This document shows positions 1-64,000 of a stretch of 64,000 bases of DNA, in pieces. Where the stretch lies: the NCBI GenBank assembly GCA_964275585.1, contig CAXYCJ010000013.1, forward strand, positions 152,021 to 216,020. The letters are read 5' to 3'. Source of the stretch: an uncultured SAR86 cluster bacterium (GTDB lineage: Bacteria; Pseudomonadota; Gammaproteobacteria; Magnimaribacterales; D2472). Made by a program: the position numbers and the translations under genes. Positions within the stretch are counted from its first letter, which is position 1, and the number at the start of each line of letters is the position of its first letter. The notes under the pieces are model-generated. The model did no database searches and was not told where the DNA came from. It saw only the letters and a program-made list of their open reading frames with translations.

Positions 1-51
1 TACTTCGCAAAGTCTAAAGTTTACATCTGATTAAAAATTGCTCAACTGTAT

Positions 52-612
52 TTATAGATTAATTACAGTTTTTTTATCGTCTCCGAGCATTAACTTAACC
101 AAAGCACCGTTTTCAAGCCATATTTCAGTTCTTGATGTGTATCCTGGATGAAAATAGGCAATAGTATTTTGTTTAGTGAGATATGAAGCTAACACATTAA
201 TCACCATAAAGTGAGTCGTCACAATAGCATTGCCTTTATAACTCTCAAGCCAATAAATTAAATCATGACGCCAAGTTTTAACAGCATCAGGCAATTCATG
301 AAGAGGAGCTTCAAATACTTTTTTTAGCCAAGCTGGCTTCTCTTCGTTTGCAATATTAGAGGAAGGAATCTCAATAAAATTATTATTGATAGCAAAGTCT
401 CTGTTTTGCTTAAGTGAGATTGGCTCCATGGTCTCAATAGCTCTACTTTTTGGGCTAGATAGTAATTCATAAGAAGAAAATTCTTCTGAAAATTCCTGGC
501 TGACATTTCTAGCTTGGATTATTCCATCTGGGCTAAGTCCTGGATCTAGATGCTGAGACCAAGAAGAGGCTGCTTCTCCATGACGAACCAAAATTATGTG
601 AGTTTGAGTCAT
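52..612 (-). CDS. Histidine phosphatase (phosphoglycerate mutase) family protein
   Basis: N-terminal LVRHGEA motif, SSPKSRA and a second conserved His (TTH). Confidence 0.85.
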   Translation of the reverse strand: MTQTHIILVRHGEAASSWSQHLDPGLSPDGIIQARNVSQEFSEEFSSYELLSSPKSRAIETMEPISLKQNRDFAINNNFIEIPSSNIANEEKPAWLKKVFEAPLHELPDAVKTWRHDLIYWLESYKGNAIVTTHFMVINVLASYLTKQNTIAYFHPGYTSRTEIWLENGALVKLMLGDDKKTVINL

Positions 613-640
613 ATTAAAAAATACCGATTATAATGAAAGT

Positions 641-1384
641 ATGAGAACTCCAAGAATTTTATGTGAAGCACTTAGATCTCCATCTATTCATAACACAAAC
701 ATAAAACAAATTCAGCACCTTGCCAAGGTTCTTAGAGCCAAGCCTGGAGATTTAGTCCAGCTGTTTGATGGAAAGGGAAGGGTTGCTGCAGGAAAAATTC
801 ACGAACTTACAAAAACATCAATAACTTTTTTAGTCGCAGAAATTTTTACAGAAAAAAATCCGTATCAAAGATACTATCAAGCAATTTTTCCGTATATTAA
901 AAAAGAGAATTTAATTTACTTGTCCCAAAAATTGGTAGAAATTGGAATTAACTCATTGGTAATCTTCAGGCCTGACAATATCGATCAATCTATAGCGAAA
1001 AAGGATGCGCGCAAATTAAATGAAAGAATTGAGGAAGCTGTCGTTCATGCATGTGAGCAATCTGGCTGCAATTATCTACCTCTTATTAAATATTGTAATA
1101 GCTTGAGTGATGCGCTTGATTGTGTATTGGATGAGGCAGGGCCAAAGGATATATTTGTGCTTGATACAATTGCTGATAAGTTATCACGAGATATTAAGGA
1201 ATCTGATGCAAAAATGATAAGTTTTATTACCGGACCAGAGTCAGGATTTTCGCAAAAAGAACGTTTGTTAATGGATCAACATAAACTTTTAAATTATAAA
1301 ATAGGTAATTACATTTTAAGAGCAGAAACTGCGCCTATAGTTGCATTATCCAAATTACATACATTGTTCGGTGAGGGCTTATGA
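641..1384 (+). CDS. rsmE: 16S rRNA m3U1498 methyltransferase RsmE
   Basis: HLAKVLR, ACEQSG, GPESGFS and ILRAETA motifs; lies upstream of gshB as is usual. Confidence 0.93.
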   Translation: MRTPRILCEALRSPSIHNTNIKQIQHLAKVLRAKPGDLVQLFDGKGRVAAGKIHELTKTSITFLVAEIFTEKNPYQRYYQAIFPYIKKENLIYLSQKLVEIGINSLVIFRPDNIDQSIAKKDARKLNERIEEAVVHACEQSGCNYLPLIKYCNSLSDALDCVLDEAGPKDIFVLDTIADKLSRDIKESDAKMISFITGPESGFSQKERLLMDQHKLLNYKIGNYILRAETAPIVALSKLHTLFGEGL

Positions 1385-2313
1385 ATAATACCAAGTCGTT
1401 ATTTATAACTGATCCTTTGCATTCGCTAAATCCAACAAAAGATACAACAATTTTATGGATGCAAGAAATTGCTGAGCAGAATGGTCAAGTGTTTCAATGT
1501 GAGATAAGCGACTTAATATATTGTGATGACCTCACTCAGGCCAAGGTATCAGAAATTTTAAATGTGACCTCTCAACCTCAAATTGCCAATACATTAGATA
1601 AGCTGATCGCTCTTAATGATTTTGATTATGTTTTTATGCGCAAAGACCCTCCTGTCAATGAAAATTACATGAATGCACTTCATTTACTATCTCAAGCAAA
1701 GCATGAGGGAGCCAATGTGATGAATGATCCTGACGCATTGAAAAAATTTAATGAGAAAGTATTTGCACTTCGATTCAGTAAATGGATGCCGGACACTAGA
1801 GTTATTTGCAAACAAGAAGATTTCATTGGCTTTAAAGAAAAATATCAAACAATCATTTTGAAACCCTTGGATGGGATGGGCGGAGAGTCCATTTATAAAT
1901 TTGATAATCTTGACTCAGAGCATCTAAATATTTTTCAGGATCTTACGAATCAGAATCAAATCATGGTTATGGTTCAGAATTTTCTACCAGAGATTTACAA
2001 GGGAGATTACAGAATATTAATCATTCATGGCAAGCCTTTCCCGATTGCACTGGCTAGAATTCCTCAAGGTGATAGTTTTAAAGGTAACCTTGCAGCAGGT
2101 GGCAAAGGCGAAGCAAGACCACTGAACTCAAAGCAGAAAGAAGTTGGTGAGGAGATTGGAGAGATTCTTATAGCCGAGGGCATTACTTTTGCTGGCATTG
2201 ACATGATTGGAGATTACTTAACTGAAATTAATGTAACGAGTCCCACTGGAGCAAGAGAAATCTTCAATCAAACGAAGCAAAACCCGATAACAGAACTTTT
2301 GAAATCCCTTTAG
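1381..2313 (+). CDS. gshB: Glutathione synthetase
   Basis: KDTT, MRKDPP, KPLDGMGG, GNLAAGG and EINVTSPTG motifs. Confidence 0.96.
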   Translation: MNNTKSLFITDPLHSLNPTKDTTILWMQEIAEQNGQVFQCEISDLIYCDDLTQAKVSEILNVTSQPQIANTLDKLIALNDFDYVFMRKDPPVNENYMNALHLLSQAKHEGANVMNDPDALKKFNEKVFALRFSKWMPDTRVICKQEDFIGFKEKYQTIILKPLDGMGGESIYKFDNLDSEHLNIFQDLTNQNQIMVMVQNFLPEIYKGDYRILIIHGKPFPIALARIPQGDSFKGNLAAGGKGEARPLNSKQKEVGEEIGEILIAEGITFAGIDMIGDYLTEINVTSPTGAREIFNQTKQNPITELLKSL

Positions 2314-2315
2314 CT

Positions 2316-2933
2316 ATGCAGCCTTTAATCTACAAGCAAAGAATACAGAGATGGGGGTTTCGAAAGTCTCTTTTTGTCTCCCTTGGATTTCATGGCTTAG
2401 TCTTATTTGGGGTGAGTTTTGTGATCATTCAGCAACCTTGGAAGTTTCAAGAAGAGACCATTGTAAATGTTAGGTTTGCAGATTCAGCGTTTGATATGAA
2501 AGGTCAATCCCTCGGAAATACAACTCTATCCAAAAATGATATTAAATCTGAGGCTGTGGTAGCTCAGGACGTGACACTCCAAAATGATTCGCAGTTTAGC
2601 ATCAGGCGCCTAGAATCTAACTCCTCTGTAGAAAGTTTTGAAGCAGTCTATCTAAATGCCTGGCAAAGAAAGATCGAAACAGCTGGGTATTATGAGATTG
2701 CTGACTCCAATGTCATTCAAGGAAACTATAGAGTTCAGATTAAATCTGTGGTCGATTTTAAAGGCAATCTCTTATCTGCGGATATTCTTCAATCTTCTGG
2801 TAACCCTTTGTTGGATGCCATGGCACTACGAATTCTAAAGCAATCCTCACCCTTTCAACCATTTCCAATTGACATGCTCTCTCGTTACAAGCAACTAGAA
2901 ATTGTGAGAGACTGGAATTTTTCGAGTTCCTAA
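2316..2933 (+). CDS. TonB family protein (N-terminal TM helix, TonB C-terminal domain)
   Basis: SLGFHGLV anchor; YLNAWQRKIE and SSGNPLLDAMALRILKQSSPFQPFP; gshB-tonB-(yqgE)-yqgF context. Confidence 0.8.
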   Translation: MQPLIYKQRIQRWGFRKSLFVSLGFHGLVLFGVSFVIIQQPWKFQEETIVNVRFADSAFDMKGQSLGNTTLSKNDIKSEAVVAQDVTLQNDSQFSIRRLESNSSVESFEAVYLNAWQRKIETAGYYEIADSNVIQGNYRVQIKSVVDFKGNLLSADILQSSGNPLLDAMALRILKQSSPFQPFPIDMLSRYKQLEIVRDWNFSSS

Positions 2934-2935
2934 TT

Positions 2936-3340
2936 ATGCAAATCCTTGCCTTTGATTATGGAACAAAGCATATTGGTATTGCTGTCGGTCAGACTATCAC
3001 CAGGACTTCTTCACCTTTGATGATCTTAAACGTTCAACAAGAAGGGCCAGATATTTGGCAGACCATCTTTCAATTGGTTGAAGAGTGGAAGCCGGATCGA
3101 TTGCTTGTAGGACAGCCTTTGAATATGGACGGCACACCAAGTGAAATGATGAAGAAAGTAAATAAGTTTTATATAAAGCTGCAACAAGAAACAAACATAA
3201 TCTGCGAGCTGGTTGACGAAAGGCTGACTTCTTTTGAAGCTAAACAACTGACTGAATCCGATTTAAAAGAAGTCCGAATAGATGACTTAGCAGCTAAGAT
3301 TATTCTTGATAGCTGGATGGAGCAAAATGTCCATTCCTAG
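2936..3340 (+). CDS. ruvX: YqgF/RuvX RNase H-fold nuclease
   Basis: LAFDYGTKHIGIAVG, GQPLNMDG, DERLTSFEA and DDLAAKIIL motifs. Confidence 0.95.
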   Translation: MQILAFDYGTKHIGIAVGQTITRTSSPLMILNVQQEGPDIWQTIFQLVEEWKPDRLLVGQPLNMDGTPSEMMKKVNKFYIKLQQETNIICELVDERLTSFEAKQLTESDLKEVRIDDLAAKIILDSWMEQNVHS

Positions 3341-5084
3341 CAGCTTTATAGATCAGCTGATTGACCAGGCCGATATTGTGGAAGTCATTGGAAGAAGGTT
3401 GCAGCTTAACAAAAAAGGATCAAATTTTTGGTGCCGTTGTCCATTTCATGATGACTCGAATCCTTCAATGGCAGTGAATCAAGATAAGCAATTTTTCTAC
3501 TGTTTTGTGTGCCAAGAGTCTGGAAATGCAATACATTTTTTAAGACAGTATGAAAATTTGGATTTTGTAGATGCTATTGAGACACTCGCTAGCTCTTTAG
3601 GGCTTACCGTTCCATATGAAAATTCCAAACAAGATAAAATAAAACCAAGCGGCTTGGTTGAACAAGCAGTTCGGTTTTATCAAAAAAATCTTAACAATAA
3701 AATCGCAGAGAAAGCGATCCAATATCTTAAAGATAGAAATATTACAGGAGAGACAGCGAAAAAATTTAATCTAGGCTTCGCTGAAGATAAATGGGACGCT
3801 CTTTCAAATCACTTAGGCAAAGATATTCCAGTCAATGAGCTTGAGGCCTCTGGTCTTTTTAGCCACAAGGACAGTAAATTTTATGACAGATTTAGAGGCA
3901 GAATAATCTTTCCAATCAGGAATATCAAAGGTGACTTTATTGCCATGGGTGGCAGGATTATTGACAAAGGAGAACCCAAGTATCTTAACTCCCCAGAGAC
4001 AGCATTTTTCAATAAATCCAATGAATTGTTTGGTTTATTTGAGGTCAGGGAGGCAGAAAAGAAGATTGCTTCATTGATTGTGGTTGAGGGATACATGGAC
4101 GTCATTGGGCTATATCAGCATGGAATTAAAAATGCCGTTGCAACCCTGGGTACCGCTGTGACACCAAGCCATGTTGCGAAAATCATGCGTTATACAAATA
4201 AAATTTTCTTTGCTTTTGATGGCGACTTGGCTGGCGGCAAGGCTGCCTGGAAAGCAGTTGAAAATACTTTCCCAATTATCAGAGAGGACGTGAACATTCA
4301 TTTTATATTTTTTGAAGACAGCCATGACCCAGATTCTTACATCAATGAGTTTGGGTTGCAGGCTTTTCAAAAACTGCTGGATGAATCTATGCCTTTATCA
4401 GAATATTTTTTATCAAAGGTTAAAGATTTTAATTTAGAGACCTTGGAAGGTCGATCACAGGCAGCTAAATTTGCTATTCCAGTTATTCATAAAATTAACA
4501 ACGTTGTTATTAAAGAAATATATGCCAGCGAAGTATCTCAGCTTTGTGGTATGGATGTAAAAAGCATTCAGGTTCCTCAGGAATCCTACAAAACAAGTCA
4601 ACCTTCGAATCAATCTCAAGCCAATCCCGCCATTCCTGTCAGAGTGAAGGCCTTAATTAATATTTTTAGTGCATTGTTAAGATATCCCTCTCTTGCACAC
4701 AAGCCAATCTTTGATGGGTTGACAAAAGATTCTAAATTTAATTTTTTATTAAGCATTCTGAATCTTTACAAAGGCATGCCAGATATTAAACCATCCCGGA
4801 TTATTGAAAGCTTGGAATCTGATCAGATTAAAGGTTATTTTGCAGAGGCGGTGATCAGTGAGCTTGAATTATCTGAAGAAAATGCACTGCAATTGATCAA
4901 AGATTGCATTGAAGTATTACTAAAAAATCAAAAAGATAGAGAGCAAATTCTGAAAGACAAGTATAATGTCAGCTCGATCACATCATCAGAGAGAAGAGAT
5001 TTACAGCAAATCATTTTAAAAAGAGAAGAATTGTCTGATGAAGATGAAAATTGGTTAAAAAAATTAAGTTCAAATCAAGATTGA
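3327..5084 (+). CDS. dnaG: DNA primase
   Basis: CPFHDD..CFVC zinc finger, KYLNSPET, VEGYMDV and FDGDLAG TOPRIM motifs; start moved to the ATG at 3327. Confidence 0.97.
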   Translation: MSIPSSFIDQLIDQADIVEVIGRRLQLNKKGSNFWCRCPFHDDSNPSMAVNQDKQFFYCFVCQESGNAIHFLRQYENLDFVDAIETLASSLGLTVPYENSKQDKIKPSGLVEQAVRFYQKNLNNKIAEKAIQYLKDRNITGETAKKFNLGFAEDKWDALSNHLGKDIPVNELEASGLFSHKDSKFYDRFRGRIIFPIRNIKGDFIAMGGRIIDKGEPKYLNSPETAFFNKSNELFGLFEVREAEKKIASLIVVEGYMDVIGLYQHGIKNAVATLGTAVTPSHVAKIMRYTNKIFFAFDGDLAGGKAAWKAVENTFPIIREDVNIHFIFFEDSHDPDSYINEFGLQAFQKLLDESMPLSEYFLSKVKDFNLETLEGRSQAAKFAIPVIHKINNVVIKEIYASEVSQLCGMDVKSIQVPQESYKTSQPSNQSQANPAIPVRVKALINIFSALLRYPSLAHKPIFDGLTKDSKFNFLLSILNLYKGMPDIKPSRIIESLESDQIKGYFAEAVISELELSEENALQLIKDCIEVLLKNQKDREQILKDKYNVSSITSSERRDLQQIILKREELSDEDENWLKKLSSNQD

Positions 5085-5135
5085 AAAAATAAAATTTGGC
5101 ATCACATAGATTGAACATATTAAATGAGGCATTGA

Positions 5136-6941
5136 GTGGATAAGCTACAAAAACAAGGTTCTAGAATTGCAGAATTGATTGAGAAAGGTCGAGAGCAAGG
5201 CTACCTTACCTATGCAGATGTTAACGACCATCTTCCTGAAGATATATCTGACCCAGATCAGGTTGATGAAATTATTGGCATGATCAATGACCTGGGTTTG
5301 CAGGTTCATGAGACTGCTCCTGACGCAGATACCCTTATGCTTGCTGAATCTTCAGATGATCAAGATGATATTGCGCTGGAGCAAGCTGCTGAGGCTTTAG
5401 CAGCTGTAGAGAATGAAACCGGTCGAACAACAGATCCCGTAAGAATGTATATGCGAGAAATGGGTACGGTTGATCTATTAACTCGCGAAGGAGAGATTGA
5501 GATTGCCAAGCGCATTGAAGAGGGCATGCGTGACCTTTTAGATGCTAGTGTTAATTATCCAGGCATCGTTGAACATATTATAGATTTTTATGAACTTGTT
5601 AAATCGGAAGACAAGAAATTAAGCGAATTGCTTACTGGTTTTTTAGAGGAAATGGAAGAAGTTCCTTCTGCAGGACCTGGCAGCGAAAAAGCTAAGCAGT
5701 TAGCAGAAAGTGATGAAGAGGTTGACAACGGGCCAGACCTCGTAGAAGTGCAAAGACGCATGACCAACCTAAAAAGACAGTTCAACAGGACTCATAAAAT
5801 TGTCGCATCTAAAGGCAGGCACTCCAAAGAAGCTAAGACAGAGTTTATAAAATTAGGTTTAATTTTTAAATTCCTTAAATTCTCTCCCAAGATGTTTGAA
5901 GATCTAGCATTTTTTGCTCGCAGTGACTTAGCAGAAATTCGCTTGCATGAGAAAAGAATTCAATTTTTATGCGTTAAGTCTGCAAGAATTCCAAGGAAAG
6001 ACTTTATTAGAATGTACAAAGAAAACATTACGAAGTTAAAGTGGATCGATTCATTAATATCTGGCAAAAAATACTCTAAAAAATCTCTGGAACATATCAA
6101 GTCTGATGTAGTTATTGCACAAAAAGCAATTAAAGCCATTGAAGATAGAGTGGGATTGAATCTTAAAGACATCAAAGAGATTAATCGCGCCATGTCTATG
6201 GGCGAAACAAAAATGCGCCGAGCCAAGAAAGATATGGTTGAAGCCAACTTAAGATTGGTGATATCTATTGCTAAAAAATACACAAACAGAGGACTTCAAT
6301 TTTTGGATCTCATTCAAGAAGGCAACATTGGCTTAATGAAGGCTGTTGATAAGTTTGAGTACAGAAGAGGCTATAAGTTTTCTACCTATGCGACCTGGTG
6401 GATTAGACAGGCTATTACTAGATCTATTGCTGACCAAGCCAGAACTATTAGAATTCCAGTGCACATGATTGAAACAATCAATAAGCTCAACAGAGTATCT
6501 CGTCAAATGATGCAGGACATGGGCAGAGAGCCTACGCCTGAAGAGTTGAGTCAAGAACTAGACATGCCTGAAGATAAGGTCAGAAAAGTTCTGAAGATTG
6601 CTAAAGAGCCAATCTCCATGGAGACTCCAATAGGAGACGATGAAGATTCTAACTTAGGTGATTTTATTGAAGATACTGTAATTCATTCGCCGCTTAAAAA
6701 TGCAACCGAGGACAGCCTACACTTTGCGACCGACGATGTTCTATCGTCCTTGACAGCAAGAGAAGCAAAAGTTCTAAGAATGCGTTTTGGCATTGGTATG
6801 AATACAGACCACACACTTGAAGAAGTTGGTAAGCAGTTTGACGTAACCAGAGAAAGAATACGTCAGATAGAAGCAAAAGCATTAAGAAAGCTTAGGCATC
6901 CATCAAGATCAAGTCATCTCAAGAACTTCTTAGACGAGTAG
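5136..6941 (+). CDS. rpoD: RNA polymerase sigma-70 factor RpoD
   Basis: Region 1.1, [24 protein letters not shown] and [16 protein letters not shown]. Confidence 0.98.
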
Positions 6942-6946
6942 TTTTC

Positions 6947-7023
6947 GGGCCTGTAGCTCAGTTGGTTAGAGCAGTGGACTCATAATCCATTGGTCGGAGG
7001 TTCGAGTCCTCCCGGGCCCACCA
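6947..7023 (+). tRNA. tRNA with CAT anticodon, most likely tRNA-Ile2 (lysidine-modified)
   Basis: GGGCCTG acceptor stem, anticodon arm GTGGA-CTCATAA-TCCAT, T arm GGAGG-TTCGAGT-CCTCC, encoded CCA; position after rpoD matches ileX-type tRNAs. Confidence 0.93.
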
Positions 7024-7107
7024 TTCATTAAAATCCTAGATAATACTAATAGAGAGTATTTCAGGTCTTGTTATTTTTATAAATTTTCTGTCATATACTT
7101 ATTAAAA

Positions 7108-7124
7108 ATTAAACAGTGTTTAAT
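7108..7124. promoter_or_regulatory. Perfect palindrome, probable TetR-type operator
   Basis: ATTAAACA-G-TGTTTAAT just upstream of the MMPL start. Confidence 0.55.
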
Positions 7125-7135
7125 CAAGGCAAAAC

Positions 7136-9841
7136 GTGATGGAAAAAATTCTTTTAAGGCTCACAGAATTATTTGGAAAAACTCCCAGCCTTATTCTTAA
7201 TTATAAAAAGCAAGTATTGACAAGCTTGGTGATCATCTCAGCATTTCTGTTGTATGGGGTTTTTAATCATACCGTTTTCGATATGTCTACTGACAGTTAT
7301 CTTGAAGAAGAAAATCCAGCACAAATAGCGCTGGATGAATTTCGCAGACAATTTGGCGGTGATGATTCTGTATTTATAATTTATGCTCCGAAAGATGGCA
7401 ATGTTTTTTCTCGTGAATCTTTAATTACAGTCCAACAACTAACTGATAACCTTGTTAACTGGAGAGATCTTGACAGGAGTGAATATCCCGAAATTCCGTT
7501 AGATGAGCTTTCCCATATTCGTAGAATCCAATCTCTCGCAAATGTTAAAGTCCAAGAAAGTATAGGAGATACATTAAGATCAGATAGACTAATTCCTAGA
7601 CAGCTACCAACCAGTGAGGCTGAACTCCAAAAAATTAAAGTTAGGGCTTTAAATCAACAGGATTATGTAGGAGTATTGTATTCAGAAAACGGTGAATACG
7701 GTGCAATACTGGTCCAGACAGACTTTGGAACGATACCGGTAGAAGGGTATGAATCTGTCCTAGATATTGCTGGCATTGAGCTGGCTGATGGCTTTGCAAA
7801 CTTTGATCTCACTTTTGACGATAATGCTGTTGTGCAAGACGTTGAATTTCAGGATACCGACCAATTGGCTTACTTCTCTTTTGATGAGGCCCTGACAGGG
7901 GTTTATCAAAAATATGCAAATGAGCTAAGCTTTTACACGGTTGGCACTCCTTCCATGATGGGGCAAATGCAAGGAGTGCTCAACCAGATGGCAGTGCTGG
8001 GCGTCCTAATGGTATTAATTTTTTCTCTGCTCTTATGGGTCTTGTTCCGCTCAGGAAGCGCACTAGTCTGGCCGATGGTCACCATAGCGCTCAGCGTTGC
8101 TTGGTGTTGGGGAATAACAGTTTGGATGGGTATTACTGTGTCCACAATGATCGCATTAACGGTGCTGCTTATTTTTGCCGTAGGAATTGCCGACTGTGTC
8201 CATGTGATGAGCGCTTATTTTAGTTTCAGACATGACGGTCAAGAACATAATACCGCCCTTTCACATGCTTACGAAAAAGTTGGCTTGGCTCTTTTACTTA
8301 CAACATTAACCACATCAGCGGGGGTGTCAGTCCTGGCAACCTCAAATCTAGAGCCAATCAAGGTTTTCGCTGTTATGTCAGCCCTAGGGGTCATTCTGGC
8401 CTTATTTTTTACTATAGTGCTCCTCCCAGTTCTTTTGGATCTCTGGCATCCAGCAGCGGTTGAAAGCAAAGAAAAACCTAGTCTGGCTGATAGATTGGGC
8501 GCCAAGTGGAGCTCTATAAAATCTATAAAAAAATTGGTTGTCGGAACTTGCGCTGCCCTGGTGGTTTTTGCTTCGCTCGGCCTAATGCTGGGAGCATTTA
8601 TTAATTTCGTGATCGCTCTTACTTATTGGATAATCAACTCTCAAAGAGAAATACTTGCTCGGGTTCCCATAATTGTTCAAAAATCGCCTAAGCTAATATT
8701 AGGTATTTTTGGACTGGGCTTTATTGTCTGCATATATGGCGCAACCAAAATTCAAATCGATACAAACATTGCCGAAATGTTTAAGGCTGACCACCCTTTT
8801 ACTGCCGCTGTTGAAGTAGTTGATCAAAACATGTCAGGTGCTCAGAACATGGAAATAATGATCGATACTGGGGTAACTGACGGTATGCTTGATTCTAAGT
8901 TGCTTACCGCTGTTGATGATCTGCAGACCCGAGTTGAGAGCCGTTATCCTGAAATTATTAGACGAACTCATTCCCTCGCTAATATTGTAAAAGATACAAA
9001 TAAAATCATGAATGGGGATGATCCAGAGTTTTATAGAATTCCGGATTCAAACCAAGCAATTTCACAATTGCTTTTTATGTTTAATAGTGCAAACCCCGAA
9101 GATCGAAGAAACCTTGTGTCAGATGATTACAGCCGATCACACATAAGTATCAGTGCCCGAAATTTAGGCTCTTACGAATACAAAGAACTCTTTGACAATG
9201 TTTCATTGGATGTCCAAGAAACTTTTTCTGATATTGAAAAAGATTTCCCAAATTTGGATGTGAATTTAACGGGAAGCATGGCAACTCTAATGGTAATGGC
9301 TGATGCAATCGCTACCTCTCAATTTAATAGCTTTGCCTTAGCCCTGTTAATAGTAAGTCTGATTATGATCATTGCGCTAGGGTCTTTAGGAGGCGGTATT
9401 ATGGGTATGGTGCCCAATGCCATACCAGCTTTTCTCGCATTTGGTTTGATGGGTCTTTTTGGTATCCCTTTGGACGTGGACTCCCTATTAATAGCACCTT
9501 TAATCTTGGGCATAGCTGTCGATGATACTATTCATTTTATGACCCACTACAGAGTGGAATTAAGCAAAACGGGAAGCATAGCCGAAGCGCTAGACAGCGC
9601 AATAAAAGAGGTGGGACAGGCCGTCATGTTTACAACAATGGTCATAGGGCTTGGGTTTGCTGTCCTAAGCTTTTCAGATTATCTAGGAATGGCAAAGGTT
9701 GGCTTTTTTGGGTCTATAGCAATATTTGTTGCGCTACTTTGTGACCTTTTTCTTATTCCTGCGATGATTATAATTTTTAAACCAAAGTTCGGTGTAAAAA
9801 ATGTAAATACCAAGATTGATTTCCAAGGAGTTACTGGATGA
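7136..9841 (+). CDS. MMPL/RND family transporter
   Basis: Two TM repeats with GIADCVH and GIAVDDTIH motifs, and large periplasmic loops. Confidence 0.92.
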   Translation: MMEKILLRLTELFGKTPSLILNYKKQVLTSLVIISAFLLYGVFNHTVFDMSTDSYLEEENPAQIALDEFRRQFGGDDSVFIIYAPKDGNVFSRESLITVQQLTDNLVNWRDLDRSEYPEIPLDELSHIRRIQSLANVKVQESIGDTLRSDRLIPRQLPTSEAELQKIKVRALNQQDYVGVLYSENGEYGAILVQTDFGTIPVEGYESVLDIAGIELADGFANFDLTFDDNAVVQDVEFQDTDQLAYFSFDEALTGVYQKYANELSFYTVGTPSMMGQMQGVLNQMAVLGVLMVLIFSLLLWVLFRSGSALVWPMVTIALSVAWCWGITVWMGITVSTMIALTVLLIFAVGIADCVHVMSAYFSFRHDGQEHNTALSHAYEKVGLALLLTTLTTSAGVSVLATSNLEPIKVFAVMSALGVILALFFTIVLLPVLLDLWHPAAVESKEKPSLADRLGAKWSSIKSIKKLVVGTCAALVVFASLGLMLGAFINFVIALTYWIINSQREILARVPIIVQKSPKLILGIFGLGFIVCIYGATKIQIDTNIAEMFKADHPFTAAVEVVDQNMSGAQNMEIMIDTGVTDGMLDSKLLTAVDDLQTRVESRYPEIIRRTHSLANIVKDTNKIMNGDDPEFYRIPDSNQAISQLLFMFNSANPEDRRNLVSDDYSRSHISISARNLGSYEYKELFDNVSLDVQETFSDIEKDFPNLDVNLTGSMATLMVMADAIATSQFNSFALALLIVSLIMIIALGSLGGGIMGMVPNAIPAFLAFGLMGLFGIPLDVDSLLIAPLILGIAVDDTIHFMTHYRVELSKTGSIAEALDSAIKEVGQAVMFTTMVIGLGFAVLSFSDYLGMAKVGFFGSIAIFVALLCDLFLIPAMIIIFKPKFGVKNVNTKIDFQGVTG

Positions 9842-10731
9842 TTGCAACAAGCTTACGATTATTAATTGGGTCCATGTTGTTTATGGTTTGCTTTAACAGT
9901 GCGTTTGCACAAGATCTCACTGGTTATGACATCATGAAATTGGTTGATGATGCTCAGCGCCGGACCAATGACTCTTCATTTAGCAGAATGCAGCTTTCGA
10001 GCTGTAAATTTGGTGTGACTAACGGGCGCATAACCTGCGCCGATAGACCTCGAGTAAAATCTCTGGAGTCTGTAGCAAAAAACTACGGACGGGAACTAAA
10101 AGACACCAGGGTGGTTACGATCACATTGGAGCCGGCTGCAGAACGAGGCATCGGCATGCTCAGCTATACATACGATGAAACTGGCCGCGACAACGAAACC
10201 TGGCTGTATCTTTCAGCCCTTGGAAGGGTCAAGCGCCTAGCGAGCGGAGATTCAGATGAAGAAACGGAACCAGCGTCACTATTTGGTTCTGAATTCACTA
10301 CTGAAGATACTGAAACAGGAAAACTCGAAGAGTATACTTTCAATATTCTCAAAGAAACAATAACGTCCGGTCGAGAAGTTTGGAAGCTGGAAATGATTCC
10401 AAATAAAGACAGAGCGAAGAAAACTCGTTATTCCCGGCAAGTTCATTACATAGACAAAGAAAGGTATGTCGTTTTGCGCTCAGAAATGTATGATCAGTAC
10501 GATAAAGAAGTGAAAAGACTAATGGCTTCAAGGGTTGAGCTTGTAAATGGTATATGGATGTCGCGCTCATTAACCATGATGAATCTCGTTACCAACCGCT
10601 TGTCTAATATGGCATTCGTTGAAATCTATACTGACCTAGACATTGAAGATGAGTTTCTAAGTCAACGAACGCTTAACGACGCGGCCTACAGAGAGACAGA
10701 ATTAGAGAAACTTCGGGCTCAACTAAATTAA
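9838..10731 (+). CDS. Outer membrane lipoprotein-sorting (LolA-like) protein
   Basis: Signal peptide, WLYLSALGRVKRL and SLFGSEFTTED; start overlaps the MMPL stop. Confidence 0.85.
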   Translation: MIATSLRLLIGSMLFMVCFNSAFAQDLTGYDIMKLVDDAQRRTNDSSFSRMQLSSCKFGVTNGRITCADRPRVKSLESVAKNYGRELKDTRVVTITLEPAAERGIGMLSYTYDETGRDNETWLYLSALGRVKRLASGDSDEETEPASLFGSEFTTEDTETGKLEEYTFNILKETITSGREVWKLEMIPNKDRAKKTRYSRQVHYIDKERYVVLRSEMYDQYDKEVKRLMASRVELVNGIWMSRSLTMMNLVTNRLSNMAFVEIYTDLDIEDEFLSQRTLNDAAYRETELEKLRAQLN

Positions 10732-10751
10732 CGTGAAATTGCCAGCTTAAT

Positions 10752-12173
10752 ATGTCGCGCCTCTGTAAAATAGCCGGCTTAATTCTTATATTCATGACCT
10801 CAATAGCTCATTCTCAGACCACTGAGCAACCAAACCTTGGAGATGAAGTTTTATCAAGCGACGAGATTATCTTCGAAGATAACCTGTTTGATAATGTTTT
10901 TGATGAACAACCCAGTAACAGCAAAGATTCTTGGTTAGAGAATTTTACCTTCACCGTCAGCCAACAATTCTATGGCCAGGTTAATAATCACTCCGTGGAA
11001 CCACAGCCTGGTTTTTCTTTTCCACGTGAAGCAGATATGGAAAATAACCGATTAGGCATCAATATTCGTTATCAAAATGGCTTTGCGCCAGGGTGGCTAA
11101 TTCAAGCAAGCGGTCAATCACGAACTTACTGGAAACATGACTATGAGTTCGAGGCTAATAATAAAAAGATTGACGATGAATATCGTATAAATGAGTTTTT
11201 TCTACAGAGAAGTTTTGATCAGCACAGCATTAAATTTGGACGACAGACAGTTGTTTGGGGAGAGGCTGTGGGTAACTCTGTACTTGATGTGATTAATCAT
11301 TATGAATACAGAGACTTCAGTATCATTGACATCGAAGATGCTCGTCTCAATCAATGGATGGTCGTATGGGATTATTTTGGTGGAGATAGTAATTGGTCCA
11401 GCTTTATAAATCTTTATCCAGAATTTAACCCAGCACCTGTCCGTGGAAGCCCTTTTTTCTTAGCACCCGAATTTAATCTCACTGACTACAAAAGAGGCGG
11501 AGATGTTCTTGCAGAAGTAGGCACCCAATGGAGAAAATCATTCGACCTTAGCGACATTAGCTTTATGGCAGCTTATCTCTATGAAAATCAATTACGCTAT
11601 GATGCTCCAGTTTCTGGAATCGGTAATGCGGTGGTAAAAAAGAACGATTTTTTGCTTTTGGGATTTAGTGCCAATCGTGCAATCGGCCGCCTGCTGCTTA
11701 ACTTTGATTTAGCCTTTAGTCAGAATGTACTAGCAGATAGCTTCAATTTTCCTGGAACATCTGCTCTTTCTTCACCGCTAGATTTAAAGAAAGACCAAAT
11801 TGGCACTTCATTTGGCTTTGAATGGATGGTTGATAACGATCAAAGTCTGAGTTTAAGTATTCAGGCACAGAAGATGCTCGACGAAGACGAGGGTTTGTTG
11901 CCAGGGCAGCAGCTCGTTAACGAAGGCGTATTTGGTAGTTGGCTAGTGCGGTACAGCAATGTCCTACTTAACAGCGATCTTACATTATCATCTACGTTAC
12001 AAGGTGATCTAAATGGGGATTCGCTATTAGCATTGCTTGGTGTGCACTATACAATCAATGATAATTGGGCATTGGGTACTGAGATCATTAGCGTTAATGC
12101 GGCTAGCGCTTCGCCTTTGGTTTTCTTTGATGAAGACGTGCGAGTAGGTTTGACAATAACTTATTCATATTGA
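10752..12173 (+). CDS. DUF1302-like outer membrane beta-barrel
   Basis: Signal peptide, KFGRQTVVWGE..LDVIN and C-terminal aromatic YSY; usual partner of MMPL/LolA-like genes. Confidence 0.7.
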   Translation: MSRLCKIAGLILIFMTSIAHSQTTEQPNLGDEVLSSDEIIFEDNLFDNVFDEQPSNSKDSWLENFTFTVSQQFYGQVNNHSVEPQPGFSFPREADMENNRLGINIRYQNGFAPGWLIQASGQSRTYWKHDYEFEANNKKIDDEYRINEFFLQRSFDQHSIKFGRQTVVWGEAVGNSVLDVINHYEYRDFSIIDIEDARLNQWMVVWDYFGGDSNWSSFINLYPEFNPAPVRGSPFFLAPEFNLTDYKRGGDVLAEVGTQWRKSFDLSDISFMAAYLYENQLRYDAPVSGIGNAVVKKNDFLLLGFSANRAIGRLLLNFDLAFSQNVLADSFNFPGTSALSSPLDLKKDQIGTSFGFEWMVDNDQSLSLSIQAQKMLDEDEGLLPGQQLVNEGVFGSWLVRYSNVLLNSDLTLSSTLQGDLNGDSLLALLGVHYTINDNWALGTEIISVNAASASPLVFFDEDVRVGLTITYSY

Positions 12174-12217
12174 GCTTGAAAATTTAATTAACTGTTTTGT
12201 GTTACTCGATAGTTGCA

Positions 12218-12231
12218 GGACCCACCATTCA
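12218..12231 (+). repeat. attR-like copy of the tRNA 3' end
   Basis: 13 of 14 nt identical to 7014-7027. Confidence 0.65.
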
Positions 12232-12240
12232 AGTTTTAGC

Positions 12241-13659
12241 TCATGGCATTATGACTGCTTTAGTTTCTAGGCACTCTTCTAAGCCGTGAACGCCATGCTC
12301 TCTGCCATTACCTGAAGATTTGTAACCTCCAAAAGGTGCTCCCGTTCCTCTAGCACCGCCATTGATAATAACTTGGCCCGCACGAATTTTCCTTGCAACT
12401 TTGCTCGCATGTTCAGGCTCACCTTGAACGTATCCGGCTAATCCATATTCAGTATCATTGGCAATCTCTATAGCTTCTTCTTCGGATTCATATTTTAGGA
12501 TTGATAAGACTGGACCAAAAATCTCTTCTCTTGCAATAGTCATGTCATTGGTTACATTTGCAAATACTGTAGGCTTTACATAAAAACCTTTTGTGTAACC
12601 TTCGGGCTTTTCAACGCCACCAGCAACCAACATTGCACCTTCTTCAATTCCTATATTTATCATCCTTAGGATCTTTTCATATTGAGGTTTATTAGCTATG
12701 GGTCCAATTCTAAATTCTCCCTGAGGATCACCAACAGTGGTGCTGTTTGCTGTTTTAACTGCAAATTCAACTGCTTTGTCATAATTTTTTGCAGAAACCA
12801 GCATTTTTGTTGGCGCATTGCATGACTGGCCTGAGTTTAAAAAGCAATGTCCGGCACCGCCTCTAACTGACTTCTCAAGGTCTGCCACATCATCAAGGAC
12901 TATATTTGAAGATTTACCACCCAGTTCTTGGTGCACTCTTTTAACAGAAACCGCAGATGCTTGAGCAACAGCTATTCCTGCTTCAGTTGAGCCTGTAAAT
13001 GACATCATCGCAACATCAGAGTGATCTGATAAGGCAGCGCCTACTATAGGGCCATATCCATTTACCACATTAAACACACCATCTGGAACCCCCGCTTTAT
13101 CAAACACTTCTGCGAGAAGCAAAGCGCAATATGGAGAAATCTCACTTGGCTTTAAAACCATTGAGCATCCCGCTGCAAGAGCAGCTGAAGCTTTTGTTGT
13201 CATTTGATTCATGGGCCAATTCCATGGTGTGATCATTCCTACGACTCCAATAGGCTCTCTAATTAATGTGTAATCACCTTCTCTTTTTTCAAATTCATAT
13301 TCTTTTAGAGCATCTAGAGTCTCATGTAAATTTTTAATTCCTGTGGATGCTTGAGCTTTGTCTGAGAGCCAGAGTGGGGCACCCATTTCTTCTGTAATAC
13401 TTTGAACTAAATCAGCATACCTATTTACATATTCGGTAATAATGTTGTTTAAGATCTCAATGCGATCTTCTTTTGATGTTAGTTGATATTTTTTGAATGC
13501 CTCGGATGCTGCTGAGACTGCTTTATCAATATCGCCCCTTGTTCCAGCTGTAACATGTCCTATAAGCTCCTCATTTGCAGGATTGATAACCTCAATTTTT
13601 TTATTTGATTCTGATTCAACCCATGCACCATTTATATAAAACTGTAATTTATCTTTCAT
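12241..13659 (-). CDS. Aldehyde dehydrogenase family protein
   Basis: ITPWNWP, FTGS, ELGGK, catalytic Cys in SGQSCNA, EEIFGPV; ATG at 13659 follows AGGA. Confidence 0.95.
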   Translation of the reverse strand: MKDKLQFYINGAWVESESNKKIEVINPANEELIGHVTAGTRGDIDKAVSAASEAFKKYQLTSKEDRIEILNNIITEYVNRYADLVQSITEEMGAPLWLSDKAQASTGIKNLHETLDALKEYEFEKREGDYTLIREPIGVVGMITPWNWPMNQMTTKASAALAAGCSMVLKPSEISPYCALLLAEVFDKAGVPDGVFNVVNGYGPIVGAALSDHSDVAMMSFTGSTEAGIAVAQASAVSVKRVHQELGGKSSNIVLDDVADLEKSVRGGAGHCFLNSGQSCNAPTKMLVSAKNYDKAVEFAVKTANSTTVGDPQGEFRIGPIANKPQYEKILRMINIGIEEGAMLVAGGVEKPEGYTKGFYVKPTVFANVTNDMTIAREEIFGPVLSILKYESEEEAIEIANDTEYGLAGYVQGEPEHASKVARKIRAGQVIINGGARGTGAPFGGYKSSGNGREHGVHGLEECLETKAVIMP

Positions 13660-13714
13660 ACTCAAATCCTATTAATTTAATGCTTAGCCTAACAAATTAT
13701 CAAATACATAGATT

Positions 13715-13734
13715 AGGCAACCATATGGTAACCA
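13715..13734. promoter_or_regulatory. Tandem TGGT-N-ACCA operator-like motif upstream of the ALDH gene
   Basis: AGGCAACCA-TA-TGGTAACCA, same layout as 16854-16873. Confidence 0.55.
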
Positions 13735-13787
13735 ATAAGAAGAAAATAAAAAGCATGAATAACTGTAAACACCTTTAAAAAATAAAA

Positions 13788-14345
13788 TTAAACGAATGAC
13801 TGAGGTTCTCTCGAAAGTATTTCTTTAATCATTGGTAAAAAATAATCTAGAGATTGCGTTTCATAATTCGGATCAAATGATTCCTGATCCCACTTTGAGC
13901 AAAAATCTATGCAGTCCTGATAGTAAGGATGGTCAATATATTTTTCCCTTAAATTTCTATCTTTTTCATAATGATGCATCCAGTAATAACCTTGAAATAA
14001 TCCATGATGAAGAATTATCCAATAATTTTTCTCACTTATATACGGTCTTAAAACTGCTGCAGAAGCTTGAGAGTGATTGGATGGGGATATAGCATCACCT
14101 ATATCGTGAAGTAGAGCACAAACTATTGTTTCAGTATCTGCTCCATCCCTCTCTGCTCTTGTTGCTGTTTGAAGGCAATGTTGAAGCCTGCTAATTTGAT
14201 ATGGAGATTCATCATCCATCGTTTGAAGCCATTGTATTACTCTTTTAAATACACTTCTTTCATTCTTTGAATCATGAATTGCTATAAGATCATAATCTTT
14301 CTTAGTTCCTTCATCCATTGATATAAATCCAACTTTTTTATACAA
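13788..14345 (-). CDS. HD-domain metalloprotein (related to PhnZ/TmpB, candidate diiron oxygenase)
   Basis: H(CLQTA)...LLHDIG...H...HH...D metal-ligand pattern; 5 bp downstream of the BBOX-like gene. Confidence 0.8.
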   Translation of the reverse strand: MYKKVGFISMDEGTKKDYDLIAIHDSKNERSVFKRVIQWLQTMDDESPYQISRLQHCLQTATRAERDGADTETIVCALLHDIGDAISPSNHSQASAAVLRPYISEKNYWIILHHGLFQGYYWMHHYEKDRNLREKYIDHPYYQDCIDFCSKWDQESFDPNYETQSLDYFLPMIKEILSREPQSFV

Positions 14346-14350
14346 CTTAA

Positions 14351-15439
14351 CTATCTCCTTAAACTGTTATTTTTATAAAGAATAAAATTATTTTCTATAT
14401 TATCCATTTCATAATATGCGTCCTGGAGATGACGTTTGCCATTAAGCTTAAATTCATTCCTACCATGAAGAATTCGATGAGCAGAAACCAAAAGAATATG
14501 TCCTGCTTCAAGTCGAAATTTTGATTTGTATTTTTGGCTATTAATTCTTTTACATAGTTCATGATAAGCCTCATAAAATAAATCAACATTTTTCTTATGT
14601 GGATCTATCATTTGCATTAATTGATTTGAGTACCTGAATACAACAATCTCGTTATTAGCATTTAATCTAATAATTGGTTCATTTGTATATGTCTCATTTT
14701 CTTCATCAAATTCTCTAAATGGAACTGAAAAAGTACTTAAAATATTAAAATAGTTAGGGAAATCGTTTCTTAAATCCCTAACCACTGAATACCCATCAAC
14801 TATAATAGATTCTCCGCCTGTAGATTCATTGGCTAGCATATGGAGAGCCTGCACACTTGGCGGCCATGAATAACTAGCAAAATCATTATGTGGAGGGACT
14901 GCTAGCGAGGTATGCGCAATATTATATACATGACCATCGACAGATACATTGTGAATTCGCTCAAATAATACCTCCCTAATAGGGCCGAGCCTTAGAGACA
15001 GTTCTTCTAATGAGTTTGGAATGCATGGAGCATTTTTAATACATATTGCTCCTTTAGAAATAAAGTTGGAGATAGCATCTATGGCAGTATCATTCTTCTG
15101 AAGAAAATCATCCCAATTATAATAGTTAGGAATAAAATCATTAGTCCATAAAACTTTTTTAGGCTTTCTAGGTTTTTTTAAAAATTCTATATCTTGAAAA
15201 TTGATAGATGTCTTATGATCATCAGGCCAAACTATAATAATATTATTTTGATCCAGACATACGCTTTGGGGTTTTAAATCTACGGGGACAGAATCAAGCA
15301 TAAACCTCTTTTCTTGAGTTTCCTGCACTCTGCATTCATTGCAGGGGCAATTATCTCTTATCCATAGATATGGAAGCTCCAACCGTGCCTCTCTGTCATT
15401 TATCAAGTTGAGCGATGACTCATTAAGTTTAAAATTCAT
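14351..15439 (-). CDS. Gamma-butyrobetaine hydroxylase-like Fe(II)/2-oxoglutarate dioxygenase (TauD family)
   Basis: WIRDNCPCNEC...WPDDH zinc domain, HND facial-triad motif, RILHGR and RHLQDAY. Confidence 0.9.
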   Translation of the reverse strand: MNFKLNESSLNLINDREARLELPYLWIRDNCPCNECRVQETQEKRFMLDSVPVDLKPQSVCLDQNNIIIVWPDDHKTSINFQDIEFLKKPRKPKKVLWTNDFIPNYYNWDDFLQKNDTAIDAISNFISKGAICIKNAPCIPNSLEELSLRLGPIREVLFERIHNVSVDGHVYNIAHTSLAVPPHNDFASYSWPPSVQALHMLANESTGGESIIVDGYSVVRDLRNDFPNYFNILSTFSVPFREFDEENETYTNEPIIRLNANNEIVVFRYSNQLMQMIDPHKKNVDLFYEAYHELCKRINSQKYKSKFRLEAGHILLVSAHRILHGRNEFKLNGKRHLQDAYYEMDNIENNFILYKNNSLRR

Positions 15440-15461
15440 TTATTACACCTTATAATTAGGC

Positions 15462-15507
15462 GTCCCTTTTAGCAGCTCCTAGTGCGCAATCAGGACCAAA
15501 TCAACTA
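15462..15507 (-). ncRNA. SAM-II-class riboswitch (putative)
   Basis: Minus strand reads UAGU-U-GAUUU-G-GUCCU-GA-UUGC-GC-ACUA-GGAGCU-GCUAAAA-GGGAC, with P1 UAGU/ACUA and pseudoknot GUCCU..UUGC / GCUAA..GGGAC; ends 22 nt before the dioxygenase ATG. Confidence 0.75.
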
Positions 15508-15560
15508 TTTATCTTAGATAATACTATCCCCATCGTTAAAAAATTACAATTATTAATCTT

Positions 15561-16811
15561 TTAATGAATTCGGAATTTTTTTCTAAGACTCTTAATGCCG
15601 CTTGATTGCTGTACTTTTTTTGTTTTAAAAAATAATTCATGGTTTTTCTCTAATACATCAAGGTTATAAAGATAGTTAATCATGACGCCTTTTGATTGAT
15701 TAACCCCTTTTAAAGATAAATCAGCATTTAAATTTATCCTCTCTAAAATAGCCCCATTTCCTAAATGAAATTTAGCTACAGAATCATTGGGAAATCCATC
15801 TTCTCTATCTGAATCTATAAGATAAATTAATACTTGCTTAAGAAGAATATCTTCATCGATACTCTCATCTATAGATTTTTCTTTAAGCCATTTTGTAAAA
15901 CCAGGAGCTGGCGAAAGTGTTGCAAATTTATTGAGTCCCTCGATTTCTTGTTTTAATTGATGAGCTACATTTTTAATTAAAAAATTGCCAAATGAAATAC
16001 CTGAGAGGCCTTCCTGGCAATTTGAAATAGAATAAAAAACTGCTGTATTAATATCTTGATCCAGAGTAACGCTTCTATCAATCTTGATCACTTCATTAAT
16101 AGTCTCTGGCATGTTGTTGCTTAATGCAACTTCAACAAAAATAAGTGGCTCATTGGGTATTAGTGGATGAAAAAAAGCAAAGCATCTTCTATCTTCTGGT
16201 TCTAGTCTAGCCCTGAGATCATCCCAGGAATTAATTTGATGAACAGCCTCGTAAGCAATGATCTTCTCTAAGATATTGGCAGGAGTTGTCCAATCTATCT
16301 TTTGTAAAACTAGAAATGATGGATTAAACCAATGCTTAAATAAATCTAAAAGGCTTGCATCAAAGAATGCCAAGTCTGGATTGTCTTTTTTAAGAGATCT
16401 AATTCTCTCTCTGAGTCGGACTAATCTAAGGGTGCCTTCAGATGCTGTATTTAATCTTTTAAAGAGCTCGACCCATTGGGGCTCAGAAGCTCGAGAAATT
16501 ATCTCTAAGTTTTTTTGAGTCTTGTTTTCAGAATATTCTTTAGAGGCTTTTAATAAAGAATTAGAGTCTATGTCATACTTTTCTATAAGGGTATTAAAGA
16601 AATCAGTAAATTTTTTATCATCAAGAGCTTCTATTAAATTAGAAAGATGTTCTGCATATACCAATGAAGAAACTTCCCCACTTTTTGACATAACAGATTC
16701 TAAAGCCTTATTAATATCTTTATGCAGAATCCCAAAATCTCTTGAACGAAAATAGCCCCCCTTTATCGATCGGCTCATTATTGATGAAATTAGATTCTGG
16801 AAAAAGTTCAT
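15561..16811 (-). CDS. Malonyl-CoA decarboxylase
   Basis: YEAVHQI, DRRCFAFFHP, FYSISNCQ.GL.GISFGNFLIK and VAKFHLGNGA. Confidence 0.95.
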   Translation of the reverse strand: MNFFQNLISSIMSRSIKGGYFRSRDFGILHKDINKALESVMSKSGEVSSLVYAEHLSNLIEALDDKKFTDFFNTLIEKYDIDSNSLLKASKEYSENKTQKNLEIISRASEPQWVELFKRLNTASEGTLRLVRLRERIRSLKKDNPDLAFFDASLLDLFKHWFNPSFLVLQKIDWTTPANILEKIIAYEAVHQINSWDDLRARLEPEDRRCFAFFHPLIPNEPLIFVEVALSNNMPETINEVIKIDRSVTLDQDINTAVFYSISNCQEGLSGISFGNFLIKNVAHQLKQEIEGLNKFATLSPAPGFTKWLKEKSIDESIDEDILLKQVLIYLIDSDREDGFPNDSVAKFHLGNGAILERINLNADLSLKGVNQSKGVMINYLYNLDVLEKNHELFFKTKKVQQSSGIKSLRKKFRIH

Positions 16812-16853
16812 ATGCGATTAGAAATTTATCATATTCTAAAGAATTAATAAATT

Positions 16854-16873
16854 TGGTAACCAGATGGTAACCA
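16854..16873. promoter_or_regulatory. Tandem palindromic operator between the malonyl-CoA decarboxylase gene and fhs
   Basis: TGGTAACCA-GA-TGGTAACCA; resembles FadR/GntR-family TGGT-Nx-ACCA sites. Confidence 0.6.
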
Positions 16874-17020
16874 TTAATAAAAAGTAGTCTCTAGGCTCTG
16901 TTCTTATATTTGTTTTCAAGTAACAATAGTGCATGAAAATAATTTTTATGTAAGTATTGGAATGTAAAATATTTCCCAATATATATTATTTTTCTTAATT
17001 TAAAAATGTGAGAGTTTATC

Positions 17021-18694
17021 GTGAAAACAGATATAGAGATTGCTAGAAAAGCAGAACCAAGAACAATTGAGATAATTGCTGCTAAGTTAGGCATTAGCGA
17101 TGAATACCTTGAGCGTTACGGTAAATTTAAGGCTAAGGTTAACCTTTCAATTAATCGTGAAAAGCTCAAGGATCAAAATAACGGTAAATTAATTTTAGTT
17201 ACCGCAATATCTCCTACTCCTGCAGGAGAGGGTAAAACTACTACAAGTGTTGGCCTGGTCGATGGGCTGTGTCATATCGGTAAAAAAGCAATGATTTGTC
17301 TCAGAGAGCCAAGCTTGGGGCCATGCTTTGGTATGAAAGGCGGTGCTGCGGGAGGTGGATATGCTCAAGTAATCCCTATGACAGATATTAATTTACATTT
17401 TACTGGTGACTTTCATGCCATTGGAGCAGCTCATAATCTTCTCTCTGCGCTAATTGATAATCATATTCATTGGGATAATCAACTTAATATTGATCCTAGA
17501 AGAATTACTTGGAAGAGAGTGGTTGATATGAATGATAGGTCTTTAAGAGAAATTACATGTGGTCTTGGTGGAACTGGCAATGGCATACCTAGACAAAGTG
17601 GTTTCGATATAACAGTTGCTTCAGAAATTATGGCAGTCTTTTGTCTAGCATCAGATATTGACGATCTAAAAAAGAGAATAGGAAATATTGTTATAGGCTA
17701 TACAAGATCTAATGAGCCTGTAAGAGCAAAACAGTTAAACGCTGATGGAGCAATAACTGCACTATTGAAAGATGCATTTGAACCAAACTTAGTGCAAACT
17801 CTTGAGAATAATCCTGCATTCATACATGGCGGACCTTTTGCGAATATTGCGCATGGTTGTAATTCTGTTGTTTCGACCAAGACAGCATTAAAACTTGCTG
17901 ATTATGTTGTTACGGAAGCTGGATTTGGAGCCGATCTAGGCGCGGAGAAATTTTTTGATATTAAGTGTAGAAAATCAGGCTTAAAACCAGACGCTGTTGT
18001 TTTAGTTGCCACCACTAAAGCTCTAAAAATGCATGGTGGCATTAAAAAAGATGATCTTGGATCAGAGAATGTAGATGCTGTAACGATGGGCTGCAAGAAT
18101 CTTAAAAGACATATTGAAAATATTGGAAAATTTGGCGTCCCTGTCATTGTTGCGATCAATGACTATGTAACTGACACAGAAAAAGAACATGCTGCAATCA
18201 TTGACTATTGTCAAAATATTGGCGTTCAATGCAAAATTTCTTCTCACTGGGAAAAGGGCGGCAAAGGCGCAGCAGATCTTGCAGAAGAGGTTGCAAAAAT
18301 TGCTGATTCAAATTCTGCTGAATTTAAAACTTTATATGATAATAAAATGTCTCTGTGGGATAAAACTCAATACATAGCACAAAATATTTATGGTGCTGCA
18401 GACATAATTGCTGATAAGAAGATAAGAAATCAATTTCAGAAATTAGAAGATGATGGATTTGGCGAATACCCAATATGTATGGCTAAGACCCAATATAGCT
18501 TTTCGACAGATCCATTATTGATGGGTGCACCATCAGGACATGATGTTCCAATCAAGGAAGTCCGGTTATCAGCAGGCGCAGAATTTATTGTGGTTGTTTG
18601 TGGTGAAGTTATGACTATGCCAGGGTTACCTAAAATACCAGCTTCGGAAAATATAGACGTTGACGATAATGGACTAATTCAAGGATTATTTTAG
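17021..18694 (+). CDS. fhs: Formate--tetrahydrofolate ligase
   Basis: [35 protein letters not shown] and MTMPGLP. Confidence 0.98.
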
Positions 18695-18732
18695 ATATTA
18701 TGATTACAATTAAACTAAAAAGGAGAAAATAA

Positions 18733-19929
18733 ATGAAAATACTATGCATCTTATACGATGATCCAAAGGACGGAATGCCTTCAAGTTATCCACTAAAGGA
18801 ACTTCCTAAGCTAGAAAAATATCCTGACGGCATGACATTGCCAAATCCCAAAGGAAGAGATTTTACACCAGGCGAATTACTTGGTTGTGTGTCTGGTGAG
18901 CTAGGCTTGAGAAAGTTTTTAGAAGATAGGGGACACACACTAGTGGTCACATCTGATAAAGACGCCGAAGGTTGCACCGCAGATAAAGAACTAGTTGATG
19001 CTGATATTGTAATTTCACAACCATTTTGGCCTTATTACCTAACAAGAAAGAGAATGGAAAGTGCGCCAAATTTAAAAATGGCAATTACAGCTGGCATTGG
19101 TTCTGATCATGTAGATTTACAGGCCGCAATGGATCATAAGGTTGATGTCGTTGAGGTGACCTATTGCAATTCAAGGTCAGTAGCAGAACATATCGTTATG
19201 ATGATTCTATCTTTGGTGAGAGATTATCATAATCAACATAGGATAGTGAATGAGGGTGGGTGGCATATCGCCGATGCTGTGCAGAGATCTTATGATGTAG
19301 AAGGCATGAATGTAGGAACTATTGCTGCCGGTCGAATTGGCTATGATGTGCTAAGAAAAATGCATCCGTTTGATGTGCATCTACATTATTTTGATAAACA
19401 TAGATTGGATTCAGCGAAAGAACAAGAACTGAATTTAACCTACCATGATTCAGTTGAATCTCTGGTTGCAGTTTGTGATGTCATAAATATAAGTTGTCCT
19501 CTTCACCCCGAAACAGAGCATTTATTTAATGATGAGCTAATCAGCAAATGTAAACCTGGCGCATATATTATTAATACCGCCAGAGGAAAAATTTGCGATA
19601 AGGACGCTATTGTATCGGCATTAGAGTCTGGACAGTTAAGCGGATATGCAGGGGATGTTTGGTTCCCGCAACCAGCACCCAATGACCATGTTTGGAGAAC
19701 AATGCCACATCACGGAATGACACCACACACATCAGGCACCTCTTTATCGGCACAGACAAGATATGCCGATGGCGTTAGAGAAATATTGGAGTGTTTTTTT
19801 GATGGAGAAGAAATCAGAAATGAATATTTAATTGTTCAAGGCGGAGACCTTGCAGGCATGGGCGCTCATTCTTACACAAAAGGAACAGCAACGGACGGTT
19901 CAGAGGAAGCAGCTAATTTTAAAAAGTAG
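18733..19929 (+). CDS. fdh: NAD-dependent (metal-independent) formate dehydrogenase
   Basis: LLGCVSGELGLR, ISQPFWP, GIGSDHVD, AAGRIG, GDVWFPQPAP and TPHTSG. Confidence 0.96.
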   Translation: MKILCILYDDPKDGMPSSYPLKELPKLEKYPDGMTLPNPKGRDFTPGELLGCVSGELGLRKFLEDRGHTLVVTSDKDAEGCTADKELVDADIVISQPFWPYYLTRKRMESAPNLKMAITAGIGSDHVDLQAAMDHKVDVVEVTYCNSRSVAEHIVMMILSLVRDYHNQHRIVNEGGWHIADAVQRSYDVEGMNVGTIAAGRIGYDVLRKMHPFDVHLHYFDKHRLDSAKEQELNLTYHDSVESLVAVCDVINISCPLHPETEHLFNDELISKCKPGAYIINTARGKICDKDAIVSALESGQLSGYAGDVWFPQPAPNDHVWRTMPHHGMTPHTSGTSLSAQTRYADGVREILECFFDGEEIRNEYLIVQGGDLAGMGAHSYTKGTATDGSEEAANFKK

Positions 19930-19936
19930 ATAAGAG

Positions 19937-20410
19937 ATGAAAAATAATATTATCTCTGCTTTTGGAGGATTTTTATGCATTTTTGCACTTGCATATCTTA
20001 ATTCTTTCGATGCAAGCAATTTTTGGTTAATACCGCCTTTTGGGGCAAGCATGGTTTTAGTTATGTCGGCCCATGAAAGCCCTCTAGCTCATCCAAGAAA
20101 TATTTTATTTGGTCATATGTTGTCTGCCTTATCAGGAGTCTTTGTTGTTTTTATACTAGAGCCTTCTCCTCTCAGCGTAGGATTGGCTGTTGGTTTAGCC
20201 ATATTTTTAATGATGGCCACCAAGACCGTTCATCCACCTGCTGGCGCTAACCCTATCATTGCTGTTCTTGGTGCCAAAGGGATAGGGTTTGTCCTGATGC
20301 CAGTGGCAGTGGGAGCATCTTTTATTGTTCTATTTGCAATTATTTATAATAAATTATTAAAGAGGAAATATTTTACTTTTAAAGATTGGAGGCAGCTAAC
20401 TAGTTACTAA
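19937..20410 (+). CDS. HPP family membrane protein
   Basis: PPFGAS, SPLAHPRN and HPPAGA motifs; several TM helices. Confidence 0.93.
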   Translation: MKNNIISAFGGFLCIFALAYLNSFDASNFWLIPPFGASMVLVMSAHESPLAHPRNILFGHMLSALSGVFVVFILEPSPLSVGLAVGLAIFLMMATKTVHPPAGANPIIAVLGAKGIGFVLMPVAVGASFIVLFAIIYNKLLKRKYFTFKDWRQLTSY

Positions 20411-20527
20411 ATATTCTTTTGCAACCAAAAAAAAAAAAACATTTAACCTCTTTGATATCCCGTTCGTATATCATTAATCAAAAATAAAGCAGAGGAACTT
20501 CCTGAAACAAAAACATAGTTTATTTTG

Positions 20528-21391
20528 ATGAAAAAAAATATTAATACATCTTTCAAAGACTTCATTTCAGGCTACTCCATTGAAGTTATTCCAAGGTCTG
20601 CTGCAAGGATCGAATCTTTTACGGATATTTTGCCTAAAAACACTAGGGTTTATATAGCCCATCTAGAAACAGAAGATATTGCAGCAATGGTTGCTACTGC
20701 CAAAAGACTTAATGATGAAGGTTTTGCCGTGATGCCTCATATCCCGGCTAGAATAATTAAAAATCAGGCCATGTTAAATGATTGGATTTCTATGTATCAG
20801 AATGAGGCTGGGGTAGATGAAGCACTTTTATTAGCAGGAGGTTCAAAAAAACCAGTGGGCGAATTTAATTCTTCTATCCAATTGATTGAATCAGCACTAT
20901 TTGATAAAGCTGGTTTTAAAAGACTCCACATAGCCGGACATCCTGAGGGGAGTATGGACATAGATCCTGGTGGAGGAATGAAAAATGTTTCTGAGGCCCT
21001 TTCATGGAAGCAAGAATTTTCTAAAAGAACAGATGCTTCAATGGCAATAGCTACTCAGTTTTGTTTTGATGCCGATGTTGTAAAAAAATGGGCAGACAGA
21101 ATTAAAGAAAATGGTATTGATATCCCCATTCATATTGGCATAGCTGGACCAGCAAAACTTCAAACATTATTAAAATTTTCGGTTGAATGTGGGATAGGTG
21201 CTTCCATGAAAGTTCTCACCAAAAGAGCAAAAGATATAACAAAACTATTATTGCCATACAAACCAACAAAAATCCTCAATGAACTGGCTGAATATAAATC
21301 TAAAGACCCTGAATTAAATATTGAGCAAGTCCATTTTTTTCCAATCGGAGGCATCAAACAAACCGTTGATTGGTTAGAAGAATCTCAATAG
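20528..21391 (+). CDS. metF: 5,10-methylenetetrahydrofolate reductase (alphaproteobacterial-type MetF)
   Basis: SIEV.P, PHIPAR, AGHPEG, TQFCFD and GIAGPA. Confidence 0.85.
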   Translation: MKKNINTSFKDFISGYSIEVIPRSAARIESFTDILPKNTRVYIAHLETEDIAAMVATAKRLNDEGFAVMPHIPARIIKNQAMLNDWISMYQNEAGVDEALLLAGGSKKPVGEFNSSIQLIESALFDKAGFKRLHIAGHPEGSMDIDPGGGMKNVSEALSWKQEFSKRTDASMAIATQFCFDADVVKKWADRIKENGIDIPIHIGIAGPAKLQTLLKFSVECGIGASMKVLTKRAKDITKLLLPYKPTKILNELAEYKSKDPELNIEQVHFFPIGGIKQTVDWLEESQ

Positions 21392-21469
21392 ACATCACCT
21401 GATTGCGTTAAGCAAATAAATGTATCAGACATCTATTCAAGAGGAATAGAAAGGTGATAGCATGCTGCT

Positions 21470-22594
21470 ATGTACAAGACATCTAAAGTAGTTTTTAGCC
21501 CTCGCGTGAGAAAGTCACCGTACTTTAATTCGACCATAAAATATGGAGCACAAGCTTTTTCAGTTTATAACCATATGTATATGCCAGTTAGTTACGATGG
21601 ACCCGTCGAAGATTACAAAAAATTATTAAATGGTGTGCAGTTATGGGACGTGGGTGTCGAGCGACAAGTTCAAATCAAAGGCCCTGATGCGGAAGAATTA
21701 TCACAGTTTTTAACCCCCAGAAATATTAAAAAATGTGCAATCGGACAGGCAATGTATACACCTCTTGTGGACTTTAAGGGGGGATTAATCAACGATCCAG
21801 TAATGCTCAAGATTGATGAAGATTGCTATTGGTTTTCGGTTTCTGATGGAGATTTACTCTTATGGGTGCAAGGTATAGCAGCAGGGTATAAATTTGATGT
21901 AGATGTTGATGAGCCTGATGTATCACCACTTCAAGTCCAAGGCCCCAATTCAACAAAATTAATGGCTAAGGTTTTTGGAGATTGGGTGAATGATTTAGGT
22001 TTTTATAGGTTCAAGGAAGTAAATCATGAGGGAATCCCTATGGTTATTGCCAGAATGGGCTATAGCAAAGAACTTTGTTATGAACTTTTTCTTCAAGATC
22101 ACTCCAAGGGAGATGAGTTATGGGAAATGCTTTGGCAAGCAGGGCAAGATCTAAATATCAGCCCAGGTTCGCCAAACATAATCCTAAGGCTGGAAGGCGG
22201 AATAGTAAGTTATCTAGCAGACATAGATAGAACCAATAATCCTTATGAGGTTGGGTTAGACTGGATGGTTAATCTTGATCAGGAAGATGATTTCATTGGC
22301 AAAGATGCTTTACGTGAAATTAGCCTTAAAGGCCCAGAAAAGAAATTGCTAGGAGCTGAGATTCAAGGGGACCCCATAACCGTCTTTAATGAGGAGCCTT
22401 GGCCTGTTTTAATTGATGGCCAAAAGGTTGGATTTATGAATGCTGTTGTTTACTCACCTAGACTTAATAAAAATATATCTTATGTCATTCTAGATATTGA
22501 GCATGCCAGGATTGGGCAAGAAATAACCATCTCTTCACCAGAGAAAGAACTCACAGCAACAACAGTTGAGATTCCATGGTTAAATAGAGCATGA
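21470..22594 (+). CDS. DmdA-like THF-dependent demethylase (GcvT family)
   Basis: YNHM, LWDVGVERQVQI.GPDA, INDPVMLK and QVQGP; length and motifs resemble DMSP demethylase. Confidence 0.75.
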   Translation: MYKTSKVVFSPRVRKSPYFNSTIKYGAQAFSVYNHMYMPVSYDGPVEDYKKLLNGVQLWDVGVERQVQIKGPDAEELSQFLTPRNIKKCAIGQAMYTPLVDFKGGLINDPVMLKIDEDCYWFSVSDGDLLLWVQGIAAGYKFDVDVDEPDVSPLQVQGPNSTKLMAKVFGDWVNDLGFYRFKEVNHEGIPMVIARMGYSKELCYELFLQDHSKGDELWEMLWQAGQDLNISPGSPNIILRLEGGIVSYLADIDRTNNPYEVGLDWMVNLDQEDDFIGKDALREISLKGPEKKLLGAEIQGDPITVFNEEPWPVLIDGQKVGFMNAVVYSPRLNKNISYVILDIEHARIGQEITISSPEKELTATTVEIPWLNRA

Positions 22595-22595
22595 A

Positions 22596-22635
22596 ATGAG
22601 GTCGATTTCAATCTGAACCGACCCCATAGATTTTT
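22596..22635. terminator. Hairpin between convergent genes
   Basis: GGTCG-ATTTCA-ATC-TGAAC-CGACC followed by a T run. Confidence 0.5.
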
Positions 22636-23952
22636 TTAATCCGCGTAATCTAATCCTTTGTCCTTTTGGACTTCTCTTTTGTTAGGATTCACAGATTCCC
22701 TGAAAGGCACATCGACAATTTCACCCTCTACCGGCACCCCAGATGATTCCGAGTATTCATCGGGTAACCTGACATGTAATTTTGTGCCGATCTCGGATGA
22801 GGTCCATGGCACCCAGCCCAGTCCTACGTTTGTATTGAGTTCTGGAGACCACCATGGAGAGGATATATATCCCATGTCATTCCCATCTGTGTCAGCGATT
22901 AGCCAGAAATCAGGAGCATAGTCGGTGATTTGCTTGCCACCAAAAATCAAACCAACCATTCGCATTTTGAATGGAAAATCTCCAGCATCAAGAACCGAGC
23001 GTTGTCTTTCAAGCTCCTCTTTGCCGATGTAATCGGCTGCTTTATTTCGAGGCACCTGATAGCTCAGATTTACCTGAAAAGGAGAAGTTTCGTGGTCCAA
23101 GTCTTGGCCCCAGGATAAAATGCCAGCTTGAATTCGACGATGGTGAGCGGGCGCTATCACCATTAAACCAAACTCTTTGCCTGCCTCAAGAACTGCATTC
23201 CATATAATCTCCGCATTTTCATGCGCATCGCGTACATAAATTTCATAGCCTTTTTCTCCAGTAAAACCAGTTTGGCTAATGACTACATCTGCACCTCCGA
23301 TACTGGTTTCCATGAGACCATAATAAGGAACTTCCCTGAGCTCTTCACCAGCAAGTTTAGCCATAAGATCCTCAGACAGAGGACCTTGAATTTGTAGAGG
23401 ACAGACATCAATCTCATCAATTTCAACATCATATTTCTTGGAAATATTGACACCTTGGAGCCAAAGCAATAGATCGCTATCAGAAATAGAAAACCAGAAT
23501 TCATCTTCTGATAGTCTCAATAAAACAGGATCATTTAAAATACCACCTTTGTCGTTACACAAAATTGCATATTTTCCATTGCCTGGTTCGATTTTAGTGG
23601 CATCACGTGTGATCACATAATCTGTAAAAGCTTCGGCATCAGGACCTTTCACTCTTATCTGTCTTTCAACAGCAACATTCCACATAGTTACACGATTGAC
23701 CAATGCTTCGTATTCGACCATGGCTCCGCCATCTTCAGGTCTAACATATCCCCTTGGATGATAGATACGGTTGTAAACAGTTGCTCTCCAGCAACCGGCT
23801 TCATGAGATAGATGCCAAAAAGGCGATTTCCTCACTCGAGTTGAAATCAATAGCTCAGTGGGCGTTCGGCCACTCTGTCTAAGATTATATGGAACTACGC
23901 GATCGCTTTGATCGATACTAGGATGGTTTGGATTTTTCATATTTTTCCCCAT
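22636..23952 (-). CDS. GcvT-family aminomethyltransferase/demethylase
   Basis: RVRKSPFW, WNVAVERQI.V.GPDA, GGILNDPVLL and TGFTGEKGYE. Confidence 0.88.
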   Translation of the reverse strand: MGKNMKNPNHPSIDQSDRVVPYNLRQSGRTPTELLISTRVRKSPFWHLSHEAGCWRATVYNRIYHPRGYVRPEDGGAMVEYEALVNRVTMWNVAVERQIRVKGPDAEAFTDYVITRDATKIEPGNGKYAILCNDKGGILNDPVLLRLSEDEFWFSISDSDLLLWLQGVNISKKYDVEIDEIDVCPLQIQGPLSEDLMAKLAGEELREVPYYGLMETSIGGADVVISQTGFTGEKGYEIYVRDAHENAEIIWNAVLEAGKEFGLMVIAPAHHRRIQAGILSWGQDLDHETSPFQVNLSYQVPRNKAADYIGKEELERQRSVLDAGDFPFKMRMVGLIFGGKQITDYAPDFWLIADTDGNDMGYISSPWWSPELNTNVGLGWVPWTSSEIGTKLHVRLPDEYSESSGVPVEGEIVDVPFRESVNPNKREVQKDKGLDYAD

Positions 23953-23974
23953 AAATATTAATTATTAACATTCG

Positions 23975-26575
23975 TTAAGAACGAACCCTTTCATTTTCAG
24001 GATCATATAAAGACCCTTTGCCAACTATTTGAACGGTCATTGGATAAACTCCGTTACCGTTTTCGTTAAAATACTCCAGCGACATTGGCTTCCCTGGTAT
24101 AGCGATATTTGTAGGTAGGTATCCCATAACTACGTGTTTTTTTATTGATGGACAATAGGACATGCCAGTGCTATAGGACCGGCGACCTTTGCTGTCTATA
24201 GGAACTTCTCCTGTATCAGGATCAATGATTGGTGAGATCCCGACCGGATAACGTGTTTCACCCGATACATTGAGATTATCCAGCGTCATTGTGCAAAGAA
24301 TTGTACTAGGCTCTTCTTCTCGATGAGCAAGGTGTGCTGCTTTACCATGAAAATCTGCTTCTTTTACTAGACGCCTTTCAATAGCAGATTCACAAGCATT
24401 ATAATTGCTCTCTAGATCTGCACCTTGAAGTCGAAAGCTTTTTTCAAGGCGTCGACTGTTGGCATAAGTTTCGATGCCTACTGGCACAACTCCAACTTCG
24501 AGCAAGGAGTCGTAAAGTGCTAGACCCTCTTCACTGTCATTATTTAAATAAATTTCCCAGCCGCTTTCACCAACATAGGAAATGCGTGATGCCCAGACAT
24601 CAATTTTCTTTCCTCCAGATAAATTTAAGGTCAGGTTCTTTGCAGCAACAAAAGGAAAATTTTCTATGGTAATTTTATTAGGGTCAATAAAATGGCCCAA
24701 GGCATCTTTTGCTTTAGGTCCCCACAATCCTAAAGTTGCTTTATCGTGGGTTCGAATCTTAATGTCTGCGTCTAACCCCATATCATCTCGATAATTGCGC
24801 AAGGTTAACCAGTCTCGGTTACCATCGGCTCCACCAGTCACCACTCGGAAACTATCTGAGCCTAGGCGAGAGATGGTAAGGTCTGCATGTACGCCGCCAT
24901 CCTCATCCAGGAAATTCGTATAAATCATTCGGCCTTCAGGAGTATTGCCGCCAATCTTTGCAACAGAGAGATATTCCAACATGCGCTCTGCATCTGGACC
25001 CTCTATGTCCATGATTGGAAAGTGCGATAGATTTATCATCCCAGCTAAATCACTCATAGCTAGATGTTCTGCGTTAGCAATTTCATAGGGTACGTGGCGT
25101 CGATCCCACTCATTCTCTCTAACCGGAACCTCTTGTAAATAACTATTTAGTTTTTCTCGATTGCTCTCATAAGCAAGAGCGCGTTCCCAGCCAGCTACTT
25201 CATTATCAAAGTAGCCCCCAAGCTCTTTTTCCCTTGCATAAAAAGGGCTGACAAAAAGTTCTCTTTGACTGATGTATGGCTCTCTGGGATGAACAGCAGG
25301 GGTGTAGATAGTTTGAGCATTTTCAAAAGCTCGCGTTTTCACAAAATCTTTTTCTTTTTGCGCGGGATAAAATCTGGCAATGTCAAAAGAATGCATGTCC
25401 ACCTGAGTTTTGCCATTGATCATTAATTCGGCGCAGAGTCTTGCACATCCAGGACCGTCTTTAACCCAAACTGCTTCACATAACCAAAAACCTCTGACTT
25501 CCGGGCTTTCACCTATTAAAGAGCCAGCGTCAGGAGTGACCGATAACAAGCCATTGAATGAACTTTTTTCATCCCAGCCCAAATCAGCAAGTATAGGGGT
25601 TGTTTCGAATGCTTTTTCGAGGGGTTCGGCGACTTCTTCAAGTTCTAGGTATCTCATAGAGTCAGAGCCCATGGTCTTTTTGGGATTGCCAATATCCTCA
25701 GGATCAACAAGTCGGGGATCCTTATCTTCGTAAAAACCCCATTCCAGCATTCCTCCATGGAGTCTGCCTGTATCTCTGACGTAAGCTGAATTTCCTTGAT
25801 CACGAAGTAGTGGATAGACAAGTAATTCCTCGGTTCCCTGTATCTCAGGAAGTGGGCCAAAAAATAGTAAAGGGTGTTCTACTGGCATCAGTGGGATTGG
25901 AACGCCAGCCATCTCTCCCATTAAAGGTCCCCAGATTCCAGATGCAATTACAACTTTGTCAGTTTTGATTGTTCCTTTATCGGTTTTTACTCCAGTAATA
26001 CGTCCATTCTCCATTTCAAATCCTACCGCTGGTGTGTCAGTATATGTACTTAAAGCACCTTTCTCTTTGGCACTTTCTACGGCAAAGTTCACCACATCTT
26101 GAGAGCGGGGGGTTACTAAGCCAGCATCTGGATCCCACATTGCACCTCGTATTGACTCTTCATCTAATAATGGAAATTTTTCTTTAGCTTCGGATGCAGA
26201 AATTAAACTGACGTTAGTCCCGAAAGCTTTACCTGATTCAACTTTCCGTTTGAGTTCTTCCCATCGTGCATCGTCGTCTTTTCGGCAGATCTCTAGACCT
26301 CCTTTTTTTAGAAAGAAACCATTCTCTTCATAAAAATTTCGACTAAAATTAGTTGCCCAGCAGCCTAGTTTGTCATGAGTTGTGTTGTAGACGAAATCCG
26401 AAGCATGGGCGGTGGATGCTATGTCTGAAGGAATTATGGTAGATTTTTCTAACCCTACAATATTTTTTTGACCGAGTTCTGTGAGCCAGTATGCTAGCAT
26501 CGACCCAACAATCCCGCCTACTCCGACGATGACAACTTCAGCATCTGTAGGAAATTTAGAGGATTTTGTTGACAT
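23975..26575 (-). CDS. Dimethylglycine/sarcosine dehydrogenase-like flavoprotein (FAD domain + GcvT domain)
   Basis: IVGVGGIVG FAD site, STAHAS, TPDAGSLIG and SYVGESGWE; 866 aa. Confidence 0.88.
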   Translation of the reverse strand: MSTKSSKFPTDAEVVIVGVGGIVGSMLAYWLTELGQKNIVGLEKSTIIPSDIASTAHASDFVYNTTHDKLGCWATNFSRNFYEENGFFLKKGGLEICRKDDDARWEELKRKVESGKAFGTNVSLISASEAKEKFPLLDEESIRGAMWDPDAGLVTPRSQDVVNFAVESAKEKGALSTYTDTPAVGFEMENGRITGVKTDKGTIKTDKVVIASGIWGPLMGEMAGVPIPLMPVEHPLLFFGPLPEIQGTEELLVYPLLRDQGNSAYVRDTGRLHGGMLEWGFYEDKDPRLVDPEDIGNPKKTMGSDSMRYLELEEVAEPLEKAFETTPILADLGWDEKSSFNGLLSVTPDAGSLIGESPEVRGFWLCEAVWVKDGPGCARLCAELMINGKTQVDMHSFDIARFYPAQKEKDFVKTRAFENAQTIYTPAVHPREPYISQRELFVSPFYAREKELGGYFDNEVAGWERALAYESNREKLNSYLQEVPVRENEWDRRHVPYEIANAEHLAMSDLAGMINLSHFPIMDIEGPDAERMLEYLSVAKIGGNTPEGRMIYTNFLDEDGGVHADLTISRLGSDSFRVVTGGADGNRDWLTLRNYRDDMGLDADIKIRTHDKATLGLWGPKAKDALGHFIDPNKITIENFPFVAAKNLTLNLSGGKKIDVWASRISYVGESGWEIYLNNDSEEGLALYDSLLEVGVVPVGIETYANSRRLEKSFRLQGADLESNYNACESAIERRLVKEADFHGKAAHLAHREEEPSTILCTMTLDNLNVSGETRYPVGISPIIDPDTGEVPIDSKGRRSYSTGMSYCPSIKKHVVMGYLPTNIAIPGKPMSLEYFNENGNGVYPMTVQIVGKGSLYDPENERVRS

Positions 26576-26658
26576 CTTTTTTTACTAATAAAATTCTTAT
26601 ATTTGGATAATATTCCTCATAGATATATCTGTCCAATACTTTTTCATTTCAATATTTA

Positions 26659-26687
26659 TTGACAGAATTGATACAAATAAATATTAT
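26659..26687 (+). promoter_or_regulatory. Sigma-70 promoter of the bhmT leader
   Basis: TTGACA-N17-TATTAT, which places +1 near 26693 at the riboswitch 5' end. Confidence 0.65.
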
Positions 26688-26689
26688 AT

Positions 26690-26742
26690 AAGTTCGTGAT
26701 TTGATCTTATTGCCGCGAGTTTAAATAAAGAGCTAAAACGGA
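26690..26742 (+). ncRNA. SAM-II-class riboswitch (putative) upstream of bhmT
   Basis: AAGUUCG-U-GAUUU-GAUCUUA-UUGC-CG-CGAGUUU-AAAUAAAGA-GCUAAAA-CGGA; P1 AAGUUCG/CGAGUUU; a methionine-synthesis gene follows. Confidence 0.75.
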
Positions 26743-26866
26743 AATTATTCCCAGGATTTAACTAAAAACACAATGTAGTTTTTTAAAAACAACATATGTG
26801 TAAGTTCGTTATTAGATTGTATATATCACAACATTAATTGAACTTGATTTTTTGAGGTATAGGGTA

Positions 26867-27925
26867 ATGAAAAGACAATTAATAGAAAGGTTAAATGAGG
26901 GTCCTGTAATTTGCGCAGAAGGCTTTTTATTTGAAATTGAAAAAAGAGGTTATCTCTCTGCAGGTGAGTTTGTGCCTATGGTGTCACTTGAGCATCCTGA
27001 AGCATTAGAAAATCTGCATAAAGATTTTCAACATGCAGGTTCTGATGTTGTTGAGGCTTTTACTTATAACGCTCATAGAGAAAAAATGAGAGTGATTGGC
27101 AAAGAAGAGCTTCTTGAGCCATTAAACAGAGCTGCATTACAGATTGCAAAAAAAGTGGCTGATAATCCAATTGGTGGGGGAGAGGCTAACTTGATGGCAG
27201 GCAATATTTCAAACTCTAATATTTGGGAAGAGGGCAACAAAGAAAGTCATGCGGAAGTTGAAAGAATGTTTAGCGAAATGGTTGAGTGGTCAGTAGATGA
27301 GGGAGCTGACTTATTGGTAGGTGAAACCTTTTATTACGCCGAAGAAGCATACTTGGCTCTAGATATTATTCAAAAAGCTGGATTACCATCAGTTATCACT
27401 ATTGCCCCAATGGCTGAAAATGTGATGAGAGACGGTGTGTCGATTATGGATGTTTGCAAAGAACTTGAGCAAAGAGGTGCCGATGTTGTTGGTATGAACT
27501 GCTTTAGGGGCCCAGACACTATGATGCCTTACCTAAGAGAGCTTAGAAAAGTTTTGAAATGTCATATGGCAGCTCTGCCACTTCCGTTTCGAACAACAGA
27601 GGCCAATCCAACTTTCTTTAACTTGCCTGATGACAACGGATGCTCATGCCCAGCTCCCCATGGAAGAACATTCCCAACGGCATTGGATCCTTTATATTGC
27701 AACAGATATGAAATACATGCTTTTGCTAAAGAATCTTTTGAGCTAGGCATTAATTATCTTGGTGTTTGCTGTGGTGCTACACCAATGCATATTCGTGAAG
27801 TTGCAGAAGCTGCAGGATTAACCGTCCCTGCAAGCAAGTACAGAGAAAACATGTCAAATCATTTTATGTATGGGAATAGCGAGAGAATTGCAGAACACAT
27901 GCAGGAATTTGGAGACAAAGCTTAG
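26867..27925 (+). CDS. bhmT: Betaine-homocysteine S-methyltransferase
   Basis: ICAEGFLFEIEKRGY, AGSDVVEAFTYN, and zinc ligands in GMNC and GVCCG; ATG at 26867. Confidence 0.9.
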   Translation: MKRQLIERLNEGPVICAEGFLFEIEKRGYLSAGEFVPMVSLEHPEALENLHKDFQHAGSDVVEAFTYNAHREKMRVIGKEELLEPLNRAALQIAKKVADNPIGGGEANLMAGNISNSNIWEEGNKESHAEVERMFSEMVEWSVDEGADLLVGETFYYAEEAYLALDIIQKAGLPSVITIAPMAENVMRDGVSIMDVCKELEQRGADVVGMNCFRGPDTMMPYLRELRKVLKCHMAALPLPFRTTEANPTFFNLPDDNGCSCPAPHGRTFPTALDPLYCNRYEIHAFAKESFELGINYLGVCCGATPMHIREVAEAAGLTVPASKYRENMSNHFMYGNSERIAEHMQEFGDKA

Positions 27926-27942
27926 ACTTCCATTGAGTTACT

Positions 27943-27968
27943 GATGGGAGGCTATTAGTCCTCCCATC
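27943..27968. terminator. Probable bidirectional terminator hairpin
   Basis: GATGGGAGG-CTATTAGT-CCTCCCATC 9-bp stem between convergent genes. Confidence 0.65.
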
Positions 27969-27972
27969 TTAA

Positions 27973-29163
27973 TTAATTCGATTGCCAAGATCGTGTAATA
28001 CTAATATTTTCTTCAAAGTTACCAAGCGGAAGGTTAAGGAACTTTGATATCTCATCCAATACATCAGATATAAAATCATGTGGATCAATGTGACCGGCCT
28101 CAGGAGCTAATACTCCAGCTTCATTTATTTTTCCTTCGGCTAGCATTTTAATTCCACAGGCTAACGGGATTCCAGTAATTTCTCCCATGCCTATGCCATC
28201 AGAAGAACCATCATCATTTATTATGCAAACTCCCACGCTCGCTGGAACTCCATTTTTTGAACCATGCGCAAATCCATACATGGAAGGAAGATGATCATTA
28301 GCATTAGGTTTCTTTTGATGAGATTCTTGGCTTTCTAACCATGAAAATAAAGTTGATGCTTTTTCCTTGCCAAGGAAACCAATGTTCACCAGGCCTGTTA
28401 GAGCTTTGATAATAATTGAGTCGAGGGAACCACCGTGGGCAAGATTAATACAATCTTTAAGCTCTGAAAAATAATGAGGAAATGTTACTGCTTCAGGATG
28501 ACCAAAAATATTACCAGCAAAATTAGGTAACCCTGGGTATTCAACATTTATTGCCTGAAGAGGCTTAACCATTTTATAGGCACTATCTTGATATATTTTT
28601 ACCTTGCCAGTCATTTGCTCAATTGCATGCAACATAGCAGCATTGGTAGATTGTTGCTTAGCAGTTTCATCTATAGTTGCCGCACCGGCATCCCAGCCGG
28701 TATAGACTGTCGTGACTTCATCTAATTCACGTATGGCAATGAGCGCCATCAAATTTGTTAGTCCAGGGCTTGCACCAAGTCCAATAGTGGCAGACACACC
28801 AGCTGATTTAGCATTAGCATCAAGCTTCATCATTTCAAGTGTTGGCTCCCAATCATCACAAATATCTAAATAGTGGCATCCTGAAGATATGGCAGCACTT
28901 AGAATAGGTTCGCCAAATTTAAAAAAAGGGCCACAGGTATTTACCACAATATTAATATTCTCCATTGCTAGTTTAAGAGCCTGAACATCTCTCACATCAA
29001 GCTGAATAGCAGAAACTTTATTATTTAGGGTGGCCGCAAAAGATGTCGCACTTTCTTCATTAATATCGGCAATAATTATTTCATCTATAGCATCAAAGTT
29101 TTGAGCTGCCTTAAGGGCATAGCGGGCCATGCTACCGCATCCACCAATTGCAAGAATTTTCAT
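27973..29163 (-). CDS. Saccharopine dehydrogenase-family oxidoreductase
   Basis: IGGCGSMA, NTCGPFF, HYLDICDD, GLGASPGLTN and GHPEAVT. Confidence 0.88.
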   Translation of the reverse strand: MKILAIGGCGSMARYALKAAQNFDAIDEIIIADINEESATSFAATLNNKVSAIQLDVRDVQALKLAMENINIVVNTCGPFFKFGEPILSAAISSGCHYLDICDDWEPTLEMMKLDANAKSAGVSATIGLGASPGLTNLMALIAIRELDEVTTVYTGWDAGAATIDETAKQQSTNAAMLHAIEQMTGKVKIYQDSAYKMVKPLQAINVEYPGLPNFAGNIFGHPEAVTFPHYFSELKDCINLAHGGSLDSIIIKALTGLVNIGFLGKEKASTLFSWLESQESHQKKPNANDHLPSMYGFAHGSKNGVPASVGVCIINDDGSSDGIGMGEITGIPLACGIKMLAEGKINEAGVLAPEAGHIDPHDFISDVLDEISKFLNLPLGNFEENISITRSWQSN

Positions 29164-29221
29164 AATTTACTCCGGAGCTTTTTCACTTTACTATCTAATT
29201 TTAAAACTAAGTAACCTACCA

Positions 29222-30409
29222 ATGCAAAAAGATATAGATATTATTATTTATGGAGCAACAGGCTTCACAGGTCAACTTTGCGTTAAGTATTTTCAGTCAC
29301 TGAACACAGGCGTGAATTGGGCTATTGCAGGAAGAGACCAAGAGAAGCTCCAAAAAGTAGCTTCAGATAATTCTGTAGATGTTGAGATTCTTATTGCTGA
29401 CTCAAATGATGAGGTGGCATTAAATATTCTTACCTCAAGAGCAAAAGTTATTTTATCTACGACAGGACCCTTTCATCGATATGGATCAAAGCTCGTTACA
29501 TCCTGTGTCAAGAACAGCGCTAACTATGTAGATATCACAGGTGAAAATTTCTGGGTTAAAGGTCTTATTGCCAAACATCACGAAGAAGCATCTGCAAAGG
29601 GAATTAGAATTATTCCTTCTTGTGGTTATGACTCCATTCCATCAGACCTAGGAGTTTTTTATTCAGCCAAAGCTCTTAATAAGCCAATCAAAAGAATTGA
29701 ATCATTTCATTCATGGGAAGGGGGAGCGTCAGGTGGAACCCTCGAGACCATGTTTTCAATGGGAGATCTAGATTTAGGCGATGATCTTTTAGATCCATAT
29801 CTACTAAACCCTAAAGATTCATACACACAAGAGCAAAAAGACCAAAGCAGCGATAGGGTAGGCATAGCCAAGAACAATGAGATTAATGCATGGTCAGGCC
29901 CCTTTATTATGGCAACTGCCAATACTAGAGTGGTTAGACGAACCGAAGCATTATTGGGCTTAAGGCAGGAATCATACGGGTCTAATTTTACCTATCAGGA
30001 ATATGCCTTTCATAAAAGTTGGTTTAGTGCCTTTAAATCTCTCATCATCACAGGAATATCAGTTTTGGTGCTTATGTCGCCACTTAAAAGAGCAGTAAAA
30101 CCCTTTTTACCCAAACCGGGAGAAGGTCCTTCGGAAACCGTTCAAGAGAATGGATGGTTTGACTGCAAGTACATAGTTGAAACAGAAGATGGAGAGAAAT
30201 CAGTTTTTAACATGAATGCAAAAGGAGACCCGGGTTATAAGGTCACAGCAAAACTTATTTCAGAATGCGCTCTTTGCTTGATTGAAGATGCAGACGATTT
30301 ACCTGGAGGTTCAGAGTATGGAGGAGTCCTTACCAGTGCCTCAGGTTTAGGCAATTCTCTAATTTCTAGATTGAGTAAAGTAGGGGTTAATTTTAAGGGA
30401 CCGCTTTAA
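29222..30409 (+). CDS. Saccharopine dehydrogenase-like / trans-acting enoyl reductase family protein
   Basis: YGATGFTG, AIAGR, YVDITGE, CGYDSIPSDLG and GDPGY; start moved to the ATG at 29222. Confidence 0.88.
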   Translation: MQKDIDIIIYGATGFTGQLCVKYFQSLNTGVNWAIAGRDQEKLQKVASDNSVDVEILIADSNDEVALNILTSRAKVILSTTGPFHRYGSKLVTSCVKNSANYVDITGENFWVKGLIAKHHEEASAKGIRIIPSCGYDSIPSDLGVFYSAKALNKPIKRIESFHSWEGGASGGTLETMFSMGDLDLGDDLLDPYLLNPKDSYTQEQKDQSSDRVGIAKNNEINAWSGPFIMATANTRVVRRTEALLGLRQESYGSNFTYQEYAFHKSWFSAFKSLIITGISVLVLMSPLKRAVKPFLPKPGEGPSETVQENGWFDCKYIVETEDGEKSVFNMNAKGDPGYKVTAKLISECALCLIEDADDLPGGSEYGGVLTSASGLGNSLISRLSKVGVNFKGPL

Positions 30410-30444
30410 CGCTTAAAACTTCATATTTGAAATCAACTAGAAAA

Positions 30445-31485
30445 TTAGAGTTGTTCAATCCAGTTAGCAATAAGATCTATCCCAGCTTGATCTGCAAGTG
30501 CTCTGCCCGACTCTGGCATCATGATTCCAGGATCTAGAGATTTCATTCGATAGATCAAAATAGAGTCATCAGGTTTGCCAGGCACGATAGAATATTTTAG
30601 ATTTCCACTTGCTCTTCCCGCAGCAACTGGTTTTTTGAAAATACCTAAATGCTCTTTTTTCTTCTCGGTTAGATTCAGGTAAAGGCCAGTGGTATCGGCA
30701 GAGCCACCACGTAAATGACAATGTCCACAATTAATATCTAAATATGCTCTAGCCCGATCCTCCAAAGGCGCATTAACATCTAAATAGCCGTGCATCGATT
30801 CCGCTTGGAGCTTGCTATCTATCCAACCTTGAGCAGCCCAATACAGCAATTGATTCATTTCTTGAGATTCATATTGCAGTGTTTTATCCATGTTTCTAAC
30901 TTTCGGGCCAATAGGAGTCATTACTTTATTAACTTGATGGCATTCCTTGCATTGATTTTGATTGGGAGCTCGATATCTGATATCAATGATTTCACCATAC
31001 GAATTGATAAATGTAGTCGGGATCGTTGCTCCAGCTATTATTCTTTTTGCATCTGTTTGATCTTCATTCCAAACATAGCTGACTGCTTTCCAGCCCAAAT
31101 CAGTATTAATCAAAAGCCGAGTTTCCAATAGTTGCTGATCCATCGGACCATTTGTATTTAAATAAGCAAAAGTTTTTATAAGCGTTGATCCAACTGGAAA
31201 TATAAATACCTTATCTTTTATATAACCCAGCTTTTGATTATCTGGCACATAAACAAAACGCAATTTATCTGTGTAATCAGAAAATAATGGGCTTACTAGT
31301 GAATAGGGGTGAACATCTTGCGCAGGGATCTGCTTTTGCATATTCTGAAAAAAACCAAATTCAGATAAATTTTGAGGAACCGTTGAAGATTTTAAGAGGC
31401 CTGCATTTACTGAGCTTTGAACTTGAGTTCCAAACAAAAGTAGGACGAAAAATAGTAACGAAGCTTTCTTAGAAGATTTCATCAA
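30445..31485 (-). CDS. SO2930-family diheme c-type cytochrome
   Basis: Signal peptide, PLFSDYTDKLRF, FPVGSTLIKTF, and two CxxCH motifs (CKECH, CGHCH). Confidence 0.88.
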   Translation of the reverse strand: MMKSSKKASLLFFVLLLFGTQVQSSVNAGLLKSSTVPQNLSEFGFFQNMQKQIPAQDVHPYSLVSPLFSDYTDKLRFVYVPDNQKLGYIKDKVFIFPVGSTLIKTFAYLNTNGPMDQQLLETRLLINTDLGWKAVSYVWNEDQTDAKRIIAGATIPTTFINSYGEIIDIRYRAPNQNQCKECHQVNKVMTPIGPKVRNMDKTLQYESQEMNQLLYWAAQGWIDSKLQAESMHGYLDVNAPLEDRARAYLDINCGHCHLRGGSADTTGLYLNLTEKKKEHLGIFKKPVAAGRASGNLKYSIVPGKPDDSILIYRMKSLDPGIMMPESGRALADQAGIDLIANWIEQL

Positions 31486-32716
31486 ACTCTACAGGAGCCA
31501 GTGGCTTGATAATGCCTTCAAATTCATTAATATCAAGAATTGCAGGTTCGAAAAGAGGCAGCATATACCCAATTGGTTTTATTGCTAGCAATGTTCCATC
31601 TCCATTATTACTAATAACCATTCTTTCATTCTCAGGCTGACCAAAAATAAGTTGGGAGATTGGAACTAAGCCATCCCAGAAAATATCAGGCATATTGCCG
31701 CCTGATAACTCATATAGAATTTGAGCTAATTCACCCTTGCTCGTATCAGGGTTATATCCGGTTGGGCCAAATGTATTTCCATGAATTTGAATAGATTTTG
31801 GGTGAGGATAGTAAGCCTCATCATCGGTATCATTCCCATAGGTCACCACTGCTATGTTTACAGTATCATTTTCTCCAATCTCATTATTAAAAATTTCTAC
31901 ATCAGAATTGGCTTGAATGATCACCCCAGTCCCTCTTGGCACCTCGCCAACAATATTCCCTTCGGGGGCAAAGTTATCAGTGTTGTTGCCAACTGAGCGA
32001 TTATTGAAGACTCTTACATGATGGCCGCCCTGTTGAGGCAAACTAGGTAAATCAAAAACTAATATTCCACCCGTATTATTAGTTGCAAGATTGTCATGAA
32101 CATCTGCAAAGTAAGAATTTTCGATTTCTATTCCTGCTACATTAAATTCAGCCCGACTATTCCTAACAATAATGTACTTTGATTGACCAACATAAATGCC
32201 TGCATCTGAGGCTCCAATAGCAACACACCCATCAATAAGAACATTGGTTGATTCCACTGGGTATAACCCATAAGCTCCATTCTTTGGGCTAGGACCATTT
32301 GTCCATTCAGTCTTCACCCTTAGAAATTTAATATTCCTAACACCCTTTACCTTAATTGCATCCCCTTTTGCATTTTGCACAGAGAAATCTTGAAGAGTGA
32401 CATTATCCGATGTAACGCTTAGTCCTTGAGCACCACTTTGCTGATTTTGAAAGTCCAGTATGGTCTGGTTCATGCCTTCGCCTTCAATCTGGACACCATC
32501 CACATCCAATGACAGAGAGTCCTCTAAGTGAAACGTACCAGCAGTTAATCGAATGACATCACCGGGCTCTGCAAGAATTAGGGCTTCTTGAATTTGCTCA
32601 TATGAATTTGATGAAGGTTGAATAATTTGCACAGCCGCATGAAGGTACCCACTTAAAAAAAGCGGAGCAATAAAACTTAGCTTAGATAGCTTGAGGAATT
32701 TCGCCAAACTTCTCAA
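31469..32716 (-). CDS. Secreted parallel beta-helix protein (usual partner of the SO2930 cytochrome)
   Basis: NGAYGLYPV, GASDAGIYVGQS, NVAGIEIENS and GGILVFDLP repeats; start codon uncertain. Confidence 0.88.
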   Translation of the reverse strand: MRSLAKFLKLSKLSFIAPLFLSGYLHAAVQIIQPSSNSYEQIQEALILAEPGDVIRLTAGTFHLEDSLSLDVDGVQIEGEGMNQTILDFQNQQSGAQGLSVTSDNVTLQDFSVQNAKGDAIKVKGVRNIKFLRVKTEWTNGPSPKNGAYGLYPVESTNVLIDGCVAIGASDAGIYVGQSKYIIVRNSRAEFNVAGIEIENSYFADVHDNLATNNTGGILVFDLPSLPQQGGHHVRVFNNRSVGNNTDNFAPEGNIVGEVPRGTGVIIQANSDVEIFNNEIGENDTVNIAVVTYGNDTDDEAYYPHPKSIQIHGNTFGPTGYNPDTSKGELAQILYELSGGNMPDIFWDGLVPISQLIFGQPENERMVISNNGDGTLLAIKPIGYMLPLFEPAILDINEFEGIIKPLAPVEFDEIF

Positions 32717-33788
32717 GAGGTTTTTCTAGCTCATTCCAATCACACTCAAAGTCATCAGGTGCATCTTCATACTCCAACAACCCTAATGCCTCAAACTTGG
32801 GCCTCACTTTATCTGTAAGCAGACCAATTCTTGATAGGTTTGGCATAATTCGAGAGAATAAGAAATTTCTAAATGTTGCATTTGCTGAAGTCGACAATGC
32901 AAACTCTCTAGCTTCGTCTTCGGTCATTTTCAGATATTTTTGCATTGCTTTTGTGTTAATTAGGCGCTCTCTTGAAATGACACATGCCTCATACGCAAAT
33001 TCTGCCCTGTCTTCTATTTCTTCTTGGCTTAAAGTTTTAATAAAATCTTCTAGATAGTTAATTCCAAACGTTACATGCCTTGCCTCATCTCTAATCACAT
33101 AATGAAGAAGCTGTGTTAAGAGAGGGTCTTTTGAAAGACCTTTAAGCATCTGAAAAGCTGCTAATGCAAGTCCCTCAATTATAATTTGCATGCCAATAAA
33201 TTTTAGATCCCAACGCTCATCTGTCAGAATTTTGTCCAGCAAAAGCTTTAAGTTTTTATTAATTGGGTAGTGCATGCCAATCTTTTCTTGTAGATATCGA
33301 TTAAAGACCTCAACATGCCTTGCTTCATCGAAGGTTTGAGATGCAGCATATAACTTTGCATTGTAAGTTGGCGCACATGAAGTTAATTGAGATGCAACAA
33401 GGAGAGCTCCTTGCTCACCGTGTAAAAATTGACTGAGTAACTCTGCAACATCGTGACGATCAAACTCAATTTTCTCTTTTTCAGTGAGGTTTTCATATGC
33501 TTCCAAGCTCTCATGAGGTAAGTCTTCATCTGCTTCAACAATCCTTTCATCAGCTGGGTGGTTATATTCCCAGTTAAGATCTATTGAGCCATTCCAATTT
33601 AACTCTTTGCCAAGCTCATAAAGTTTCTTGATCCGGTTATCAGCAACTGTGTAATCCCAGTTATAGGCACCTGTTAAAGGCGTTTGAAATATTTCAACAA
33701 TATCTTCAACGTGGGCGGAAGTTAGGTCTAACTCGTTGTCAAAATATAAAAGATCCTCTGGAGGACCAGAAATTTTTGTAATTTTCAT
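32682..33788 (-). CDS. Ferritin-like diiron protein (AurF-like)
   Basis: SQFLHGEQGAL, DEARH twice, and QIIIEGLALAAF. Confidence 0.85.
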   Translation of the reverse strand: MKITKISGPPEDLLYFDNELDLTSAHVEDIVEIFQTPLTGAYNWDYTVADNRIKKLYELGKELNWNGSIDLNWEYNHPADERIVEADEDLPHESLEAYENLTEKEKIEFDRHDVAELLSQFLHGEQGALLVASQLTSCAPTYNAKLYAASQTFDEARHVEVFNRYLQEKIGMHYPINKNLKLLLDKILTDERWDLKFIGMQIIIEGLALAAFQMLKGLSKDPLLTQLLHYVIRDEARHVTFGINYLEDFIKTLSQEEIEDRAEFAYEACVISRERLINTKAMQKYLKMTEDEAREFALSTSANATFRNFLFSRIMPNLSRIGLLTDKVRPKFEALGLLEYEDAPDDFECDWNELEKPLEKFGEIPQAI

Positions 33789-33812
33789 TAAATTTCCTCT
33801 TCAAATTTGTAA

Positions 33813-33829
33813 TGTTTACGCTGTAAACA
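33813..33829. promoter_or_regulatory. Palindromic operator-like site
   Basis: TGTTTAC-GCT-GTAAACA, 24 bp upstream of the ferritin-like gene. Confidence 0.5.
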
Positions 33830-33849
33830 ATATAAATATAAACTAAATC

Positions 33850-35622
33850 TTAGTTATTGAACAGCTCTGTAAGCTTTTCAAGCAATGCCTCTGCCAATTC
33901 TTCTGCTCTATTGATGGTAATAGATTTTTCATAGTATTTAGTGACATCGTGACCAATCCCGATCGCAAGCAACTCGACTTTGCTTTGATTCTCTATGGTA
34001 TGAATAATTTGACGCAAATGATTGTCTAAAAAATTACTATGATTTGTGGAAAGTGTGCTGTCATCTACTGGTGCGCCATCAGAGATTACAATTAAAATTT
34101 TTCTTTCCTCTTTGCGATTTGAGAGCCTTTGATGGGCCCAAGCTAAAGCTTCCCCATCCACATTTTCTTTTAGCAGTCCTTCTCTCAGCATTATCCCAAA
34201 ACTTTTTCTTGCTCTCCGGAAATTATCATCAGCAGATTTAAAGATAATGTGGCGTAAATCATTTAATCTGCCTGGACCAGTAGGACTACCTTGATTGACC
34301 CAAGCTTTTCTGGATTCCCCTCCTTTCCAATGTTTAGTAGTAAAGCCTAAAAGCTCTGTTTTAACGTAGCAACGCTCAAGGGTACTCCCAATAATATCTC
34401 CACAAATAGCTGCTAGAGTCATAGATCGACCTCGCATTGATCCTGAGCTATCAATCAGCAATGAAACCACTGTATCTTTAAATTTACTTTCACTTTCTTG
34501 CTTAAAGCTTAAAGGGTCACCTGGTCGAGTAATAACTCGATGGAGTTGAGCTGTATCCAAAAGACCCTCTTCAAGGTTGTATTGCCAGCTTCTATTTTGC
34601 TGGGCTTGAAGTAGTCTTTGGAGTCTATTTGCAAGCTTACCAATGGTAGTTTGATGGGGTGCAATTAGCTGATCAAGTTGCTGTCTTAGTCTTTGTGTTT
34701 CCTCTGCTGTAGCTAATTCAATGGCATTAACAATTTCATCAAATTGAGAAGTAAAAATTTGATAGTCTTCATGTTCTGTCTGATCTAATTCCTCATTGAA
34801 ATTCCTTGTTAAATTAATTTCTTCATCAATGGATGTTGAATCTATTGGCGCTTGGGTTTCTTCAAGTGCTCCTGTTTTATCATCTGGAAGACCTTCTGCA
34901 TCAGAGTCTATAGTTTGAGTTTTTGAATTTACCTCAGATTCATCTTCTATCTCTTGCTTATCAGGGTTTTCTTCAGGGTTTGAGTCTGAGTCTTCCGATA
35001 TTGCATCTTCTCCTTGGGATGAGGTTTCATGCATCAGCTCTAGATCTTTTAGTAACTTTAAGGCAATCTTTTGAAAGTTTTCTTGAGACTCTTGAACTGC
35101 TATCAGATTTTTACCAACTTGATCAATTATTTTTGGCGCATCAGCAAGAAATGCTTCAACTAACTTCAAACTATTTGGTGGAAGTTTATGCCCACTAATT
35201 TTTTTTAGCCATAAATTTGCTGCCAGCGAATTCATAGCAGGTATTTTATTATCAATACTTTTTTTTGCTTCAGCATCCAAAAATGATTGAATATTTAATT
35301 GAGCGCCTGGGAAGGAATTTCCTCCCAGCAGTTCTACCCTCGAGAGCTCAAGTTCTATAAAAAAATCTCTAGCAAGTTTTGGCATCCTTAAATCCTCATG
35401 AGCCTTATGGAAAGCATGCCAAAATGCTTGAAAATCTGATTCTCCTCGCCATGCGCTAATTTGTCCCGAGGAGCGAGGGGGATGAGTTAAAGCTATATAT
35501 GAAGAAGAGGGCGGACGACTAGATGGTTGGGCGCTACTTGCGAGCTCTTTGTCTTTTGTAACAGCCCGAACAACTGAAAGTGCAGCTTCTTTGAATTCTT
35601 CTCGATCTTTAATCCAGCTCAT
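33850..35622 (-). CDS. cobT: CobT-like vWA protein
   Basis: Acidic linker, [35 protein letters not shown] and [12 protein letters not shown]. Confidence 0.92.
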
Positions 35623-35625
35623 TAA

Positions 35626-36609
35626 TTAATTATCAGGGTTATGACTCTCAGTTAGATCCTCTCCGAAACATCGTTGAAAGTATTCTGCTACTATTGGTCG
35701 CTCAGCCTCATCACATTTATTTAAGAACGTTAGACGAAACGAATGTTTAATATCTTTAAAAATCATATAATTTTGAGCCCAAGTGATAACCGTCCTAGGT
35801 GACATGAGGCTTGAAATATCTTCATTGATAAAACCTTGCCTGGTTAAATCAGCCAATTGAATCATACTTTTTGCCAACGCCTTATTTTTTGCATTTTTTA
35901 ATTCTGGAACTTTACCAATAACTAAGCTTAATTCATGCGCTCGATCTAGGAAATTCAAGGTTGAGAGTATGTGCCACCGATCCATTTGACCTTGATTAAT
36001 TTGCTGAGTCCCATGATAGAGACCAGTTACATCGCCCATTCCTACAGTATTAGTTGTTGCAAAAAGCCTAAAGCTTGAATGGGGAGAAATCACCTGATTC
36101 TGATCTAATAATGTTAGTTTCCCATCAACCTCAAGAATTCTTTGAATCACAAACATAACATCCGGCCTTCCAGCATCATACTCATCAAAAACAATTGCTA
36201 CTGGATTTTGAATGGACCAAGGCAGTATGCCTTCTCTAAACTCTGTTACTTGTTTTTCATTTCTTAAAACTATTGCATCTTTTCCCAGTAAATCAATCCT
36301 ACTAATGTGGCTATCTAAATTAATTCTTACGCATGGCCAGTTTAGTCTTGCTGCAACTTGTTCAATATGAGTAGACTTTCCAGTACCGTGATAGCCTTGA
36401 ATCATGACCCTGCGATCGTGCTCAAATCCAGCTAAAATTGCTAATGTTGTATTTTTATCAAATACATATGTAGAGTCAATTTCTGGTACCCATTGAGTTT
36501 TTTCTTTAAACCCTAAAACAGTAATATCTGAGTCAATACCAAATGTTTTTTTAACGTTAATCTTTTGATTTGGCTTATTTGGCAAGTCAATTTTTTCAGA
36601 ATCTAGCAT
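35626..36609 (-). CDS. cobS: CobS-like AAA+ ATPase
   Basis: GYHGTGKSTHIEQVAARLNWP and FDEYDAGRPDVMFVIQR. Confidence 0.94.
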   Translation of the reverse strand: MLDSEKIDLPNKPNQKINVKKTFGIDSDITVLGFKEKTQWVPEIDSTYVFDKNTTLAILAGFEHDRRVMIQGYHGTGKSTHIEQVAARLNWPCVRINLDSHISRIDLLGKDAIVLRNEKQVTEFREGILPWSIQNPVAIVFDEYDAGRPDVMFVIQRILEVDGKLTLLDQNQVISPHSSFRLFATTNTVGMGDVTGLYHGTQQINQGQMDRWHILSTLNFLDRAHELSLVIGKVPELKNAKNKALAKSMIQLADLTRQGFINEDISSLMSPRTVITWAQNYMIFKDIKHSFRLTFLNKCDEAERPIVAEYFQRCFGEDLTESHNPDN

Positions 36610-36721
36610 TTTCGTTTATTTTTATTTTTAAGAGGCTCTATGCTAACTTTTGATGAGATAAAGTTCTAGTTTTAATTGAATCAATGTAAGATAAATTTCA
36701 AATCCATTTGCATGCATTATT

Positions 36722-37582
36722 ATGACCAAGGCACTTGCTAAAACTCTTCAATTACTTAAATTAAATAGGGTGGATCGTGATATCTATAGCTGGAATGGAC
36801 AGAGCGTAGGATTTAAAAGAATTTTTGGCGGTCAAATCATGGCTCAATGTCTTATTGCTGCTTATCAGACCGTTGAAAAGGGCAGAATAGCCCATTCATT
36901 TCACTCATATTTTCTCAGACCGGGAGATTTTGAGCAGAATATTATTTTTGATGTTGATCGTATTCGTGATGGCAAAAGTTTTACTACAAGACGTGTTAAT
37001 GCTATTCAAAATGGAGAGGCGATTTTTAGTTGCTCAATTTCATTCCAAAAACGAGAGAAAGGATTAAGCCACCAAATTGAAATGCTGGATGTTCCTGGGC
37101 CAGAAGGTTTGAAAAGTGAATGGGAGACTCGCAATAATATGAAAGGTAAGATTGCAAAAGAATATCTCAGCATGTGGCTTCGTGAGAGAGAGATAGAAAT
37201 GAGGCAAGTTGAGCCGCAGGATCTACTAAAACCAAAAAAATTACCCCCGTACAAAAATACTTGGATGAAACCTACAGGTAAACTACCCACGGATGAAAGA
37301 ATTCATCAAGCATTGCTTTTGTATGTCTCGGATATGGGGTTGCTAGGAGCTGCTATAAATCCACATGGTGTAAATTTCATGTCTAATAATTTCCAGAGCG
37401 CAAGTTTAGACCATGTAATGTGGTTTCATTCAAAGATTAACTTTAACAATTGGCTTTTGTATCATATTAATAGCCCAATATCTGGACATGCGAGAGGATT
37501 CTCTAGAGGGTCTATTTATACAAAGTCAGGAAAACTGATCGCCTCAACTTCACAAGAGGGTTTAATGAGAGTTTGGGATTAG
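36722..37582 (+). CDS. tesB: Acyl-CoA thioesterase II
   Basis: FGGQIMAQ, HSYFLRPG, RDGKSF.TR, ASLDHVMWFH and QEGL. Confidence 0.94.
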   Translation: MTKALAKTLQLLKLNRVDRDIYSWNGQSVGFKRIFGGQIMAQCLIAAYQTVEKGRIAHSFHSYFLRPGDFEQNIIFDVDRIRDGKSFTTRRVNAIQNGEAIFSCSISFQKREKGLSHQIEMLDVPGPEGLKSEWETRNNMKGKIAKEYLSMWLREREIEMRQVEPQDLLKPKKLPPYKNTWMKPTGKLPTDERIHQALLLYVSDMGLLGAAINPHGVNFMSNNFQSASLDHVMWFHSKINFNNWLLYHINSPISGHARGFSRGSIYTKSGKLIASTSQEGLMRVWD

Positions 37583-38610
37583 GCTCTAACCGCTTCAATC
37601 ATTACTTGCACCTTCTCAGGTTCAATATCTGGGGTAATTCCATGACCAAGATTAAAAATAAATCCTGGAAAACCTTTCATTGACTGACAAATTTTCTGGG
37701 TCTCATTCCATATCAACTCATCAGATCCTAATAAAATCTTAGGGTTAAGATTTCCCTGAATTGCAAAATTATTTTTTAGATCTAATGCTAGACTTTCTAT
37801 ATCTTCTTGCCAATGCAAACTGATACAAGATAACTCTTCAAACAAGCAGGTAATTATGTTTTTTTGTGGCGCTTTTTCAAAAAGAATAATAGGGATGTTT
37901 TGTGTTACAGAATCTTCTTTTAACATTTTAGCAAGTTTGCGAGTGTACGCCAGAGAGAAAGTTTCTAAATCTTCTCCACTTAAGAGGTCTGCCCATGAAT
38001 CAAAAATTTGTATCGCATTTACACCGCTAATGACCTGCTGTTTTAGATATTGGAAACATGCATTGGTCAGAATCTCCAAATAGTCTTCAAACGCCTTAGT
38101 GTGTTCAGACAAAAACTGCTTAGTTTTCATAAAATCTTTCGACCCACCCCCCTCAATTGAGTAGGCAGCAAGTGTCCAAGGGCTCCCACAAAAACCAATC
38201 AAAGGAAGGTCAGAAGGTAAAATATTTTTGGTTTCTTCTATTGCTCTAAAAACGTAGTCTAATTTATCTATTTGAAATAAATCTAGATTATCTATATGTT
38301 CTGAGCTAGAAATTGGATTGCTAAATTTTGGTCCCTCACCTTCATGAAAGGCAAGACCTAAATCAAATGCATCTGGTATTGTTAATATGTCAGAGAAGAG
38401 TATGGAAGCATCTAAGTTAAATCTTTCAATAGGCTGAAGCGCTAACTCGGCACATATTCTCGGCTCTTTGCACATGTCTAGAAAATTCTTATAGCCCCTT
38501 CTGATGGCTTGATATTCTGGTAAATATCTCCCAGCCTGCCGCATAAACCAAATTGGTGGAATACTATTTTCTTCTAGTCTTAGAGCCTTTAAAAAATTTG
38601 AGTTTTTCAT
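37579..38610 (-). CDS. hemE: Uroporphyrinogen decarboxylase
   Basis: PIWFMRQAGRYLPEY, FSDIL, GSPWTLA and FNLGHGI. Confidence 0.96.
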   Translation of the reverse strand: MKNSNFLKALRLEENSIPPIWFMRQAGRYLPEYQAIRRGYKNFLDMCKEPRICAELALQPIERFNLDASILFSDILTIPDAFDLGLAFHEGEGPKFSNPISSSEHIDNLDLFQIDKLDYVFRAIEETKNILPSDLPLIGFCGSPWTLAAYSIEGGGSKDFMKTKQFLSEHTKAFEDYLEILTNACFQYLKQQVISGVNAIQIFDSWADLLSGEDLETFSLAYTRKLAKMLKEDSVTQNIPIILFEKAPQKNIITCLFEELSCISLHWQEDIESLALDLKNNFAIQGNLNPKILLGSDELIWNETQKICQSMKGFPGFIFNLGHGITPDIEPEKVQVMIEAVRA

Positions 38611-40278
<1,668 letters not shown>

Positions 40279-40302
40279 TTAAAGAAATATTCTGCGTAGT
40301 AT

Positions 40303-40321
40303 GTATGACATAGTATGACAT
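40303..40321. repeat. Direct repeat in the gltD/gltB divergent promoter
   Basis: GTATGACAT-A-GTATGACAT (period 10), preceded by a partial copy TAGTATG. Confidence 0.7.
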
Positions 40322-40333
40322 TATTGTGTTAAT

Positions 40334-43300
40334 ATGTATAACCCTATGCTACAAGAAGACAATAAATTATCTCTCTATAATGACAGTCAAGCTAAAGACA
40401 ATTGTGGCTTTGGTTTAATTGTTAATCGTCATGGAGTATGCAATAGAGAGGTGGTGAAGCGGTCAATTGTGGGATTAAATAGCATGACGCATCGAGGAGC
40501 AATAGGCTCTGATGGCAAAACTGGAGATGGTTGCGGTCTCTTATTTGACTTGAATAAAAACTTTTATAAAAAAGTTTTAAAGAAAGAAAAAAACCTTGAA
40601 ATTCCAGATCTTTTTGGTATTTCGCAAATATTTTCTTCTAATGCTTTAAAAAATAATTTTTCAGCAATTAAGGCTATTTTAAAATCTGAAAGCTTGCATT
40701 TCTTTTGCTCCAGACCTGTCCCAATTAATAAATCCATATTAGGAGAAATTGCCCTAGCATCTTTGCCTCACATCAATCAGATTTTTATTACCCCATCATT
40801 AAAAGATTTTAATAGGGAGCGCTTTGAATCATGTCTCTTACAGGCAAGAAAAAAAATTGAACAAATATATGATGATGATGAAAAACTATATGTATGTAGT
40901 ATGTCTAGCCAAACTATTGTTTATAAAGGTTTAATGCTTCCAAATTCTATCGCCGATTTTTATAAAGATATTTCAAAAAAATCTTTTACAGCTAAGATTT
41001 GTCTATTCCACCAGCGATTCTCTACCAATACCCAACCCAGATGGCATTTAGCTCAACCGTTTAGGCTTCTTGCACATAACGGAGAAATTAATGCTATTCG
41101 AGGCAATAGGAATTGGGTGAAAGCTAGAACTTCAAAATTCTCTACTCCATTAATCCCAAGTATTGCAGAATTTAAATCGTTAGTTAACGAAACTGGATCA
41201 GACTCATCTGCGTTAGATAATATGGTTGAGCTGCTCATTAAGGGTGGTATCAATTTCTTTAGATCGATCAGAATGGTGTTACCTCCAGCTTGGCAAAATA
41301 TTCATACAATGGATCCAGAAGTTAGAGCATTTCATGAATATAATTCAATGCATATTGAACCTTGGGATGGTCCAGCAGGTATTGTCATGTCTGATGGCCA
41401 ATGGGCCATTTGCGTCCTTGATAGGAATGGCTTAAGACCAGCTCGTTACCAAGTACTTAGAAACGGAATGATTGTAATTGGATCTGAAACAGGTATTTAT
41501 CCAGCTCCTGATGAGGAGATATTACAAAGAGGGCGTTTAAGTCCAGGAGGTATTTTTGCTGTTAATACCGAGTCTGGTGAAATCCTTGATCAAACGGCAA
41601 TTGATAATCAATTAAAGCAGAATAAACCATATAGAGAGTGGCTAAAGAAATCTGCTATTTATCTTGAATCTACATTGGATGCTTTTGAAGGTCCAGGTAT
41701 CAAAAGAATACTCCATTCAGATTTTATCAAGGCATCTAAGCTTTTTTCATTATTCAATGAAGAAAGAGTTTCGGTTATAAAACCATTAGCGCTTGATGGA
41801 ATAGAGGGCACTGGATCAATGGGCGATGACACAGCCCTAGCAATGCTTAGCACGTTACCAAGATCAATTTATGATTACTTCCGGCAACAATTTGCTCAAG
41901 TCACCAATCCACCCATTGATTCCTTAAGAGAGTCTAGTGTCATGTCATTGGAGACCTGTTTTGGACCTGAATTAAATATTTTTGAAGAAACTAAACAGCA
42001 TGCAAAAAGAATTGTTAGCACTTCCCCCGTGCTTTCTCATAAAAAACTATCTTCCCTTTTAAACAATTCTTATTTTGATTCGGAAAGCTTTGATTTAATT
42101 TACTCGCCAAAAAATAATCTTCAAAATGCTTTGATAGCATTAACTAAAAAAGTGGTTGCATCTGTAAAGAGAGGCACGGTTATCATTCACCTTAATGAGC
42201 TATTGCCTTCAGATAAAGGCCTGTCAATTAATGCACTTTTAGCGGTCGGATGTATTCACCAAGAGTTAGTTAAGCTAGGACTAAGATCTGATGCCAATTT
42301 GATTATCAGCACCGCAACTGCCAGAGACACTCACCAACTGGCTTGTTTAATTAGTTTTGGTGCAACTGCAGTATATCCTTGGCTAGCTTTTCAGGTCATT
42401 TTAGATCTTACCCATCGTAATGAGCTAAAGGGAAGCCCAACAGCCAACTGTGCTAAGTACCGTAAAGGCATCAATAAAGGTCTTTTAAAAATAATTTCTA
42501 AAATTGGAATTTCAACTATATCCAGTTATCGAGGCTCTCAGCTGCATGAAATTGTTGGCCTGAATACCGATGTCGTCAAATTGTCATTTACTAATACTGT
42601 CAGCCGAGTTGGGGGAAAGACCTTAAAAGACTTAGATTCTGAAATGAGATCCCTGCAACAGTTTGCTTATTCAAATGTCAGTGAAATAAGCCTAGGAGGA
42701 CTGCTAAAATTTGTGCATGGTGGGGAATATCATGCATATAATCCAGCTGTTGTAAAAAAACTTCAAGAAGCTGTAAGCTCTGGTTCTATCAAGGTATATC
42801 AAGAATATGCTGATTTGGTAAATTTACGACCTCCTGCCATGTTAAGAGATTTAATGGAGCTGAATTACCCTAAAAAATCTAAAAAAAGTAAATTAGTTGA
42901 GCTTAACTCTTTATTGAAAAGATTTGATTCAGCAGGAATGAGTTTGGGAGCTCTGTCCCCAGATGCTCATGAGACATTAGCAGAAGCCATGAATAGCATG
43001 GGAGCTCGATCCAATTCAGGGGAGGGAGGCGAAGCTAAAGAGAGATACAACACAAGTAAAATGTCTAAGATCAAACAAGTTGCATCAGGTCGTTTTGGTG
43101 TAACCCCAGAGTACCTAGTCAATGCTGAGGTCCTTCAAATTAAAATTGCTCAGGGCGCTAAACCGGGTGAAGGTGGTCAATTACCAGGTGGAAAAGTGAA
43201 TGCCTTGATAGCTAAGCTAAGATATTCAACCCCAGGCATAACTCTGATTTCTCCTCCCCCCCATCATGATATTTATTCCATTGAGGATTTGGCGCAATTA

Positions 43301-44794
43301 ATTTTTGATTTAAAACAAGTTAATCCCAAGGCATTGGTTTCAGTTAAATTAGTATCAGAGCCAGGTGTTGGTACTATTGCCGCAGGGGTGGCAAAGGCTT
43401 ATGCAGACTTAATAACTATTTCTGGTCATGACGGGGGGACTGGAGCCAGCCCACTTTCCTCAATAAGATACGCAGGATCTCCCTGGGAACTTGGTTTATC
43501 TGAGGCTCATCAAGCACTTAGAGCTAGTAATCTTAGGCATAAGGTTAGATTACAAGCAGACGGTGGTTTAAAAACAGGTTTGGACGTAATTAAAGCTGCA
43601 ATTTTAGGAGCAGAGTCTTTTGGCTTTGGGACAGGTCCGATGATTGCCATGGGCTGTAAATATTTACGGATATGCCATCTCAATAACTGCGCAACAGGGG
43701 TTGCAACCCAGCGCAGAGATATTATAGATCAACACTTTATCGGCGAAAAAGAAAGAGTCGTAAATTATTTCACATTTATAGCAAATGAAGTCAGTCAAAT
43801 CCTAAGTGAGCTAGGGGTATCTAGCATCGAGGAAATTATTGGGCAAACAAGATACCTCAAAGATATTACACAATTCAGTGAAAAGACTAAAAATATAGAT
43901 ATTTCCTCTATTTTATATTCAGATCAAAAATCTTCATCACCCCACTTTTGCACTATGAAATCGAATGATCCATGGGATCAAGCAGACCTAAATAAAAAAA
44001 TAGTTAAAAATATAAAAGGCTCCATTGTTAACAATATAGAGTCTAATTTTTTCTATAATATTACTAACCGTGATAGATCTGTTGGCGCTCAAGCCTCTGG
44101 ACTTATTGCTTCAATCTATGGAGAAATAGGCGTTAAACAAAAACAAGTCCTAAATTTTCAAGGCTCTGCTGGTCAAAGTTTTGGTGCTTGGAATGCAAAC
44201 GGTTTGCATTTAAATCTACAAGGCGATGCAAATGATTATGTGGGCAAGGGAATGAATGGTGGCAAGATTATCATTTCTAGCTCGGCAGAATATGCATCTC
44301 AGGATACGCCAACTGTTTTAGTAGGAAATACTGCTCTATATGGAGCCACAGGAGGTGAGTTATTTGTAGCTGGCTGTGCTGGAGAGCGATTTGCTGTTAG
44401 AAATTCAGGAGCCTCAGCAGTTATTGAGGGCGCTGGTGACCATTGCTGCGAATACATGACTGGGGGTCACGTTACAGTTCTTGGTAATGTTGGAGCTAAC
44501 TTTGGTGCAGGAATGACAGGTGGATTTGCATATGTACTGGATACCAACAGGAGATTTTTTGATCAGTGCAATAGAAGTTTAGTTAATTTAGATCGAATTG
44601 TGAGCGAGGAAATGGAATCTCACAGAAAGTTTCTTAAACAGATCATTGCTATGCATATAAAAGAAACTAAAAGTGCACGGGCAAAAATAATCTTAGATGA
44701 GTTTGATAGGTATGAGCCTTCATTTTGGTTAGTTTCTCCAGCAGCCTTAAATATTCAAGACTTACTGAAAGCAACTACTGCAAGCGCTGCTTAG
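40334..44794 (+). CDS. gltB: Glutamate synthase large subunit
   Basis: CGFG N-terminal nucleophile, HQRFSTNT, FAQVTNPPID, QGAKPGEGGQL and CHLNNCATG. Confidence 0.98.
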   Translation: MYNPMLQEDNKLSLYNDSQAKDNCGFGLIVNRHGVCNREVVKRSIVGLNSMTHRGAIGSDGKTGDGCGLLFDLNKNFYKKVLKKEKNLEIPDLFGISQIFSSNALKNNFSAIKAILKSESLHFFCSRPVPINKSILGEIALASLPHINQIFITPSLKDFNRERFESCLLQARKKIEQIYDDDEKLYVCSMSSQTIVYKGLMLPNSIADFYKDISKKSFTAKICLFHQRFSTNTQPRWHLAQPFRLLAHNGEINAIRGNRNWVKARTSKFSTPLIPSIAEFKSLVNETGSDSSALDNMVELLIKGGINFFRSIRMVLPPAWQNIHTMDPEVRAFHEYNSMHIEPWDGPAGIVMSDGQWAICVLDRNGLRPARYQVLRNGMIVIGSETGIYPAPDEEILQRGRLSPGGIFAVNTESGEILDQTAIDNQLKQNKPYREWLKKSAIYLESTLDAFEGPGIKRILHSDFIKASKLFSLFNEERVSVIKPLALDGIEGTGSMGDDTALAMLSTLPRSIYDYFRQQFAQVTNPPIDSLRESSVMSLETCFGPELNIFEETKQHAKRIVSTSPVLSHKKLSSLLNNSYFDSESFDLIYSPKNNLQNALIALTKKVVASVKRGTVIIHLNELLPSDKGLSINALLAVGCIHQELVKLGLRSDANLIISTATARDTHQLACLISFGATAVYPWLAFQVILDLTHRNELKGSPTANCAKYRKGINKGLLKIISKIGISTISSYRGSQLHEIVGLNTDVVKLSFTNTVSRVGGKTLKDLDSEMRSLQQFAYSNVSEISLGGLLKFVHGGEYHAYNPAVVKKLQEAVSSGSIKVYQEYADLVNLRPPAMLRDLMELNYPKKSKKSKLVELNSLLKRFDSAGMSLGALSPDAHETLAEAMNSMGARSNSGEGGEAKERYNTSKMSKIKQVASGRFGVTPEYLVNAEVLQIKIAQGAKPGEGGQLPGGKVNALIAKLRYSTPGITLISPPPHHDIYSIEDLAQLIFDLKQVNPKALVSVKLVSEPGVGTIAAGVAKAYADLITISGHDGGTGASPLSSIRYAGSPWELGLSEAHQALRASNLRHKVRLQADGGLKTGLDVIKAAILGAESFGFGTGPMIAMGCKYLRICHLNNCATGVATQRRDIIDQHFIGEKERVVNYFTFIANEVSQILSELGVSSIEEIIGQTRYLKDITQFSEKTKNIDISSILYSDQKSSSPHFCTMKSNDPWDQADLNKKIVKNIKGSIVNNIESNFFYNITNRDRSVGAQASGLIASIYGEIGVKQKQVLNFQGSAGQSFGAWNANGLHLNLQGDANDYVGKGMNGGKIIISSSAEYASQDTPTVLVGNTALYGATGGELFVAGCAGERFAVRNSGASAVIEGAGDHCCEYMTGGHVTVLGNVGANFGAGMTGGFAYVLDTNRRFFDQCNRSLVNLDRIVSEEMESHRKFLKQIIAMHIKETKSARAKIILDEFDRYEPSFWLVSPAALNIQDLLKATTASAA

Positions 44795-44795
44795 A

Positions 44796-45869
44796 TTAAA
44801 TGATCATTGAGCGCCTAAGGTTTTTGCGATCAAACTGATCAGTAACAAATCCCCGAGCGATACCGTTTAATAGCACTAAATTTAAAGTACCTTGCTTGAT
44901 CTTTTTATCTCTAAAAATAAAAGGTTTTAGATCTGAATATTTATATTCATGCAAAGATAAATCAAATTTAAAATTCTCCAATAAGCTTTTGATGTTCAAA
45001 AGCTCATCTTTAGAAATCATCCCTTCTAAGAATGAAATATTGCTAGCAATTAACATTCCCTTTGCAACTCCCTCCCCATGGAGAATTTTTTTAAATTTTC
45101 CATGAGCCTCTATAGCATGTCCAAATGTGTGGCCAAAATTTAGAATTGCTCGTATTCCCATTTCTTTTTCATCTTTGGTCACAATTTTAGCTTTTGTTTT
45201 AATAGATTCAAAAATGATTTCTTCAATTATTATTTGATCATGCGATGAAATCTTTTCGATATTTTTTCTCAAAAGTGATAAAAGATATTTATTTTGAATT
45301 AGAGCATATTTAATCACCTCAGCTAATCCAGCTGTGAACTCCCTTGACGGCAAAGAATCAAGAGATGAGGTATCTATAATAACTCCTTTAGGGTTATGGA
45401 ATGCTCCAATAAGATTTTTTCCAGCAGGAATATTAATTGCAGTTTTGCCACCAACAGATGAATCAACTTGAGCTAGAAGAGTGGTGGGAATTTGAATAAA
45501 TTGAATGCCTCTGAGGTAAGAACTGGCAACATACCCCGCAATATCACCAACAACTCCTCCACCTAAAGCTATAATTAAATCACTTCTATCAAAATTATTC
45601 TTAATTAAAAAATTTACAAGGTTTTGAAAGTTTTGAATTCCTTTTGCTTGTTCTCCTTGTTGCAAAGTCTGTGTGAATACCGTTGATGAATTTTTGCAGA
45701 TGGCGGTTACAGTGTTAACAATTGTTCTGGGAATTCCTTTGTCTGAAATAATGAGAATTTTTTTATGATCTTTAATAAGTGGAATAAGGCTTTTCTTAGA
45801 AATTACATTTTTACCAATAATAATTTCATATTGGTTTTTCTTGTGGCCAGCAAATAATTTTCTAGCCAT
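44796..45869 (-). CDS. aroB: 3-dehydroquinate synthase
   Basis: GGGVVGD, PTTLLAQVDSSVGGKT and LNFGHTFGHA. Confidence 0.97.
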   Translation of the reverse strand: MARKLFAGHKKNQYEIIIGKNVISKKSLIPLIKDHKKILIISDKGIPRTIVNTVTAICKNSSTVFTQTLQQGEQAKGIQNFQNLVNFLIKNNFDRSDLIIALGGGVVGDIAGYVASSYLRGIQFIQIPTTLLAQVDSSVGGKTAINIPAGKNLIGAFHNPKGVIIDTSSLDSLPSREFTAGLAEVIKYALIQNKYLLSLLRKNIEKISSHDQIIIEEIIFESIKTKAKIVTKDEKEMGIRAILNFGHTFGHAIEAHGKFKKILHGEGVAKGMLIASNISFLEGMISKDELLNIKSLLENFKFDLSLHEYKYSDLKPFIFRDKKIKQGTLNLVLLNGIARGFVTDQFDRKNLRRSMII

Positions 45870-46371
45870 AGTTTTTAACTAATTTTATAATCTCGTTTGC
45901 AACCTCTGAGCCACTTTTATTTTCTGTATTAATAATATGATCAGCAACTTCTTCATATAAAGATTGTCTAGATTCCTGAAGATCAGCCAGGATTTTTGAA
46001 GGATCATTGCCTTTTAATAAAGGCCTATCTTTGTCCTTTGAAGTTCTTTCAATCTGGATGCTTAAAGGTGTATGTAAATAAAAAACTGTACCTCTAGATG
46101 CTAAGAGTTCCCTATTTTCATTCTCTATTACTATGCCGCCTCCAGTCGCTAAAACAATTGAATTTAATGATACTAAATCTTTAAGCACTAAAGTTTCTCT
46201 TTTTCTAAAACCTTTTTCTCCCTCGATATCAAAAATCCAGTCTATTGTTACGCCAGTCTTTTCTTCAATTGTGCTATCAGTATCATGAAAATCTAGAAAA
46301 AGCTCATTTGCTACTATTTTTCCAACAGTAGTTTTCCCAGAGCCCATAGGGCCTACAATAAATATATTCAT
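45862..46371 (-). CDS. aroK: Shikimate kinase
   Basis: GPMGSGKTT, EGEKGFR, ATGGG and RPLL. Confidence 0.96.
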   Translation of the reverse strand: MNIFIVGPMGSGKTTVGKIVANELFLDFHDTDSTIEEKTGVTIDWIFDIEGEKGFRKRETLVLKDLVSLNSIVLATGGGIVIENENRELLASRGTVFYLHTPLSIQIERTSKDKDRPLLKGNDPSKILADLQESRQSLYEEVADHIINTENKSGSEVANEIIKLVKNYG

Positions 46372-46480
46372 GCTTAGTATTTTAGAATGAAGATTCTACC
46401 ATTTATAGGGGTAAAATAATTCTTATTATTAAATCCAAAGGTTTAATAATTAGAAATAGTGGATTTTTATTTTTAATGCT

Positions 46481-48922
46481 ATGTTTATTAAGATTTTTCA
46501 GTGGACTCTTTCATGCGCTTTAGCAGGAACCCTTATATCTATCCTGATCATTACTAGCACTTATTTTTTTTTAAAACCAAATCTTCCCGAAATTAACTTG
46601 GTTGATCAAGATATTTTACAAGTTCCACTTAAAGTGTTTTCTTCTGATGCATTACTTATTGGTGAGTTTGGTGATCAAAAAAGGCGCACCATTGAATATC
46701 ATGAAATACCTGAAAATCTAAAAAATGCCTTTTTAGCAGCGGAAGATGATCAATTTTTTGAGCATAATGGCATTCGAGTTCTTTCATTTTTGAGGGCTTT
46801 TTTTCAGCTCATTGAATCAGGAGAAATTGTTAGTGGCGGTGGAACAATAACTATGCAGGTCGTAAGAGGTTATTTACTAACAAGAGAGCAAAAAATTATC
46901 AGGAAAATTAAGGAGATTTATTTAGCATTTGAACTTGAAAGTAAGGCCTCAAAGGAAGAAATTTTTTCTTTATACCTAAACACTATCTTTTTGGGCAATC
47001 GTGCTTATGGGGTAGAAGCAGCAGCAGATAAGTATTTTGCAAAATCTATCAATGAATTAACGTTAGCAGAATCAGCATTAATAGCTTCCTCGGCCCAGTT
47101 ACCCTCGAGAATTAACCCTATTCGCTCTCCTGAAAGATCTACAGTGAGAAGAAACTGGATTCTTGGGAGGATGTATAAACTTGGTTATATTGGCAAAGCT
47201 CAATTTTTGCTTGCAAAAGAAGAGCCAATTAACCTAATGAAACCAGATTCAAGTTTTGAATTAGATGGTCGGTATATTGCAGAAATTGTTCGTCAAGAAA
47301 TGATTAATAGGTATGGCCTTTCAGTTTACAAAGATGGACTTTCAGTATTTACAACAATAGACTCATCTCTCCAAAAAGCAGCAATTAAAAGCATTAGCAC
47401 CAATTTATTTATCTATGATAAGCGACATGGTTGGAGAGAGCCAAGAAATTACATTGATAAGCTACCCGCAAAGGTATTCTCAGATTTGGGGGCAGGCAAA
47501 ACAAAAGTATTATATGAAGTATCAGGCGAAAAAGATGCTCTTGGAATGCAACAATCTTTAATCTCTATTATAAGAGACTTGTTTGATGAATCAATAAATT
47601 TAGACTCTCATCGAAGAGCCCTTATAGTTGATATTAAGCCAGAGAGAGCTATCTACTTAGATGATGAATTCAACCTCCAGAGCCTTGCATGGGAAGATAA
47701 TTATAAGTGGGCAAGACGAAGAATCAGTATAAATAAATTGGGTCCAGTGCCCCAGAATTTTTATGACATTTTAAGAGTTGGAGATTTAATTTATCTCTCA
47801 GGTACCTCGACAGAAATTCAACTTGACCAAATTCCTGAGGCCGAGATCGCTTTTATTTCTTCTGATCCTTCTTCGGGTGCAATACGCTCATATCTTGGAG
47901 GATTAAATTTCTCTAAAAGCAATTTTGATCGAGTGAAACAGTCATTTCCGCAGGCAGGCTCTAGCTTTAAACCCTTTATTTACTCCGCAGCTTTTGCTAA
48001 TGGGTACAGCGGAGCAGATAAAATAAATGATGCGCCAATCATTTTTGAAGATGATAACTTAGAAAGCAGCTGGCGTCCTGAAAACTATACTGGCAAATTT
48101 TATGGTCCAATGAGACTTCGAGAGGCTTTAGTTCAATCAGTAAATCTTGTTTCAATAAAATTGCTTCGAGAAATTGGTATTAATACTGCTCAAGATTTTT
48201 TAGTAAAATTTGGATTTTCTAAATCAAGGTTAGCTCCAGACCTATCACTCGCCCTTGGATCTTCAAGTTTTTCACCTGCAGAAATGAACAGAGCCTACAA
48301 TATTTTAGCAAATTCAGGCGTTGGCCATGAATTATACTTTATTGATAAAATTATGGATCGAAATGGCAATACTATTTTTCAGCATCCTGATTCTAAGAAT
48401 AAAGAAGAACTTGAGAGGAATATCAATGGTTTCCCATGGTTTAATGCAGACCTTACGCTCGTACCAAAACCATTTCTACTTTTACCTAGCCTAGAGCATG
48501 ATCAGCAATCAATAGACCCAAGAATAGCCTTTATAACCAAAGATATTCTTAGAGAAGCCCTGCAAAGAGGAAGCAATGGTAGAAGAACTAAGATACTTGG
48601 TCGTTCTGATATAGCAGGAAAAACTGGCACAACAAATGATGCTATTAGCACTTGGTTTTCTGGGTTTCATAAAGACTTATCTGCAACAGTATGGATAGGT
48701 ACAGATGATTTCTCTTCTCTCGGTAATAATGAATTTGGCTCCTCTGTTGCATTGCCGGTTTGGGTTGATTTTATGAAATCAGCTTTAAATGATTTGCCGA
48801 TTGATCCATGGAGGGCACCTGCAGGACTTTCTTATGTTAGCGTTGATAGGGAATCTGGAAAGCCTACGGATAAACTTAGTAATAGCTCGTACTTTGAATT
48901 ATTCTTAGAGGAGGCTAACTAG
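46481..48922 (+). CDS. mrcA: Penicillin-binding protein 1A
   Basis: AAEDDQFF and GGGTITMQ transglycosylase motifs; SSFK, SVN and KTG transpeptidase motifs. Confidence 0.95.
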   Translation: MFIKIFQWTLSCALAGTLISILIITSTYFFLKPNLPEINLVDQDILQVPLKVFSSDALLIGEFGDQKRRTIEYHEIPENLKNAFLAAEDDQFFEHNGIRVLSFLRAFFQLIESGEIVSGGGTITMQVVRGYLLTREQKIIRKIKEIYLAFELESKASKEEIFSLYLNTIFLGNRAYGVEAAADKYFAKSINELTLAESALIASSAQLPSRINPIRSPERSTVRRNWILGRMYKLGYIGKAQFLLAKEEPINLMKPDSSFELDGRYIAEIVRQEMINRYGLSVYKDGLSVFTTIDSSLQKAAIKSISTNLFIYDKRHGWREPRNYIDKLPAKVFSDLGAGKTKVLYEVSGEKDALGMQQSLISIIRDLFDESINLDSHRRALIVDIKPERAIYLDDEFNLQSLAWEDNYKWARRRISINKLGPVPQNFYDILRVGDLIYLSGTSTEIQLDQIPEAEIAFISSDPSSGAIRSYLGGLNFSKSNFDRVKQSFPQAGSSFKPFIYSAAFANGYSGADKINDAPIIFEDDNLESSWRPENYTGKFYGPMRLREALVQSVNLVSIKLLREIGINTAQDFLVKFGFSKSRLAPDLSLALGSSSFSPAEMNRAYNILANSGVGHELYFIDKIMDRNGNTIFQHPDSKNKEELERNINGFPWFNADLTLVPKPFLLLPSLEHDQQSIDPRIAFITKDILREALQRGSNGRRTKILGRSDIAGKTGTTNDAISTWFSGFHKDLSATVWIGTDDFSSLGNNEFGSSVALPVWVDFMKSALNDLPIDPWRAPAGLSYVSVDRESGKPTDKLSNSSYFELFLEEAN

Positions 48923-49491
48923 ATTTTAAAAATGCTTTTTGAAAGCAAAATCCAATAATTTTCTATATAACTGCTGGGTATTTCTTTAAAACCATTCCTG
49001 ATAAATCTAGAGATTATTCCCTCCATCGTAGATATAACTAAATGCGCACTTATGCCTGGAGTTAATTGAATGTTTTCTTTGTTAGAAGATAAAATTTGTT
49101 TCATTGAAAGCTCAAGCCTCTCATAGAACTGGTTAACGGCATCAATTACATTTTTTTCATTTGGACCTAATGCTTCCCTAGAAAGAATACGCGCAAAGCC
49201 TTTATTCTTCTCCAGAAAGATAATAAAAAAGAAGAAAATTAATCTTATTTTCTCAAGCGACTCAATAGAACCATCTTTTTTTATTTCACCAACTTTTTGA
49301 AAAATAGTTTGATCACAAAAGTTAAATAGTTCTAAGAATATGGAGCGCTTGCTAGGAAAATGTCTATAAAGGGCTGCTTCAGTGACCCCACTTTCTTTTG
49401 CTAGAATCGCTGTTGTAACTTTTGTTGCATCCCGCTCTTCAAGCAGTTTTGCTAATCCTTGTAGAATAATTTGCTTCCGATCCTTTGCCAT
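48919..49491 (-). CDS. slmA: Nucleoid occlusion factor SlmA (TetR family)
   Basis: RKQIILQGLAKLLE..TTAILAKESGVTEAALYRHFPSK. Confidence 0.82.
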   Translation of the reverse strand: MAKDRKQIILQGLAKLLEERDATKVTTAILAKESGVTEAALYRHFPSKRSIFLELFNFCDQTIFQKVGEIKKDGSIESLEKIRLIFFFFIIFLEKNKGFARILSREALGPNEKNVIDAVNQFYERLELSMKQILSSNKENIQLTPGISAHLVISTMEGIISRFIRNGFKEIPSSYIENYWILLSKSIFKI

Positions 49492-49495
49492 AATA

Positions 49496-50869
49496 CTAGC
49501 TTAGCTTAATCTCAATTGATTCATCAATCTGTTTTAACTGTACTAAAAATAAATTTTTAATTTCTTCTAATCGCTCAGAAGTATTTGCCTCAAACCGCAT
49601 GACTAGTTTAGGGGTTGTATTAGATGCCCTAAGCAGACCCCAGCCATCATTGAAATTCACTCTTAATCCATCAATAGTATTTTTTTCGCCACCCTTAAAC
49701 TCTGAACTTTGAATAAAACGCTCTACGATTTGAAATTTCTTTTCTTCTAAAACATCAATATTCATTTCAGGCGTTGAAAATGCTTTTGGAAGATCCTTAT
49801 AAATCAAGGAAAGAGGTTTTTTGCTTTGGATCAGTATCTCTATTAATCTAAAAGCAGAATAGTGACCGTCATCGAATCCGTACCATCGATCATTAAAAAA
49901 AATATGACCGCTCATCTCACCAGCAAGAGGAGCGCTAGTTTTTTTTAGAACATTTTTTATATGAAAATGGCCTGTCGGAGACATCACTGGAATACCTCCA
50001 TTGTCTTCGATACTTTGATTGAGTAAATTAGAACACTTTACATCAAAGATAATTTGCGCACCTTTGTTACGCGTAAGAACTTCTTTTGCAAATATCATCA
50101 TCAGCTGATCAGGAAAAATTATTTCACCTCTATCAGTCACGACGCCCAATCTGTCTCCGTCTCCATCAAAGGCTATACCTACATCAGCTTGCTTGTCTTT
50201 TACTTCGTTTATTAAATCTTGAAGATTTTCTGGCTTGCCTGGATCGGGATGATGGTTTGGAAACTCACCATCAATTTCACAAAACAGCTCGATAACTTCA
50301 TGCCCTAAAGCTCTTATTAATTTAGGTGCAATTTCTCCTGCTGCTCCATTTCCACAATCAATCACTACCTTTAAGATCTCTCTTTTTTCAGTAACTTGGG
50401 AGCAGACCTCTTGTATATACTCATCCATGATATTTGTTTTAATTACCTCATCGCCATAATCCATTTTAGAAAAATCTGATGTTGATATGAAATCAAATAT
50501 TTCCAAACCTGATACTGGCGAATCGTTAATCACTATCTTGAGTCCATTATAATTTTTGGGATTATGGCTGCCAGTAATCATAACTCCAGATTTTGAAGAA
50601 AGTTTCTTAGCTGCATAGTAAAGTAACGGACTGGTAACCAAGCCAACATTAATAACATGGAGACCAAGATTTTGTAATTCTAAAGACAAGCATTTCAGGA
50701 GCTCTTCTCCAGATAATCTTCCATCTCTTCCAATAGCAATCTCATTTACCCTTTCGCTAGAGCATTTAGCAGCTATAGCCATTGCAATTACTCGTACTAC
50801 ATTTGCATTGAGTTGGTCTGGCACAATGCCTCGAATGTCATATTCCCTAAAAATAGATTGGTCAATCAT
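49496..50869 (-). CDS. algC: Phosphomannomutase/phosphoglucomutase
   Basis: FREYDIRG, TGSHNP, FDGDGDR, GEMSGH and RASNT. Confidence 0.93.
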   Translation of the reverse strand: MIDQSIFREYDIRGIVPDQLNANVVRVIAMAIAAKCSSERVNEIAIGRDGRLSGEELLKCLSLELQNLGLHVINVGLVTSPLLYYAAKKLSSKSGVMITGSHNPKNYNGLKIVINDSPVSGLEIFDFISTSDFSKMDYGDEVIKTNIMDEYIQEVCSQVTEKREILKVVIDCGNGAAGEIAPKLIRALGHEVIELFCEIDGEFPNHHPDPGKPENLQDLINEVKDKQADVGIAFDGDGDRLGVVTDRGEIIFPDQLMMIFAKEVLTRNKGAQIIFDVKCSNLLNQSIEDNGGIPVMSPTGHFHIKNVLKKTSAPLAGEMSGHIFFNDRWYGFDDGHYSAFRLIEILIQSKKPLSLIYKDLPKAFSTPEMNIDVLEEKKFQIVERFIQSSEFKGGEKNTIDGLRVNFNDGWGLLRASNTTPKLVMRFEANTSERLEEIKNLFLVQLKQIDESIEIKLS

Positions 50870-50935
50870 AGCGATTTAGATTTCATTATATTATCTGATT
50901 TGTCATAATAGCTGAGACTTAAAACCATAAACAAC

Positions 50936-51856
50936 ATGTTTCTTAATACTGACTCAAAATATATTTGGTTAAATGGTAGGTTTCAATCATTTAATGATAC
51001 CAATATTCATCTCCTGTCTCATACGCTTCATTATGGGCTAGGTGTTTTTGAGGGGGTGAGAGCCTATGAAACATCTTATGGCGGAGCAATATTTAGATTA
51101 CAGGATCACACTGAAAGGTTATTTGATGCTGCGAAAAAAATTAACATTACCATTCCATATGCTATTGATGAATTAAATTCTATTCAAAAAGATGCGATGG
51201 TTAAAAATAGCCTCAAAGAGGGCTACATTAGACCTATTGTTTTTTTAGGTAATGAATCTATGGGCCTCAGGGCAAAAGACTTGGTCTCTGTTAATGTTGC
51301 AGTTGCTTGCTGGGAGTGGCCATCTTATATGGACCCTGATGCAAAGAAGAAAGGCATTTCAATTATTAAATCGCCATTTCAGCAATACGATAATCCCCTT
51401 TATTCAAATAATAAGATTATTGGAACATATGTGAATTCAATAATGGCTCTACATGATGCGATAGCTAAGAATGCTGATGAAGCATTATTATTAGATAAAA
51501 ATGGATATATCTCAGAAGGAAGCGGTGAGAATATTTTTATTATCAAGGATTCAGTTATCTTTACGCCGAACACTAGCTTCTGCTTAAATGGCTTGACTAG
51601 ACAGAGTGTTATTAAAATAGCAAAAGATCTTGGTTTTTCTGTAATTGAGAAAGATTTAACCTTCGATGACTTATTAGATGCTGATGAAACATTTTTCTCT
51701 GGAACAGCGGTTGAGATCACTCCTATTACTAAAGTAGAACAAAAGAATATAGGCAATGGTTCTATTGGGCCAATTACAGAAAAACTACAATTAAAATATT
51801 CTGAGATAGTTACTGGGCAGGACGAGAATTATCAAAGCTGGCTGACTAAAATTTAA
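50936..51856 (+). CDS. ilvE: Branched-chain amino acid aminotransferase
   Basis: LHYGLGVFEGVRAY, EGSGENIF, GLTR and GTAVE. Confidence 0.93.
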   Translation: MFLNTDSKYIWLNGRFQSFNDTNIHLLSHTLHYGLGVFEGVRAYETSYGGAIFRLQDHTERLFDAAKKINITIPYAIDELNSIQKDAMVKNSLKEGYIRPIVFLGNESMGLRAKDLVSVNVAVACWEWPSYMDPDAKKKGISIIKSPFQQYDNPLYSNNKIIGTYVNSIMALHDAIAKNADEALLLDKNGYISEGSGENIFIIKDSVIFTPNTSFCLNGLTRQSVIKIAKDLGFSVIEKDLTFDDLLDADETFFSGTAVEITPITKVEQKNIGNGSIGPITEKLQLKYSEIVTGQDENYQSWLTKI

Positions 51857-51871
51857 GATCATTAACGTCCC

Positions 51872-53113
51872 TTGAAAAATTTAAATATTGCTATATCTAG
51901 CTATCGGAGTGCTCCATTTGGAGGCGGGCAAGGTATTTTTATTTATGAGCTTTCTAAGGCACTTCAAAAATTAGGACATACAGTTGATATTATTTCAGGG
52001 CCTCCTTATCCAGCTCATGAGCCTAATATTAACCTTATTAAGTCACCAGGCTTAGATCTTTTCAGCACCTTTGTTTTTAAAGAGCGAGTAAAGATTTTTT
52101 TTAATAAAAAAAACAAATCTCTTGATGACTTATATGAATTCTTATCAGTTCTATTTGGCAGTTTTCCAGAAATGAAAACTTTTGGAAATAGAGTAAATAA
52201 ATTATTAAAAAATAATTCCTATGACATTATTATTGATAATCAATCAATTAGTTACGGGATGCTAAAAATTCAAGAGTCGATTCCGTTAATTGAAATTATT
52301 CATCATCCAATAACCAAAGATTATCAATATGATATGTTATTTTCAAAAGGAGTTATTCAAAAACTTTCAAAGTGGCGATGGTTCTCTTTCTTGAAAATGC
52401 AAAAAAAAGTGGCAAGCAAGCTTAATGTTATATCTACGCCATCTCATAATTCTATGAGAGATATTGAAAAGGATTTTAATGTAGCTAGAGGTAAAATAGC
52501 TGTTATTCCCAATGGAATTGATTTTAATATTTTTAGGCCTTTAAAAAATATTTCTCGTATTCCCAATAGACTAATTACCACTGCAAGTGCTGATGTGCCT
52601 CTGAAGGGATTAGATTTTACCTTAGGAGCCATCTCTTTATTGAGAGAAGACTTTCCAGATATTAAGCTAGTTGTTATTGGTAGCCCTAGACATGGAGGCC
52701 ATACTGAGAGGCTCATTCGGAAACTGCAAATAGAGGCTCATGTTTCGTTCAAAAGCAATTTAACTAAACAAGAAATTGCTCAAGAGTATTCTCAAAGCTC
52801 TGTTGCTATTGTTAGCTCTTTATACGAAGGTTTTGGTTTCCCTGTAGGTGAGGCAATGGCATGTGCAATTCCACTAATTGCAACAAATGTAGCCTCCATT
52901 CCAGAAATAACTAGTAGTTTCTGTCAACTTATCCCATCGAAAAGCTCTGAGGTAATTGCGCAATCTCTTAAAAATGTATTTAATGATCCTGATAAATATC
53001 AGCTCCTTGCAGATTCTGGGAGAAAGCACATAATCGATAATTTTGACTGGAGTAAGATAGCCCAGTTGTATGAAAATTTGATTAATAAAACAATTAAAGA
53101 TTTTAAATGCTAA
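51872..53113 (+). CDS. Glycosyltransferase family 4
   Basis: GGQG, SGPPYP, DVPLKG and YEGFGFPVGEAMAC (EX7E motif). Confidence 0.92.
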   Translation: MKNLNIAISSYRSAPFGGGQGIFIYELSKALQKLGHTVDIISGPPYPAHEPNINLIKSPGLDLFSTFVFKERVKIFFNKKNKSLDDLYEFLSVLFGSFPEMKTFGNRVNKLLKNNSYDIIIDNQSISYGMLKIQESIPLIEIIHHPITKDYQYDMLFSKGVIQKLSKWRWFSFLKMQKKVASKLNVISTPSHNSMRDIEKDFNVARGKIAVIPNGIDFNIFRPLKNISRIPNRLITTASADVPLKGLDFTLGAISLLREDFPDIKLVVIGSPRHGGHTERLIRKLQIEAHVSFKSNLTKQEIAQEYSQSSVAIVSSLYEGFGFPVGEAMACAIPLIATNVASIPEITSSFCQLIPSKSSEVIAQSLKNVFNDPDKYQLLADSGRKHIIDNFDWSKIAQLYENLINKTIKDFKC

Positions 53114-53811
53114 CTTTTAATTTTAATAAACTACATCTTTCTCCTGAATCAAAGATTTTGGATGTTGGATGTGGAGAGGGCAGGCATATTTTTGGAACAC
53201 TGCATGCTTTTGAAGATGTTTACTGTATTGGCTATGACAAAGACCTTCCTTCTTTGAAAACTTGCAAAGAGGGCTTAGAATTCTTCAAAGAACTAGATTC
53301 CAAGGCAACAGTTTTTATGCAAGGATCTGTTTATAAACTCCCATTTGAAGATAATATTTTTGATTTAATTATCTGCTCAGAGGTCCTGGAGCATCTTGAG
53401 AATTATCATGGCGCTATTGAAGAAATGCATAGAGTTCTTAAGCCGGGTGGTAAATTTCTACCAAGCGTTCCCTCATTTTGGCCTGAAAAAATTTGTTGGG
53501 CTCTTTCTCGTGAGTATCAAAATATGCCAGGGGGGCATGTAAGAATTTTTAAAAAAAATCAAATTATTTCTGAAATTCAAGATCATGGATTTAAGCATGA
53601 GGGCTCTGAAAGATTTCATGGTTTTCACAGCGCATATTGGTGGTTGAGATGCTTCTTTTGGGCAAATCAGGAATCTAATTTTTTAATTAAAAAATATAAG
53701 AAATTTTTAGAATATCAAATACTTCAAAACCCTTTCTGGCTTCGAAGGCTTGAAAACCTTATTAATCCAATATTTGGAAAAAGCATCGCTTTCTATTTTC
53801 AGAAAAAATAA
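53107..53811 (+). CDS. Class I SAM-dependent methyltransferase
   Basis: LDVGCGEGRH, LPF.D..FD.IICSEVLEH and RVLKPGG. Confidence 0.92.
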   Translation: MLTFNFNKLHLSPESKILDVGCGEGRHIFGTLHAFEDVYCIGYDKDLPSLKTCKEGLEFFKELDSKATVFMQGSVYKLPFEDNIFDLIICSEVLEHLENYHGAIEEMHRVLKPGGKFLPSVPSFWPEKICWALSREYQNMPGGHVRIFKKNQIISEIQDHGFKHEGSERFHGFHSAYWWLRCFFWANQESNFLIKKYKKFLEYQILQNPFWLRRLENLINPIFGKSIAFYFQKK

Positions 53812-54851
53812 TGACTCCTCCAAATTTTTCTAAAATTGATCCAAGTACACTTGAAGGGATGAAGCACCTTGGAAAATTTATCTCGACCATTCAGCTAACT
53901 TCTGGAGCAATTCCTTCTAATAAAAATGGTTCCCATGATCCATGGGATCACCTAGAAGCCGTGATGGGTTTAGCAACCCTTGGCTTTAATGAGGAGGCTA
54001 GAAAAGGCCTAGAATGGATGAAACTAAACCAAAATGATGATGGTAGCTGGTTTGATTCTTACCATAATAGCGAACCTTTAGCGCTCAACAAGCAATCAAA
54101 TTTTTCGACTTATATCGCTGTTGCAGTTTGGCATTACTATCTTTTAAAAAATGATCCTAATATCCTAGAGTACTTCTGGGAGACAGTAAAAAAAGGTATT
54201 ATTTTTGCCCTTTCTCTTCAGGATGAAAATGGAGCAATTGCCTGGAATCTTGATGAAGCAGACACCACAGACAAGGACTATCTCTTAACTGGATGTAGTT
54301 CAATCGCGAAGAGCCTTGAGTGTGCCATTGCTATATGCCAAGTATTAAATAAAACTGATTTTCAAGCAGATTGGATGCAATCGCATTCAAGGTTATTGAA
54401 GGCGATTGCAAATCCAGAAGGAACCTTTGATTTAACCAAAGATCGCAGCAGATTCTCAATGGATTGGTATTATCCAATTTTATCTGGTGCTTATTTGAAT
54501 GAAAATTATACAAAACTGACCACTAAACTGGAATCTGAGTTTTGGGTGGATGGTCTTGGAATAAAATGCGTATCAGACGAACCCTGGGTGACAGTGGCAG
54601 AAACTAGTGAATGCTCTATTGCCTACAAAAAATTAGGCAATGAGCAGTTTGCAAATGAGTTACTTCTTAATGCTATAGCAATAGTTGATGAAAATAATAT
54701 TCCTTTTATGGGTTGGCAATTTGAAGAGAAAATATATTGGCCTGATGAAAAGCCTTCATGGACTTCAGCTGCATGCATTTTAGCTGCAGATGCTAACAAC
54801 ACACTTACTGCAGCCTCTAGTTTATTTCTTAATAGACAGTTTAGCTCTTAA
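53811..54851 (+). CDS. Prenyltransferase/squalene-oxidase-repeat (alpha/alpha toroid) protein
   Basis: QLTSGAI, QNDDGSW and QDENGAI QW-like repeats; DPWDHLE and FSMDWYYP. Confidence 0.72.
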   Translation: MTPPNFSKIDPSTLEGMKHLGKFISTIQLTSGAIPSNKNGSHDPWDHLEAVMGLATLGFNEEARKGLEWMKLNQNDDGSWFDSYHNSEPLALNKQSNFSTYIAVAVWHYYLLKNDPNILEYFWETVKKGIIFALSLQDENGAIAWNLDEADTTDKDYLLTGCSSIAKSLECAIAICQVLNKTDFQADWMQSHSRLLKAIANPEGTFDLTKDRSRFSMDWYYPILSGAYLNENYTKLTTKLESEFWVDGLGIKCVSDEPWVTVAETSECSIAYKKLGNEQFANELLLNAIAIVDENNIPFMGWQFEEKIYWPDEKPSWTSAACILAADANNTLTAASSLFLNRQFSS

Positions 54852-55446
54852 TTAGACAAACGATTGTGTCAACTCTTTCATGGAGTACAAACCCTTCTGA
54901 TAATGCTTTTTGATAGATTAAGAATGGTGCCTGGCCACCTTCCTCTGGGTTCTCATATATATCGTGTATTACTAACGCACCACCATTTAAAATTTTAGTA
55001 TTCCAATTATTATAATCATTTTGTGCTGAGATCTCTGTATGACTACCGTCAATAAACAATAAACCTAGATCAATTGTCCATGTTGGAGCCAATGAATTAG
55101 CATTTGCAATTATAGGAATAATCCATTTGCTTTCCTCAAACTGATCAAGGTTGGACTGCAAAAGTGGTACTGTGTTCACTCGACCTAGTAATTGGTCAAA
55201 AATATCTTTATCAAAATATTCTTCACCTTCTTGGTGCTCTTCAGACCCTCTATGATGGTCAATAGTAAAAACTAACTGATTATTTATTGAAGCTCCTGCT
55301 GCAATATATAGACTCGATTTACCTCCAAATGTCCCAATCTCAATTGCTGGACCGAGAGCAGTAAATTTTTCTGACCATTTTGTTAATGCCTCTCCTTCAT
55401 GTTGCGGCATAAATCCCTTTAGGGTGTTTAGTTTATTAAAATTCAT
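54841..55446 (-). CDS. Class I SAM-dependent methyltransferase (Methyltransf_24-like)
   Basis: KGFMP, EIGTFGGKS, IDHHRGSEEHQ, LFIDGSH and IHD. Confidence 0.85.
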   Translation of the reverse strand: MNFNKLNTLKGFMPQHEGEALTKWSEKFTALGPAIEIGTFGGKSSLYIAAGASINNQLVFTIDHHRGSEEHQEGEEYFDKDIFDQLLGRVNTVPLLQSNLDQFEESKWIIPIIANANSLAPTWTIDLGLLFIDGSHTEISAQNDYNNWNTKILNGGALVIHDIYENPEEGGQAPFLIYQKALSEGFVLHERVDTIVCLIKS

Positions 55447-55450
55447 ATTT

Positions 55451-56305
55451 TTATTTGTAAAATTTTTTGCCCAATGTTGACTTAAATCTCCTATGAGCCC
55501 ATAGGTATTCAGCCGGATGTTGAAGAATTTTAGCCTCCATTAAATCATTAATCTTTTGAGCCAAGCCTATTGGATCTAATTCTTTACTATCTATCAACTC
55601 AATTTCTAGGATTAATTTTTTATTTTCATAGAAAGAATTGATAAACAAGAGACGGCATTTTGTCATATCAACAATTTTGCTAGTTGTTGTTATTGTTGAA
55701 GTTTCTTGATTAAAAAATTTTAATCGCGCAGAGTTTTCCCATCCATAATCTTGATCAATGGAATACATAACGTTCTTTCCTTCCTTGAGCCATTTAATAA
55801 ATTTTCTGGGTTTATTTTTATCAGCAGTCTCTTGGATGCTTGATAGCCTGCCTTTCGTTTGTAATGCATCCATTGATTCAGAATTATGCGATCGACTCAC
55901 TCCAAATATTGAGGCATTAAGTGCTAGAAGCCTTGCATCAAGTTCTAAGTGTTGAGAATGCTTGAATAAGAGCAAGTTACCATTGTCACTATTGGCTTCA
56001 TTTAATTGGTCTAACCCCCTTATTTCATAATTGAAATATTTATGAATTTTTTGATCTGACCAAAACCATGCTATGCCAGTCTCAAAAATAGAGCATCCAA
56101 GGCAATTAAAATTTTGCTTCAAAAGCTTTTTTTGCTCTTTAGAAGACATTAGAGGAAAGCAAACTCTGATATTGGCTTTAGCTATTCTTTTTCGCTTGGC
56201 GAATAAAATTAACAAGAGTTCCCCAAAAATATTTCCAAGAAAGCTATGCCATCCTCTGGGTAGAGAGCTAAGCCCTTGCCATAATGTAATTGTTAATCGC
56301 ATCAA
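55451..56305 (-). CDS. lpxL: Lipid A lauroyl/late acyltransferase
   Basis: IAKANIRVCFP, FETGIAW, DQDYG and PAEYLWAHRRFK; divergent from waaA. Confidence 0.8.
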   Translation of the reverse strand: MMRLTITLWQGLSSLPRGWHSFLGNIFGELLLILFAKRKRIAKANIRVCFPLMSSKEQKKLLKQNFNCLGCSIFETGIAWFWSDQKIHKYFNYEIRGLDQLNEANSDNGNLLLFKHSQHLELDARLLALNASIFGVSRSHNSESMDALQTKGRLSSIQETADKNKPRKFIKWLKEGKNVMYSIDQDYGWENSARLKFFNQETSTITTTSKIVDMTKCRLLFINSFYENKKLILEIELIDSKELDPIGLAQKINDLMEAKILQHPAEYLWAHRRFKSTLGKKFYK

Positions 56306-56366
56306 TATTATGAGTACTTAAAAATTAAAGGATGTATTATTACATTAAATTAAATATTCCTATGCC

Positions 56367-58901
<2,535 letters not shown>

Positions 58902-58961
58902 ATCTCCGGATTTAACCCCAAATTGTATTTATAATAAAATTTTATTTTAAAGGTACCTTTT

Positions 58962-60008
58962 GTGAATTGGGACAATCAAAACAATCAAGACCCTTGGGGC
59001 AGAAAGAATCAAGAAGATATTTCATTCGATGATTTAATAAAAAAGTTTTCAGCCCTGTTTGGTAAACAAGGCGGTGGCTCTAATGGCTCTAATGGCTCTT
59101 CTGGTAACAGTGGATTCAATCTTCCAACCAAGAAAACTATTATGTACGCGCTTTTTGGGTTGTTGGTTCTTTATGCATCTATGTGTGTTTATCAGCTAGA
59201 TTCTCCTGAGAGAGCAGTGATTTTAAGGTTTGGGGAATACCATGCGGAAAAAGGAGAGGGGTTAAACTTTATGCTAGCGGGTGTAGATGAGAAATATGTT
59301 GAGAACGTAGCATTAACTAGACGTTATTCTCAAACAGCTAATATGCTTACAAAAGATGAAAACTTGGTTGATGTTACTGTATCTATTCAATACAGAATTA
59401 AAAATCTTAAAGATTTTGTTTTAAATGTTAAAGATCCTGAAAGTAGCTTAAGAGAGGCCACAGAAAGCTCTTTACGCCATGTTGTTGGAGATAATACTCT
59501 TGAAGAGACATTGACCACAGGAAGAGAAGTGATAGCACAAGATGTGAATTCTAGACTTCAAAGTTACCTTGATCTATACCAAACTGGTTTAATTATTCAA
59601 CAAGTTAATATTGAAAAAACAGACCCACCTTCTGCTGTCAAAGCATCCTTTGATGACGTTGTTGCAGCAAGAGAAGATAAGGTAAAACTTCAAAATGAGG
59701 CTGAGAGATACGGTCTTTCGATCGTTCCAGAGGCAAGAGGCAGAGCGTTTGCTCGAATTCAAGCAGCAGAAGCTTACAGAGAAGAAGTGGTTGCAAATGC
59801 AGAAGGAGAAGTTTCGCGCTTTGATAAATTGTTAACTGAGTATAAAAAAGCTCCAAAAGTTACTAGAGATCGTTTGTATTTAGATGCTATGCAGAATTTA
59901 TACAGCAACTCTACCAAGGTAATGGTTGATGTAGAGGGGGGCAATAATTTAATGTACTTACCTCTAGATAAAATTATTGAGCAAAATAAATCACAGGAGG
60001 AGGACTAA
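58962..60008 (+). CDS. hflK: FtsH modulator HflK
   Basis: N-terminal W..QDPWG, MLTKDENLV, SFDDV and PKVTRDRLYLD. Confidence 0.95.
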   Translation: MNWDNQNNQDPWGRKNQEDISFDDLIKKFSALFGKQGGGSNGSNGSSGNSGFNLPTKKTIMYALFGLLVLYASMCVYQLDSPERAVILRFGEYHAEKGEGLNFMLAGVDEKYVENVALTRRYSQTANMLTKDENLVDVTVSIQYRIKNLKDFVLNVKDPESSLREATESSLRHVVGDNTLEETLTTGREVIAQDVNSRLQSYLDLYQTGLIIQQVNIEKTDPPSAVKASFDDVVAAREDKVKLQNEAERYGLSIVPEARGRAFARIQAAEAYREEVVANAEGEVSRFDKLLTEYKKAPKVTRDRLYLDAMQNLYSNSTKVMVDVEGGNNLMYLPLDKIIEQNKSQEED

Positions 60009-60880
60009 TGAATAAACGTATAAATCTTCTAGTTCTAGCTGGTCTTATTATAGCTATGGTTCTTAATAGCCTATTTGTTATTGATGAGAAAGAGGATGGG
60101 ATAGTGTTCCAGTTTGGAGAAGCAATTAAATCTGATTTGCCAACTGGCCTGAATTTTAAATTACCAATTATCCAAAATGTTAAAAAATATGACTCTAGAC
60201 TTCAAACTTTAGACGAAGAGCCTAACAGGATTTTAACAGTAGAGAGTAAATATCTAATCGTCGATTCTTTTGTAAAATATAGGATTACTGATGTTAGAAC
60301 TTTTTATGATGCAACCAGCGGAAGTTTTATTAATCTTAATAATTTATTGGGCCAAAGAACAGCTTTTGAACTCAAAAATCAATTTGGACGCAGGACTGTG
60401 ACTGAACTTGTCTCTGGAGAACGAGATCAACTAATGAAAGATATGAGAGATAACTTGGGTAACTCAGTATCTGATCTTGGAATCGAGATCATTGATTTTA
60501 GGGTTAAGCGGATTGATTTACCCCCAGAACTTAGTAATTCTGTCTATGAAAGAATGCGTTCAGAAAGAAATCGATTGGCTGAAGAGCTTCGCGCAGAAGG
60601 TGGTGAGCTATCTAATGAGATTCGCTCCACAGCTGACAGAGATCGAGTGATTCTTCTTGCAGAAGCCTATAAAACTTCTGAACAAATAAGAGGTGAGGGA
60701 GATGCTACTGCTGCAGCAATTTATGCTAATTCATTTTCTCAAGATCCTGAATTTTATGCATTTACAAGAAGTCTTAGAGGCATGGAAGCTGCTTTTAATA
60801 ATAAATCTGACTTACTTGTGATAGACCCTAAGTCAGATTTCTTTAAATATCTTAATAAATCGAAAGGCGTTAACCCTTAG
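60008..60880 (+). CDS. hflC: FtsH modulator HflC
   Basis: GLNFKLP, RVKRIDLP, RMRSER and DPEFYAFTRSL. Confidence 0.95.
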   Translation: MNKRINLLVLAGLIIAMVLNSLFVIDEKEDGIVFQFGEAIKSDLPTGLNFKLPIIQNVKKYDSRLQTLDEEPNRILTVESKYLIVDSFVKYRITDVRTFYDATSGSFINLNNLLGQRTAFELKNQFGRRTVTELVSGERDQLMKDMRDNLGNSVSDLGIEIIDFRVKRIDLPPELSNSVYERMRSERNRLAEELRAEGGELSNEIRSTADRDRVILLAEAYKTSEQIRGEGDATAAAIYANSFSQDPEFYAFTRSLRGMEAAFNNKSDLLVIDPKSDFFKYLNKSKGVNP

Positions 60881-60885
60881 GCGAC

Positions 60886-62109
60886 ATGAGCAATAATACC
60901 CTTATTCTAGGATTGCAATGGGGGGACGAAGGCAAGGGTAAGATTGTTGATGCGTTGGCAGAAAACTCTGAAGTAGTTTGTCGATTTCAGGGCGGACATA
61001 ATGCTGGACATACATTAAAAGTTGATGGCGAGCAAAAAGTTCTTCACCTAGTTCCATCTGGTATTCTTCATCCTTCGGTTCATTGTGTCCTTGGTAATGG
61101 AATTGTATTGTCATTGCCTGCCCTTCAACAAGAAATCACTGAACTTGAAGAGAGTGGGATTAATTTTACTGATCGTTTTTATGTAAGCGGTGACTGCGCT
61201 TTGATTCTTCCTACTCACATAGCCATAGATAAGGTTAGAGACCAATCTGAAGGAATTGGTACAACCGGAAGAGGAATTGGACCTGCTTATGAAGATAAAG
61301 TTGCAAGAAGGGCAATTCGTTTTAGTGATTTGCAAGACCTTGATAAATTACAGAGTAGGCTAGAAAAATTAGTTGATTATCATAATAAAATTCTAGTACA
61401 TTTATATAATGCAGAGCCAATACCTTTTCAGGATGTATTAGAGGAGCTCCAAAATTATCAAAGTCTATTTCAGAAGTTTCATTCTGGTACTCAGGACTTA
61501 TTAAGAGGATGGGTCAAGGATAATAAAAAAATTATTTTTGAAGGCGCTCAAGGCTCAATGCTAGATATTGATCATGGAACCTATCCCTATGTCACTTCCT
61601 CTAGCACAACAGCTGGCGGCCTCTCAACTGGTTTGGGAGTTGGTCCAAAGTATGTTGATACTATTCTTGGCATTACCAAAGCCTACACAACAAGAGTTGG
61701 GGAAGGACCATTTGCTACAGAGCTATTTGATGCAAATGCCGATCAACTTGCAAAGGTTGGGCATGAATTTGGAGCCACAACTGGTCGCCCAAGAAGATGT
61801 GGCTGGTTGGACTTAAAAGCTCTAGAAACTATCGTTTTTATTAACTCTGTAACAACATTATGCATTACAAAATTAGATGTTTTAGATGGCTTCTCAGAGA
61901 TTCAAGTTTGCGTTGATTATGGTAAGGAGCAAAACCCAATTTATAAAACGCTGCCTGGTTGGAAGCAAGAAACTTCGGGCATAAGAGATTTTAACGATTT
62001 ACCTCAAGCAGCGCAGGACTATATAATGTTTATTGAAAATGTTTTAGATTGTCCAGTTGGCATAGTTTCAGTTGGGCCTTCAAGAGACCAGACTATTTAT
62101 AGAGCCTAA
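60886..62109 (+). CDS. purA: Adenylosuccinate synthetase
   Basis: QWGDEGKGK, GGHNAGHT and GATTGRPRRCGW. Confidence 0.97.
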   Translation: MSNNTLILGLQWGDEGKGKIVDALAENSEVVCRFQGGHNAGHTLKVDGEQKVLHLVPSGILHPSVHCVLGNGIVLSLPALQQEITELEESGINFTDRFYVSGDCALILPTHIAIDKVRDQSEGIGTTGRGIGPAYEDKVARRAIRFSDLQDLDKLQSRLEKLVDYHNKILVHLYNAEPIPFQDVLEELQNYQSLFQKFHSGTQDLLRGWVKDNKKIIFEGAQGSMLDIDHGTYPYVTSSSTTAGGLSTGLGVGPKYVDTILGITKAYTTRVGEGPFATELFDANADQLAKVGHEFGATTGRPRRCGWLDLKALETIVFINSVTTLCITKLDVLDGFSEIQVCVDYGKEQNPIYKTLPGWKQETSGIRDFNDLPQAAQDYIMFIENVLDCPVGIVSVGPSRDQTIYRA

Positions 62110-62131
62110 GCTCTTTTTTTCTAGGAGACCG

Positions 62132-64000
62132 ATGAGAAAACTTCTTACCTCACTTTTATTGCTGATAGTTTTTAGTGTATGTATTTTCTTTGGCGGAGCT
62201 GTATTAAAAATATTTGGCAGTCTTGATGGTCCTGGTGTTATTGAAGGGAAAGTGCTTCCAAGCAATGTTGTTGAGGATCGAGCAAATAGAGTCAACCTTG
62301 TCAAATCTGAGCTAGAAGTTCTAGATGATAAACAGATTCTTTTTGGTGATCTCCATGTCCATACAACATATTCAACAGATGCATTTATGTGGTCTTTGCC
62401 TTTTATGAATGGAAAGGGAGCATCTCCCATTGCAGATGCATGTGATTATGCAAGATTTTGTTCAGCTTTAGATTTTTGGTCAATCAATGACCATGCTGAA
62501 GCAAGCACACCTAGAAAGTGGCTTGATACGAAAGAAAGTATCCAACAGTGCAATAACTTATCAGAGGGTACTGACGACTTGGTTAGTTTTTTAGGATGGG
62601 AATGGACTCAAGTTGATCCTACTCCTGAAGATCATTATGGCCATAAAAATGTTATGTTTTTAGAAACAGATGACTCTTTGGTTCCACCAAGAGCAATTGG
62701 CTCAGGAGGAGTTGCTCCTTTAGTTATGAGACTTGGATTACCTTGGACAATGTCTGCTTTGCCTGCAACATTAGATTTTAAAAATAGAGGTAGATTTTTT
62801 GCATTCGACAAATTCTTTGAAGAGATTCAAGCTACGCCTATATGCCCTGAGGGAGTTAATACAAAAGATCTTCCATTAAATTGTTACGAAGAAGCAACTA
62901 ATCCAAATATTCTTTTTCAGAAATTGAAGGATTGGGATACTCCTTACATGGTTATTCCTCACGGCACAACATGGGGCTTCTATACCCCCCCAACATCGGA
63001 CTGGAAAAAACAACTAAAAGATTTTCAGGACGACGACTCACAATTCTTATTTGAGATTTATTCAGGCCATGGTAACTCTGAAGAATATAGAGTATGGAAT
63101 GATGCAAACACAAATTCCTCTGGAGAAATATTTTGTTCAGAAGGAACCGAGAATTTCATACCAACTTGTTATCAAGCTGGCAAAATCATGGCCAAAAGAT
63201 GCGAAGATTCTGGGTTAGATGAACAGACTTGTAAGTATTTGGTAGACCAAACAAAATTATTTTCTGCTCAAATGGGTTCAACAGGATATGCAGCAGTCAA
63301 TGAAACTGCTCCGGATGATTTTTTAAATGCAGGCCAATGCAATGATTGTTTTTTACCATCTTTCAACTATAGGCCCCTAGGCTCAGCACAGTATGTTTTA
63401 GCTCTAAGTGATTTTACTGATAAGCAAAATCCAAAACGCTTTAAGTTTGGGTTTATTGGCTCAAGTGATAATCATGGTGCTCGACCTGGAACTGGTTATA
63501 AAGAAATTGATCGGCTTTATAATACTGAGGCTAACGGCTTCAGCGACCCACTGTTTGAAAAGTTGGGTTCTTTAAGACGCCCCAAGGGTAAATTAGAACC
63601 TTCCTTTGTAGATTTAGGCAATACTTCCTTGACCAGTATCTTAGATTTAAATATTGCAACAGATGCTGAAAGGCAAAGTGCATACTTTATGACGGGCGGC
63701 TTGGTGGCAGCTCATTCATCTTCTAGAAGTCGAGGCTCTATTTGGAATGCATTAGAACGTAAGGAAGTTTACGCAACTTCTGGTCCAAGAATATTATTAT
63801 GGTTTGATGCGCAGACTGAATCTGAGTCTCTGGCCATGGGATCTGAGGTTAGCGTAAGCCAATCTCCTGTATTTACAGTTAAGGCAGCTGGATCATTGAA
63901 ACAAAAGCCAGGATGTCCTGAGTCAAGTACGGGAGGATTAACCAAAGATAGGCTAGAAAAGATTTGTAATTCTGAGTGCTACAACCCAAGCAATGAAAGA
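62132..64000 (+). CDS. DUF3604 (PHP-like metallohydrolase) protein, runs off the window end
   Basis: Not in the ORF track; ATG at 62132 follows AGGAG; N-terminal TM segment, FGDLHVHTTYSTDA, INDHAE, FGFIGSSDNH and EVYATSGPRI in one frame. Confidence 0.85.
   Translation, partial: MRKLLTSLLLLIVFSVCIFFGGAVLKIFGSLDGPGVIEGKVLPSNVVEDRANRVNLVKSELEVLDDKQILFGDLHVHTTYSTDAFMWSLPFMNGKGASPIADACDYARFCSALDFWSINDHAEASTPRKWLDTKESIQQCNNLSEGTDDLVSFLGWEWTQVDPTPEDHYGHKNVMFLETDDSLVPPRAIGSGGVAPLVMRLGLPWTMSALPATLDFKNRGRFFAFDKFFEEIQATPICPEGVNTKDLPLNCYEEATNPNILFQKLKDWDTPYMVIPHGTTWGFYTPPTSDWKKQLKDFQDDDSQFLFEIYSGHGNSEEYRVWNDANTNSSGEIFCSEGTENFIPTCYQAGKIMAKRCEDSGLDEQTCKYLVDQTKLFSAQMGSTGYAAVNETAPDDFLNAGQCNDCFLPSFNYRPLGSAQYVLALSDFTDKQNPKRFKFGFIGSSDNHGARPGTGYKEIDRLYNTEANGFSDPLFEKLGSLRRPKGKLEPSFVDLGNTSLTSILDLNIATDAERQSAYFMTGGLVAAHSSSRSRGSIWNALERKEVYATSGPRILLWFDAQTESESLAMGSEVSVSQSPVFTVKAAGSLKQKPGCPESSTGGLTKDRLEKICNSECYNPSNER

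Follow-up and report, generated by a model that had tools for sequence, protein, structure and literature searches.

Two adjacent genes on the minus strand of a 64-kb stretch of DNA from an uncultured SAR86 cluster bacterium (hereafter the window) were analysed together with the RNA leader that precedes them. The first gene (14351..15439) encodes a 362-aa Fe(II)/2-oxoglutarate dioxygenase of the gamma-butyrobetaine hydroxylase/TmpA family, in which the Pfam domains TauD (109.8 bits) and GBBH-like_N (41.4 bits) could be identified. The second (13788..14345), which starts 5 nt after it, encodes a 185-aa HD-domain protein of the PhnZ/TmpB type with a TTG start (Pfam HD, 31.6 bits); a start at Met10, given by one gene caller, was rejected, as V5 and F7 do not vary across phyla. 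Upstream of both lies a candidate SAM-II-type aptamer, an H-type pseudoknot (15462..15507, minus strand). On the other side, 122 nt from the HD gene and on the same strand, a gene for a betaine-aldehyde-dehydrogenase-like aldehyde dehydrogenase was found (12241..13665; Pfam Aldedh, 493.7 bits), whose product scored 403.4 bits against the BADH model TIGR01804 (cut-off 668.6). No terminator-like site was found in a scan of 13600-15700, and it is possible that the aldehyde dehydrogenase gene is the third gene of the dioxygenase-HD transcript. Aldehyde dehydrogenases with 50-51% identity to this one head a row of aldehyde dehydrogenase, AMP-binding, TauD and HD genes in 9 of 10 such loci of Pelagibacteraceae.

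The iron ligands of the dioxygenase (H184-x-D186...H325) are invariant, and the cysteines of its N-terminal CxCxxC zinc motif (C31, C33 and C36) are nearly so. Among solved structures, human BBOX1 (1.7e-38) and TmpA (8.7e-28) come closest; the equivalog cut-offs of the NCBIfam models for GBBH (TIGR02409; 220.4 bits versus 414.75) and TmpA (NF049936; 202.2 bits versus 400) were both missed. Residues Y177, W181 and Y194 of BBOX1 (Y, F and Y in TmpA), which we take to be the aromatic cage for the trimethylammonium group, align to F159, H163 and H176 of the dioxygenase, and the HD-linked subfamily conserves both histidines. Histidines in place of aromatic residues argue against a classical trimethylammonium cage. 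On the basis of the missed cut-offs and these two cage positions, the substrate is probably neither 2-(trimethylammonio)ethylphosphonate (TMAEP) nor butyrobetaine.

The ligand motif H...HD...H...H...D described for HD-domain mixed-valent diiron oxygenases (PMC8177086) is present in the HD protein, and none of its residues (H56, H80, D81, H91, H114 and D153) varies among 13 diverse homologues with identities down to 59%. When an AF2 model of the protein (pLDDT 82.4) was compared with the PDB by Foldseek, all 10 significant matches were PhnZ or TmpB chains (E 3e-6 to 4e-5, TM 0.59-0.67), with PhnZ as the best (TM 0.63-0.67, E 3e-6, 22-25% identity), and the next match beyond them had an E of 0.059. 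We therefore predict that the HD protein is a mixed-valent diiron oxygenase. In the ESM Atlas it matched 'HD domain protein' clusters only, and it missed the NCBIfam cut-offs for Phn-HD (TIGR03276; 45.5 bits versus 214.6) and TmpB (NF049941; 35.9 bits versus 300). The YxxE loop, which is described as the substrate-gating loop of PhnZ and TmpB (PMC8177086), had no counterpart in a pairwise alignment, where Y49 of the HD protein falls on E27 of PhnZ. The two genes had been taken for a BBOX/TmpA-like hydroxylase and a PhnZ/TmpB-like HD oxygenase from the letters of the window, and profiles, iron ligands and structure matches agree with that assignment.

Several known enzyme pairs could be compared with this one. 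TmpA and TmpB convert TMAEP to glycine betaine and phosphate (PDB 6npb, 6npa). They share with the present pair the arrangement of a GBBH-like Fe/2OG hydroxylase followed by a small PhnZ-like HD protein with six diiron ligands, whereas the present pair stands behind a putative SAM riboswitch and in a C1/methionine rather than a phosphorus context. PhnY* and PhnZ, which convert 2-aminoethylphosphonate to glycine and phosphate (PDB 4mlm and others), follow the same two-step cascade logic; the hydroxylase here differs in being of the GBBH type with an N-terminal zinc domain. SmaO and SmaX convert Asp to aminomalonate by means of an Fe/2OG hydroxylase and an HD oxygenase that cleaves the alpha-hydroxy acid, and thus offer a precedent for C-C instead of C-P cleavage, although SmaX is described as having a single iron and peptide substrates (PMC12186529), whereas the HD protein here keeps the six diiron ligands. 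According to the same source, MIOX, PhnZ, TmpB and SmaX were the only HD oxygenases known by 2025 (PMC12186529).

The leader can be read as a P1 stem (UAGU 15504-15507 with ACUA 15480-15483), a third strand GAUUUG (15497-15502), a P2a stem (GUCCU 15492-15496 with GGGAC 15462-15466) and a P2b segment (UUGC 15486-15489 with GCUAAAA 15467-15473), and the 3' end of GGGAC lies 22 nt from the ATG of the dioxygenase gene (15439). The sequence-only reading had described these pseudoknot motifs, the GUCCU/GGGAC pairing and the spacing to both genes, and all of them are present as claimed. The P1 stem has merely 4 bp and one bulged U, which was counted against the SAM-II-type explanation. The pattern GATTTG-N4-12-TTGC-N8-24-GCTAAA occurred twice in the window, in this leader and in that of a BhmT-like gene, against a chance expectation of 0.04, and two matches were reached in none of 100 shuffles. 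MFE folding gave z-scores of 0.09 and 0.03 for the leader, values that are not informative, the fold being a pseudoknot.

The Rfam model that the sequence-only reading had proposed as a check, SAM_alpha (RF00521), did not return the leader at the gathering score: on 241 nt including the leader it reached 12.1 bits (E 2.2) against a cut-off of 36 bits, a match that is weak taken alone. Genome-wide, the leader was the fourth-ranked SAM_alpha site (E 3.3), and a tRNA was the sole Rfam match at the gathering score in the whole 64-kb window. Nevertheless, SAM_alpha was the only riboswitch model that matched the leader even below threshold, and the triplex and pocket motifs GAUUU, UUGC and GCUAAA align to the model consensus. 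The same model also matched 8 of the 12 orthologous metF/metK leader loci supplied to it, at 18.7-23 bits and with no other riboswitch family, whereas SAM-V (RF01826) had no match at E<=10 in the dioxygenase leader or in 16 related loci. A covariance model of our own, R1, built from four metF leaders, scored 42.7 bits on the dioxygenase leader (E 3e-8). That the element is real and conserved follows from comparison with related genomes and not from the Rfam score.

Within this genome (G000), the dioxygenase leader is about 90% identical to a second leader at G000:C15:51947-52013, followed by a 21-codon metF remnant and then by metK. R1 elements could be identified in 40 of 139 genomes of the family, including 25 of 31 in genus g1, 9 of 9 in g18 and 3 of 3 in g19, plus two weak matches. 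They occurred once per genome except in G000 and one relative (G011), which have two copies. In an order-wide sample, 16 of 151 genomes had R1 matches, a second family among them, and both loci that were read stand 5' of metF. When 38 single-copy loci were read, metF was the next gene in 17 and metK in 16; in the remaining five, the first-ATG rule failed (four) or a weak match stood before no gene (one). Among the homologues, GATTTG, TTGC and GCTAA were invariant in 39 of 39 as judged by eye, and the next base was A or G. Base changes in the 39 sequences (35 distinct) preserved pairing both in P1 (pair 12-33: UA 21, UG 9, CG 5, unpaired 0) and in P2a (pair 21-57: UA 23, CG 6, UG 5, unpaired 0). 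The covariation score was 0.252 versus 0.191 for shuffles and was reached by 0 of 500 shuffles, with slid registers at or below 0.097; it should be noted that such shuffle counts overstate the support, since related sequences were used, in an alignment fitted to P1 of the model. A P2a register shifted by one paired slightly more cells (85.9%), but its covariation was lower (0.218) and was reached by 4 of 500 shuffles, and register A was preferred. Comparative evidence thus identifies the dioxygenase leader as a diverged SAM-II-type element homologous to the metF/metK leaders of relatives, and the SAM-II-type pseudoknot that had been recognized from its motifs is borne out, with covariation.

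A copy of this leader precedes the dioxygenase gene in G000, in G011 and on at least four metagenome contigs; the search pattern used on metagenomes had a fixed spacing that was too strict, and the 8 stretches it returned are not a census. Across the six sequences, which represent three lineages (G000, G011 and the four contigs), 2-4 changes were counted by eye in the 44-nt core, whereas the 5' spacer, the hairpin loop and the first codons diverged and the pairing of a Shine-Dalgarno (SD) hairpin was kept. The leader is a duplicate of the lineage's own metF/metK leader. A putative promoter lies further upstream (15521..15549, minus strand; -35 TTGTAA at 15544-15549, 17-nt spacer, -10 TAGTAT at 15521-15526), and the block AATTGTAATTTTTTAA is common to the metK leader of G000 and all five dioxygenase leaders that reach that far. 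We infer that TTGTAA-17-TAGTAT is a promoter that was copied along with the leader; a scan for consensus promoters did not list it (8 of 12 positions match).

The SD hairpin (ACGCCU/AGGUGU, 15445..15463, minus strand) was seen in the MFE fold and holds the SD sequence AGGUG (15446-15450). The hairpin's first two bases are also part of the 3' strand of P2a, which was counted against the explanation proposed below. An equivalent hairpin appeared in the single-sequence MFE folds of most of 36 distinct leader tails, with both sides changing; in these folds the column-62 pair was UA in 19, AU in 7, UG in 4 and CG in 1. Pairing also survives base changes across the three lineages of dioxygenase leaders. 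As judged from these alignments and folds, P1, P2a and the SD hairpin all covary.

The leader resembles SAM-II (RF00521) in its H-type pseudoknot, in the triplex core formed by the GAUUU third strand, the descending UUGC and the ascending GCUAAA, in a P2a of 4-5 bp and in its placement before methionine/SAM genes. A metX SAM-II riboswitch structure was reportedly described by Gilbert in 2008. The present group differs in a P1 of just 4 bp, shorter loops and scores of 12-23 bits against the cut-off of 36, and in a conserved SD hairpin that abuts P2a instead of a terminator or an SD within P2a. It also differs in its host, a SAR86-type gammaproteobacterium, and in the genes it would control, which include metF, metK and the oxygenase pair. 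SAM-V is described as having the fold and the binding core of SAM-II, translational control and an occurrence in small-genome marine bacteria (Huang and Lilley, 2018; PMC6061858). The leader is similar to it in all of these respects, translational control being predicted here, whereas its P2a has 4-5 bp compared with 2 bp in SAM-V and its SD lies in a separate hairpin (PMC6061858). A literature search found no SAM-riboswitch-controlled dioxygenase and no SAR86 SAM riboswitch, the gene associations of SAM-V in Poiata 2009 lying outside its coverage.

Control of the pair by SAM, as proposed in the sequence-only reading, would hold in only part of its distribution. Among eight genomes of the genus with the pair, two had an R1-type leader, one had the pair behind a SAM-II-controlled metB and five had no SAM element; no riboswitch reached the gathering score at any of 15 loci from other taxa. 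In the metB case (G017), the pair starts 15 nt after a gene for a 383-aa Cys/Met PLP protein, whose 75%-identical orthologue in G000 passes the metB model, and a canonical SAM-II (30.3 bits) forms the metB leader, in which a terminator-like stem and a U-run were recognized by eye. Gene order and leader together indicate a second, independent placement of the pair, behind a SAM-II-controlled metB. In other taxa, the suggested link to glycine betaine is supported by gene neighbourhood: at 3 of 80 HD loci the dioxygenase-HD pair is flanked by MtgD-like/RACo genes on one side and on the other by genes for dimethylglycine dehydrogenase, sarcosine oxidase or serine dehydratase, and at 5 further loci the HD gene is in or beside such a glycine-betaine demethylation cluster, a type described in PMC12478193.

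The BhmT-like gene to which the pair had been linked (26852-27925, plus strand; Pfam S-methyl_trans, 137.1 bits) indeed lies 11 kb away and has its own leader, a canonical SAM-II aptamer (26683..26757, plus strand; SAM_alpha 29.4 bits, E 6.7e-5 genome-wide). Searches of the genome, which is 87.5% complete, found none of the MetE/MetH domains PF01717, PF02965, PF02310 and PF00809; at this completeness, the result does not prove that MetE and MetH are absent. Two homocysteine S-methyltransferase genes (PF02574) were identified, and MTHFR was represented merely by a weak 288-aa homologue.

Considering these observations, we propose, with a probability of about 0.6, that the leader is a SAM-II-type off-switch, copied with its likely promoter, and that the pair is made at low SAM and supplies a methyl donor to the BhmT-like enzyme. 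In this scheme, the leader would bind SAM, and the SAM-bound form would lock the SD hairpin and block translation, so that the dioxygenase and the HD protein would be made only at low SAM. The pair would then likely convert an onium acid, neither TMAEP nor butyrobetaine, to glycine betaine or a related methyl donor, which could be used by the BhmT-like homocysteine methyltransferase; this enzyme seems to provide the main methionine route in this genome. A more specific version, which we regard as rather unlikely, is that the pair is a widespread marine route of alpha-hydroxylation and then oxidative decarboxylation, by which an abundant onium propionate (beta-alanine betaine or DMSP) would yield glycine betaine or dimethylsulfonioacetate. 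This route would have been wired twice into the SAM-sensing regulon of SAR86-type bacteria without MetE and MetH, low SAM triggering the scavenging of methyl donors for BhmT.

Other explanations had to be weighed against this one. The pair might be isofunctional with TmpA/TmpB and release glycine betaine (or dimethylglycine or sarcosine) and phosphate from TMAEP or its mono- and dimethyl relatives, in which case the SAM leader would simply place a known phosphonate route under methyl-donor logic. Both proteins have TmpA and TmpB among their nearest characterized relatives, the gene order is the same and the product would suit the glycine-betaine clusters of other taxa. However, the equivalog scores of both proteins are far too low, histidines replace the aromatic residues that TmpA and BBOX1 have at two positions, the YxxE loop (PMC8177086) lacks a counterpart in the pairwise alignment, and no phosphonate transporter or Pho-type context was found among the ORFs annotated around the pair; isofunctionality thus appears unlikely. 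We consider it less likely still that the pair supplies sulfur or homocysteine and not methyl groups, for example by a TauD-like attack on taurine betaine or a DMSP-like organosulfur onium. Such a role would explain why the pair joined a metB operon, as in G017 where it shares one operon with a cystathionine gamma-synthase gene, and would account for the aldehyde dehydrogenase downstream, both here and in the Pelagibacteraceae rows. The TauD superfamily, as its Pfam name implies, includes sulfonate-cleaving enzymes, and the island that holds the pair also has a DmdA-like gene (407.8 bits versus a cut-off of 410). On the other hand, TauD-type sulfonate cleavage needs no HD partner, and other taxa associate the pair with glycine betaine, dimethylglycine and sarcosine genes and not with sulfur genes.

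The least probable of the explanations concerns the RNA: the duplicated segment may have been kept merely as a promoter and ribosome-binding site, with the aptamer as a non-functional passenger. Copying of the entire promoter-to-SD block, expression of the pair without such a leader in most relatives and the low Rfam score would all fit this possibility. It is difficult to reconcile with a core that changed so little across three lineages while its surroundings diverged, with hairpin changes that preserve pairing and with the independent SAM-II linkage in G017, and we consider it very improbable.

A riboswitch is a statement of which metabolite the cell ties to a gene, and a SAM sensor attached twice independently would tie this orphan enzyme pair to the methionine/methyl-donor economy. 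Furthermore, a SAM-II subfamily that falls below the Rfam threshold in AT-rich streamlined genomes implies that riboswitch regulons of such genomes are under-annotated. The pair is not rare, and marine betaine or DMSP cycling might gain a step through it: the HD family comprises more than 2,300 sequence clusters and was found in SAR86-type and other Gammaproteobacteria, SAR11, SAR202, SAR324 and Acidimicrobiia.

The leader ahead of the dioxygenase gene is very probably a diverged SAM-II-type element that has been duplicated and maintained (probability about 0.85). The dioxygenase gene (14351-15439, minus strand; an open reading frame of 362 aa) is separated by 121 nt from the malonyl-CoA decarboxylase gene upstream (15561-16811, minus strand) and is followed after 5 nt by the HD gene (13788-14345, minus strand; 185 aa); an aldehyde dehydrogenase (ALDH) gene (12241-13665, minus strand) begins 122 nt past the HD gene. 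The sequence-only reading had described a SAM-II-pattern pseudoknot ahead of the dioxygenase, and this description held: all of its named motifs were found in place in the 121-nt intergenic region (leader, 15462-15507, minus strand), and GGGAC ended 22 nt before the dioxygenase ATG, as claimed. The pattern GATTTG..TTGC..GCTAAA occurred twice in the 64-kb window, compared with 0.04 occurrences expected by chance, and the second copy lay in the leader of a BhmT-like gene. A terminator scan revealed no terminator-like site 3' of the leader hairpin.

At gathering score, the sole Rfam match in the whole window was a tRNA, with no riboswitch. When thresholds were relaxed, SAM_alpha (the Rfam SAM-II model) was the only riboswitch family matching the dioxygenase leader. 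The run of this model that had been suggested as a check stayed below threshold (12.1 bits versus a cut-off of 36, E 2.2); the leader ranked fourth among SAM_alpha sites genome-wide (E 3.3), and the SAM-V model gave no match there. By itself, the SAM_alpha score would not support a riboswitch finding. SAM_alpha was also the only riboswitch family to match the orthologous leaders, with scores of 18.7-23 bits in 8 of 12 loci given; thus, the whole subfamily falls under the curated threshold. Even 'canonical' SAM-II elements of this lineage miss the gathering score. Two of them, in L011 (G000:C6:83376-86452; 1501-1577, minus strand; 32.6 bits) and L089 (8294-8370, minus strand; 30.3 bits), are under the cut-off of 36 and are followed by a stem and U-run, read as a terminator, and then by cystathionine gamma-synthase. 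L053, L055 and L080 each have a further, canonical SAM_alpha match (23.6-28.3 bits), located 100-200 nt away from the metF leader and on the other strand, an arrangement of back-to-back SAM-II elements on divergent genes.

The third-ranked SAM_alpha site in G000, the genome containing the window (C15:51947-52020, 15.8 bits), was ~90% identical to the dioxygenase leader from a common AATTGTAATTTTTTAA block through the Shine-Dalgarno (SD) sequence, and is followed by a 21-codon metF remnant and then metK. This remnant, MKISYEFYPPKDNNYQKRKIL*, separates the variant SAM-II leader from metK at about 1430-1500 (minus strand) of L013 (G000:C15:50450-53520). Further relatives of the leader, found by BLAST, precede metF in four other genomes, and a covariance model (R1) was built from those four metF leaders. 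R1 matched in 40 of 139 family genomes, with 25 of 31 in the window's genus, 9 of 9 and 3 of 3 in two other genera and two weak matches elsewhere; in an order-wide sample, 16 of 151 genomes were matched, three of them among the 13 of a genus belonging to another family. Two copies were present in G000 and its congener G011 only, and one in every other genome matched. Among 38 single-copy loci read, a metF-type N-terminus came next in 17 and a metK N-terminus in 16; in the remainder, the first-ATG rule fell on a non-gene ATG (four loci) or a weak match preceded no gene (one). The element also precedes metF in two more loci, from the other family. In 12 of 30 relatives' leaders read, the leader runs directly into metK, as in L013, which, together with the metF remnant in L013, suggests that metF was lost repeatedly from a leader-metF-metK order.

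Covariation was measured in 39 homologues (35 distinct) aligned to the model. Both the P1 closing pair (U-A 21, U-G 9, C-G 5) and the P2a pair of columns 21-57 (U-A 23, C-G 6, U-G 5) were unpaired in none of the 39, and pair 24-53 was U-A in 17 and U-G in 15. For these related sequences, in an alignment fitted to P1, the covariation score was 0.252 versus 0.191 for shuffles and was reached by 0 of 500 shuffles, and registers slid by 1-3 columns scored at most 0.097. A P2a register shifted by one fitted some sequences, yet showed weaker covariation and was rejected. Single-sequence folds placed a hairpin directly 3' of P2a in most of 36 distinct tails. The SD forms the 3' strand of this hairpin in both metF-type and dioxygenase-type leaders, and at several pairs both partners have changed. 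The leader architecture agrees with the description of SAM-II/V in the available part of Huang and Lilley (2018; PMC6061858), where a third strand occupies the P2 groove and the P2a helix is ~5 bp in most SAM-II members, whereas the window's element has a short P1 and a separate SD hairpin. SAM would bind the dioxygenase leader, and the SD hairpin would mediate translational repression of the pair. In the metK leaders of some relatives (L061, L065 and L071), a UUUUCCUCC segment follows the retained old metF-type SD hairpin; read by eye, it is complementary to the hairpin 3' strand GAGGUGGAAAA and to the metK SD AGAGGAAAA, either pairing being possible. It could form a three-part relay carrying the SAM signal to metK, and the alternative pairing would be consistent with a hairpin stabilised by SAM.

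In addition to G000 and G011, the leader and dioxygenase start were found on four metagenome contigs, giving three lineages in all. Across these, the 44-nt core has 2-4 changes (counted by eye), and the spacer 5' of the core, the hairpin loop and the early codons differ. Hairpin pairing is kept despite changes (ACGCCU/AGGUGU, ACACCU/GGGUGU and ACGUCU/AGGCGU, by eye). On the evidence of these sequences, the copy before the dioxygenase is maintained. On one metagenome contig an intact metF is preceded by this leader subtype, the likely donor of the dioxygenase copy. In G011 (L097, G011:C1:129230-143730; 6995-8121), the dioxygenase frame is broken after ~23 codons and picks up again at residue 180; two metagenome contigs near-identical to this locus (L178 and L185) have it intact over that stretch, as far as they reach, which suggests either a disruption confined to this strain or an assembly error.

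Adjacent dioxygenase-HD pairs were identified in eight genomes of the genus; all are within the same one-carbon island, where they occupy three different positions. A survey of homologous pairs for SAM riboswitches, as had been proposed, was positive in part. In G000 and G011 the pair stands behind the duplicated leader. In a third congener, G017, 15 nt separate it from a preceding PLP gene of the Cys/Met family (383 aa), which is 75% identical to the G000 copy; the G000 copy scores above the cystathionine gamma-synthase equivalog cut-off (542 bits versus 504.55). This G017 gene has a canonical SAM-II leader (30.3 bits, E 0.006), after which come a stem and U-run, read as a terminator. The pair has thus been linked to SAM-II a second, independent time. 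In the other five genus genomes it has its own short upstream region; SAM_alpha at E<=5 gave no match in two scanned loci of these genomes, R1 detected no additional copy in these five genomes, and 15 pair- or HD-containing loci from other taxa had no riboswitch at gathering score. Therefore, SAM control is lineage-specific, but arose twice. Two more distant dioxygenase homologues (53-55% identity) had no HD neighbour, and an IMES-1 RNA motif (L095 in G040:C2; 4545-4735, plus strand; 129.2 bits versus a cut-off of 81) lies ~1.2 kb upstream of a distant homologue.

The enzyme families named by the sequence-only reading were confirmed. Human BBOX1 (1.7e-38) and TmpA (8.7e-28) are the nearest to the dioxygenase, which has the iron ligands and N-terminal Cys motif, with scores well under the GBBH and TmpA equivalog cut-offs; its cluster-mates at >=90% identity are named 'SAR86 cluster bacterium' or 'Gammaproteobacteria bacterium'. 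BBOX1 Y177, W181 and Y194, which we take to be the trimethylammonium cage (Y, F and Y in TmpA), align with F159, H163 and H176, the two histidines being conserved in the HD-linked subfamily. The family of the HD protein comprises >2,361 sequence clusters, nearly all ~185 aa. The protein's AF2 model (pLDDT 82.4) had significant structural matches to PhnZ and TmpB only; it scored under both equivalog cut-offs, and no YxxE loop was found in it. Its invariant H56, H80, D81, H91, H114 and D153 correspond to the H..HD..H..H..D motif of HD oxygenases, as given in the accessible text of PMC8177086.

A TauD-superfamily gene adjoins the HD gene in 19 of 80 HD loci from public genomes. Ten Pelagibacteraceae loci (L121, L123, L125-L128, L131, L133, L134 and L142) share the row AMP-binding-TauD-HD, and in nine of them the first gene is an ALDH with 50-51% identity to that of the window; the TauD is distant, and a convergent KAS-III-like gene is present. 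In four loci, from some Gammaproteobacteria (L098, L104, L108 and L117), HD follows an Asp/Arg-beta-hydroxylase-type gene, another hydroxylase-HD pairing; in the one locus annotated (L098), a sulfotransferase-family gene adjoins it. Eight of the 80 contain MtgD-like pterin methyltransferase and/or RACo genes, and in three of these the dioxygenase-HD pair is flanked by RACo on one side and by dimethylglycine dehydrogenase, sarcosine oxidase or serine dehydratase genes on the other. These are glycine-betaine demethylation clusters of the kind described in the portion of PMC12478193 available, and the pair's families are associated with betaine catabolism elsewhere. By analogy with TmpA/TmpB, PhnY/PhnZ and SmaO/SmaX (the last as far as covered by the available part of PMC12186529), an onium acid would be alpha-hydroxylated and then undergo oxidative C-P or C-C cleavage, and the ALDH may be co-transcribed with the pair. 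The product may be a methyl donor for BhmT, as had been proposed, a reading to which we give somewhat less than even odds.

In G000, which is 87.5% complete, no MetE, MetH activation domain, B12-binding domain or pterin-binding domain was found; Pterin_bind (PF00809) had no match anywhere in this genome, and thus no FolP-, MetH- or MtgD-type domain was found. The only MTHFR match is a weak homologue inside the window. Two homocysteine S-methyltransferase genes are present, one being the SAM-II-led BhmT-like gene (26852-27925). On the basis of the SAM-II-type leaders of G000, as far as read, the regulon comprises metB, the BhmT-like gene, metK and the dioxygenase-HD pair. The window also encodes a DmdA-like aminomethyltransferase (21470-22594, plus strand; 407.8 bits versus an equivalog cut-off of 410) followed by two further GcvT-family genes, as well as FTHFS and formate dehydrogenase (17021-19929), and the island has the appearance of a centre for methyl-group oxidation.
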